Positions 1 through 64,000 of a DNA stretch of 64,000 nt are shown here, piece after piece (the first letter of the stretch is position 1; each line of letters begins with the position of its first letter). The DNA is from Harriotta raleighana (Eukaryota). Under the pieces are notes generated by a model that worked only from the letters and a program-made list of their open reading frames with translations, did not search any database and was not told where the DNA came from. The stretch spans positions 4,000,456-4,064,455 of the forward strand of contig JBNZDD010013683.1 in assembly GCA_050575255.1 (NCBI GenBank), written 5' to 3'. A program made the position numbers and the translations under genes.

Positions 1-2509
1 AGCCATTGCACTGAAGTCCGGCTTCAGAATTTGAGTGCTATTCAATTTCAACTCGTGCGATATGAATCCCAGCTACTATAATCAATATATAATAAAGCAA
101 TTATTTACCGTTCCATGTATTATTGGTGTTCAATGGTTTGAGCCCATTAACCTTGCCCAAAGCAAATCGCATTTATTGCAAATGTGCTGTAAAACTAGGA
201 TGACAAGTTCATCAAGTAAAATAAAAATGTCTTTATGATCTGCTGCAGTTTTGACCACTTTTGAACAGCTTGATAGTGTGATGGATTTTTTTTTTTAAAA
301 AACTTCTCCAGGAACCCCTTTCTATCCAGTACCTAGCTGTTAAAATACACTTTCTTTGTATTATTCACATGGTAAATAGATTTGAAGGAAATGGTGAAAT
401 TGATACATCCATCCTTTCTGAACCAAGGCCTCAAAATATGCTCTGCTGTGTATTTCAACAGCTAAGATGCACCGATCCATGAAGGAAAACACAAACATCT
501 GCTCTGATGTCTCAGGAGTAAAAGGAACTCATGGTATTAGCCTAAGCACACCGAGCATTTCATCTCCTGGTTCATGAAGTTGTCTAAACTCATCTGGGAC
601 AATGATGGGGTTACAGCTGGGGGAAAATGTTAGACTTCCTATCCAGCTGATAGCTGTCCAACAACCTCCTGGTGAAGTGTGTGTGTGTGTATATATTTGT
701 ACAGATGTTAGTTTTGCACAACTACAACTACAATGCATTCCACAAATGAATAACACACCAAGTCTTACTGTCAACAATTTAGAAATGAAGTATAACTCTT
801 ATGGAGTGGAGGGCTCCCCACAGCTACNGTGTGTGTGTGTGTGTGTGTGTATATATTTGTACAGATGTTAGTTTTGCACAACTACAACTACAATGCATTC
901 CACAAATGAATAACACACCAAGTCTTACTGTCAACAATTTAGAAATGAAGTATAACTCTTATGGAGTGGAGGGCTCCCCACAGCTACATGACCAGCCAAC
1001 AGCTTCGGGATAAGGACGGAGTGGGTGAATAAGCAGTTTATGGTTGGGTGGGTGGTTTATGGTGAGGGAGAGGGTTTGGAGAAACATAATCCCATACAAT
1101 GACTAAAGCCGTAAGGGTACTGGTTACGAAATGTTGCTCATTTTCTTAGGCAGTTCGGATCTGTTATCTGTCGCTTTCTCAGAGAGTCATTCAATAACAG
1201 CATCGCTGGAATGAAGAAAATAATGTCCACGTATCATGAGATGTCAACTCTCTGCCCTGTGATTGCTTCAATACTTGGAGCCACAGTGTTCTTCGTTTGA
1301 ATGAGTGAACCAGTGATGCTCCAGTCTAGCAATGGCCCGAAGGTATGAGAGAATTTCCAAGTGCAGCTGTGCAATAAATCAACTCTTGACATCTGTGGTG
1401 ACATCATCTAAACCTCTCTGGAGTTGCACATAAATATTTCAGGGTCATTTACGTCAATAAAACTGGGGGCATATATCAACACCAGAAATAAGCGTCAAAG
1501 TCAAGCTGCCATTTCATAGCGAGAAAGCAAATATTTCTTAGAAATCTGATATACAATACTAGACATACAGTTTCAGCTGTTGAACTGAAAAGAGATAGGG
1601 CATTCAAAGAGAATTTACGATCTGTGGCTTTATTTCCTTATCTTTTCTCCGCACAAACAATTGATTGTTGGCTTCAAAGTACACAATGAATGTTGAGAAT
1701 CTATGTATCAAACCCAGTGGGAAAAGGTGTATCCTTACTTATGCCAGTTTAAAAATGTGTCACACTATTGTAATCACAAACGTTTATTTCGAATCAAATT
1801 GGTTTGCTATAAAAAAATTCCTTCCTTTACATTTAGTAGCATTTTTAAGGCCAAAAAAAGGCCTTAAAATAGTGGCAAATGAAAATATTTTTTTTGAATT
1901 AACTACTCCTTTTTTGTAGTATTAAACTGCATTCAAATAACGTCTTTTGTTAATACTCTGGTAACTGGTATCTACTTTTTAAACACTTGTGAATGTGTTG
2001 AGAGTTTGGAAAAGAGGCTGTGATCACTTTTTCTCAGGTCTCCTGTAGAGATGCACAACACGAGAGCCATTTATTTGCTCTGATCCCATTAAGAGTATAT
2101 TTTTGAAGATGCCAATTTACCTTTGCCCCAACACTGTAGAAAGACAACACGTGGAGGAGACTTGTCAGCTCACATAACACAGCTCAGTGTGTGATATCAA
2201 ACTAGACAAGCTTTATCTTATCTTACAGAACAAACAGATGTGTCAATGCTAAAACTCTTCCGGGGAATTATGAACACCGGAAGAAACAAAATCAAAGAGC
2301 GGTCAGCCATGTACATTTCCAGATGCAGTGACTGGATCAGTTGTAAGAACGCGAGCCAACATTTTCCCCTACTGGGTCCCAAGACTAAAGTCAATCCTAG
2401 TTCCCTCACTGCTGTCCTTCCGACAAGCAGAGGCCAGGATCCAAGTGTGTGTTTAATATTGGCAAAGTATGAACCTTACACAATCATAGGCAATCAAGTC
2501 ACAACTAAC

Positions 2510-2698
2510 CTTCCTCAAATCCATCACGGAATGATCCCGAGCGACTCATTGTCCTGTGTTTCTCGTCCAAAGACATGGAGCTGTTCCGGAACCTGGAATC
2601 ACTGTATGGATCATAAGGTCCTTCCTGAGTAGACACACTGTGACAGCGTAGCATGCTGGGGTTAGACAGGCTCATCTGGGCAGCTGTAGTTGGACTCG
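2510..2698 (-). CDS. NAV2: NAV2 exon, 189 nt (ASPTTAAQMSLSNPSMLRCHSV...FRNSSMSLDEKHRTMSRSGSFRDGFEE)
   Basis: Motif SRSGSFRDGFEE. Acceptor aaacag|, donor G|GTTAGT, phase 1 to 1. The next expected exon (VHGSSLSL...) was not found and presumably lies beyond position 1. Confidence 0.96.
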
Positions 2699-3214
2699 CT
2701 GTTTATCAAAAAGAGAAAGCATATTTGGAAGATCCAGCTACACTGAACTAAGGTCTGTATTCCAACATAGGACTCTTGTGTTCAGTTAATACCCCAAATA
2801 TAACTGGATGATTAGCTCACAAACACTACATCTCTTATTCCCCTGGATGTGTTCTTACTTGAAAAATGTAGACAGTTTTGTGGATGTGAAGACTACACCC
2901 TCTTGAAGTTAATAAAAAGCAATAACACTAAATAGACATTAGGGAGAAATTGTACAATGTTTTTTTTTCCTCCTCCTGAGTAACCCTTTCTTATTCCTTC
3001 TTTATTTCTCGAAAATCATAGGGGTTGGTGATGAACTCAGCGGTTTTTTTTATTCTTAAAAGTTAAAGCTCTGTAAAGTCAAAGGAATGGTTGAGTCTCC
3101 AGCTCTATGGGGGAGAATAGAGGGAGGGACAAAAGATCCTTAAATATTCAGTGGGCTTAACCAAGTGAACAAATTAGCATTGGGAACAAATCTCCTTTGA
3201 GTTCTAAGCCTCAC

Positions 3215-3375
3215 CTAGCTGAGAGAAATTAAACCTGGTTCCAGAGGGCGATGTGATGCTGGAGCCTGGAGAAAACGGTGAGTTGGCGGCATTCTCTTGC
3301 AGTCCACCTGCGGAGTGTGAGCGAAGCCATTCTTTCGCCTCTTCGTTACTGCGCAGTTGAGATGAAGGGGTATAC
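3215..3375 (-). CDS. NAV2: NAV2 exon, 161 nt (YTPSSQLRSNEEAKEWLRSHSAGGLQENAANSPFSPGSSITSPSGTRFNFSQL)
   Basis: Motif KEWLRSHS.GGLQ. Acceptor tttccacag|G, donor G|GTGAGG, phase 2 to 1. Confidence 0.97.
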
Positions 3376-6300
3376 CTGTGGAAACATCAATCACTGACGT
3401 CAATGGACACATCCAGGGGTATCCGTCGTCCCATGTTTCCCAGCTGGTCCCTATCTTTAGAAACTAGGCTCACAAGTGATGCTTGCAAGAGCAGTTCGAG
3501 GTACTATTTATGCCTCCATTCCAAGATTGCCTGTGCATTTGATTCACTTCAAGATAATGTTTTGGACATTGCATTCCATTATTTGCAATATACTGTAGAA
3601 GGTACACATATTCTTATCTCAGTGGGAATATGGAGCCTCTGCACGTACATTGAACCCTGGAACTCCCTTCTATTTTCTGAAACTGATAACCTTCACAGAA
3701 TGGTATGTGGGTGGGACACTGAACAATGATAAAATTGTATCTTGATTAATCTACATCAGACTATCTGTCGTTCACACCCCGAGCAAGGCACTAGGCAGCC
3801 TCAGCACAATCAAGATCTGTCTTTCTACCAAGTAAAAATACAAGTGGAACCATTTCTCTGCAGAATCTCTAAGCCTTCCCCAGAGACAAATGCATCGTAA
3901 ATCTATTGAAAACTGGAAATGTGCTATTTGGCCCAGAAGCAAAGATTTTGTGCCTGGGTTATGCCATTTCAGGATTTCTGTTCCCATCAAACAATTCTCC
4001 AGCTCTAGAAAGTATGCAATATGCACCAATAGCAAACAAGACCGAGGAGAGCAGAAATGACTTTGATCAGTCAAGCACACAGTAATTTGCTCCGCAAAAC
4101 ATTTGAGTGGGTAATTGGTTCAAATGACAGTGTTGTAATGAACAGAAAGCGAAACCAGCAATTCATGTGCATACCTCTGCCGAACATAGGTACTGTGTTG
4201 TTTTATGTTTCACACGTAATTAGATCAGGAATGGATTTTTAAAAAAAAATTGTTTCCTCGTTCCACTTTGTCCCCTGAATTCGCCAACACTTCTCGGACT
4301 ACTATTTAAAGACGTAAGGCACACACACTCCTGTACTTCACTCTCATGGCACACTGCTCATGTGTGGGGCTCGTGGTGAGTGTTAAGTGTTGATGACAGT
4401 TGTCCTCTGTTGGGATGTCAAGAAAAGGCGCTGAGCAGAGATCAAGCCCCTCTCCTCTTCCCAGAACTCATTTACAGAGCAGGGGCAGGGAGGACATTAA
4501 CAGATTATGTTTCTAAGCAGCTTCCCTTCACATCGGGAGGATGCGCCAAGCCGCTAGACAGACAAGGGTTTGTAAATGAGCCTGGAGTTGGATTCGGGAA
4601 GGCCGACTCCCAATTTCACAGATTGGTAAAGAGGGAAAATAAATCTAATCTAATTGTGCTGAAGTGCTCAAAGGGATACCAATCTCCGTAATGGGAAAAT
4701 TGCAAGAACTCTAAGTTCCAAAAGTTGATTTGTTGATAGTCAAGGAGGACAGGGTGGAGGAGAGAGGAATATCAGGCACCATATTGCAGATATTTTTTCA
4801 CAATTCACCCCAACAGAGGCAGAGGGGTCATTAATATCCTGCAGCTCATATATGTTTACAAAGACGAAACAGATGGATTAGACAATACAATGTAATCCAG
4901 TTTCCATGCACAGTCATTCCAGATGTTTCGCTATACAACATCTGTGCTTAATGAGAATAACAAAATAAAGGTAAGACAAAGTGTGCACTTGCGCATCCTA
5001 AAGGGTGTTGGAAAAGATACAGTCGTGGGACTCGTACAATCACATACACACCAACTTGCATTTATAAAGCAACCTTCACATAAGCAGCATCTACTTGAGG
5101 GGAGAGGGGAGATGACCAAAGGCATGTCGAAGAGGAAAGGAGTGATCTGAAGACAGGCAAAGAGGGGATGAGATGGAGGGATTAAGGCAGGGAGTTAGGC
5201 ATAGTGGCTGAAAGCATGGCTGTCAATTGTAGCAGAGGCTATTTTACGTTGAATTGTTGAGTGTACTGAGAGCAGGCAACATGACAAAGTATTCTGATGT
5301 GCTAAACAGCTAACAACCTCATAAAAGTATTCAATGTTCTGCCGTTCTTTTTTCTCTATATTTTTCTTTTTGTAAAACAACAGGACCCTTTGGAGTGTGT
5401 CTCACTCACTGTGTAAAAATATTTACAGATTAAATTGTTCCTTTTACCATATACATATGTGTGTGTGTTAACACGTGTTTGATCATCTTGTATTGTTCAT
5501 TGTTACAGCAATAGAGCAGTCTGTTTCCACAGCTGAACTGTAATATGTTTTCTATTACTGTGCCCAACCTGCAGTCCCTGAATTGAATAGAAAATGCTAA
5601 TTAGAAGTAAAACTGGCTGTTAAAAATACAGGAATACAAATGTTCCCTAACGCCTGGTCATATCCAACAAATGAACATTTCCCCATTGAAGCAATCAGTA
5701 GAAATGTGCTAGAGACATCAAAAAGCACATCAATCTCATAGAATACAAAGGCATGCATCGTAGCTTATATCAGCAAACAGCCAAAAGATTTCCTCACTCA
5801 ATCTATTCCATATCTTGTTTCATAACTCTTTAGTCAATCAGATTGTTTAACTAGGTTTTTACAAGTTCCACACAACCACACTACAGTAAGACCACAATTA
5901 TTAACCACTGAAAAAAACATACATGCCCATTTGGAAGCCAGAGAGATGAACATAAATGTAATTTTGATTGATTGATTTATATACAGTGTGGCAGGGTATC
6001 AAAGGAATTTCAACAGTGGGCTGTCAGTGACTGGTTTCAGCGACTGTGGGCATAGGGTGGTGGGAAGGGGAAAAGTTACCCAGGCATCGTAATACAGCGC
6101 CCATGAAGGTCAAACATCCCATTACCATTGTGTGATGGCACACTGAGATTTCACCTTGGTTTGTTATTGCTTAGTGGATCCAATGGAGATATCCACATTT
6201 AGCATTCCTTGGCATCACTGTTTTGATGCAAACTAAGGTGTTTATAAGATCTACCACTCCCTCCTCCTCTCCTTCAACCACCCGAACCCTCTTTGTAATA

Positions 6301-6785
6301 TTCCTTGCACAATGCATTTGATCTTTCTACACAGTGTTCGATTCGGTCCATGGATTTTCTGGGCTATGAGAACATTGCTTGTTGGCTCAAAGCTGAAAGT
6401 GTGTGGCAAACATCAACATTTACCCTATGCCTTCACTGGATTGTTTAATCAGGGCAATTTGCGTGACCCGGAAGATTACGGAGCGAAGATAACGCCAGCA
6501 GTGCACCTGAACACACTCTGAAAGCAGAAAGTGAGCAAGGGACATCGGCCACAAAAGTACTGGATACATGCTTACAAAACAAACATTGAGCATCGGCTTC
6601 ATTCAACAGCTCAAAACTATCCCAAAGCGTATACTGTATTGAATGAAAGCGCGCAAAAAAAAGAGCAAAATGGTAAAACAAAGACACTGGGAAGCTCGCA
6701 CAATGGAAAGACGCAGGTACACAGTGTAAAGTGCCAGAAACATTTTTTTAAAAAAACAGGTGATCAATGAGGGAAGAGCCAATAC

Positions 6786-6830
6786 CTGAATCCCTTCTTA
6801 GGCAAGGTATTCCTATCAAGTTGTGGATCA
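6786..6830 (-). CDS. NAV2: NAV2 small exon, 45 nt (DPQLDRNTLPKKGFR)
   Basis: Navigator motif DRNTLPKKG.R. Long pyrimidine tract ending ctacag|T, donor AG|GTATT, phase 2 to 2. Confidence 0.93.
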
Positions 6831-9800
6831 CTGTAGGAGAGTGAGAGAAAAAAAGCTAAGGAAAGAGGCAACACTTTTTTTTTTCCTGATACGTATTAAA
6901 AGAAAGGAACTATGTGTGATGGGCTGAGACTATCAACATAAACCAAACATCCACCACTTCTGCAATGTGGTCGGTGAAAAACAGAATGATATTTCCTCAA
7001 ATCAACATCCCGAATGCAAACAATGCCCCATGACATTTTAGGGAAATGAATTATGAAAAGACTATTTTCTTTTGCCAAGTTGAAAGGGACAAATATAATC
7101 TGTTCATAGATACGTAACTTCTCAGCCCTGCTTTGGACCTGCGCCAAAGGAGCAAATCTATATTGTGTCAGATACATCGAGAAGAGGTCACAAAACAAAA
7201 CTCAAGAGGACCTGGCGTAATTTATCTACTGATTGCTTACATGTGCATGTTTTCAAACCTGCTTTCTTTTATCAAGAAACAACAGAGCAGATAAAACGAT
7301 TTTGCCAATTGTCACTCATACAAAGGGGATGGAATAAAAGGACTAATCAACGACAGTACTGAGGTTTGTTGTAAAAAACTTCTAGCTTTGTCCACCCCAC
7401 ATGTGACCCGGTCGGTGCTCAAGATATTAAGTTTCACTTTCATCTATTCTGTAAAAGAAGGGACTAGTTAGTGCATAGATGAAAGATGTAAATGTAGCTA
7501 GGAATGACAAACTTTGAGATGCTTATGGGAAACATTACTGCAAACATCAGATAAGGTGGTTTTCAAAAACTGAAGGCGTCAGTTGCATTTTGCTAATTTA
7601 ATCTTTCCCTTAAGTTATTAACTCTGTGCTAGGAGGTGTTGCTCTCTATTGCAGAGTAGATAGTGCATAGCGGGTGAGAAATTCTTCACGTCACAAAGCG
7701 TAGTGACTTTGACAATATGCCACAGTGATATTCAGCCAATGTCAGCACTCTTCAAAAGTCACTACTTAGCAGCATGAGGAATTTCCCACCCTTGTTTTCT
7801 AAAGCACTTCAGATCAGAGGTCTTGAGAGTCACAATATTCCTTAAAAAGATGAAGGATCATTGTTGAAAGTGAACTTGAACAAAAGTTTTTTTTTAAATT
7901 TTTTTTAGTTAAGAATCTTTTTAGATTCTTATAGAAAATGTGCTTAGACAAGCCAGTTGTTTTCAATAAATGTCTGCGTGTAGTGGTCTAAACACCTTTT
8001 AATACACAAAACGATGTAAAGATTCAAGAGTTTCATTTTCAACTAAAGATTTTTGATGGATCCGGTTGTGCACAGCTTACGTTGTGCATAGCTTCAAATG
8101 TACCCCAAATTCACCGCAATGATTTTCTACTGATATTACATTCGACCATTTAAAATCTTTGCAATGGTCTGTGCACATAAGGTTAATTAACCCTTAAGCA
8201 AAGCACCATGAACAAGCGCTTGCACAAAGCCGCAACCCCCCCCCCTCCATCCAACCAGACAGAAAGCTATTGACAAGCATTGCACAACAATTCACAACTG
8301 TGCAACATGTATGCTGAAGTGCGGAGAGAAACACTAGCACGTCATGGGAAAACAATTCAGACAGGGGAATGCTGGTGTGATTGTGTATTTATAGATGATC
8401 AGGTCATTGGCAATTTCCATCTTTTTGTAAATAACGGTTTAATTTCACCAAGAATGCTGTTTCTCAGTCACTCTGTTGAGATAACAAACACGCCTCACCA
8501 CCACACACCCTCACGCAATGTGATGAAATGCCCCCTTTTACAATTACTTAACTAAACCAAAGTCAAGTATGTTCTGTGTAGCGTGTTGAGCCGTCTCTAA
8601 GACGTGATCAAGTGCTATATCAAATGCAAGGATTCTTTTTCTTATTAAGGTGTTGGACTAATTACAATCTAAGTTAGTGCCCGTTTGTTAATGCTCTGAC
8701 TTTCCCCTCTGTAGGTTTATTGCTATTTAAGGTCTAGAACACTGGACAATGACAAAAGTAGTGGTTTTGTATTCAACAAGTCTAGGGGGGAAATGTGAGG
8801 CTCACCAAATAAGAGCTCAATAATGCCACCGGGTAGAATTGTATCACAGAAACACAACTGCATCAATCGCTCAACAATACAGGTAAGTCGAACATGGTGG
8901 AGACATGGCCAAACAGGAGGGTCATGAGTCATGCCATGAGGGAGTCAAGGGAGTTAGCAAGGTGAAGGGATCGTGGGAGATAGTTCCAAAGAGTGGGGGG
9001 CAGAGAGACCGAAAGCCTGGCCACCAACGGTCGGGCGGGAGACTTGGGAGCAGGCTCTGTTGCATCTTTTACAAGGTGCACTCACCAATCTGTAGCAATT
9101 AGGAGCAAAATGTTGGGAGTGTATAGATACTAGTTACAGCTTCTCATCTGGGGTGTCATTTCACCTGCCAGAAGTGGAATCTTTTGAACCACTGTGGTTT
9201 TTTTTTATATACAAGCTTTAAACCTATGTTTTAACTTCTGAATTAAATGAACGGCCGTGTCTGAGAAACAGAATATTTAATTGGTAACTATTACCATTTG
9301 GCTAATAATATATTGCAGGCTGGGTTTAAATTCAAACGAGCATACACCACTGTGAAATGAGGTTGGCAAAAGGCTTGGATGCCACTGAACCATGCAACAA
9401 GAATCATCTGTGACCGTCACTATACTTTGAGTGATGAGAGGGTAGAATGGAACATGCCACATTAACTTTCAGTCAAACTGTGGTTAAAATTATAGCTTCT
9501 AAAAGGATCAAGAGTAGTACTAGTTCCGTTTTTCTTTCACAAGGTTCTGGGTGCAAATACTCCAGGATCACTGCTTCTTCACAATCGCTTGAGGCATTTT
9601 TCTATATTAAAAAAAAATTCAGCATACATTTTGCTAGAGATTGTAGAATCTGTTACTGAAGCCTTTTTTGAACCAACTAGAAAGGATGTGAGATTTATTT
9701 CCCTCCCCTCACTCATCAATTATTCCCATCATTTTCTCTCATGCTTAAATTGGTACTCTGTGTGCGAGAGACCAGTTAAAGTGTCATTATGTCAACAGTT

Positions 9801-9974
9801 AAAAATGTCGTTGCAATTAAATGTTGGTGTTCCATTTTGAGATTTTGGAAGCCGAGCATTAGATACTACAATATCGAGCATTTGTTAGCAAGAATTTATT
9901 AAAATCCCAGATGATCCTTGAGCGCAAGGGTTCAGGTGGCTAAGCATAATTTTCCAGTTCAGACTAAGCATTAC

Positions 9975-10033
9975 CTGTCCTTGGTAATGTATTTCTGTTG
10001 AATGTGGGACTAGAGGTGGGGGAAGAGAGAGGG
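9975..10033 (-). CDS. NAV2: NAV2 small exon (SPLSSPTSSPTFNRNTLPRT), 59 nt and frame-breaking as assembled
   Basis: Homologous to NAV2 SPLSSPAASPKFCRSTLPRKQD as recalled. Acceptor cccatag|C, donor CAG|GTAATG. Length is not a multiple of 3 although it lies between phase-2 exons. Confidence 0.75.
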
Positions 10034-10613
10034 CTATGGGATGGAATCAAGCAGTACAAGGAGAAACCGAGAAGAGAAACAGATTAACACTCAGGAAGGA
10101 AAGAAATTAGGAACGACATTGATTTTAACAGGTCTGAAGTAATACATCTAACGCCTACTGCAAAACAGCAACATTGGCTTCAAATTCTCAACCCTAACAC
10201 AACGTTGGTGCCACAAAGCAGAAGATTACAGAAAGGAGAGCTGCAAGCCTTTGAAATGTATCAGAAGTCAGTGGTTTTGCGTTACCTATAGGCAGAATGT
10301 ACACTCCGAAACATTCAAACATCAGACTATCATTCAGACACAGACTGGTTTGCAAGCGAGAGGAATGCTCGGAATATCGTTCCTATAATCTCTCTGACTT
10401 CAAGAATGAGAAGAGGTTTAGAGACATGTCACGGAAGAAAACACAGTTGTTTTCTGTGCCCAGCAGACAATTACATCAAATACACTTATATGCACATAAA
10501 TCCCAATTTGAATCATCAAATTACTGCCCAATAAAAACAAACCTGATAAAGGCAAGAATAACAAAATCCCGCGTACGTTTCAGTACATAAGTAAACAGAA
10601 TTGAATTCCTAAC

Positions 10614-11081
10614 CTCTCTGACATAGCTGTCTTAATGCTGTTCGTCCTCACGAAAGGAGTAAGGGAATCATCTTTGGAGGAGGGAAGCAAGCCACTGGTG
10701 GAGTTGTGGTGGCTGTGACCACCTCCACTGCTCAGGGAGATGTCAATGGATTCGCAGCTGGTGTGGAGACTGCTCACCGACTGGTAACCGGTGCCATCCT
10801 TGCTGATGGTGGAGGAGCTGCTTTGGCTGGTACCCCACGCTGTCCCGTTCGAGATGGTGGAATGGACAGAGGCCGGACTAGAGGCCAAGGGTGACTGGGT
10901 CATGTCTGTCGTCTTGTTGTAGAGAGGGCTGCTGCCCCCGCTGCCGAGGCATAACGATGGAGATTCCAGACTGCTCTGCTGGCTCATGGTGGCGTGGGGA
11001 TTGGAGATAACGGTGGAATTCTTCATGTTTTCAGCTGTTGTGACAGGAGCTTGCTTAGTGTTCGATTTGACCCCAAACAGT
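10614..11081 (-). CDS. NAV2: NAV2 exon, 468 nt (RLFGVKSNTKQAPVTTAENMKNS...SPLASSPASVHS...SLHTSCESIDISL...RTNSIKTAMSE)
   Basis: Acceptor tttaagcag|A, donor AG|GTTAGG, phase 2 to 2; NAV2-type motifs. Confidence 0.96.
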
Positions 11082-11760
11082 CTGCTTAAAAAGAAGGCAA
11101 AAAAAAAAGAAAAAACCCTTACAAGTGGCAATCTTAAAATTTGCAACAGTAACCTATTGTTCTTCGGAGATAAAAACAACCGGAGGCACGGATAAAACAC
11201 TCACTTTACAGAAACGCACAGCTGAGAAACACCAATTCACAATTTGACGTTTTCCAAACCAGCCTTTTGTTGAAATGATTAAATACTTTCTCAAGGACTT
11301 GCTGGTTTTGCCTGACGTCTAGACAGAACATAATACCTGATCCTTGCTACCCGGTATTATTTTAAACAAGTGGTGAGTGATAGATGCGCTGAAAGACCTT
11401 TCGTCGGGAAAATTCAACCGCCGCACCGCTGAGGTGCAGACATTGAACTGAACTGAAAATGTAAGGAAAGTTCAAAATTTCCGCACGAAGCAAGAATTTT
11501 TCTTTCCCATTTTACTCGAATCAATCAGAGGAAACAAACTCTTCCTGCCACTCCAAACCACTCTGTATTAAATGTCCCACCAGCAGTCCTTTAAAATAGC
11601 TTCACCATTGCTCTCGAGAATCTTAATGAGCGAGCCTGTGTATATCGCGTTACCGATTATGTCAGTTCAGCACCGGTTCCCTTATGCTTCCCCATCCCCG
11701 CCACCCACAAGGAGGGTCGTTATTAGCGAACTGAACCACTTTCATTTCGTGTCCCCGTAC

Positions 11761-12454
11761 CTGCGTAATGTGGGCGAGGCGATGTCAGGGTATTTGGATC
11801 CCTGCTGCCGGGTGCTCGGAGTGCCGTTGCTTCCAACCTGCAGAGGGTTTGCCTTGATCGAGCCAGAGGAAGCCACGCTATCGGTGTCCGAGGAGACCCC
11901 CTTCTCCTTATCAGTCTGGTTGGGAAATGTGGGCACCGAGTTGCCCGGGCCGACTTTAGACGGCTCCCTCAGTTTGGAGACGGGCAGACCCGCTGACTTA
12001 CTGCTAATGTTCGAGTCGATGCTGCTAGTGCTGGATCTGTTCCCAGTCCCACGCCCGTTTGATTTGCTGGGCCGAGGCAGGCTCCGGTACTGAAGGTTGC
12101 TGCGCACGTTTAAGGTCAGATAGTTCTCCTCGGTGCTCTGGGAGCCGTCGACGCTGGTCTTCCTACCTGCCGATCTGCCGATCAGGCCCCCCGACTTGGG
12201 GATTTTACCGAGAGTCGCCGAGCCGCTGGTAATGGTGGCGCCGCTGGCCGTGATCATGGTGATTCCTCCCGAGGAACCTCCGTGCTTCTTGAACCCAAAC
12301 GTGTTTGTCCCTCCAGTCACCCTCGAAGCACAAGAGGGAGGTTTCTTCCCCTCGTCCCCGCTGCTCCGCCCGGCGTCTGACGGAGACCGTTGGACATTTG
12401 CGGACTTGGGAGACAGCCTCCCCTTTTCGGACACTTTCACATCATCGGTTTTCG
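11761..12454 (-). CDS. NAV2: NAV2 exon, 694 nt (KTDDVKVSEKGRLSPK...RSPSDAGRSSGDEGKKP...SATLGKIPKS...QYRSLPRP...KYPDIASPTLR)
   Basis: Navigator motifs RSPSDAG.SSGDE, TLGKIPKS and QYRSLPRP. Acceptor tttgcag|, donor AG|GTACGG, phase 1 to 2. Confidence 0.97.
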
Positions 12455-12727
12455 CTGCAAAAAATAAAACGGGGTGTACACACGTTAATCTGGCCTAACA
12501 GTCCATCAAATTGATACCAGTAAAAAAAATGACAGTGCTACATTGACAAATATACAGCTTGAGATAAATTCAATATTTCAGGAGCAAAACATCTTCACTT
12601 TTTCATGAAAACAAGCCTGAAGAACATGTCGGAAATTGCCCTTAACCTCTACGACCTATAATAATGATGATAATCCTTGCATTACATCTTCGAGTCTCAA
12701 AGCACTTCGCAGAATATACTCTGAAGT

Positions 12728-13049
12728 GGAGTCCGTTAGCTCAGTGATTGGAGAACTCGCCTGACAAGCGTGAGACCTGTTTCGAATCCAGGCAGATCAG
12801 GGAAAAACCTTGAGCAAGTTTCCTTACTCCACATGCCTAATCGTAATCCGTCCCACCCAAAAAAAACTAGAATAAGTTGATCATTTCAATCTACAGCTGT
12901 TTGTGGGACACTGCTGTGCGCAATTGGCTGCTGCGTTTCGCCCACAAATACACACTCAATTCACTTTACAGTATATTCTCTGAAGCGCTTTGAGACATCT
13001 AGAAGATGTGAAAAGTGCTATATCAAAATGCTTGGATTATTATTATTAT
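12728..13049 (+). mobile_element. tRNA-derived Deu-domain SINE, near full length, nested in an older antisense copy
   Basis: A box TAGCTCAGTG, B box TTCGAATCC, core gggacactgctgtgcgcaattggctgctgcgtttcgcccacaaa, L2-like 3' tail ending (TTA)n. Confidence 0.9.
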
Positions 13050-13871
13050 ATATTATAAAGTGTATATTTTGTGGGTGAAACCCCACCTTTAATCAGCTCC
13101 GGCAATACACTGAGTTTTCATAGCCATAGGAAAAGGGAATCCATTTATTCATTTTATAGAGCATTAAAAATTCAACAGCAACAGTATTCAGTAGAATTTT
13201 GTGCTTTCAGAAAAGCTGACCCTAAAGCATGTTTCTACAGTAGCTCACCCTACAACATGGTTTATGTAACTAAGACTCGTGACCCTAGAGATCTCTTATA
13301 TACTTGCATTTTAAAAGATTCCCTCTTGTCCTAGGTGTATCTATAAAAGTGTATTTTAAAATGTAGATTTTACGCAACAAGTTGGTAAAGCCACAGATTT
13401 CCAGCATCTGCAGCTTTCCATTTTATCACCACATCAGATAGGGTTGAGTGAATAGGCTCCAACTGGTTTGATCCAAACTCAAACATGTTCATTTAATGCA
13501 ATACATTTCTAACACAAAAAAAATTAAGTCTTTGCCTGGCCGAAGACCAAAGTTAAAGCATGATCCTGTTCCAAGTTTGCTTCTTGAAAATCTGAATTAA
13601 TGACAGATCAGATTGGATCAGCCTGACCAAGTTCACACATGTTCGTAATCCACATTTTTTCCAGGCCAGCTCCCAATTATCAACAGGGTTTTAGGTACTC
13701 AATTTAACTGAGACGTCTCGGTAAAATACTGTAGAATGATAACCTACGTACATTAGCAAAGACACCGTCAAAATGCATCACCAAGAATAAAGCACAGCAT
13801 ATTCACCTTAGAAGTTCTGCACATTTCCTATCTGTATTTCTGTGATATGTACACTGTGAAATGTACAAATC

Positions 13872-14080
13872 ACAGGCTCCGAGGCTCTGGAACTCCCTTC
13901 CTCACTCCCTTCGACTCGCCTCCTCTTTTCAGGTCACGGCTAAAGACCTTTCTTTTCGACCGCACTTTCGATCACCTTTTCCCCCCTCCCCCTGGCTCGG
14001 CCCCAGAATCCGTTATTGTGAAGCGCTCTGAGACGCTGTCTGGTGTGGAGTGAAGGTGCGATATAAATCCAAGTTGTTGT
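13872..14080 (+). mobile_element. L2-type LINE 3' end fragment
   Basis: ctctggaactccct (LWNSL) and FRSRLKTFLF ORF2 terminus, tail ending tataaatccaagttgttgtt. Confidence 0.8.
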
Positions 14081-14089
14081 TCATTTTGT

Positions 14090-14780
14090 TCTATTGACTG
14101 CAATCCCAGCCACAAAATAAATAGATGTTCTCCTTAGGTGTGCACATGTACCTGAAGATGGGGTTCTGTGCTTTATATTTTAATTCCTCCTGATAGCATT
14201 CTCTCCATACCTGTTCCAGGTGGGCTACCCAGGAGAGATTAATGTTGGCACTGGATGAAATTTCAACCAGCTCCAGACTCCTAATAGAGTATTCCTGAAT
14301 TGATTCCAATTCTCTAAATATTATCTCTAATGATAAATGCCTCTTCAGCTGAGAATCAAAGCTGTAAATTGGCCTTTCAACCAATCTCCTTTTGACACCC
14401 TTCTCCTTAGAAGTCCGAGGAATAAAGGAAGGTTTGTGATTGATAGCACAAATCACCAGCTCCGATTCTCCACTCCAATTACTATGGTAAATAGGCAGAC
14501 GATACACAGGAAAATAGTCAATGAAACAGTAAATACAATTGGCTCCAAACAGAGCTCAATTGTGAAGGCTGCACTTCAAGCTGATAAATGCATTGGCTCC
14601 AGCCTTGAGTATTCACCACACAAAATCACTGCCACTGACTTCCCAGTCCCCGAGTTCTTGTTGAGAGATTGACAAGACGACATCCAAAATGATCAGAATC
14701 CTTCCTTAATTCATTCCTTAATTCACACTGGCAGCACTGCACCTTGTAAGTAAATTTACCCTGACAATTAAATGCTAAAA
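14090..14780 (-). mobile_element. Degraded L1-like LINE ORF2 C-terminal fragment
   Basis: Peptide KEKGVKRRLV..SFDSQLK..IFRELESIQ..IFRYMCTP resembles the fish L1 ORF2 region after the RT domain; heavily decayed. Confidence 0.4.
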
Positions 14781-14975
14781 GTGAAGATGCAGGATTTCTG
14801 GATTGTCTGAAAATGCAACGAGAATCACTCATTGTCAGAAAACCAACAATTATCCTTGCATCTTAAGTCAAACATCTCACATTTGGTACCAATGCCAGCG
14901 CCTGTTTGCCTGCGCCCCTTGTAGAAAAATCCAAACCTATTTTACACTTTGTATGAATACAATCGGTTACCTTAC

Positions 14976-15252
14976 CATGCGTTTTCAGTGTGTTTGACGT
15001 TTTAGGCCTGGGTGTGGTGATGCCAACCTGTGCTGTCATCCCTCTTCGCCAAGATCCGGTCTGTGAAATGACTGTGGTTTTCTTCGCTGAACTGCTTTTG
15101 TCTGATTCGTCAGACACGTCTGATGGATTTCGTCTCCACTTGGAGCTCGAATCCATCCTCACTCCACTGTCCGATCCACCGTCCGACCTTTTCACTTCTT
15201 CACCGGGCCAAGGAGGGTTTTTCTCTGTGCGCTTCTCTGCATCTGTCTGAGA
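14976..15252 (-). CDS. NAV2: NAV2 exon, 277 nt (SQTDAEKRTEKN...SDGGSDSG...KWRRNPSDVSDESDK...QTGSWRRGMTAQVG...LKTH)
   Basis: Motif TGSWRRGM. Acceptor ttccccag|, donor G|GTAAGG, phase 0 to 1. Confidence 0.96.
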
Positions 15253-16870
15253 CTGGGGAACAGAATTGCAAAGGGAGTCAGCAAAACCCCGAGAATCGTT
15301 CAAATATCTAGGCCATTCTGGCTTGTTAAAAACGCACAAGTGAACAGAGCGTCCGTGTGAAGTAAAATCAATGGCAAACCAAATACGAAAGCATAAATCG
15401 GCGCCTGGATTGATTGCTTCCCTGCGAGTATTTGCTGGAAAATACTTTTGAGGGCGCATCACCTCAAAAATATCCAGCTTGTCAACAGTTCATATCCCCT
15501 AATTCCCCCCCCATGATTCATGATATTGCATCAGTCAAAATGGGTACATGTTGTGACTGTAGAATTTAGTAAATTCGCAAGCAACAATTAAATCTGTGAC
15601 AGCTCCTGTTCGTTTTTCTTCCCCCTCCCCTCAGTATTTCTCATGTCAGTAAGCTGGCATGTCATATTGATGTACAGTAACATAGGTGAAGGTCTAGCAA
15701 AGTACCTGTGCTGCTAACCCTGAGGTGAAAATCTGAACAGTGAGCATCTGTAAACTGCCTGATCTCGAGGGTCAAATCCAAATAGGAATTTGCACCAATT
15801 TACCCCCTCCCCCCCACCACCACATACACTCTACAAACCTACACTCTATAACATTGCTTCCCTCCACTGCCTGCCAGCTAAGATCAGTGATCACAAAATT
15901 CCCTTGTGTTTAACATGAAAAAGTGGGTGGCATTTGATTTTGCAATTGTTGCAAATCACAAATTACCGGATGCCTCTGAACTGAATCGAGTTGAGGGTTT
16001 GATTTGGTGCAAACAATAGCCTTGTGTGCAATGCCTGATATACATTCACGACACTGGCAGGTGTAAGCTTGACTCATTATTTGATCACAATCATTGAAAA
16101 TCTTATCAGAAATGAGGGTAAAATTTATATATTGAAACTACCCACACAAACATACCTCGACATACACAGACTCCCTAAAATACACAAAGGCTCCAAACAC
16201 CCAAACAGCCACATCGACCCCCACCCACCCACCCACACATACACACACACACCCATATACACACACACAAAATCTACATTTAAGGAACTCTATGTGATTT
16301 ATCCTATGAAGAAAACAAAGAAAATGATTCCAAAGGAGTTCTATAACTGGAACCGTATTCTTAAAATAAATAAATCCCTCAATCATGTTGTGAAAGCAAT
16401 TTGCCATCAAATTAAAGCTGAGCCACCAAAAGTTATTTTCAATAACGACAGTTAGCTTCAACCTTTTCATTAATAAGTAAATTAATGGGAGCAGAAAGAC
16501 GGGGACAGACCTTCCCTCAGGCAAACGTAAATAAGCAATAACCTTTAAATTATAATTATCCCATTGCATTACAGCTTTTAAATAATGGAATCCAGCATTT
16601 AATGACAGATATAAAGGCATCGCCACTGTTATCAAGTGAATTAACTATATACCCTTGTTCCAAATGGTAACACGAGGCCTTCTAACAGATAATTTGTCAG
16701 AAACCAAATTATAAGGACTGCATTGCTTTGACCTATCAATGTAAATCAAAACTTTTATTCGTCTTTGAACAAATACCAGTGAAGGTTTGCATTCAAAATG
16801 GGTATTAAGGACTTATGAAACATGACCCTCAAGACTAGGTTTTAATGAGTTTATCTGCCAATTTATCTGT

Positions 16871-17197
16871 GGAGCTCCTGGAGCTCAGTGGTTAGACCTG
16901 TGTGAGAATCCAGGCAGATCAGAGCGAAACCTTGGGCAAGTCATCAATCAATCAATCAAAATTACATTTACATAGCGCCAAGTTTCCTTACTCCACACGT
17001 ACTAAAAATCCATCCCCCCAAAAATGATAAAAATTGGTCATTTCAATCCACGACTGTTTGTGAGGATACATGCAATTGGCTGCCGAGTTTCGCCCACAAA
17101 TATACAGTCAATTCACTTTACAGTATATTCTGTGAAGCGTTTTGAGACGTTGATAAGACGCTATATCAAATGCAAGGGTTATTATTATTTATTATTA
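16871..17197 (+). mobile_element. Same SINE family, head partly deleted
   Basis: ggagctcctggagctcagtggttag head, family body and (TTA)n tail. Confidence 0.88.
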
Positions 17198-17744
17198 ATA
17201 TTGGGCAAAGGGTGCAGTTTTCAGGATTCTACGTTCAGTCATATGGCTCCAATGCCTCCATTATTTTTTTTTCAACATAGGAAGCTGACGAGTTATTCCT
17301 GCAAACCGGGTGTACACCGTTTCCAGTGTTAAAGCGAAATAGACAATACCAGATGGGTGTTACAATGGAGTTGCCCTGCATCTGATATTTGTGGACATAA
17401 TGACATTTGGAAGTTATCAAAACAAATGCAGGCAGCATCACATGAAATCTCATGATGTGTGCAAATCCTAACTGTAACCGACCGGGGTTTCCAGTGAGCT
17501 CTTATGTAAACAGAAGCAGCAGAGTCAGAAACGTGAACTCCAGCGAACTCCAAGAGAGGAGATAGGTAAGACCAGACACTGTGGAGACCACCGTGGGGAT
17601 CAAACCCACGATCAGCAACACCCATGGCAAAAAATTGGTCACCTTATCCTGCGGTTAAGTTACACTCGCATTTGTTGACTGAAAGATAGATTTGTGAGCA
17701 AAGGGGTGAAGGCGAGTGGGGGAAGTGGCAGAGGATACAATCTT

Positions 17745-18010
17745 AGAATGTAAGAACATAAGAATTAGGAGCAGCAGTAGGCCTTTCAGCCCCTTGGGCC
17801 TGCCCCGCCATTCAATAGGATCATGGCTGATCTTCTAATCAAACGCCACCTACCTGCTTTATCCCCATATCCCTTAATCCCTTTATCCATAAGAAATATA
17901 TCAATCTCAGTCTTGAATATGTTCAAGGACTGAGCATCTACAGCCTTTTTGGGGAGAAAATTCCATAAATTTACTACCCACTGAGTGAAGAAGTTTTTCT
18001 TCAACTCAGT
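17745..18010 (-). mobile_element. CR1 LINE 3' end fragment
   Basis: NFFTQWVVNLWNFLP...FKTEIDIFL..KGIKGYG is the typical CR1 ORF2 C-terminus; 3'UTR ggcctactgctgctcctaattcttatgttctta. Confidence 0.9.
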
Positions 18011-19725
18011 GCAATCTTACTAGTGCAATAAACGTTTAGACACACATTTCAGACAAATTTCTGTATTGTCCACTAGAGTACTGTACAACAATGAGATGAT
18101 GTAATGTGTCTCACTGCATAATAGACTCAGACGCATAACTGAACCAGACTACTGCCTGGAAACTAAAACTTATTTCATTCCAGTCTTGGCTGGTTTGGGA
18201 AGTTTATACTGTACATACTGAGCCTGAGCTGAAATTGGAACTGTTCTCGTGACTGTTTACTATAAATGAGGTATGAGAATCTCTTCAGTTCCAAACGCAA
18301 GGATTGGAATTTCCCCAATTATAAGTGGAAGACATCTACCATATAATTAAGATTGTTTAATTAAAACGTTGACGATTTTCCAAACCACAGGATTTGAGAT
18401 TGTAAACGTACTCAAATGTCAGGCACTGTTCATTTTAATCTTTTAATCTAATACTAAATCATAGGTATTTAGCACTTCAAAACAATTGTCAAATATTTCT
18501 CCCATTCTAAGATCATGAAAATGACCTGACAGATGAGCTGTTCCCAATTATTTCATAAAGATATAACTTTCCTAAAGATATCATTGTCAATAGTTCCAGT
18601 TGTTGCCAATAATTTTGCAAAGATATCATGGAGCACCCTTTCATCACTTTCCATTATAGCCCCAGATATCGGTTACAGTCTACATTACAAGGAGGACTAA
18701 GAACTGAACAAGGAATGATATGAAAGGGAACAATAGAGAAAAATGTTTCATTGTGAAGTGCTAATCTGGAGTAAATGTTGGGACTCAATGAAACTGCTTT
18801 CAAAGTTGAACTCCTCTGCGACAAGAATTGGCACAAACTGAAACAAAGCGTTTCAACAAAGTGTTAAAAGTCGTGCTGGATCTTTCCATGACTGCCAGAT
18901 ACGTTTGAGAAAATATACAGCATAAAGTCCAATATAGATAAAATAAATAGTCCTTGATGTGGGACCTCTCAGATCAGGAAGATGTCTCAAAAGCACCATC
19001 ACAAGATTTTACTGTAAAGTACAGAATAGGGACTGTTTATTTTGTGGATGAAACCAGCAACTGTAGCAATGCTGACAATGACCCAATTCCACATGGAGGT
19101 TCCCCAAATCATGGCATTGCTATAGGATGTAATTTCCAGTTATCAGGATTGTAACTGAAGCGCTGCTCCGATCAGTNATGCTGACAATGACCCAATTCCA
19201 CATGGAGGTTCCCCAAATCATGGCATTGCTATAGAATGTAATTTCCAGTTATCAGGATTGTAACTGAAGCGCTGCTCCGATCAGTAAAGATGCCTCAATA
19301 GCACTCGGCGGCCAGAGGCAAGATTACAACAACAACTTAGTGTATCCCATCATGCCTTCAACAACAACAACAACAAAATTACACTTGTACAGCGCCTTTC
19401 ACGTCGGGAGGACGTCCCAAACCTTCAGCCAGCATACACCCCCCAATTCCCTGGAAAAAGGACTGACTTTCCTGAAATTTTAGCTGAAGAATAGAGTTTG
19501 TCATTGTTAGAACTTTTACGACTAAAAAGTAAAAACCCACCAATTGAGGGGTGTTTAAATGTTCAAAGAATGGATGTTTTGTGTCAGACGTTGGCACTTT
19601 TTCCCTCTGGGGCACTATAAATGTATTCACAGGATTTATCGCTCACTTGTGTGAACATGAATCAAATGAAAAAACCTGAAGTGCAATGAGATGGATTCCA
19701 ACTTAAAACAGGATTTGGCATTTAC

Positions 19726-19864
19726 CTGGTTATCGGGGTTCCTGCGAGAGGTAGCTGGTGTGTTGGCATACGAGCTGATGGAGGAGCTGGTGTTGATATC
19801 ATCTGTGCTGAGGTTGTCTATCGTGTCACTGATGCCGCTGCTAACAGAGCTGCTGTCATCCCAG
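19726..19864 (-). CDS. NAV2: NAV2 exon, 139 nt (WDDSSSVSSGISDTIDNLSTDDINTSSSISSYANTPATSRRNPDNQ)
   Basis: Conserved navigator motif SWDDSSSVSSG. Acceptor ctcgtag|C, donor CAG|GTAAAT, phase 2 to 0. Confidence 0.97.
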
Positions 19865-20627
19865 CTACGAGAGGGGAAAACAAAAGATAAGAGTGTTTGG
19901 ACACAAATACACTGCAGTCAGTTTGGAACAAAACCCACACCTCCCAGTCATCGTATTTTAGCATTTCACAGGAATCCTTGATCCCACAGTGAGCAGTAGA
20001 GAAGTGCCAGGAAATTGCAGTTCTAAGGTAACACAATGAGATCCAGTCAATCAGCCCTCGATAAGAGAAAATATTTTTATCTACCTCACCTTGCGGGTTC
20101 TTCAAACAAAGGCCATTTATTCAAAGTGGTTCTCGCCTTCGAAGAGAGTTAGATTTATACCTTGTCCAATGTTGATTTATTCCGCAGAAGGAATGTCATC
20201 AATGACCCACGGCACGCAGCTCTGTGTTCACCCTTCCTATAAATGTTCTGTGGTGTACCAGCCAAGTTGCAACTCAAGTTCTTTATCCAAGGCTGTACGT
20301 ACCATGAGAAACCTATTACTGACTCCAGTCCAAATCTGACTACAGTGCAGGGGAGCAAATGAATTTTCCCATTCCCAAGGTGGATTACTGTAAGCAGGTG
20401 TGCAGCAGAGATCTGTAACCTTCTCACACAAAGGAGAAGGAGAGATCAGAGGTTGAGTCATTTCCAAGCCACGTTCGTACTCAACTCAAGAGCAGCTTCA
20501 GCAGCGGAAATTAAGAGATGACGGTTCCTTGATTTTAAACAATCCTGGAGGATCAGAAAATTATTCCTATAATTTGTTTTCCATCTGCTTATTTTGGGCT
20601 GGCTCAAATGCCTGTTCCCCTCCCTGT

Positions 20628-20920
20628 GGAGCTCCTGTAGCTCAGCGGGTAGAGCACTCGCCTTACAAGCGTGAGACCTGTGTTCGACTCCAAGCAGATC
20701 ATGGCAAAACCTTGGACAAGTTTCTTACTCCACAAACACACCTAATAAAAATCCCCACAATAATAAAAAAAATCATTTCAATCCACGACTGTTGGTGGGA
20801 TACTGCTGCGTTTCGCCCACAAATATACAGTCAACTCACTTTACAGTATATTCTGTGAAGCTCTTTGAGACATCAATAAGATGTGAAAAACAGCTATATC
20901 AAATGGAAGGATTATTATTA
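20628..20920 (+). mobile_element. Same SINE family, near full length
   Basis: tRNA-like head with ccTTACAAgc loop (Val-TAC-like), A and B boxes, family tail. Confidence 0.9.
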
Positions 20921-23216
20921 GTATTGTGGTTGAATAGCCTGCAGAGACTCACTGTCAAGATTCATACATGAACATCAGACATTACAGTAATATACTGGAC
21001 AGTGCTCAGTATATGTCGAGCTATGTCCAGTATAATTAAAATTGCTTCTCATCAATGCTGGGGAGAATATTAGTGGAAGTAAAAGAAAAAGTAAAAAAGG
21101 AGGAAATTTGAATCAACCGTTCAATTTAGGAACTGAAGACCTCACACCATTTTCATGGTATGCTTAATNGAAAAAAAGGAGGAAATTCGAATCAACCGTT
21201 CAATTTAGGAACTGAAGACCTCACACCATTTTCATGGTATGCTTAATGTACAATTCCAAATGATTAAAGTGAATCATCCACTCAGGGAGTGATTTTGANT
21301 AAAAAAGGAGGAAATTTGAATCAACCGTTCAATTTAGGAACTGAAGACCTCACACCATTTTCATGGTATGCTTAATATACAATTCCAAATGATTAAAGTG
21401 AATCATCCACTCAGGGAGTGATTTTGATAATCACCAGAATTGTCTTTGAAAGCTGCAGTGTGCAACTGCATTTTGACTCTGTAACAGAAACTGGACCCCC
21501 AAAAAAAAATGCATAACAAAGGAAGGGTTTACTCTCCGAACTCAAGAGATTTGTTTCTGATTTTGATTAGCCAAATGAACCATTTTCCCCTTTCAATGCC
21601 CAACGGAACCGATGTATGGGGTAATGCTGAAAAACATAACCTCTGAATTAACTTGCTTGATTCTTTCCTGCATAAGAATTTATGTGCCAAAAGGATAACA
21701 TACAATATAATTGAACCCCTTCCACTTACAGGGAGGTACTGTTTCACCAGAGAGCAAATAAATCAAATTTGTTCCAATGACAGTTTGGGGTTAGGATCTT
21801 ACAGCCTTTGCCAATGCAATAAATTGTGCCCTGTGATGATTTGCTGGTTCCAACAAAACACATAATGTATATGTAACTTGCCTGCTCTGGGTGTTCACTT
21901 TTTTCTCTCGTATTTACAAGCCACATTTTGAAATGTAGCTTAAGTATGAACCGCAGAAGAAATAAACTGTCGCGGAATTCATTTTTTGTAGTATTTCAAA
22001 AGTTGCAAGCCGTAAGTCGACAACAACTTGCACTTATATAGCGCCCTCCACAACAGGGTAGCGTCTCAAGAGTGCTTAAATCGTCATCTTACTTTCTGCC
22101 ATTTCTGCTGACTGAATTGAAAGAATGGTTAGAAATACTCAGCTGATTTATGAACACAGATGGTATGTAGTAAAATGACCTATGCATAGCTATAAAATTG
22201 TTACAATAAATTAGCATTTACTTCTCTTTCGAAACCATTCCTACACAGGTCATCATCATTGTTCACTGTCGATATGTATGAAGCCTTCACAACACACTAA
22301 CTTGTGCAAAAAAAAGTCCCCAGCCTTCCTTTTCTTTAAGCTTAAGCATCGATTGATTTACTCTGACATCTTGGTTAAATTATTGCAGAGAATAAACTCA
22401 CTGTTGGAAGATTCTGACCACTGAATTGGAGATCGGGGAGATCATTCCTCGATGCTAGCAGTCAGCACTAGGAATTTCAACCCGTTTTTTGAAAAAAAAC
22501 TAGAAGGTGGAATGCCACAGAGGTGCAGCATTTGAAACAAACATTATCACGAAAAGGACACCACACTTTCTCTAAAGTTTTGTTTTAATTGGGTGATAAA
22601 TCTGAAGGCAAAGCCATCGCAGGAGTAATACGTAAAGGAATTTAAGAAGGGGAAAAAAAAGATTAGAGCGTTTCTGACCCTTCAGTGATAAATCTCGAGC
22701 TGAAAACAATCCATGCATTTGGCTGGAGGTTCTTGTGATTGTGCAGGCATGCCTCTCCCGTCTTGCAGGAAGGAGATAGCGCAGCTTTCACTCAGCTACT
22801 CCCCTCAATGCTGTTCAGACTGAGAACTGAACATGCATCAAACCTGCTCTGTCCCTCATTCCTTTGGTCTGAGCATTAGTTTAGCAATACTCCTCTTCAC
22901 AGAACCCTTGGAAGACAAAAATATTTTTTAAAGTTTCTTTTCATCACTAATTAATTCTCTCCTTCGCTTCCCTTAAGAGCAACCAGGCTGGGAATGCGTT
23001 TCATAGATGCTGATAGGCACCTGACCTCACTCAAGCTTCCAATCTTCAAGTAGGAGCCTACAGGATGCATGACACTTGTTTGTAAAGCAATCAATGCTGA
23101 GTCTAATCCTCTCCTCACCAAAGTCCATACACACATTTTCCAATGGAAGGTGTCACAGGCGCTCAATAGTTTAATCAGGAGAAATGATATTGGATAATAT
23201 TTCTAGATCGTAGGCT

Positions 23217-23519
23217 GAAGTCCTGCAGCTCAGTGGTTAGAGCACTCGGCGTACAAGCGAGAGTCCTGGGTTCGATTCCAGTCAGCGCGAAATCTTGGGC
23301 AAGTTTCCTTACTCTACATGCCTGATGATAATCCCTCAACTAATAATAATAAACAATAATAATTTGGTCATTTCAATCAACGACTGTTTGTGGGGAATGC
23401 TGTTGCGCACAAATATACAATCAATTCACTTTGCAGTATATTCTGTGAAGCGCTTTGAGACGTCTAGAAGACGTGGGAAGTGCTATAATCAAAACAAGGC
23501 TTATTATTATTGTTATTAT
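23217..23519 (+). mobile_element. Same SINE family
   Basis: gctcagtggttagagcactcg...gttcgattcc head and family tail. Confidence 0.9.
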
Positions 23520-26269
23520 AAGAACACTGAAATTATTATTGTCCGTTATCCTGTCATGAAATCTGTTATTTCCCTACGAACCAAAGATTGGAGTCCCTGG
23601 TCTGTGTGACTCAATACCACTTTGTATTTATCTAGTGAGTCACTGACGGAATCCGAACTAATATTTTTGCTGTTTCAGTGACTTATTGTGACTGACACTT
23701 GGGAGAACAATGGATACTCGGCAGTATAGTACCTACCCAGGTCCTTCGTGTCAACCATGTTACATTGGGAGCAGGACTAAGTGACTTGCTCTCAGATTTT
23801 TCTTCCATTAAGCATCTCTCCACACCAACAAGAGATGAGATGAACAAAAGTTTCTCGCTGATGAAATTGGCACACATCAGAAATAAACAATAGGAGTGTG
23901 AGAAAAACAGGACAGATACAAACTGGTCCCTGGGAGTAAACAGTTTGTAGCAGATTTCCATACAAGTTAATTTGCCTACATTTTTATTTATTTATAGTAA
24001 CTGAGCAATTATTCAAAATATTAGCAGGATCAAATGCAAACTAAGCAAAGCCCTAACGATACCCTTTCGCATGAGAAAGAAGATTATGTGTGTGTGTATA
24101 TATATATATTTTTTAATATATAGCGTGACTTTGGGGAAATAACACACATTGTAAGAGAGAACAGGCTTTGTGAAGAATATACCTTCAATGTGAGCATTTT
24201 AAGCCACGTCTAGAGAGACACACAGCCTCGAGCACTCCAACTTCCATTTCAGGCGCTCACTAATCCCACCCAGACTTGTCAAGCTTTCTTTATTGTGGAA
24301 ATCCAGTTCCGATTTGGCTATAGGCAGAGCTGAACCTCGGCTGCCCACTTTTTTACTAACTTTTTTTTTTACCTTTTGTGCTGTTAAAGCTTCTAATTGT
24401 TATCCTTATCCGAGTGCCTGAAGGCTTCACTGAAACCTGGACCCTTGAAGTCAAATGCAGTAGACAGCGATGAGTCACGTACTTCTTTAAAGGAAAAACT
24501 TTTCAACATGACATCATGGTTGTCAGAAATCGGCAATTAAAACACCATCAAACGCTTTGCAAGGGCTGTGCAAACAGTATCACAGCAACAAGGGGTGAAA
24601 GGGCAATGTACACAGCAAATCGATTACCAACACAACACAGCATGCACTTCTGAACTTTTAAAAAAAAATACAGTGCTACTGTACTATGTCGCTCACTTTA
24701 AAAGAGGGAATCTTGACACCCCAATAAAGAGAGGTCTCACCAATAAGTTTGCATTTATATTTCCTAGTGATACAAGGAGAGAAGAAGAAAGGTGGCCACT
24801 ATACCAAATTGTGTTGGAAAGCTGCTGGGTGGGCAGTGGCGAAATAAGTCTCATTAATTTTTCCTGTAACCAAATCAAAGTGTCGTGGAATCTCGTGAAA
24901 ACGTTGACCTCATTGAAAACAGAAACGAGTTTGGCCCGCAAGGAACTCTTAAATTTTTTTTTTTACGTGTGGAAGTGTCTGAGGTTAAAATAAACAGGGA
25001 AAAGCAGCACCCTGCCTTGGGGATTACATTTTCTCACAGCTTGTCCCGCCGCCTGTAACCTGAGCTCTCATTAAACCCTCCGGACAAAAAAGGGGATGGT
25101 GCTGCAAGCCTGTGTAGGATGGCTCTCACGATTGCATCTACAATAAAAATCGGCGTCAGAAAACAGGAAAGCATGTCTTACCTGCCTGATTACTGCTGGC
25201 ACCATCCCTGGAGTCAGTCACACAAAAGACTATTTCACCACACAATATGGATCAGATCAGACCTTCCTCATCACAAGTAGAAGCTACAACATCTGGTGGA
25301 ACTTGTTTCTGGCAAGAGACCAAAGGCCAGGAGGGGTTGACACAAACCAGTAGGATTTGCTTTGTGTCTGTCCCCTCCAGAGAATCAGCATTGACCCTTT
25401 GTGCACTAAAGCATGTTTGGGTTTCCAAACGGGAAGACAATTGGCTTAAGAGTGAGTCTGGATGAAACTATGTATGACCCAGTTTGCAATTTATTGCTTT
25501 ACAGGGAATAACCTTGACTCTGCTCTTATTCAAATTCATACAATAGGTCAGTTTGAAACCTTTCTGTAAGACTATTTTTTTTTCAGGAAAAAATAAAGAA
25601 TCTTTATAGAAAGGGTTCAATCATGTCCATTGTAAGATTTTTTGAGAAGGTAGTTTGAACATTTTCATGTTTTCCCCTCAAAGCATTTCAGATTCTTGGC
25701 ATGGTTGAAGTGTTAACTTGTCTGGAGATTTTTCTTCTCTTTGTACTATACTTTTTTTTGTTAAAAGGTCTTTTTGAAACAAACATTTGTTTGTTAACAT
25801 TTGTTAACAGTAAACATTGTGCCTCACTTTAAGGAGTTAAGCATTTTTCTGAGCTGCAGTAAATAAAGTAGTGGAAACACTCAATGAAGAAAATTCAACA
25901 TTGCCTTTATATTATAATATAATTGTGAACAATTCTTCTAGTCAACCGTCAATAATAGCCACTGCCTTAAACTGTAATATCATATGCTTGCTGTCAAGAG
26001 TACTTCTCATCTGACAGTCACTCTCATAAACCATACCGAGTGGGTCAGCAAAACAGTGCAGCTTAGTTACTTATTAATGTTATGAGAACTTTTACTTATT
26101 ACAGTGCAAAAAGCCAACGGCAAGGTTTCTCCCCAGCACTAAATCACTGCAAAATTAAGTTATAGCAGGAAGGTACAATCCATTCATTGTACAGCTTTAC
26201 ACCGGTGTATGCAGACTAAACAATCCCTGTTTTTTTCAAAAAAATTGAAGTTAGCAAAACTGTTTATAC

Positions 26270-26298
26270 CTTGTATTCAGGACTCTTGTCCAAAGCAT
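26270..26298 (-). CDS. NAV2: Putative short alternative first coding exon (MLWTRVLNT, continuing SWDDSSS)
   Basis: ggagacATG context; donor AG|GTATAA in phase 2 matches the acceptor at 19864. Resembles my recollection of an MLW... start in a short mammalian NAV2 isoform (not verified). Confidence 0.55.
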
Positions 26299-26758
26299 GT
26301 CTCCACTTCACTGCTCAACAGCAGCTCGACAGAGGTTTCTGGTTTGGGCTTTGCTGGGAGATAACTAGATCTGACTGTCAGTGCATTTGAAGATCCGCTG
26401 TTCCAAGTGAAGCTTCTACGCTATCGCACAGCGCGAGCCAAATAACATGTAGGGACTTGAAGACCATCTTCAACTCCGCCAGGGAGTAATCTAAAACCAA
26501 ACTAAATCAGACTCTGAAGCACTGCAAAGGCAAAGAGGTCACAGTATCTGCTTGCAACAGGTCAGCCATAAAGGATTTTTGATGCAGTGGCAGTGGAGCA
26601 CACAGCTAATATAAGCCAGGAGGTGGAAATATGCAAAGTGTGAGCTTGGGATGGATGCACAATGACTCTCGGGCGCCACCAGGAAATGCTGTCACGCTGA
26701 CTGAAGGGTGGAACTTTCTTCATTAAGGCAGATCAAAGCTTCTTATTGCTCCCGCTAA

Positions 26759-26772
26759 CCAGCAGGGGGCCA
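26759..26772 (+). promoter_or_regulatory. CTCF-like motif CCAGCAGGGGGCCA
   Basis: Matches the CTCF core CCASYAGRKGGC; lies about 460 bp upstream of the putative MLW start codon. Confidence 0.45.
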
Positions 26773-29700
26773 CACCACCACTGCCTTCCAGGAGCACCAA
26801 ATGAACAGGCACATTTGTTAACGTAACGTTTGCTGAGTCTAGCACGAGTGACAGCAGAGAGAGAGAGAGAGAGAGAGAATGAAAACAAGCTGATACTGTG
26901 ATTAAAAAGTCAAAGAACTACTCTTTCGTAAATTGGATATGTTCGCCATTTGGCAGTTCATACAATTACAGTGCAGCTCTCTTTTAAGAAACCATTATAA
27001 ATTGCTCTGAGGAGACAAGTGAGGCTGTTCTTGCTTAGAAAGAACATAAGCCTTTTTGTGTTATGCCCTTAAATAGTAGGGCTCTATTGTATAGCATGAT
27101 AAATATCACAGCGTAGAAGGAGGCCATTCAGTCCATGGATCCTATACTTCTACTGATTTATGAGCTAATTCCACCTCCCTCCCATACCTTTCAAATAATT
27201 TCTGGTCAAATAAAATATTGATTTACCTTTTGATTCCATCCATTGCTTTGGTACAAATCCAATGCAAGATAATGGGACTCATCAAGGCATTGGTGAGATG
27301 GGGAGGATGTCCACATCATCCAATAGAACACTAATGGATGCTCATTATCTAAGCTCGTACTTGAAGAATGGTCATTGGGCAAAATTTGCCCAAACTGCTG
27401 TTACTTTGCTTATAGTAGATACATTGTTCAAGACTCAGGACTTCACATGCTTAATATTTAATATTGGCTGGCTCGATGCAGTAACAGAAAACAAGAGCAT
27501 TATTGTCCGGACTTCATTTCAATGGGCAGTTGTGACTGAAGTCATATGTTTAGGAATGACTTTGATTTGCTATTTTAGTCAAAACTTTACAGCTGATCAT
27601 GTGATCCTTGAAGAGGTTGTGTAATGGGATCTTGAGCACTCTGAAAGAACTTGGCAAAAAAAAGAGATCTGTTGAATGACTAACTTGCACCCAAGTGATC
27701 CTTTCTGGTGTGGATGAAAAGCCATTATACAACAACTTGGGACATCCTCCTGACGTGAAAGGCGCTTATACAAGTGTAATTTTGTCGTTGTTTATAATGT
27801 CCAGTTAAGTTTACAGTCTTGTTGAAAATGCTGTGCAGTCATCAAATCAAGTACACAACTGGGGTTGGGAAGTGGAGGGGTGTTGGGAGGGGGAGAAGGA
27901 GAGTACATGGACAACAGTGTGTCAGTGTGTAGATGACAGTACAGCACAGAGTTTGGAGATGACAGTTTGAAGATGCTGATAGAATTTCCAGATAGTGTAA
28001 TATGCAGGGCACTAAAGCAAGTTCCTTTGAACACAATACAACTCTTTACAGGATTATCAAAGAGACTGCTGGCTGGTGCAGCAATCTGATTTGCCTAGTT
28101 TTAATTCAGCGACACACAAGTAATGGAAAGTAATACCGCATTCCAAAACACCAGCTCACGGACTCTGGTATGCAATCATAAAAGCATTTTAAGGGGCATA
28201 AAAAATGACAAGGTCAAACAGGCTGGAATCGGATACACAAAACGTAGCTATTTTTCCTGCATCCTTTTGTTTTGATACGATCCAAATGATACGCTGGGAT
28301 AAATTTCCAATGCAGTGGAACAGTATCCAAGAGTCCAGAGTTTGCGCCCAGAAATAGGAATAGACACCGAGCTCACATCCAATTTGGAGCAGGCTTTTGG
28401 AAACTCAGCGGTTTCGCTCTCCCGCTGGTAAAACCCACATTATCTACAGTTTCAGCAGCAGGGTATACAATCCTCCTCTCTGTCTGGCTGTGCAGCAATT
28501 CCCCGCCGCTTAAACACTGATCCTTCGTAACAGCTTAAAGGTTGTGGACTGTAAGAAGTATTCTTAAGAATTGAAAACAGGGCAAGCAGCAGCATGCTGT
28601 GTATGTACATAGATAACCGTTGGGTTTACTCAGTTCCACCTGCCTTACTCAGCCTAGCTTTCTCTTATAGAAAATCCCAGTGGGGTATTTTCTGGTGGGG
28701 GGGGGTTTAATTTCCAAGATTACCATGCATGGCAACCTCGATGCTGGTTTACCCTCTCGGGAACATTTAGCGATTCTGCTCTGGGCTATTTTTATCCCGC
28801 TTCGGGTGATGTTATTTACGAGGTGGCTGGTCAGGGAAACAAGCACCCAAGTTCCCGTTCACGTATCGCATCAGTGGATGTCTAGTCAGTCACAACACAC
28901 ACTAGTGCAGAGATAAAAAGTCATGCTGCTGTTTTGGGGCTGAAGTGTACAACAGTGTCAGGCTTATGATGATACAGTACCAGCTGTAATCCTTGCATTT
29001 GAGATCAAGCCTTTCACTTTTGGATAACGTCTCAAAGCACAATGCAGGTTTTACTGTAAGTGACTGTGTCACTTGCAAGTAAACCATAAGACCATTATCT
29101 TAAATATAAGTGCCGGGCTAAATTTTGAAACATTCTTAAATTCAGTCTTAATTGGCAGCCAGGGTGTATTTTTTTTTTAAAAAAACTGCAGCAAACAGGC
29201 TTCTAAAATTCAATTGAAGAATGCGCAGAAATTTGAAGACGTTGTTCTTTAAAAAGCCATTAGGACGGATCGGTCGTTTGTCGCAAACTAGGCCTTTAAG
29301 TTCCCCATTCTGGGTCGACTGGTGACAATAGTATAAAAGCCAGTGGGAAACTTCAGCTGCTGTTGTCCCTTGTATAGAGTTGGCTATCTGAACAGTGCAG
29401 CATTTAAAGAGGTGAATGGGAGCCAATGCTGTAGTCACGTGGTTCTCGTATTCTGCTATTACCAGGGTACTGATTGTCATACCAGCTTTGTGAGTCGCTC
29501 CCTGGGGATTTAGCTGGAGACTCGCGCAAAGATAATCTGCTTCAAATGCGATGCACTGTTTGGTCAAAGTGAGTGCGCTCCCTGCGACTTATTTATCGCC
29601 GATATTTGGTCGCAAACCCAATGAAACGAAAAGTTTGGAAAATCGCAATTTTGTATGCGTATTTGCATTAGGGCAGTGGTGGTAAGTCGAGGTAAGTCCA

Positions 29701-31660
29701 TACTTAATGCGTTTTCAGTTTTTCCTCGATTGAATATTTCTTGGGTTTACAGCAGACATCCAAAAATATTCAATCAAGAAAAGTCTTGGGCTGGCCATAA
29801 AGGTTAGCCACCACTTTCGTATGGCGAATCCTCACTGAAATCAAAAGTACGGTATATATAAAATGTACGATAACATAGCTCTCTTCAACAGAATACTACT
29901 AATTTCTTTAAGGAAATATTCAAGAGAAAAATATTTAGCAATACAACTGCAGTAAAATAAGTCTCCTTTCTTGCCATAGTCACTTTCAAGCTATTTCAAA
30001 AAGGGAAATACAGTAGTTTGAAAAATCTTTTTTTAAAGAAATGCAAGATTTATACTGGATGAGGATGCAATTATCATGCACTAAGTCTTGCACATTCATT
30101 TGTGTAAACATGACAGCGAAGGCACATAGGATTCCCTTAAAATAAGAGAGACACAGTTACTTTTTTTTAAAAAAAGCTGTGAAACAAATAATGGAAACAA
30201 AAGTAAAAGAAGGAAGTTACTACAATAAATGTGCAAAATGGATTCCACAGGAGTTGAAACATTCAGCAAACTTTACTCTTAAACTGAAGAACAATCAACC
30301 TCGAACTTAAGTCTCTGTTGCCCACTGAAATGAATGGGAAGCGAAGTCTAGGAAGCTAAACCATGCTGTGTTCATAGAGACAGCAGTGTCGTACAGCCAC
30401 ANCTTAAGTCTCTGTTGCCCACTGAAATGAATGGGAAGCGAAGCTAAACCATGCTGTGTTCATAGAGACAGCAGTGTCGTACAGCCACACCTTTTGTTGT
30501 CACGGCTAGTAGTACAGCATTAGAACAAATCGATTGGATCAACATCATTCTAATCCAATACAATTTCATTTCACATCCACAGGGAAAGCTATCCAGTTAC
30601 TGTAATGTAACCGCAACATTGCCACAGCCGAGCAATTTTGTTTGACAGGGAGCCGAAAGCCGTTTTGAAAGGAGGACATTTTATCCCTCTTTTCCCATTC
30701 CTAAGTCCCCTTGGCCACAACGTCGCCTCCAGGAGGGAGTTTGGGGGCAGTCTGGACTGCAGATATCTCTCTCTACAGGTACCATCAGTGCTGTTGACAG
30801 CAGAACTCCTTCACTCACAGTGAGGGGTCACGCGAGTCACTTTGGAAGAAGAACTAGCTGCCCTTGCACACAGTGGGGAGGAGGGAGCTTCATTCTGTTA
30901 TAATATAATCCTTCTAATCCTTAAATTTGATATAGCACTCTATCACGTTGCCTCAAAGCGCTTTACTGGATTTACTGCTGAGGTATTCCATTCTGGGAGC
31001 AAATCACATGGAACAGAGTTGATTTGGTTCAGTGTGACTTACTTCCATTCTCCAGAAAGACATAGAGGAATCCCATTATATCCCCCTCAGCACACACTGC
31101 TAGTATTTCATAAAGTAATCAGTGGGAGGGGGTGGGGGAGAAAAATTCCTTAGAAGTAGTTGCACACATTGGTATAAAAAGTCACACAAGTTATTCCTAA
31201 ACAATAGTACAAACTGTACACAAGAACCGATTTAGATCGTCAACACAAACGCCTTTGACACAAGCTCCTTCCAAACGAGTCAAATTAAAGTATTAATTTC
31301 CCACAGAAAAAGGATTAAAAGCAGAGGTGCGATGAGACTGAGTCACCACTTACTCAAGACAGTGACAGATTTCCTCCTCCTGACAACTCAAGCATTGTTA
31401 AGTAACGAAATATCACAGAGAACATGCAGAGTCATCTGCCCCACTATCTAATTTCTGCTTCTTCCTCTCTAATCTTCTGACACTTTGACAAGCCCCGAGG
31501 AATGTGATGAACTTTCATACACAAGCTACACATTTAAAAAGGGATGGTGTCCCGATGATAAATGACATGACAAACTTGTTTTTATTCTGAGAGCGAAGTG
31601 ATTATTACAGCCACGCGTCATTCATGCCTGTCACATTGCTGTCACGATTGTAGAGACGTG

Positions 31661-31925
31661 ATAATAATAATAATAATAATAATCCATGCATTTGATATAG
31701 AGCTTTTCATGTCTTCTGGCCGTCACAAAGTGCTTCACAGAATATACTGTAAAGTGAACTGACTGTATATTTGTGGGAGAAACCTTACTACTGTAGCTTG
31801 GCCTGAGAGTCAAGCCAGACTCTCATAATAATAATAATAATCCTTGCATTTGATATAGCGCTTTTCACATCTTATCGACGTCCCAAAGTGCTTCACAGAA
31901 TATACTGTAAAGTGATTTGACTATA
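31661..31925 (-). mobile_element. Two tandem 3' fragments of the SINE
   Basis: (TAA)n-atcc.tgcatttgatatag...cttcacagaatatactgtaaagtga occurs twice. Confidence 0.85.
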
Positions 31926-32014
31926 TCGACCAATGTGCTACCTTTTGCCAGCTCTCGACCCAGCCAAACCCGACAAAGTGAGTTGGATCTGTTGTATGAG
32001 AGAAACGCCACCCA

Positions 32015-32450
32015 AACAACAACAACAAAACAACAAAAGTAAACTTGTATATAGCGCCTTTCACATTGGGAGGACGTCCCAAAGCTCTGAACAGTCAGGT
32101 CGGGACCCAAGCAGGTGGGGAGGGTCGGGGGTAGGGGGAGTGGGAAGGAGAGTGGGAGAGGGAGAAGTGTTAGGTGGAGAGCCGAAGGCGCAGTTGAAGA
32201 GGAAGGTCTTGAGACCAGCCTTGAAGGAGGAAAGGGAGGAAGCAAGGCGGAGGGATGGAGTTCCAGAGTGTCGGGGCAGAGAGGCTGAAAGCCCGGCCAC
32301 CAATGGTTGGGCGGTTAGGGGGATGGACGCGGAACAGGCCTGAGTCTGCTGAACAGAGGGTCCAGTTGATAGGGAGACAGCAGGTCAGAGAGACAGGCGG
32401 GGGCAAGGCCATGAATGGCCAAACAGAAAGGGATAGGAGGGAGGCAGCCA
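32015..32450 (-). mobile_element. L2-type LINE 3' fragment
   Basis: TIGGRAFSLSAPTLWNSIP and FKAGLKTFLF, tail ending (TTG)n. Confidence 0.88.
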
Positions 32451-33900
32451 ATGTATTTCTTTTAATACTTGCATTGGAGGAATATAACTCTACAGTATAA
32501 CAACGTGTCAATTCCACACCTCTAGCAGCTCAGGACGGGCTCCGCCAGTTGGGAGCAGTTCTGTAGTGTAAACATGCCATTGGTGATTTGTAGTGTAATA
32601 ATTCATGGATTTAGAGGTTCGAAAGTGTTCGCAGGGGGAAGGATTGGGGACGGGGAGAATGGTTTTGGTCTGTGACTGAACATTTCATTTTGCAGGGGAG
32701 TTTCGGTCTAAAGCATCTGGCATTTTTCTGTCTTTCAAGCAAAATTAAAACATTAAGAGCACATTTCCCTTTGATAAAATACAAGCCCGATTCTGACTGT
32801 TTTACAAAAGCACACCGATGCTTGTGTGCAACAATTAGACCACACAAGCACTTCAAACTACAACAAAAAAAAAACTGGATGTTCTTTACGACCATGCCAG
32901 AGTGAAAACATGTTTAACACGCTTTGTACAATAAATATTTGGGAGCTACCATATAATTTTGTTTCTTTTGATCTTCAAAAAGTTTCCAAGTCTTGTCCCC
33001 CACAAGCACCAGATGGACACAGTAAGTTTCTCCTCAGTTCTACTCTTCCTTTCCTTATATTTTGCAATTTTATTCCGATAAATGGACTGCATTATTTTGG
33101 GTTACAAATACAATATTTTGTTTTGGACAAATGGTAAATTTCTCTCTCTCTCTCTCTCTCTTTTAACAGTGAATCTACCCGCACAAATATCAAACAACCA
33201 CTTGCACATACAGAACAAAGTGCGATTAAGGGATGAGTTGGATTACTGAGCAAAGTGGGAAGGAAAGGAGGCATGAATGGATTTTGCGGAGGGAGGCATT
33301 TGCATACAGGGTGTGCACAGTCAGTGAAACCAAATGGGTGTCTTTTTTCTTTAAAAAAAAGTTAGTGATTACATTCAGTCACCTCCCTCATACAACCAAT
33401 GAAGTTTCACAAAACCATTCTCTGGGTCTCTTCCTTCAATACCCAATCACAATAAAGGCAGTTCATTTTCACCAAATAAAACCTTTTAAATTCGCTGAAG
33501 CAGGATTTTTTGTTGTTGTTGTTTTGCACAACATGATCAATCGAGTATAACGTTGATGAGTGACCAAACTCCACTCTTCTGATCATGTATTTTGTGTGCG
33601 TAGATTTGATATTCCACATGAGTTTTTTTTTATAACCAAACCATGAAGGGACTGTCTGTTGAAAACAGCTGCTTTCTTTAATTCTAAACTTAAAAGGACC
33701 AGAGTCCTGCTCTTCGCTGGCCGTATTATCCTCTATTTCAACACCAGCTGACATTACAACATCTTAGCGCAAGCTGATGAACCAAAAGTGCAGGTCAACA
33801 TTACCTATGCTCAGACTGACACTTCATACAGACACTGTGAGCTACATAGAGGAAAAAAAAGTGTAAGCTGCTCCTATTTTTGCGCTCTTGATTGCTGAAA

Positions 33901-34155
33901 CACAACAACAACAATATTGCATTTATAGAGTGCGTTTCAAGTCGGGAGAACGTCCCAAGGCGCTGGACAGTTGGTTTAGGACCCGAGCAAGGGGAAATGA
34001 TCAGGGCGAGGGGGGGGGGGGGAGGGGGGGANGAGAGCTGAAGGCACGGTCGAAGAGAAAGGTCTTGAGACCGACCTTGAAGGAGGAAAGAGAGGAAGCG
34101 AGGCGAAGGCACTGGGGGATGGAGTTCCAGATCCTGGGGGCTTGAGCGGCTGAAA
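33901..34155 (-). mobile_element. L2-type LINE 3' fragment
   Basis: Similar to the 32015-32300 copy (gagaccgaccttgaaggaggaaag...ggatggagttccag). Confidence 0.85.
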
Positions 34156-36330
34156 CACATTGGGGGAGCTAAATATTGGAAAACAAATAATTCCTCTGAC
34201 TCAAATGTAAAGCCAGACATTGGACACACCTCGGTTGGAAATGCAAATGAAGATAGGCAAGAGTCCAGAACGCAAACTGCCAAGCAGGAGTTCACCCTTG
34301 AGTTTGCTCACCGGAATGACTCCCAGATCTCAGCTGGGGAACCATTGAGCAGAGCGAGCTTAGGAAACATCAAAAGGATAAATTTGCTTCTGTCACTTTT
34401 TTTTGGAGATACTCTCTTTCATCCCATTCCTCCACTGACTGGATAGCAGATGGTTGCGGGGACTGGCACAAATCATTAACATCCTCTACCCAGCGCCTTT
34501 CAACGCACCTGCCTCATACCAAGTATGATAAACCAGGAGGTAATCTACTTCAGCAGATGACAGCAAACATATTTACAGAAACTACCTGGTACATCACAAC
34601 AAAGGTGATTGCATCTGTCCCAAATAATTGGTGGAATGGATGGTTCTTTTCTGCACTGGTAATAAAGTACTTATCACTGTCCCAAATCTAGGCCAGAAGT
34701 TCTATAAATACCATCTGAAGTAGCTTTAACTCCCAGTTGATGTTTTTGCATTGTGGTAAATCAGTGTTAAAAATTATTGCCTCGTAGAGCATTATCTCCA
34801 ATTAAGTCCCATTTTTTTTCCCTGCAAGTAATAGTTACTAAATGCAATTAATTGTATGCAGACGGTTTTGACACATTTTGATGGAAAAAGGTGCGATAAA
34901 GGAACAAGGTTAATTGGACCTTATTAGTGATATGATTAAAACCTGTATTGAAAATATCTTATGACACAAATTACCTCAACAAAGACTCACAAACTGAAAC
35001 CAAGTCACCAGTTCAATTTAACATCTGCTATAAACACAGTATGGACTGCATATATGCCTGAAACAGAACTGGGTGGATGGTGGGGTTGGAAGATATCATA
35101 AACCACACAAAGCAAAGTTTGAATGCCTTAGAAGATTGTAATATAGCCTGTAACTTATTCCATAGTGATTCTTATTTTATATAATCAAACACAAGCAATA
35201 TTGCTTTCAAATATACTGCTGCTGACAAATACTTTAAGAGTCTGTGGGATCCAACCTACTGCTGTCTGTCTAGTTCAGTCATTTGTCAATATCCCCCTCT
35301 TCTATGCAAGGTTTCAAAGCAATTTTGCTTTGTTTTAATGATGTCAGTGCAATTATATCACACGACAGGAAGGGTCAGTGATACAATAAATATTCATTGT
35401 GTAAAACATTGCAGGCTGCATTCAAGAAAGAATACATCATTTTTTCAAAGCTAAAATCTTCCAAGATTGTTTTTCTCCTCACCACTATTAACCCAAACAA
35501 ACCGATGCATAAGTAACACAACTTATCGTCTCGCTCTGATCTCAGTAAACATTCCTGTGTAATTAAACCACATGCTCCCTTTTTCTTTTGCCATTATAGT
35601 TGACCAAGTTCAATGGTTCTTTATTCACAAAATAATTTGATGCTCATGTAAAATGCTCTGTCAAATTGATGCACATTTTATTAACTGCAGAAGAGGAATC
35701 TTCTCCTCTGATACAGAATGAAAAAAATCAAGTTGTATAAACTTAAAACACTTTCAACCCTGGTTACTCCAGACTTCAATGTCACAGCCGGGGAAAATAA
35801 TACCTATGGTCACGTACGTAAATTTTGGCTTTTAAATTTTTTTAAAAGTATATCAGCTGTGGGACTTCAAATGTTGTACGCAAAGTACGCAAATTAAGAT
35901 GCAAATAAGTTTGGAACAACTTTTAGTAGGTTAGTAGCTTCTAAACCAGAAGAAATTACATCTGTACTGATGTCAGAGAGTAGCACAGGATCACCATGTT
36001 TCTTAAGAGCTTTGACTTGTGGGGTTAAATCAATTTACCATAATCTCCCGAGCAAGGATCTCGAGACTACTGGAAATTACAGCAGTTCAGTGGTTTGCAT
36101 TAGCAACATATTATATTTTAACTAGCAATGACCACTGCACCTCTCACTCACTTTTTCACTATATGCAGCCTCAAAGCTGTCACATATGATCACCTTGTGA
36201 AAATAGCACAAAGCAATAATTCAGGTGATTTTGTTTTCTGTCACAAAACACCCAAACTTGCAGTTGAAAGCTGATTGTAACACTTCCGAGATTGATCGCA
36301 AGAAATGCCATTATTGTAATGTGCATTTGT

Positions 36331-36662
36331 GGAGTCCAGTAGCTCAATTGTTAGAGCACTCGCCTGACAAGCGAGAGACTCGATTCAATTCCAGACAGGT
36401 CCAGGTGAAACCTTGGGCAAGTTTCCTTACTCCACTGGCCTAATAATAATCCCTCAAAACAAATTGGTCACTTCAATCCAAGACTGTTAGTGGAATGTTG
36501 GGGTGCACAAATGGCTGCCACGTTTAACCCACTGACTGTATATACTGTCAATGCACCTTACAGTATATTCTGTGAAGCTCTGAGACGTTTAGAAGACGTG
36601 CAAAGCACAATATCAAATGCAATGCACTATATCAAATGCAATAATAATAAATATTATTATTA
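36331..36662 (+). mobile_element. Same SINE family, tail partly duplicated
   Basis: Head, body and repeated tatcaaatgca tail. Confidence 0.88.
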
Positions 36663-39600
36663 TATGGAAACAAAAGGCCAGACACTCACATAATTTATGT
36701 ATCCATCGACTGCCAAACTCCTATTTTCCAGTAAACTTTTCAATGTGCCACAGAGTAAAAACATTCACAAGGTTAATAATTTTCACTAAATCATCAACCA
36801 GAAGCTTAGCTAACTAAGTTTTGAAAACCTCTCAAGCAAGCTTTTGCTCCCAAACCTTATTAGAAACACAAATAAAGATGAGAAGAGAGGACTCCCTTAC
36901 CTCTGCCTCAAAGTAGATGTGTCGTCAGATTGCACACTTAACACTGGGGTTTAGGTTGGAGGATCTTTTAGCTGGGGCTTTGAGCATGCTCTCTCTGTAC
37001 ACTGTCAGATCACATCATTCCCTCTGCTCACTCCTGCAGAATACCAAATGCAATGTCCCAGTGCTGTTCTGCTTTTAACTGACCTACCCCCACCCTCCCA
37101 CACCCACCAGACTCAACCCTTCCAAAGTAATAAGTCACTGTTTGGCTAATGCAGTGTAACTGGAGTCTTCCGATTGCCTTAATGTATTCATCCAAAAATT
37201 GTCACAAACGGACCTTCCTATATTTCCTTTCCCCCAAAACATCTGGTCCAATCTTTAACTATGGTTTAATGCACAAAAACCTCTTGTGTCTCCTCCTTCC
37301 CCCCACCCCACCTCCTCCCTCAACACACACACACACACCCACCAGCCTGGTATTGCCAGACACCAAGCCCTATTGCTTTGCAGTTGAAAGGCTTACCTAC
37401 TCATGCATAACATCCCATTAATTCACTGCAGCTAGGTCAGACAGCTTTGTTCAGAAAGGTTCTTTTCTGTTCATTTATTTCAAGTGAGAGGCAAGGATTC
37501 AGTGCTCAGGCACCGTTCCACAGTGTCCCATGAAGTAACACAAGTCAATCATAAGTGCAAGGTTCTTTCATTTATTTGTCCACACGATCCGCCAACAACC
37601 CAACACGATTCCACGCCCCAATGACGTTGCAAAAAGTGGCTCTCGATAACCCAGTAAGTGCTGACGATGATCATGTTTGTTTCAATCGTACTTCGAGATG
37701 GATAAACACACGACTCTGTTTAACACGAAATGCGCTCCCCGAATCGGGGGGGTGGGGGTTAACATTTGTACCAAGAACATTCACACAATGGGAGTTAATG
37801 GGAATGATATGCTGGAATGCTATGCTTGGATGAGTTATGCATTTATGCAGACTCCATTATAACGCAAAATGTTTTTTCAAATGCAATTAATCAAAGTGTT
37901 TGAAACAAAATGACTGAACTGCTACAAATGAAATTACAAGTCTGTTTTTACCACTGATGAAATTATTCCTCGTTTGTCATCACAGACATCAAGATTGATA
38001 TTCAATACAGAAGGAAGGAGTGAACTAACTTTCTGAGATTCCCCTATCTGTATTGTCACAAGGGCATTTTAGAAGCTGTAAAAGATTTGAGTCGCCACAC
38101 GCTGAAATTTGACTTAAGATCTCGATTAAACTCAAAATGTAAAAACAAGAGGGCAATGACTGCAGTTAATTGCAGAAAAATGTATGTGGTCTCAGTATCC
38201 AGTGTTAAAAGGAATGGTGGGGGGGGGGAGGTGGAGGTAAGGAAATTAGCCAAAACTTTACTCCTGATCTGTATTCTTGCAGGAAAGTGCATGTGGTGAT
38301 GCTGGGCATGGAGTCAGATGAGGACAACTGCGAGTTGATATTCACTGTGAAACAGGCTCATTTGAACAAAGTGGCAAAGAACTGTTGGCATCACTTGAAC
38401 TGTATGCCAGCTTGAGTCAGCAGCTTGGGAGTGGGGGGATTCAAGAAAGAGACATTATGATTCTGTCCGCATCACTATCCTTTCGTCAAAGTGAAGTAAA
38501 GTACTTTACTTCAAAGTAAAGGGCTCGGCAATCTATTTCGAACCCGTACCAGCCATGCCATTCAGAAGATTGCCTGAGCACACAGTTGATCTGTAATGGG
38601 ACATTGGTCAACTATTCCCAGAAGAGAGCTAGCTGTGCTTTGCAAGGGGGAATCTCGAACAAGCTTCTTGTGTATTTAAAGGAGAAAGTTAGCCGACATC
38701 GAGAACACACTGTGCAAATAAACCTGACTATGGACAGAGAGAAACTTTGCACATTCAAAAAACACGCCTCTTACAAAAGATCAATCCCTTATTTGAAGGG
38801 AACAAGTACTGAGGGAGCAAATTAAGGGGAAGTGGGAGAAAGGAAATTCAAGTCCCCCCCCCACCCTCCAACCCCATAGAAACCCCTGTCACACAGTTAA
38901 TAAGTGAGCTCAGCTGTGATTTGCCAAGGTTTCCATTAACCTGTCCCTCACCCATTAAATTAATTCTGTGTCACTCACATTACAGCGATGCTGGAGGGTA
39001 ACTGCAACTTGTAAGGTCTGAATTTTATGTTAATAGGGTATAATGTGTGAAAACATGCACAATATCTTGTGACAATTAATGAGCTCTATCAGGAAAGTGG
39101 AATACGATCATCACAAACTGCTCCTTGGGCCACATTCTAAAGTCATTTATTATCGATATCTATTTAGCAGTGTCAGCATCCCACTTCCGCCCTATTGTCC
39201 AGAAAATATCGGTGTGTGTGTGTGTGTGTCTCTTCTTGCCTTTCAAAACAACGCAAAATTCTCCACATTATTTCAAAGTAATTTCCCCTCCGGGAAAAAA
39301 ATCACGCGCCCACCAAAACAAAAACAAAGTTAAACAAGTTGCAATCTAAAATAATAAACTGGGGAATCAAGGTAGTGGACACCTAACAGACTTGGAAAGG
39401 GTTAGGTAACTGGTTCAATACGGGCTTGAGGAGTGAACGGGAGTGGGATTAGATTTGGTGGCTTCTATGGAAGAAAAACACCAGTGCAGATGAGATGCGG
39501 TAAAAGACCTGTTTCTGTGCTGGAACGATTCCACAATCCCATAATCAACACTCTGAATCCTGATCCGGGCTCTGCCAAATTAAGTTTGTAGCATCTCCCC

Positions 39601-40475
39601 GAGAAACGAGACCTGGGCAGATGGATTATCTACACTAATAATCCACACACACAAACACCCTTCTTATATGTACAGTTGTTAAATAACCCAAGGCAAATCC
39701 TGAAGAATTGGACCTAACTTAATCCGCTGTACAAAGTTACATGAAATTGAGTTTAAAAGCTTAAAAAACTGTAAATGAAAATGTCTGAACTTTGGAAAGG
39801 TACTTCATGTTCTTATACAGTGTGAATTGGCAAGAGATACTATGGCTCCTTCATGGTGAATCTAATTTGGATTCTAGCTGGGTAAAGGAATTCAGATAAC
39901 AAAGAGAGTTGATCTGTACCATTCAAAGGGCCACTGCGTTGCTCAAATGGAAGACATGAGATATAATGATCTTGCGTCAAGATGCCTGTGTATTAACGTT
40001 ACTTCTCTTTTGACACTCCGTTCCATTTTGAATTGCGTCGTGAGTAACATTTAATATACAGTATGTTAGTGATGCTGATACGCCAGAAGATAGCTGATCT
40101 GCCTGAGGACCTAGTGCTGAAAATGACAAAGAAGATGGAGATAGACTGGTCGCATGAAGAATGCATTCACAGTCAACAACTCCATCTTGCCGCCAGTCAA
40201 AAACTAACTTGCGCTGTGATAGAAATCAAACCATGAAGTGCTGGAAACATAAGTGCAGAGGACACCCAAAAATTAATGGCATTCCTTGATTTTCAGAGAT
40301 CTGTACTTTTACATGTCTATAATAACAGTCTAATATGAAAATTAAGCCTGAATGCACACTTTGGGATCTCCAAGCCTTGGCTCTTTCCAATCGGCCCCCA
40401 ATACTCTCCAGAATTATGTAGGTGGGATGCGGACCTTTGAGAAGATAGTGCGCATTCTATTTCAGCAGAGAAATG

Positions 40476-40763
40476 GGAGTCTTGCAGCTCAATGGTTAGA
40501 GCACTCGCCTTACAAGAGTGAGACTTGTGTGCAGGGCGAAACTTTGGGCAAGTTTCCTTACTCCACATGCTTGCTAATAATTCATCAAAAAACCCTATAA
40601 TAAATTGGTCATTTCAATCCACGACTGTTTGTGCTGTGCTCAATTGGCTGCTGCATTTCGTCCGCAAATATACAGTACATAATCAATTCACTTTACAGTA
40701 TATTCTGTGAAGCGCTCTAGAGGATGTGAAAAGCGCTACATCAAACGGAAGGATTATTATTAT
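40476..40763 (+). mobile_element. Same SINE family
   Basis: Head, Deu-like core and tail. Confidence 0.88.
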
Positions 40764-41336
40764 AAATTCCCACATGTAGGTGGCATACAAATGTAGAACG
40801 ATCAGTCTGCTTTCGATACTCAGTCGATAACATGGTGATAGGCGTTCACATGGGCCAGATACCCAGCTGACCTCCCCCACCCACCCCCCACCCACTCACC
40901 CACCCAAAAAATGCAAGACGTATTAATGAAGCAGGAAAGTCATCAGCCCAACGGTTTCTCTCTCTCTCATCACAATCGCTAAATCCTTCCACTACAATCC
41001 AACAGCAACAACTCGCGTTTATATAGCGTCCTTCACCCAAGGTTAGTGTCCCAGAGCGCTCAACAGCCTCCAGGCAATTGATATCTACTGAAAGTCTCTG
41101 CTGACCAAGATCACAACCGGACTTTTCACTGTGTTAATTGCAGGAAAAAAACCCACAAACCGATGCAAATAGAAAAATATCACTGATGATGGGTAAAGCT
41201 ACAACAGAAGCACAAACTGGCATTCCTCTCCGTTGGTCTGGATTCCCCTCACTTCAGAAAGGCACAGCTGACCCAACAATAAGAAGAATAAGAATAATAA
41301 CAATCGTCAAAGTTTCTCAGAACAGCGAGTTCCTAC

Positions 41337-41459
41337 CTGTCCGCATCACCCAGGCCTACAGATGTATTACGCTGGGCGTTCTCTCTCACTGCAGCCATTC
41401 CATCCGGTAAGCGGTTAAGCCTGCGAGTGTAGAGTCCCAATCCCCCGTCCGTCAAGTAT
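41337..41459 (-). CDS. NAV2: NAV2 exon, 123 nt (YLTDGGLGLYTRRLNRLPDGMAAVRENAQRNTSVGLGDAD)
   Basis: Translated by hand (not in the ORF track); NAV2-type sequence. Acceptor ttttccag|A, donor AG|GTAGGA, phase 2 to 2. Confidence 0.96.
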
Positions 41460-44400
41460 CTGGAAAAGAAGAGATGTAATGTTTTCAGCTGCAGCATTCA
41501 GTTCAGCCAAAAACTGAACTTAAAAGATCAGCGCTATGGCTTTGGCATGCTAGCTAGTAACATCATTAATCGATGAGATTCCTCATTCCTTTTATATTAC
41601 TTTGGATACAGAGAACGTCTAAAATTATCCATACTTGTGGCATCTGGCGCTGGCTTCTTTTAAAAGCACCAAAACAGTTTCGATTGACCTGCACGGGATA
41701 AACAACTCATAGATTCCACTGTGTTGACAATTATGATAATGTCCCTAGAATGCCATTAGATAAGAGATTGCAGATAACAAGATGTTGGGTATTTAATTTA
41801 ACTCTGCGAACGCTGACAGTCCTTCAGGCTAACGATTGCCCACTGTTCATTTCCAACGCATGATTTTTTAAAAAAATGTCATTTAAATTACACCCGAGAA
41901 GGGAGAGAGCAAATGAAAAGAAATTTCATTTGTTTTCTAAACGGGTTTTTAAAATCGACACATGAGCAACAGACACAGCTTGCACTTAGAAATGCAGCAT
42001 CTTTCACACATGTTAATGATCTCCAAGCACGTCACAAAGGCAAGAATTTCCAAGCTTTACACAATACTCGTTATTTTGCCTCAAATCTATTGGTTTAGTT
42101 TGACGAATGTCTCTTGGCACACCTCCCTACCTGTGTAATCTTCTCCAACCTCACCCTCCTTCGTGGATCTTCCACTCAGCAAATTCAAGCCCAGCTGCAT
42201 GTCCTATATCCCCACCCACCTCCGCACTCTCCGGATTTCACAACACGTCAAACAGAAAGTAATAAGCACTTTACTTGTAGCTGGAGAGCTCGGGGAGACA
42301 ATAAACCCGTCAATTTCTGCTCGCTTAGAAAAACTGGTGTTATTGTTCCTACGACAATTTCCTCGGTAAGATGGAGCTACCACTGAGTCACACCAGCTCA
42401 GGAAAATCTGGAGTCTGACATGCTGCTCTGCCTCATGTTAGCTGATCTTCACCGAGCAAGGTACAAACAGCTTTAATCACCTAAAGCTAAGGGGAAGGGG
42501 GATAGGAGGGCAAAAAAATAAAATTCAGTTAGGGTTTCCGTTCCTATTCACTCAGTGGTAATCATTGTTGGAAAGTGCACGTTTGTGGATACAGAATAAG
42601 AAAGGTTTTGAACTTTGAACTTGGATGAGTTATAGTGGGGGTGGGGTAGGGAGAGAGGGGTCCTAAGTTCTTGTAGCTGCAAACTTTTAACACTTGCAAG
42701 AGGAAGAAGGGAGGGGGGGGTGGGTGGAAGTGAATTTTTCAAATTGATGGAAATTGCTTTTAAAACAGCAATAAAGTAGGCATGGGAACACAGCAAAATC
42801 ACTGTTTTTGAGACGTATAGAGTTAAACGTGCTTCACAAGCCGAGTAATACAGTAGTACACAGAATACATAGATGCAAGGGCAGATTAAGCTTTTGACAT
42901 CTTGACTGTTTTTCATGGAACGGTGCCAATTAATAGTGCACAGTAAAGCATTGTACAAACCTGACTGCTCCCTGCCACGCAAACCCTTTGTTGTTACAAC
43001 CTGCGAGACTGCACAGTCAAAGCCCTGGAGCAGAATCATAAGTGGCTTTACTTTCAGGGATGAATTTACTATAACATACCTTGCGGAGTTTGTCCAGAAA
43101 GATGTCCACAACTTAAATCTGGTTCTGGCACAGGGTTTACCGGGCGCACACAGCAACCTGGGTGTCAGCAACATTTGCCCATGGAATTATCCGGCTTCAT
43201 TAAGTTAATGAGTGCTGGAATGTACACACACTGCAGAGCGTCAGGCTTTTCATTGAAATTCTGCCTCTCTCAGTGTCACAATGCCCGAGCTGGCGCTCAC
43301 TCCAGAACACGGTTCTGTATACGTATCTATCTCCCACAACTCAGCCTGAATGAATGCCTGCAGAATGTCTCTGGATGAACAGGGGGGGGGGGGTAAGCAG
43401 GTTTCTGGTTGTGCAGTCACAAACACAGACCCTCAAACTCGGAGAGAGGTGCAGAGCCAAAAGCACCAGTTTAGTCTCAAATCATCCATTGTTTTTATAT
43501 ACATTTTTTCAAAAATCTCTTGCTGAAAATAAGCACACACACACAAACTGAAAACCCAAGCTCATTCCTGCTCAAAGGCTATACAGTATGCACCATTCTG
43601 ACAAGAGTTTACCTCTTCAGATGTTTCTTATCAAGGCAAACGCAGTTATAATGTGACTTCAGATGCATCTGTCTATCCCCTTTGTGTGACCAGCTTAAAA
43701 ACGAGAGCATCCCTTCACACATTTACAAAAACCTGACCTGGAACCGAGATCTTAAGACATTAAATACACCAGTATAGTCAATGTAAAAAAAAAATTATAC
43801 CTTAATCCAGAAACGAGCAGCCAAAAATCAGCATGAACCAAGTCAAGCCATGCTATAGCTCATCTTGTGGTTATCTTTACAGGAAGCACCAGGATACCCT
43901 TAGTGAAAATACAAGGCTGTGGGGGGGGTAGGAGAGGGGGTAGGAAGGTGGAAGGACTGCAAACAATGTGCTGAATGCTTGATGATGGTTCTCACAACCA
44001 ACAGCAACAACAAATTGCTGCCAGAGAACCTGCCTTCAGGCCTCTGCCCAGCCAATCACCTTGAAAAGTAATAACGCACTCTTAGCTGCCTGAGGTGCTC
44101 CTCATTCTCTTCTCAGCCTCCTGCTTTGTCAGTGTCACCAGTGATTGTATTTATGATGCTTGTTTTGTTACCCATACCTTCCGACCTCCTTCCTTCACCA
44201 CCCAATCCCCACCCCGCCCCCACCCCGCACCTCACCGAGGCACTAACAAATCCAATCTGTTAAACATTTCACAAACGACCCCCTGTCCCGGCAAGAATGT
44301 TATCAATCAAGGTATTAAAGCGTGTTGCAGGCAGAGGAGGGGTGGGGGGGGGAGAGAGAAAGAATGACCTTTTCAAAGTCCTGCAGAAATGGAATCAAGG

Positions 44401-45117
44401 ACTGTCGTGAGTCAAGAGCTCTCTTGCTTGCTAACGGTGGAGTATTGTTCAGCCATCGGGCCGTGAGAAGTAAGCGTGAGAAGAGGGTAGAGACACACTT
44501 CTGACGAGCGAGGGAGAATAATGCGCAAAGTGTAGCACTTTCCAGCTTCCGAACTCGAGGAGCAGAGGAATCCGCGACTGTCTTTTATTTGCTCTCTCCG
44601 GCCGCTGGCAGTTACCCAGTCATCACCCCCGTTTTAACCCACTCTAAAGGCTTGTTTCTCACTTGCCAGCTGACACATAAAAGATGCCTACAGAGCCTCA
44701 CTGTTTGTGTTCTGACCCACACTGTGACAATGCATTTCAAGTTTTAAGTCCCTTAAAAGGAGGGAGGAGGTGGGGGGAGGAAAAAAAAACCTCCTTTTGA
44801 AATGTTTCTACTTTGTAGTGGTTTACAGCACCCAGCGGGGTTGATTTTCTGTATCTGCACTGCGTGTAAATCAGAATCCACTTATAATTATAAAATAATT
44901 ATACTCCTTTCTTCTGAAGTACCACCTGATTCTGTTATTGAGACGTCTCAATGGGAGCCACAGCCGTGTCCCACAAACAGCTGTGAATCGAGTGACCAGA
45001 TTTATCCTTTTTTAAAAATGATTACTCCCAGATACCGATTTGCCAATCGACTGATAACCGGGTTCCTACTTTCTGCTGAGTAATCAGAGACAGTAGGTAA
45101 TTCTGCTAGGTAATCAG

Positions 45118-45220
45118 TGGAGTAAGGAAACTTGCCTATGGTTTCTCCCCTCCTAGCAATTGAACTGGGCTCCTCTTGCTTACGAGACGAGCTTGCTAAC
45201 CACTCCGCCACAGGACTCCA
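45118..45220 (-). mobile_element. Diverged SINE head-only fragment
   Basis: Reverse complement reads ggagtcctgtggcggagtggttagc...ggcaagtttccttactccac. Confidence 0.75.
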
Positions 45221-46442
45221 GGTCATTTAGAATGTGAACAGAGCACTTAAACGTAAAATGATCTTAATGTTACAGGCAAGAGTTTGCGTCAGTGGCAATG
45301 TCCAATTTTTTCCGAAAGGTAAAAGCGTCTCGCATTCGTTGTTCACTAAAAGTAAATACTGTACACTTATCGAAGGATTAAATTCCTCAAACCAGCAGAG
45401 CCTCACAGAGCTGATCCTCCATGTCCCACGATCGCTCACGGTTCGGGTTTCATCAGGACGGTCCAGATTTTCAACTTATGCCAAGGTTAGACTGCGCTTG
45501 GATGCGGATTGAAACTGAAATTGCCTACAAATGTGACCTTTCGTGCGTACGCTATCTGTCAAATTAGACACGGCAAAACAGCGCTGGTATCAATGGAGTT
45601 CAAGCAGATCTGATTTGCACACCGCTCCTGAGAGCCCACAGAACGATCGTGACAACATTTGGCTTGGCTAATTCCGACTGTGGTAACCTTTCATTCGACA
45701 CTTTAAGCCTTAATAATAATCCGACATCAGCTTCATGCACTTGCTAATTTAGGAATGTCTCTCTGCTCACACTCTGTGCTCTTGTGATTCTCTCTCTCTC
45801 TTTGGGGATCAAACCCCATTAGCAAGCCCCCAAACACTTAGCCTGTATCACTTTACTCTGCCACTTCTCTCTTCGCTTTCAAAGATCTTGTGCGAAAGTA
45901 AACACACTTTGTCTACTCTAAACGTGTCCCATTTTTTAAATTGTTCTCTTCCACTGTTGTTAAGTCCTCTATGAAAAGTTCCTCTATGTAAAATCGTGCC
46001 CAAAAAATGCAAGTTGCCAGGGTGGGACACCCCTAACCTTGGTGTAAGTGCTGAAATATAAAGAGAACAACAGCACTTCTGGAGAGATGAGTTCTTTAAC
46101 TCGAGGTTGTTAGGGATTTACTACTGGCAGAACCCTATTATCGAGCTATAGGATGAGATAAGGTCTGCAGACTATTGAGACCGGGTGCTGTGTAAACTCC
46201 AAGAAGGGTAAAATTCTTCAGGCTCTAGCACAGAGATCGACTGCCAAAAGATGGAAAGCAGTTTGTTCCTGGTTCATAAACTTAATTTATTCAGTTTATT
46301 CAGTCCTACGTTAGGTCTCAACATCTGTGGGGGAATTCACTCTCTCTGGCTTTGTCTCTGCGCACTGAGGTCAAAGCTTAGTGTGCACAATCCCGGGATG
46401 TTAGATGTCTGTCAGAGAGTATGGAACGGTACCTGGATTTGT

Positions 46443-46753
46443 GGAAGTGTAGCTCAGTGGTTAGAGCATTCGCCTTACAAGCGTGAGACCTATGTTTCGA
46501 ATCCAGGCAGATCAGGGCGAAATCTTGCGCAAGTTTCCTTACTCTATACCCTAATAATAATCCGTCAAAATTTGTTGTTTTGTTAAATTGGTCATTTCAA
46601 TCCACGACTGTTTGTGGGACACTGCTGTGTGCATTGGCTGCTGCGTTTCACCCACAATAATACAGTCAATTCACTTTACAGTATATTCTGTGAAGTGCTT
46701 TGAGACGTCTGGAAGACGTGAAATGTGCTATATCTAATGCAAGGATTAATAAT
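46443..46753 (+). mobile_element. Same SINE family, full length with canonical A and B boxes
   Basis: TAGCTCAGTGG and GTTTCGAATCC boxes, complete body and tail. Confidence 0.92.
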
Positions 46754-47961
46754 TTTTCCGTCACCCCACTCCCCCCCCACCACACTCCCTTCCCCCTCGT
46801 GTGGGAGGTGTAAGATCAGAGGCTCTGATGTATTGGGCTTGGTGTGCACAAATTAGCTGCCAAGTTTGCCAACAAATAATCAGTCACTACCTTTGACAGC
46901 TATTACCCGTGGAGTGCTATGAGGCATTTTGAGGTTCACATCCTATATCCGATGCACGGATGATTATTCTTCAAAAGAATACTCTTGTAAACCAAAGGTA
47001 TGGTGTGAAAGTGCTTCAAGACATTTCTTCAAGATATTTGAGAGAGGCTCATTTAAAAGAATGCATTATCCAGAGATAAATTTCACGGGTGCAATTTTAG
47101 CTGCCCATTTCTCTCCTCAACAACTTGAGCACATAAAAAAACGTGAGCTGAAACAAGTAACAAAAGGAAAACAGCTCAAGGCCATTTGGGTTGGATCCCC
47201 AGCAGTCTGCCAGCTAAATACCGTAATCAGTCATTCTGAGGCTACTGACAGAGGTAGACTCTCTGAGAAGCTGTGCTTTTACGCAGATACGGGTTCATTA
47301 AAATATTCACAAGTGGAAAATCAATGCAAGATTTTACTCAGCACTGACCAAGCGTGAACATATCTCATCAACGACAGTCCGCACCATGTCCTCACATGAA
47401 CCGTTAAAAGTTCAGTGAAGATGCATCTATGTGGAAAATGTGTGCACATTTGCAGAGGCTGAGTGCGACCTAGTGGAAAAGAAAACCCGCCAACAGCACG
47501 ATCAGAAAGGCTTAGTCCCACGGCGGGCAACGAACCCTGGAAAAGCACAGCCTAACTTATTCGAGCCACCTGTACTCAGTTAGTTCCACTGGATGGTGAT
47601 ACCCAATTAAACAATCCACCTCTAACTCAACAGTACGTTTATTCTAAGAGTCAAGCCTTTCCTGCTGCAATGTAAAGTTGACGCGAAAATTAGCCCGGAT
47701 ACGGTGTGCAAGGGCAAAACAACTAAAAGCCTAGGGTGTGAAATTCCTCTGGATGCTAATTGTAATGATCTTTGACAATCTTTGCTAATATGAAATGGCC
47801 CTGTCAAGCGCACATCAGAATTGAGGTTTTAAGCTCAAGAGGTCAACTTGGTCCACAGAGTATGTCCAAAGACTGATCCCCTGGCTCTATTCGCCTTATC
47901 CCAATCACGACAGACTCCATAGCTCCACAGAAAATGTCACAAGCTGAGCTTGTTCACAAAA

Positions 47962-48272
47962 TATTGTTTATGGGACACTGCTGACCACAACAGGCTGCCG
48001 CGTTTCTTCCACAAAATACAGTCAATTGACTTTATAGTATATTCCGCTATTAGAATATTTTAGGAGACCTATAGCTCAGTGGTTAGAGCACTCGCCTTAC
48101 AAGCGAGCACTCTCTTTACAAGCGAATCCAACCCAGAGACATTGCTGAATGTGATTGGCTGCCGGGTTTCGCCCCAAAATAGTCAATTCATTCTACAGTA
48201 TATTCTGTGAAGCACTTTGAGATGTCTAGATGACGTGAAAGGCGCTCTATCAAATGCAAGGATTATTATAAT
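47962..48272 (+). mobile_element. SINE core fragment followed by a second, internally deleted copy starting at 48063
   Basis: Family core at 47962-48045; head and tail at 48063-48272. Confidence 0.85.
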
Positions 48273-49491
48273 TACTGTACTATTATTATTGCAATAGACC
48301 CGATTCTGTTCATAGAAGTGCCTCCTCAAAGCTCAACAAAACATTGACCTCTTTGGAATGATTCTGTGATTATAAACATACTGCCTTGACTTATCCTTTA
48401 TTTGCTCTGCAAAGTTAAAGAAAAACAGGACAGTGGGAGGGAGACAGTATTATTTTACATTGAAAGGAAACAGTATTGCTAATATAATCACTCAAGGCCT
48501 GTTTACTCATCCTTTATTGCTTCTACCGAAAATATTCTAATAGTTGATAAGGATGTAAACTATATTGGTTTTAAATGGCACAATGTGTGATAGATTACTT
48601 CCCTTTTACCTATTTGATGAAATTCCTCATTTTACCAATGTACATTAACAGCAGTATGTATCCACCAAAAATCCCAATTCTCTCAATGCTGCTTGAAATA
48701 GAGACATCAGTTAGCTGTGAACCAGCCCCAACCCATCCTTTCCCAAAGGATATAAATTGCAGCTTGTGTCATTCATATCACCCTCAACATTGACCTCGAT
48801 TTAATCCGAGCAAGTGTCAATTAAGAAATAACGTCTGATTATTGTCCGTTTTAAAATCAAAGGAAAATAAAAATTGATGTCAGGGTGGTGGGACAGAGCT
48901 GCAGATAAACATTTTACTCAGCAAATAAATTCCGATAAAATGATAGTAAGACATAGGTCACTTGAATCTAAGCTGTGGTTCCCCGCTTCTGATTTGCACT
49001 GACAGAGAGAGCCAAGTACAGTGTACTGGATGCTGCCAAGTTTACACTCTCATGACCTGAAAAGCCACGGAAACAAAATCTTAGGAAAACAGAATTTGAC
49101 TTTGTATAAAACAACTTGCCTTCACGTAGGATGCATCAGTAAAAAATTGGGTAAGGACATTGTCAGATCCCAAGCAAGTCAGGAGAGGAAGGGGAGAGAA
49201 GACTGAATGTAATTAACATTAGCTCAGTTGCGATATTTTTCAATTAAAATGCCAATGCTTTACTGAACACACCTTGAGTAGAATACGAGTCATCACAGCT
49301 ACACTTCCACAATACACCACGAGGTGGCATCCTACCCAATGCTAGAATAGAATCTGCTTTAAAACATGTAAGATTTACATCAATTTTCTTTTAGAAGTGG
49401 TGTTTGAACACTCCCCACAAATGATTACCTCCAACAGGACATCTGTGTACTTGGAATTGCAGCTACTCTATTTGAAGGAGTTGTTCACAGA

Positions 49492-49793
49492 TAATAATAA
49501 AACTGATAATCCTTGCATTTGATATAGCGCTTTTCACATCTTCTAGATGTCCCAAAGCACTTCACAGAATATTAAAAAGTGAATTGACTGTATATTTGTG
49601 GGCAAAATGCAGTAGCCAACAGCACATACTAGTGTCCCACAAATAGTCATGGACTGAAAAGACCAATTTTTTTTTTGAGGGATTATTATTAGGTGGAATA
49701 AGGAAACTTGCCCAAGGTTTCTCCCTCCCTGGATTGGAACACAGGTCTCACGCTTGTCAGGCGAGTGCTCTAACCAGTGAGCTACAGGTCTCC
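49492..49793 (-). mobile_element. Same SINE family, full length, minus strand
   Basis: Reverse complement of head, body and tail. Confidence 0.9.
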
Positions 49794-49899
49794 ACAGATA
49801 GGAAATTCAAAGGATAGAATAGAATACTTTCTTATTTCTCAAAAAAAAAGTACAAGTTTAGTTAACAGGCAGGAAGAAGGGGTGCAAGGCATTGCATTC

Positions 49900-50033
49900 C
49901 ACGTTTGTCTGTGTGCAATTGGCTGCCACATTTTTCCCACAAACTAAACAGCCAATTCACTTCATAGTATAGTCAATGAAAGGCTTTGAGACGTCTAGAA
50001 GGCGCTGTATCAAATGCAAGGATTATTATTATT
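49900..50033 (+). mobile_element. SINE 3' fragment
   Basis: tgtgcaattggctgcc...aaatgcaaggattatta. Confidence 0.82.
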
Positions 50034-50579
50034 AGCAGTAATTAAAGAAAAAAGAGATGAACCTATCCCAGATCAAAGAGATAAAGTGCTCAGGCTCTAG
50101 ATCTATTCATCTTACAATAGACAACTATTATCTGTGTTGAAGCAGAAAGCTAACTGGAGAATAAATGGAGAGGGGGGTGGGAAGAGGTAAAGGTACATCT
50201 TTAAAATGGTTCTGATTTCGATTTTCTTTTGTTCCACCCTGAATTTACATTACAGAAGGACTCTCATTATGTTGTTCTTTATTGTAATGCAGTTCCATAA
50301 TGGGCTTGCTTTCAAATTTTCCTGTCACTTATCAGTAAATGTTCACCCATTATCATTCAACAGCACAACACAGCATTTCAAAGCAATCTCTCTTTTTGAT
50401 CCCGACAGACCCTAGTTTCGATAGGGAGTCACGCCCCAAAAATGTTTCAATGCGTTCGCTTTGAGAGGCTCTTTGAGGCGCACTGAATTTCCAGCAAAAT
50501 TCAGATTTTACTCTCTACCTTAATTCACCCTTCGTATCAGTTGCCACTGAAATGCAAAACCCTTGAAATTCAGTGTTTG

Positions 50580-50810
50580 ATAACCTGCGTTGGCTGAATT
50601 ATTCCAATGCACTGCTCACCAGACTCTCCACATGCTCCCTACTCCAACCTCTCTACAGTCTATCCAGAACCCCGCAGCTTGTGTCCTCTCCTGTAGCAAA
50701 CCTTGCGAATCCATCACTCTCAACCCAGCTCAGCTGCACTGGCTTCCAGCGTCTTGGGACGTCCTCCCCACATGAAAGACGCTCTATGGTATGTCATTTT
50801 GTTGTTGTTT
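50580..50810 (+). mobile_element. Older, internally deleted L2 fragment
   Basis: LQSIQNPAA..L and LHWLP motifs followed by the L2 tail. Confidence 0.7.
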
Positions 50811-50972
50811 TTCTTCCCACCCACCCAGTGGACAATGTCATAAATCGGTCCTGACTTCTGGAGAAGTACACCCCAATATCTATCATTTGATTCAACCAAG
50901 AGCGTTGCACAATGTCACTAAAAGGGAAAATAAAAGGCAATCACTGTAATGTTTACCTACATAACCTCGAAT

Positions 50973-51135
50973 GAATTGGTCATTTCAATCCATGGGACAC
51001 TGCTGTGCGCAATTGGCTGCTGTGTTTCGCCCACAAATATACAGTCAATTCACTTTGCAGGATATTCTGTGAAGCGGTTTGAGATGTCTGGAAGATGTGA
51101 AAAGCGCTACATCAAATACAAAGATTATTATTTTA
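50973..51135 (+). mobile_element. SINE 3' half
   Basis: aattggtcatttcaatcc through to the tail. Confidence 0.88.
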
Positions 51136-51771
51136 TTACAACTGCATGTTGGATACCTACAGATTATTTTAACACCTCGATGTACAAGATAAACAACCCT
51201 GTCATAACCCTGTGAAGCTCCACAATGCGGAAAGGAAACTAGAATTTAAAATGCTGGATGAAGCACACTTTGGGTTTGTGTATCGTGTGATGGGAGAACT
51301 GAGAGAGGGAGTCACTGCGGTTCTCAGCATTGGGAGCTCCTCATCTAAAGGTCAGTCATAATGGGCGAGGGCGTAAGCAAAAGGACGGGCACTTTCCCCA
51401 CAGGAAGGAACTAAAAATTCACAGCAAAAGGGCAGCCCAGGGCACACTTACACATCATCCAGCAGCTACCAATTCAGCCCAGTGGCAGAGGCTGGCTGCC
51501 AAGCTCCTCGGTGAGAGGTGGGGGAGGACGCCAACTGCCTTTGGACCTCGAGAGTCACACTTTCTGGTTAACAACCTAACTCGCTTTGGTGTTTGTCGCT
51601 CTAAACAACAAAGCCGACTCCACAAATTGAAAACGATTCATCTCTGATGGCTCGGCAATGAGTTGCTGCCGGAGCCACATAGACAAAACCCCAGGCTTTG
51701 TTGCGTTACCTGATCTCAGCTTGGGAAAGTGGTGCTAACACTGACCCCAGGGGCAGAATGATGTTAGCAAC

Positions 51772-51880
51772 AAATAATAATCCTTGCATTTGATGTAGCG
51801 CTTTTCTCAACTTATCGACTTCTGAAAGTGCTTCACAAGAATATACTGTAACGTGAATTGAATGTATATATGTGGGCGAA
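51772..51880 (-). mobile_element. SINE 3' fragment
   Basis: aataataatccttgcatttgatgtagcgc...gtgggcgaa. Confidence 0.82.
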
Positions 51881-52261
51881 GTAAGGGTTGTTATTCCTGA
51901 TCTCCATCTCTGATCTCAAGTGGTACATGAGCTAAATGTGGTGTAACTGTCCTCATACACTGTTATTATTTATACTCTGATCCCGATGCTGCAAAAATAT
52001 TCAGTAACAATGGTGTATAATGTGCACAAATAATTCACTGGTGTTTGTTTTTTCTTCAACTTAATTGGGGGAAGAATCCTATTCTGTTCAACCACGTAAC
52101 CAATCAAGCCAAACTTAGGCCATTGATCTTCTCACACTGACGCGCAGCAGAGATAAAGAATTGTGCGGGGAATGGAGCTTTAAAATTTGTCGGTATATTT
52201 CAGTCGCATGTGGAAAGGTCACAAACCCTGATCTGTGGCTGTGCAGAACATCTCTTTACCC

Positions 52262-52560
52262 ATTACAACAGCACCTGTTGCCTCAGCTCTACCGGGTCTG
52301 GCCTCCTCCTTGTCCCCCCGAATCCTCCGCTCCACCATCGGCAGCCGTGCTTTCAACCACTAACGCCCTGAGGCTCTGGAACTCCCTTACTCACTCCCTT
52401 CGCCTCGCCCGCCCCCCCACCTCCCGCCCACCACCCCCAGTTCCTCTCTTCCTAGTTTCAGGTCTTGGCTACAGACCTTTCTTTTCGACCGCGCTTTCGG
52501 TCACTTTCTCACCCCTCCCCTGGCTGGATAAATCCAAGTTGTTGCTGCCGTTGTTGTTGT
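52262..52560 (+). mobile_element. L2-type LINE 3' fragment
   Basis: LRLWNSL, agacctttcttttcgaccg, tail ataaatccaagttgttg. Confidence 0.8.
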
Positions 52561-52613
52561 ACTGAGATAAGTTGCCCAAACACGTTTAGATTGAAGGCTT
52601 TGCCTCTCCTCAC

Positions 52614-53003
52614 CCGCTGGCGATATCATCGGTCCGCAGGTTCTTGGCCAGGACGTCGCCATCGCTCATGTAACCAGCCACGTCCAAGTTGATGGCCTCG
52701 AGATCCATGTCGTCACCGCTCTTATCCGGGATGTCCGAGTGGCACACGTTGCTGCTACGTGACGCCAGCTGCCTGCGGAGCGGTGTGGTGTACATGTAGC
52801 GGCCAGACTCGGGATGGATGAAGCGGCTGGCGTTGGCCCGAGGAGGGTACCCGTTGCCCAACGAGGGAGCGTCGCCGGCCTGGAGTCGAGGGCTCGATTG
52901 GCCAAGTCTCCACGACAACGGGGTGGACCTGCCCGTCATGCTGAGAATACTGCGTCCGCTGATCTCCGTGGTAACACTGCTGTCAAAAGTGGTCTCCAGT
53001 GTG
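52614..53003 (-). CDS. NAV2: NAV2 exon, 390 nt (TLETTFDSSVTTE...RLQAGDAPS...GYMSDGDVLAKNLRTDDIASG)
   Basis: Navigator motifs SPRLQAGDAPS and GYMSDGD. Acceptor tgtctag|C, donor GG|GTGAGG, phase 2 to 2. Confidence 0.97.
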
Positions 53004-53026
53004 CTAGACAAAAAAAAAGAAACACA

Positions 53027-53107
53027 AGAGAGAGAGAGAGAGAGAGAGAGAAAACTCTCACATCAAAGCGACGCAGAGAGAGGGAGAGAGAGAAAGAGAG
53101 AGAGAGA
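53027..53107. repeat. (GA)n microsatellites; on the pre-mRNA they form (UC)n upstream of the 53003 acceptor
   Basis: Seen directly. Other (GA/TC)n tracts at about 26857-26878, 33141-33160, 58779-58803 and 62773-62800. Confidence 0.9.
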
Positions 53108-54259
53108 AACTCAACAGAGCAGATCCATACTTGGGTGCCAACATTGCATTGGAAAACACCACTTACACAAGGCCAGAATTTATATTCATCGTTGAATGCC
53201 AACGAAACAAAATGTTCGCGAACAGCAGGGGGTTCCGAGTTTTGTTTCCCCGGACATTATTTTGCACAAAGGAACCTATTGGCCCAATTGCTGGACTCAT
53301 AGTGTACACACACACACACTCAGTACAACAAACAGGCTTGAAGGCATTCACAATGATCAGTGAAGCCAGCTCCATCGTCCAAAGAGTACAGTAAATTATA
53401 TTCAAGATACACAAATGTCTACTCCAGGCTTAATGTTAATCACAAAGCTCCGAACGATGGGCTTAAAAGCTACTGAAAGGTTCAGGTGTTGCCAGAGGTC
53501 GTATTCCCACATTCAGTTGGTCAAAAAGCTTGCTTGTCCTCCTTTGAACGGCTTGTTTCAGCTACTTAAAAAGGAATACTTGCCAAAAATCTGAACATGA
53601 AATGTGTCATAAATAGAAAACAAACCTCTATCTCATTGATCTGGTTATTTAAATACCAAAACGTTTGTTTAGCTTCTTCAGCTGAATTATTTAAATAGAC
53701 TTAGTTCAGTTGGGTTTTTTTTGCCCAACATTCAAACCCAATTCATGCCTTCAGAAATTGAAGCTAGACATATCTGAAGTTTACACAAGACACACGACTG
53801 ATGAAAGCTAAATCTTCACAAGCCAAGACAACATCAATGTACAGTACTTTGTTTACTGTGGGGAAGATTTTTCTTCCATTCTACAGTACTGTACTGACTA
53901 CGTTTTATATGGAAATAGTATGCAGGAGAGAGAGTTGCTTTGTTTGGATTAGCTGCTTATGTTTTATTCAAAACTTCCAGTGCATTCACCATCATCTTAT
54001 CTGCATGTTATCAATTTAACTCAGCAGCCCATCTCCTTACAACGGGCTCAGATTTTCAGCCTATCCTTACGTCTTGCACACGAGACATCAAAGTGTTGCG
54101 TTTGATTATTAGACGAAAATAGCTTGTCAACAGCATAAGTATCTGGTTTGAGAGGTGTACTCGCTGCCCACGCCATATTATATGGTTCCAAGTGTAATGA
54201 TGTTTGTGTTGGTGACTCTCAACATTCAAGTGAACAATTGCCAGCGAGCGCACGGGTAC

Positions 54260-54368
54260 CTGTGTGTGATCTGCGTCCCTCGTAAACTTGACATGGTCTC
54301 CTCCAGGTTCTGACGAAGGTCAGCGATGTTCTTAACCGTCCGCAGCCTTCGAGTCTCGGGATCATCTC
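54260..54368 (-). CDS. NAV2: NAV2 exon, 109 nt (DDPETRRLRTVKNIADLRQNLEETMSSLRGTQITHS), coiled-coil
   Basis: Navigator signature DLRQNLEETMSSLRG. Acceptor tctgtag|, donor AG|GTACCC, phase 1 to 2. Confidence 0.97.
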
Positions 54369-54902
54369 CTACAGACAGAATCACCTTATGAAATGGAATG
54401 CTTTGTGATCTTTACGACCCCGCAAAAGGCGTCATAACTACAGCCACACATACACATCCGCTGAGCTCACTGTTCCTACACATCTTTACATCAGTGGAGC
54501 CAGCCACATCTTCCAAAGAGTACAGTAAGTTCAAGGTACGCAAATGCATACCCCAGGCTTAATGTTAATCACAATGCTCCGACAGATGGAGCAAAAGCTC
54601 AACAGATGGACCACGTCACATCGTGTTTAAATTGCTGTTGGTTTTTTTTCCTGTCACACTTCATGACCCGAAATATAGGACTTCTGCTGCGTGTCGAAGT
54701 ATCACCAGCCAGAAAATTCAGTTGCTCTGAATATAAGAACAGAACATCCTTGAAACAATTTTCTGGCCTATTTTATATTAGAACAATAACATTGACAGGG
54801 GTCTTTCTCTTCCATTTATAACGAACCTCACCATCACATCCCAGTTCAAATTGCTAATTCTTGTTTTATTGCCACACTTCAGATGCTCTAACTATTTTAT
54901 AC

Positions 54903-55025
54903 CGGCTGCCGCATTTCGCCCACACTTATACAGTCAATTCCCTTTACAGAACATTCTGTGAAGCGCTTTGAGACGTCTGGAAGAAGTGAAAAGCGCTACA
55001 ATCAAATGCAAGGATTATTATCATT
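54903..55025 (+). mobile_element. SINE 3' fragment; further fragments at about 55360-55450 and 55864-55937 flank the N gap
   Basis: ggctgccgcatttcgcccac through to the tail. Confidence 0.82.
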
Positions 55026-55671
55026 AAAAAGGTTTGCGAGCTGCTGTAAAGTACGCACAGTTCCCCAGCACTGCGTACCATGAAATCACAGGTTCACGGC
55101 CACAATAAATTGCTCAGCTTGACCCAGCCATCAGGCAAACAAAGCCCTGGTATTTCCCCACTGGAGGACACAGAAATCAAAGAGCGTGTCTCTTCAGAGC
55201 AGCGTTATGGTCATTCTTAGGGAGATCAACCCTGCGATGTTAATACCACACCAACCACTGAATCAACGGGGAAATCTCTTCCAAGTGCTTTCACTGCAAA
55301 GGTCACTACCAAAGCCCCGTCGCTGCCCGCTCCGAATACACCTTATAAATGCAAACACTCCACTGCAGTCCTGTGGGTTGACGTTTCGCCCATGAAACAT
55401 ACAATCCCAGAGCTTTTGAGGTGTCTCGAAGACACGTTAAGGCGCTACATCGGGGTCACGGACAGACTCGACCACCGCCAAGCGCTTCAGACGGGCGTTT
55501 CTCCCAGCAACCTGACCCAACAGTCTCCGAGATAAAATCGGGCATTCACTTCACTTCGTGGCCGTTTGCGGGATGTGGCCACGTGCAAAGCTGGTCGCCA
55601 AGTTTGCCTGGGAAACAGGCAGAAATTCATGACACCAAAGGCCCTACTTTCAAAATGCAAGGATTAATAAC

Positions 55672-55863
55672 NNNNNNNNNNNNNNNNNNNNNNNNNNNNN
55701 NNNNNNNNNNNNNNNNNNNNNNNNNNNNNNNNNNNNNNNNNNNNNNNNNNNNNNNNNNNNNNNNNNNNNNNNNNNNNNNNNNNNNNNNNNNNNNNNNNNN
55801 NNNNNNNNNNNNNNNNNNNNNNNNNNNNNNNNNNNNNNNNNNNNNNNNNNNNNNNNNNNNNNN
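55672..55863. other. Assembly gap (192 N)
   Basis: Run of N flanked by SINE tail sequence. Confidence 0.99.
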
Positions 55864-56330
55864 AAGCGCTTTGGGACGTCGATAAGATGTGAAAAGCGCT
55901 ATATCAAATGCAAGGATTATTATTATTATTATTATTAATCTCAGCAGAAGATTCTTTGTCATCACATTATCTCTGTCACGTGACAGTCTCCCACTGCGTC
56001 TGTTCCAATGAAATCCGTGGGCAGCAGCGTTTCTCCCAAGGCTTTTGTCCGGGTCACTCAACAACGACCACAAACCTTTCCACTCGTACTGTGCCTTTCA
56101 CGTTCCGGAGGACGTCCCGAGCGCTCAGCACAACGCAGCAGCAAGCTAACATCTTGCAATTCGGTAGCAACGACCAGAAAGGCCGTTTTAAGCTTTCACG
56201 TTTTCAATGCGCTCGTCCTCCACTTACTCGATTCAAGGCAACAAATCTGACTTCAAACCTATGCTTTCTCGTCCCACTGAAAACCCCCTCCCCCCGGGTT
56301 CCAGGTTCGATTGACTAACCCCACACTTAC

Positions 56331-56880
56331 TGTTCAGATGCTGGTAGACATCCAGCATTGTGAGCAAAGTCTCCTCGTTGATGCGAGCGATCCCTTGCCA
56401 AACGCACATGTGCTTCACGTTCACTTTGCACAACTCTTTGCTCCCGCACAGCACCGTGGCCGACTTTCGGGCGCTCGCGCTCGGCCCCGGTTTGGATACC
56501 GCCCCCCCCCCTCTTCCCGTCACTCCGCACGCGGTGGGGATCCCGCTGACCCGGTTCCCGGGCGCGGCCCTCTCAGGACGCCCGCAGGCCGAGCCGAAGG
56601 CTTTCCGAAATATTCCCGACGAGTTGAGCTCTGTGGGAGTGTCCGTTTGCGCCCTCGCGGCTTCTCCCCATTGTCGGCGGTGTTGTTGTTGTTGTTGGTG
56701 GTCGCGGTGCTGCTGCTGCTTTGAATCTCTCAGCAGACTGCTGCAGCCCCAGGACAGCACGGGATTTCTGGGGTAAAACCGACCCTTTTCGGATCTTGCA
56801 ATTCCGGCTTTGACTTTCTGTTCATAGTCTGTGGGATTTTTCGACCCGTAAACGCGGTTTCTGCTGCTCGGCTGGTACAT
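56331..56880 (-). CDS. NAV2: Putative alternative first coding exon of NAV2 (183 codons + 1 nt), NAV1-exon-1-like
   Basis: ATG with G at -3, uninterrupted ORF in CpG-rich sequence, consensus donor A|GTAAGT in phase 1 matching the acceptor at 54368. Contains SGIP and a Gln/His tract. Confidence 0.72.
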
Positions 56881-56950
56881 CGCTGACTGACTGACTGACT
56901 GACGACAGGATTCCGTTCCTGTTCCTTTCTCTCTCTCGTCGGGTCTCCCA
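56380..56950. promoter_or_regulatory. CpG-rich island over the putative internal first exon and promoter
   Basis: Visibly high GC and CpG density (e.g. gggcgctcgcgctcggccccgg, cccgggcgcggccc) against an AT-rich intronic background; not quantified. Confidence 0.6.
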
Positions 56951-58139
56951 CTGAAAGTTTATTCTCTGCCTTACGCGTGCAGTTGAGTGTTAAACAAGCC
57001 TCTTTCAGTAGGTTTTTCGCATGTCTGCTAACTTTCATCTGCGGCAAAGTAACTGATCTGACCCCCCTCCCCCCACACACTCCACCCCCACCCAAACACG
57101 CCAGGTGAACTTTTGGAGTTTGCACAGATTTAGGTCAAAAGTAGTAAGCGTAAGGCAACAGAAACCCATCAACCAGATTTTGCTTCACACAGTCTGTTGT
57201 GAAGGGACACTTTCTCTTGCACAGCGAGTGAGCGAGCTCTCTTACTCCAGGCTTCTTAAGCCCGTATTTAAATTGACGGATGGGGTTGGCGGGGGTGGGA
57301 GGGGAGAAGGAGAAAACGGCCTGTTATGTTCTCGGGTCAGCCATACAGAGGAAAGCTTATTGAAAACGTTTCAGTCATTACCATCGCAGCACAGTCTGAG
57401 TCCTCACTGCCCCCTTAATATGCGTCCGGTGTTCCTCTTTTTCATACTTGTGTTTGTCTTGCTCTAAGGCTGCCATGGTACAAACAGCTGAAATGGGCAC
57501 AACAGCAGCTCTGCCGACCTCAGACTACAAAACGTCTATTCACCACCTCCAGTGTTGTGAATCTTGCTCTATTCAAAAAAGACATAAGCCTTTCCCTCCC
57601 CCCACACTCCCCTACCCCCAACCCCCACCCCCACACCCACCCAACCAATAAACTGCAAATGCTTCTTTTAACCCACTAAGAGAATAGATGAACAGAAGAA
57701 CAAATTTCCTCTTAAACCCCCTCCCCCTCCACCNACCATCCCACACCCGTCTCAAGATGCCACTCACTTTGGTTACAGGGAGGTAAACTGAAGGGGGGGG
57801 GAATTTCAACAAAGTATATGGTGTTATGGGTGGGGGGGGGGGGATGGGGGGAAGCCTTTTTGCTAATTTTGTTCCACCCTTTGCTCTCTCCTACAGCTTT
57901 TGATTTTTTGTTTCAAGGTGCTTTGTTCTCTACTCAATCCTGGTGGTTTGTAAGTAGAGAGATAGCGGCCATATCCAATCCTACCTTTGCCCCTCATCCA
58001 CATGCAGGAGTTCACTTGAAAGCAATTAGGATTTGGAGCTAGGTTGGTTGGTCGACGTTTCTCCTCAGTCTAAGGCCAAATATGACACTTCTACTTCTGA
58101 CCAGGTTGATAACAGCAAACAAATGTCATCCTACAATCT

Positions 58140-58412
58140 TCCGGCCTCCCCCTCTTCCCCCTCTCCACCATCGGCGGCCACGCTTTCAGCCACTATATCT
58201 TGAAACTTTGGAACTCCCTCCCTCAAACTGTTCGCCCCCACTCCCCTCCTCCCCCCCTCCTTCAGATCGCGCCTGAGGATCTTTCTCTTCGACCGCACTT
58301 ATAGTCAACTTCCCCCTCCCTCTGGCTCGGCCTCGGGTTCCGACATAGTGCAGCGCTTTGAGAGGCCGCCCGCGGTGAAAGGCACTAAATAAATGCAAGT
58401 TATTGTTGTTTG
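58140..58412 (+). mobile_element. L2-type LINE 3' fragment
   Basis: ccaccatcggcggccacgctttcagc...gcgctttgag...gtgaaaggcactaaataaatgcaagttattgttg. Confidence 0.8.
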
Positions 58413-58773
58413 TTGAATGGTTAAGGACCATACCATTTTGATTCAGAATCTATTTTTAACCTGGAATATCACCAAACAGGATCCCACTTGCCTTCCCTTC
58501 CTCTTATTTGCAAGTCTGTGCTACAGAGAGCCATCAACACAATGCTGTGGGTGTTAAAGGAACAGTCTTCCCAGGCATCCAGGGATTCAGGTTGGGCGAC
58601 AATTCAGTGGCAATTTACCTTTAACAACCTGCAGCGTTAAACCTCAAAATTAGAGAGCGCAAAATCTCTACCTTGTTTAAAAAAAAAAGAATGAAAACTC
58701 TTCAATTGCACTGTGGGTTTGACATCCTAGCTCAGCTATAGGTATACATTAGAGACGTTGCCACATGTGCTTT

Positions 58774-58804
<31 letters not shown>

Positions 58805-59494
58805 CTTCCCTCCCTCCCATTCCCGAGCCTGACCTCATTTTTTAGTGCTGCACATTGCACACGGTACATCCAAGTAAGGTTAGTTTCACTCCCGCTAATG
58901 GCCCTGATCCCTGGGAAAGCACCGATGCCGGGAGCACCCGCCAAAATGAGGGCCCACTGTCCCAGTGGATTAAGNTAAGAAAGGTTAGTTTCACTCCCGC
59001 TAATGGCCCTGATCCCTGGGAAAGCACCAATGCCGGGAGCACCCGCCAAAATGAGGGCCCACTGTCCCAGTGGATTAAGAATGGGTCAATCAGGAACAGT
59101 AAATGCAACGTCCTCAAGAGAGATGAGACGTAAACGCTACATTTTTAAATGCATAACATTTTAATTTTCTTTCAAATGGAAGTGAAATTGGTTCCATTAA
59201 TCAAAACGTTGCTTTGTTGATGTCGCTGTTCGCACGTACAACACTCAGGCCATAAACTCTTGTCTGCGTGGCGTTGGTGATTGCATAGAATGATGTTAAT
59301 GTGATTGCCACAAATTCAGCACAAAACCGCTGCATCAATGTTATAAGCATAGGATATTCTCTCTGCGATATCTAAGTTGGACCTCTACATCTGACTGGGT
59401 TTACCTTAAGGCTGTCAAGGGAGAGATTGGCATGATAGGAATAAAACAACTAAGTTAACAAAGCCTCGACAACATAAATATTTTGTATGAATAA

Positions 59495-59783
59495 TATTAA
59501 TCATTGCATTTGATATCGCGCTTTTCACATCTTATCGACCTCTCAAAGAGCTTCACAGAATCTACTGTAAAGAGAATTGATTGTATATATATTTGTGGGC
59601 GAAACGCGGCAGCCAATTGCGTACAGCCGGGTCCCACCAACAGTCGTTGGTTTGAAAATGACCAATTTTTATTATTGTGGAGAAAAGAAACGGGCCCCAG
59701 GTTTCGCCCTGATCTGTCTGGATTCGAACACAAGTCTCACGCTTGTAAGGCAAGTGCTCTAACCACTGAGCTACAAGAGCTCC
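59495..59783 (-). mobile_element. Same SINE family, full length, minus strand
   Basis: Reverse complement of head (GTTCGAATCC B box), body and tail. Confidence 0.9.
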
Positions 59784-59824
59784 ACCTGACTCCCCATTGC
59801 TTCAGCTTATACTGAACAAGAGGG

Positions 59825-60145
59825 ACGAGGAAAGCCCAAGACTCGATTCCTGGAACACTCTGAGCTACATGATCTCGGAAATTAGGCGCATTGCAGTCAG
59901 CTCTCGGGCTTCAGGTTTTAGTGAAGACAAACTCGGCCGGGAATCACATTTGTAACGCCCCCTCACACAGGATAGTATCTCGGAGTGTGCATACCTTTCA
60001 GGTGAGGACAGAATTAGGCTCGGCTGTTAAAGCCATATACAGTTGAGTAAATTGACCCCCACTCACCATTCAGAGGATAATTGCCACTCGGGGAAGGCAC
60101 CACAGTGTTGTCAGCACCTGTAGAAATCCACCCCCACAAAAGACA
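59825..60145 (+). repeat. Ancient SINE-like repeat of a second family; related fragments at about 20925-20975, 42420-42555 and 51690-51755
   Basis: Shared degenerate motifs (tagctgatctc, ggtgaggacag.a.t.ggctcggctgt, gttga.ta..ctg.c...cactcac). Family not identified. Confidence 0.45.
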
Positions 60146-60406
60146 GAAAGAATTAGACAAATGCATTCAGTAAAAAGGAGAAAAATGTTGAGATTAGATT
60201 TTTTTCAAAATAGCTAACAGGAGATACTATCGATAATTATCCCGTTATTAACAAAAAGTTAGGCATGAAGGATACGGTTTTTAAAATATATCAAAAATAA
60301 CACTATCGATATTTCTATTGTCTAGTTTCGAAATAAAATGATTATTTCAAAGAAGAAAAGGAACGCTGTATATTCGTTCAATTTGCAGTTCATTTTCTTC
60401 GTCAAA

Positions 60407-60526
60407 ATAATAATAAATCTTGCATTTGATATAGCGTCTAAACACATTTTCAAGATGTCTCAAAGCGGCTTCATAGAAGATACCATAAAGTGAATCAACG
60501 GTATATTTTGTGGGGGAAACACAGCG
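60407..60526 (-). mobile_element. SINE 3' fragment starting about 13 nt into the intron after the 60538 donor
   Basis: Family tail sequence on the minus strand. Confidence 0.78.
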
Positions 60527-60538
60527 ACTGTAACTCAC

Positions 60539-60651
60539 CAGGCTGATCTTCCAAGCAGGGCTGTCCATTTTTGCTGTATAGAACAGTTTCCATGTTCACT
60601 CCCCCACTACTGGATTCAGTTATAACATTCCCTTCATTGTCTGTCTGTGAC
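60539..60651 (-). CDS. NAV2: NAV2 exon, 113 nt (SQTDNEGNVITESSSGGVNMETVLYSKNGQPCLEDQP)
   Basis: Acceptor ttttttag|G, donor G|GTGAGT, phase 2 to 1. Resembles NAV2 SQTDTEGNVTAESSS as recalled. Confidence 0.93.
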
Positions 60652-62627
60652 CTAAAAAAGAACAAGCCATCACAAACACGAAGCACAGAACAGCAGACTG
60701 ACTCTGCATAATTTATCAGCCTCTCCTGAAGCTAGAGCGAGGAAAACTGAAAATTCACTGAGCCGTAGGTAAAACAGTTGTTGGTAATCAAAATCATGAG
60801 GTGTGGTTCGACTCACAGTGTTATTTGCCCAACACATAGTAATCAAATTGTTTATAATAGTTTAATGGAAGTGTATCTGAAGCAGCGTATTTTTTTTTAA
60901 AAACTTGCTACAAAGTCTGTAATGCCTGAGGAATTCCCCCATCCATCCCTCCCAACAATCACCCAGAAATTCGAATGCAAGGATTATATATTTTTCAAAT
61001 TCTTTTCTCTCCTCTCCTTACAGCCAATTGACTTTGTTTTCTTTCCACTGCATTGTAGTTTCACATTCATCAGTAACCCTCTTGTACTTTGCTCAAGTGT
61101 CCATTGTACACTTGTTCAGCTCTCAGTGGTAAGTTAGCTTGATTCCGCCCTCTTTCTCTCAATTTCACACACAAACACAGACATGCCAATACTCACACAC
61201 CAACACACATACATACAGTTCACAAGGAGTAACTGATCAGTGATCAAAGAGAACGGAATCAAGGCTGATTTCCCCTGCCTGCCCAGGTCATTCCCCATTG
61301 CTCGCCTGACTGAGATTCGTTAACTCCATAACTCCACATGCCATTCGATATTCAACTGGGAGCCACCCGGCTCTATTCTTTATTGCAGAAACTCGCTGAG
61401 AAATCCGGGAAACTTAACATTCCTAATCTTAGCTCCATATACACACACACGCACCTAAAATCAGAAGATGGGCGTACGCACCAAACAATCTGCGGACTTC
61501 ACTGCATCAACTTTCTTTCAAATCCTCTCCTCTCTCATTGTCCTTACCTCCTTGTGTGTTTTATTTGGTTTCGTTTGTATTATTATTTTCTGTGTTGTTT
61601 TTCTTTGTGCAACCATAAGCCCATGTTAGCTTTAACTGAAAAGGGTCATTTGGTGTTGAAAATTGGAACCAGCTCCCAAATAGTTCCAATATATATATAT
61701 ATATATACACACACAGCACGAGACGCAAACAGGAACCTCATCTGCCTGACTGCCATGGTGAAAACAATTCCGATAAGTGAGAGGGAATGTCTTGATTCAG
61801 ATGTACACAAATCCAGTAAATCCTAAAGAAGGAAATTTGCTGTGCAGCATAAACACACGTCACAGCACAAACTTGTGGTCTCCAAGCAACAATAAAAAGA
61901 TAATGGAATCGCTCTTCTAGAGCTCCATTTGCAAAGCGTTTTCATGGTAGTTACGCTGGGCTGAAGCCAACACTGAATTCTTGAATGCTTAGGCAAGTGC
62001 CCTCTCCCCCCAAGAATGTTTCACTCTTTCCTTTCGCTCCTGTGTTGCAGGTGAGAATTTTTTCTTCTCGAGTTCGTTTCCATGAATGCCATCACCTTCC
62101 TGATACCTCACCCACCCCTTCCTTTGTGCTAGACAGCGAATGTTTTGGGGGCGTTCTGGGCTCTCCTCACCCACATCTAAACACGCCTTCTAGCAAAGTC
62201 CAGTGAAGCAGAACATTGTCCCTAGATTTCGCTCTTTGCAGACCTGGGAGTTTGAGCCATACTGTTGGGAACAGACGAGAATGGCTAACCCAACAGTTAC
62301 ACCTCGGAAGTTCCTGCTGTCTAACTCAATGCCACACTATTCAGTGCAATTGCTCACTGGGCCATCAAGGAAGCAGCCACATTAGAAGCACTAGTCTTCG
62401 GCGCGTTTTGTGAGAAATAATTGGCGCATTAAAAATGGCATCTGCAAATTGATGTCCCTATGAAAGAGAAATGAATTGAAATGTAATCCATTTCCCAATT
62501 TGCTTTAAATACTCCATCAAGTCCCAGGGCACTCCTCGAACACTTCTGTAAGATCGCGGTGGTTTTACATCTATTTCTGATTTTGATGAAGTGTCTCTGG
62601 TGAAACACAGATCTAACGAATCTAAAC

Positions 62628-62768
62628 TAAGTCAGAAGATAGTGGATTCACGCTCCACGTTGGGATTGTGAAGTTCACAGTCTAGGCTGACCCTCCAGCT
62701 CAGTGCTAGGAGAGCACTTTATCCTGAGGTCCTACCTGCCTGTTCAGGTGTATATCAAAGACACAATC
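62628..62768 (+). mobile_element. Ancient AmnSINE1/SacSINE1-like (DeuSINE) 5' fragment
   Basis: agtcagaaga...tctaggctgaccctccag.tcagtgct...tgaggtcctacctgcctgttcaggtg resembles my recollection of the consensus. Confidence 0.55.
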
Positions 62769-62770
62769 CT

Positions 62771-62808
<38 letters not shown>

Positions 62809-63036
62809 AAAATGGCCGTTCACTTTGTGGCTGTTTGCGGATCTTCGATGTAAATCAATTGAACAACAACAAATGACACTTGCACAGCGCCATGCGTGTT
62901 AAGAAGACGTCCCAAAGCGCGGAAAGGCGGAGGAGGAGGAGGAGGGGGTCGATGCAACTCAAAAATTGACCATCAAATAAACAGTCTGAGCCACTGAAAC
63001 CAGTTGGCAATGTCAACACTGAACACCATACCTTAC

Positions 63037-64000
63037 CTGTACATGAACGGAGCAACAGTGGCAGTGTTGGGATGGTTGTATTGCTGCTGTGGATGAGGTA
63101 GCTGGACACTGACAGTGTTACTTGCTGTAGTTTGGGTCGTGCTGGCTGTGGTGGCAGACTGAGCGATGCTGTTGTTCGCAGAGGAGGTCCCTCCGGGCCC
63201 TTTCCCCTCAGATGAGGCTAAACTACTGGAGCTCGAGTTCTTACTGTCCAACTGTGCTTTCTGCAGTGAGAGACCAGCGCCCAGCTTCCCACTGCGGGGT
63301 CTCTCTGTCTCCTTGGCGGGAGCTTGGGCACTTGTCGTTTTCCCTGTATGAGGTTTTAGCCCTGGTTTTGGTATTCCACTTTGTTGAGGTGCGGATGGGT
63401 CTTTTTTGGCACCAATCAGTTTCCCTCCTTTTGGGATAAAGCTTGTGATCTTAGAGGACTTTTTTGGCATGTCAGAAGTAGATGTCGGTGGTTCCTCTTT
63501 TGGCTCCTTTGCCACGTCTACCTTTTCAGAGATAGAGACCCTTTTTGTGACCTCCTTCGCTTTGTCCTTCTCCTTCTGCTTCTCCTTCTCCTTCTCACTG
63601 CCTTTTGCCGAGCTTTTCTTATTGCTCAACGCTCGACTGATAGTCCTTTGTGCAATGCCTTTTAGTGCAATTTTGGGGCTGTTTGAGGCAGGTCCTGGGC
63701 TATTAACACTTCTGGTCGAGGTGTCCATTTCACTAAGGTCCGCACAGTTTGCGGCTGGCTCCAGTCGCTCGCAGCTGCTTTCGTGAGGCCCTGAGGTGTC
63801 CACGCTGGTTCCGCTGGCCTTAGAACCACTTTTGCTATTGAACAGCTTTAGCTTCTCCAGCATGGACTTTTGGCCGTTGGCATTGGACTTGGCGTTGGAG
63901 GCTGGCTCAGCAGGTGGCTTGGGTGGCTCCTGAGCGGGCTGTTGCTTCACAGATAGCATGGAAGACGTGGCAGTGTGCTTGGCATTGAGGGACTTGCTAC
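63037..64000 (-). CDS. NAV2: NAV2 large Ser/Lys/Pro-rich exon, 5' end outside the window (SKSLNAKHTATSSMLSVKQQP...KSMLEKLKLFNSK...SFIPK...SGIPKPG...NHPNTATVAPFMYR)
   Basis: Frame is open to the window edge. Contains navigator-family motifs KSMLEKLKLFNSK and HPNTATVAPF.YR plus SxIP-type motifs SFIP and SGIP. Donor AG|GTAAGG at 63036, phase 2. Confidence 0.96.

What the first reader, a model, noticed from the sequence alone, without database searches (positions are those of the whole stretch)
56331..56950. NAV1-like alternative N-terminus hidden in a NAV2 intron
Seen: a 183-codon ATG-initiated ORF in a CpG-rich island ends at a perfect GTAAGT donor in phase 1 and joins in frame to give ...VYQHLN-R-DDPETRRLRTVKNIADLRQNLEETM. 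It encodes a Gln/His tract, an SxIP-type motif (RVSGIPT) and a terminal helix ARINEETLLTMLDVYQHL. Established (recalled): the canonical NAV1 protein lacks the CH domain, and its unique N-terminus, containing PSRIP and ending LKVDPELVVTVLGDLEQLL, joins directly to the homologous DPESQRKRTVQNVLDLRQNLEETM segment. Inference: this NAV2 can make a CH-less NAV1-type isoform with its own EB1-binding site. That would suggest the dual-promoter design predates the NAV paralogue duplications and was partitioned among paralogues.
Basis: partly seen in the sequence, partly recalled or inferred. Interest (0 to 1): 0.75.

Follow-up and report, generated by a model that had tools for sequence, protein, structure and literature searches.

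The report
Ancient alternative start exon of Navigators
A second start exon inside a chimaera-like fish's NAV2 gene would make a short protein without the actin-binding head, and its relatives suggest that the supposedly unique front end of NAV1 is an old alternative start that NAV3, including human NAV3, still carries.

Summary
In detail: minus-strand ATG 56880 to a GTAAGT donor after 56331 (183 codons + 1 nt, phase 1), in the window's densest CpG island, in frame with the NAV2 exon at 54368. It is conserved coding sequence: elephant shark has a database model (A0A4W3JNB4) starting with this peptide (124/183 identical), and teleost NAV2 models share its last ~25 residues. No RNA could be examined. 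The NAV1 link is real but indirect: NAV2 exon versus NAV1 exon 1 is not significant (HHalign E 0.61) and three NAV1 motifs are missing. However, NAV3 from skate to human (NP_001424948.1) has a CH-less form whose first exon at the same junction is plainly homologous to NAV1 exon 1 (E 2.7e-25) and shares the exon-end block with NAV2 (rank 1 of 46,326). So the internal start predates the duplications, but was not partitioned: NAV3 keeps both starts, and NAV1 models keep upstream exons, minus CH. Motifs were split instead: NAV2 keeps SxIP (the short form's only passing one), NAV3 keeps the others. Not found in eight paper searches or earlier scan notes; key 2002 papers were unreadable.

The parts
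56001..57200 (.). CpG island over the exon, its upstream flank and the start of the next intron; candidate internal promoter (start site unknown)
   Evidence: GC 0.50-0.61, CpG o/e up to 1.06, highest CpG count in the window
56331..56880 (-). Coding part of the alternative first exon: 183 codons + 1 nt
   Evidence: 124/183 identical to the N-terminus of C. milii A0A4W3JNB4
56671..56718 (-). Gln/His tract (residues 55-70); lineage-specific expansion, 10 residues longer than in C. milii
56536..56547 (-). SxIP motif SGIP (residues 112-115), candidate EB-binding site, 62 residues before the TML anchor
   Evidence: SSIP/SRIP at 62-64 in four homologues; NAV1 SRIP at 65-78
56332..56406 (-). Conserved exon-end block (residues 159-183), predicted amphipathic helix; homologous to the end of the NAV3 internal first exon
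56325..56330 (-). 5' splice site GTAAGT, phase 1
54260..54368 (-). First shared NAV2 exon (DDPETRR...QITH), phase-1 acceptor used by both upstream exons
60539..60651 (-). Last exon specific to the long form (SQTDNEG...EDQPG), phase-1 donor, competing partner for the 54368 acceptor
63037..63998 (-). Large long-form exon (5' end may lie beyond the window) carrying two passing SxIP motifs that the short form skips
52615..53003 (-). Second shared exon, used for the paralogue tree (3' end approximate)

Best explanation
This is a promoter-driven alternative first coding exon of NAV2 in a close relative of the elephant shark. Shown: an intact, conserved ORF with a phase-1 donor matching the shared acceptor. 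Inferred: transcription starts in the CpG island, the exon splices to 54368 and replaces all long-form exons, giving a roughly 1,800-residue NAV2 without the CH domain. The new N-terminus supplies one SxIP for EB-dependent microtubule-tip tracking in place of the several SxIPs lost with the upstream exons, and a helix that abuts the shared DLRQNLEETM helix. The exon descends from an internal first exon present before the NAV1/NAV2/NAV3 duplications: NAV1 made it the main start, NAV3 keeps it as a second start with most NAV1 motifs but usually no SxIP, and NAV2 keeps the exon-end block and (in chimaeras and a halosaur) the SxIP.
For: Same N-terminus and join in C. milii model P0002, which has no Pfam CH while the long model P0003 does. 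Exon-end block shared with NAV2 models of Aldrovandia, electric eel, catfishes and a sucker and with an unnamed pair P0123/P0126. 111 of the 120 listed hits carry the NAV3 version of the block and 105 of those 111 start within that exon; one is human NP_001424948.1. NAV3 exon versus NAV1 exon 1: HHalign 99.7%, E 2.7e-25, 178 columns; NAV3 HMM scores 24 of 24 NAV1 peptides at 83.5-98.2 bits. NAV2 versus NAV3 exon: 76.5%, E 2.2e-5, 24 columns, score 37.3 against a best of 18.4 in 40 column shuffles; a NAV3-only 18-column matrix ranks the window's block 1 of 46,326 positions, 24.3 versus 11.3 next. In C. milii all 5 passing SxIPs of the long form lie in skipped exons and the short form's only one lies in this exon; in the window 0 of 8 downstream exon frames tested hold one. 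NAV1's exon-1 SRIP is one of two main EB1 sites (PMC7480110, passages). Trees put NAV1 outside NAV2+NAV3 (midpoint root), as the review states (PMC9877351).
Against: No direct NAV2-NAV1 profile match (E 0.61; NAV1 HMM -2.9 to 5.5 bits on 11 of 11 NAV2-type peptides; 816 of 1,918 reported shuffles reach the peptide's score). The whole-exon NAV3 HMM gives the window peptide only 3.6 bits (96 of 2,000 shuffles reach it) and neither HMM puts it among the top 6 of 1,348 window frames. The three other NAV1/NAV3 motifs are in 0 of 11 NAV2-type peptides. SxIP is in only 5 of 11, absent from all 6 otophysan ones (one of which is only 35 residues). All support for splicing is database gene models; 9 models place such an exon internally. 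An out-of-frame ATG at 57038 overlaps the start if transcription begins upstream of it.
Confidence: 0.78

Rival explanations
1. Only the splice-proximal ~25 codons are ancient. The rest of the NAV2 exon, SxIP included, was replaced or arose anew, so the short NAV2 is CH-less like NAV1 but not NAV1-like in its N-terminal functions, and its SxIP is convergent.
For: No alignable similarity outside the end block; 0 of 11 for the other three motifs; SxIP is four residues, and Aldrovandia has a second one at another distance.
Against: The motif sits 62-64 residues before the anchor in five NAV2-type peptides and 65-78 (17 of 24 at 66) in NAV1, each with a basic residue two positions before it; a passing S/TxIP is expected 0.037 times in 183 residues of the window's frames. 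These five are related sequences, not independent trials.
Confidence: 0.25
2. The exon is mainly an internal cassette spliced into the long CH-containing transcript, as the equivalent exon is in long NAV1 models, not a promoter-driven first exon.
For: NAV1 models and unnamed assembled records read from upstream exons into exon 1 (P0247, P0249, P0252, P0254, P0256, P0258, P0277). Six NAV3 and three NAV2 models include the exon internally. In-frame phase-1 AGs exist at 56894 and 56882 (9 of 17 pyrimidines, no worse than the shared acceptor).
Against: 105 of 111 NAV3-type models start in the exon; the nine internal models enter at differing points, as expected of prediction artefacts; the first 30 residues from the Met are 23/30 identical to C. 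milii; the CpG island runs over the ATG and upstream.
Confidence: 0.12
3. A chance or relic ORF in a CpG-rich intron segment, not used.
For: Nine ATG ORFs of 150 codons or more occur in the window; no Pfam match.
Against: Full-length in-frame conservation with C. milii and conservation of the end block with teleosts; a matrix from the non-chimaera NAV2 peptides ranks it 1 of 46,326 (52.1 versus 11.7).
Confidence: 0.03

Closest known systems
Callorhinchus milii NAV2 model UniRef100_A0A4W3JNB4 (P0002, 1763 aa)
   Same: Orthologous exon, same Met, same join, no CH, SxIP at the same place.
   Different: A database model only; lacks the Gln/His expansion; SSIP instead of SGIP.
Human NAV3 CH-less isoform NP_001424948.1 / A0A2R8YFX5 (P0023, 1842 aa) and its vertebrate orthologues
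   Same: First exon of similar size joined to the EDPETRR exon; homologous exon-end block; no CH.
   Different: Keeps the KQKSLTNL, SxSxHSL and SDDE-type motifs (184, 187 and 141 of 198) that NAV2 lacks; a passing SxIP in the exon in only 6 of 105; five more residues between TML and the junction.
NAV1 canonical exon 1
   Same: Joins the DPE-type exon; CH-less product; SxIP at similar distance from a hydrophobic exon-end segment; SRIP there is an EB1 site (PMC7480110, passages).
   Different: No significant direct similarity to the NAV2 exon; also used as an internal exon of longer NAV1 models; NAV1 has a second SGIP downstream that chimaera NAV2 lacks.
Mouse Nav2 short transcript
   Same: A NAV2 product without the CH-bearing 5' part (PMC2843687 and PMC9877351, passages).
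   Different: Proposed to start upstream of exon 13; by my recalled exon count the exon here lies several introns further 5', so it is a different start.

Membership tests
Vertebrate NAV2 gene | Shared exons group with NAV2, apart from NAV3 and NAV1 | tested here: met
   window exon with C. milii (100/99) inside a sturgeon/teleost NAV2 group (92/94); C. milii orthologue in a NAV2 clade, SH-aLRT 100, 15 rows, no tetrapod NAV2 row available
Vertebrate NAV2 gene | Long form with CH domain upstream | tested here: inconclusive
   Two long-form exons in the window match P0003, which has Pfam CH; the CH exons lie outside the window and no genome is held
Alternative promoter-driven first exon | Conserved ORF with a donor in the phase of the shared acceptor | tested here: met
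Alternative promoter-driven first exon | CpG island or promoter signature | tested here: met
   no TATA, GC-box or CCAAT consensus within 620 nt upstream
Alternative promoter-driven first exon | Transcription start and spliced RNA | not testable with these tools
   no run could be laid on the stretch
NAV1 exon-1 type N-terminus | Direct profile similarity to NAV1 exon 1 | tested here: not met
   HHalign probability 0.1, E 0.61; a 10-column NAV1 block ranks it 18 of 57,110
NAV1 exon-1 type N-terminus | KQKSLTNL, SxSxHSL and SDDE motifs (24 of 24 NAV1 peptides) | tested here: not met
   0 of 11 NAV2-type peptides for each
NAV1 exon-1 type N-terminus | SxIP about 65 residues before the exon-end anchor | tested here: met
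   62 in the window; 5 of 11 NAV2-type peptides
NAV1 exon-1 type N-terminus | Joins the DPE exon in phase 1, product lacks CH | tested here: met
   NAV1 phase inferred from read-through (..QML-G) versus spliced (..QML-D) proteins, not from NAV1 DNA
NAV3 internal first exon | Exon-end block CxxxGxAxhxxExhLTML | tested here: met
SxIP EB-binding motif | [ST]x[IL]P with a basic and no acidic neighbour | tested here: met
   RVSGIPTAC passes; rule as stated in PMC9877351 section 10, the exact 9-residue span is recalled
SxIP EB-binding motif | Lies in a disordered region | not tested
   inferred from G/S/P/A-rich composition only
SxIP EB-binding motif | Binds EB1 and tracks microtubule tips | not testable with these tools
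   needs an assay

The most novel reading that the evidence does not exclude
The ancestral vertebrate Navigator gene had two starts. NAV1's 'unique' N-terminus is the internal one, and NAV1 lost only its CH exons, not its 5' end. NAV2 and NAV3 still make NAV1-type CH-less proteins from the same site, with the exon's motifs lost reciprocally (NAV2 kept the EB-binding SxIP; NAV3 kept the basic/serine motifs). Human NAV3 therefore encodes an unstudied NAV1-like isoform that escapes 5' variants and 5' knockdown reagents and could buffer NAV1 loss.
Probability: 0.6. Interest if true: 0.65.

Novelty: new variant of a known kind. Interest (0 to 1): 0.5.

Why it matters
The current account is that NAV1 lost its CH-encoding 5' end (PMC9877351, section 7, citing Maes 2002) and that NAV2 and NAV3 are the CH-bearing members. 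If all three share an old internal start, CH-less Navigators are an isoform class, not a NAV1 peculiarity. That changes how loss-of-function data are read: a NAV3 patient variant at c.243+1 (PMC11754320, passages) and the zebrafish ATG morpholino, whose printed sequence reads as a start other than that of the short zebrafish model P0118 (PMC11231287, passages), would by position spare the short form, whereas C-terminal truncations hit both. It also gives a natural experiment on which N-terminal motifs of NAV1 do what. The chimaera exon itself is an ordinary alternative first exon already modelled in a database; the interest lies in the three-way homology.

Tried and rejected
RNA: no RNA holder listed for 55900-57300, so no reads were laid; no evidence either way. 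No whole genome held, so NAV1/NAV3 of this species could not be searched. Direct NAV1 profile tests failed. phmmer of the peptide over 1.84 billion representatives gave 3 hits at E<=0.001, one a repeat-driven false hit (P0125). The 'longer' word search gave 1 hit among 332 candidates. Pfam: no family for the peptide. ESM Atlas: no usable hit. AlphaFold of a 97-residue junction segment of the C. milii model: helices confident, packing not (pTM 0.35); Foldseek PDB no match at E<=0.001; two-copy complex job gave no verdict. 'Partitioned among paralogues' rejected. 'NAV1 still has CH in ray-finned fish' not supported: the bowfin model and five other NAV1 models with upstream sequence have no Pfam CH, nor do five; models may be incomplete. 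A role for the Gln/His tract rejected as unconserved. Loss of the exon from tetrapod NAV2 is suggested but not shown: none among the 120 listed of 3,944 hits, but clusters hide isoforms and shark, gar and sturgeon NAV2 short models were not listed either. dN/dS could not be run: no homologous DNA. Klein 2011 was not held. Earlier scan notes: none by sequence; one by words, about a different site upstream of the CH exon in an arthropod gene.

Full report
Observation. On the minus strand an ATG at 56880 opens a frame that reaches a GTAAGT donor after base 56331: 550 nt, 183 codons plus one base. The canonical upstream exon (60651-60539) also ends in phase 1, so the two compete for one acceptor. 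The exon lies in a CpG island (56001-57200) with the highest CpG count in the window; five other stretches also pass island thresholds. ORF length alone proves little: 9 ATG ORFs of 150 codons or more occur in the window.

Which gene. The compared shared exons are mostly 94-100% identical to Callorhinchus milii models and less so to sturgeon NAV2 or catshark NAV3, so the source is probably another chimaera (inference). A 28-row tree of one window exon places it with C. milii inside a sturgeon/teleost NAV2 group (92/94); a 15-row tree of the shared part gives NAV2 (100) and NAV3 (99) clades with bowfin NAV1 outside under midpoint rooting. No tetrapod NAV2 was available. Database names are unreliable here: the long C. 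milii model is labelled NAV3 though it is the same gene.

It is coding. The peptide finds C. milii A0A4W3JNB4, 1763 aa, which starts with it (124/183 identical) and makes the same join. That model has no Pfam CH; the long model does. Identity is 23/30 at the start, 15-21/30 in the middle and 31/33 at the end; the Gln/His tract is a 10-residue insertion. The end block recurs in NAV2 models of Aldrovandia, electric eel, Bagarius, Silurus and Myxocyprinus and in an unnamed pair, P0123/P0126. A matrix from the non-chimaera peptides ranks the window's block 1 of 46,326 positions. Transcription in this species was not examined.

The NAV3 bridge. Searching with the junction region returned 3,944 proteins among 4,014 candidates, 120 listed: 6 with the NAV2-type block, 111 with a NAV3-type block, 3 with neither; 105 of the 111 start within that exon. 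They span skate, catshark, sturgeon, teleosts, frog, reptiles, birds and mammals, including human NP_001424948.1; the six full-length short NAV3 proteins scanned and the human one lack CH. A search with the sturgeon NAV3 exon gave 144 hits among 2,504 candidates, 120 listed: 96 NAV3-like and 24 NAV1 exon-1 peptides. Profiles were built from 24 NAV1, 198 NAV3 (179 distinct; those matching the cut pattern) and 11 NAV2 (10 distinct) exon peptides. NAV3 versus NAV1: probability 99.7, E 2.7e-25 over 178 columns. NAV2 versus NAV3: 76.5, E 2.2e-5 over the last 24 columns; 40 column shuffles reach at most 18.4 against 37.3. A NAV3-only 18-column matrix, built from hits not selected by NAV2 similarity, ranks the window's block first of 46,326 (24.3, next 11.3), and still first with the TML anchor left out (13.7, next 9.8).

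Results against. NAV2 versus NAV1 directly is not significant (probability 0.1, E 0.61). The NAV1 HMM scores the peptide -1.7 bits, the whole-exon NAV3 HMM 3.6 bits (96 of 2,000 shuffles reach it), and neither lists it among the top six of 1,348 window frames. The 18-column NAV1 matrix ranks it 402 of 46,326, a 10-column one 18 of 57,110. The KQKSLTNL, SxSxHSL and SDDE motifs, in 24 of 24 NAV1 and 184, 187 and 141 of 198 NAV3 peptides, are in 0 of 11 NAV2 peptides. So the exon is not a member of the NAV1 exon-1 family by direct test; it is linked by position, phase, the end block shared with NAV3, and the SxIP spacing.

SxIP logic. The motif lies 62 residues before the anchor in the window, C. 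milii and the unnamed pair, 64 in Aldrovandia, and 65-78 in NAV1 (17 of 24 at 66); it is absent from the six otophysan peptides. In C. milii all five passing SxIPs of the long form are in skipped exons and the short form's only one is in this exon; in the window two lie in the 63998-63037 exon, one in this exon and none in 8 downstream exon frames or the small upstream exon (the 3' part of the gene is outside the window). NAV1's two main EB1 sites are the exon-1 SRIP and a downstream SGIP (PMC7480110, passages); the downstream site aligns with a non-motif in chimaera NAV2 but survives in skate and catshark NAV3. Short NAV3 has a passing motif in its first exon in 6 of 105 and in the shared part in 85 of 105. 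AlphaFold on the C. milii junction predicts a helix over the exon end followed by a long helix in the shared exon, with no confident packing.

Mechanism. Shown: exon anatomy, coding conservation, homology chain. Inferred: a CpG-island promoter starts a transcript that splices to 54368 and yields a CH-less NAV2 tracking microtubule tips through its one SxIP. EB binding rests on motif rules (PMC9877351 section 10) and analogy with NAV1. Rivals are a convergent SxIP with only the end block old (0.25), cassette use (0.12; nine models include such exons internally at differing entry points, and weak in-frame acceptors exist at 56894 and 56882) and a dead ORF (0.03).

Evolution. With NAV1 outside NAV2+NAV3 (PMC9877351 section 7), homology of the NAV3 exon to NAV1 exon 1 puts the internal start before both duplications. 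It was not partitioned: NAV3 has both forms, and NAV1 models from bowfin and primates keep upstream exons, with a segment like NAV2's ATVAPFMYR, spliced into 'exon 1', without Pfam CH. What differs among paralogues is which motifs survive. Loss from tetrapod NAV2 is open.

Literature. Eight searches found no description of this exon or of the NAV3-NAV1 exon homology. Seen: PMC9877351 outline, section 7, part 1 of section 10 and passages; passages of PMC2843687, PMC7480110, PMC7005187, PMC11754320 and PMC11231287. The review says NAV1 likely lost its 5' end and compares only CH-bearing NAV2 isoforms. A short mouse Nav2 starting upstream of exon 13 is known. No supplements were read; the review's workbooks could list isoforms. 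Maes 2002, Coy 2002 and Peeters 2004 were not read and Klein 2011 was not held; Coy 2002 is titled as describing NAV3 isoforms and may anticipate part of this. Earlier scan notes held nothing on this sequence and one note on a different navigator site.

Verdict. New variant of a known kind; interest 0.5.

Noticed in passing
P0023 (NP_001424948.1) and 104 other listed models: NAV3 from skate to human has a CH-less isoform whose first exon is homologous to NAV1 exon 1 over 178 columns; not found in the papers searched.
   Followed up: yes
P0277, P0254, P0256, P0243, P0245, P0247, P0249, P0252, P0258: NAV1 models and unnamed assembled records keep exons upstream of 'exon 1' and read into it in frame; no CH detected. 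P0277 is also fused to an Ig/Fn3 gene, probably a model artefact.
   Followed up: partly
window 57038-56730 (-): Out-of-frame ATG ORF of 102 codons overlaps the exon's start codon; two shorter upstream ATGs at 57169 and 57022. Would act as upstream ORFs if the start site lies above them.
   Followed up: no
window 56903-56883 (-): A short (TCAG)n repeat sits directly before the ATG and holds two weak in-frame phase-1 acceptors.
   Followed up: partly
window 44101-44700 and 55101-55700: Two intronic CpG patches without a matched exon; the first, in the intron after the 53003 exon, could mark a further internal start. Sequence viewed, nothing established.
   Followed up: partly
window 41464-41339 (-): An exon matched by sturgeon NAV2 (88%) but missing from both C. 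milii models, which carry an unrelated stretch there; probably an annotation gap in those models.
   Followed up: no
window about 58850-59090: A ~105-nt direct duplication with a single N near the junction (58975), seen in translation; possibly an assembly artefact.
   Followed up: no
window 55672-55863: A 192-base assembly gap in the intron between the alternative exon and the shared exon.
   Followed up: no
P0003, P0006, P0008: NAV2 proteins labelled 'neuron navigator 3' by a source; P0002, P0006 and P0008 fall in the NAV2 clade, and P0003 is the long form of P0002.
   Followed up: yes
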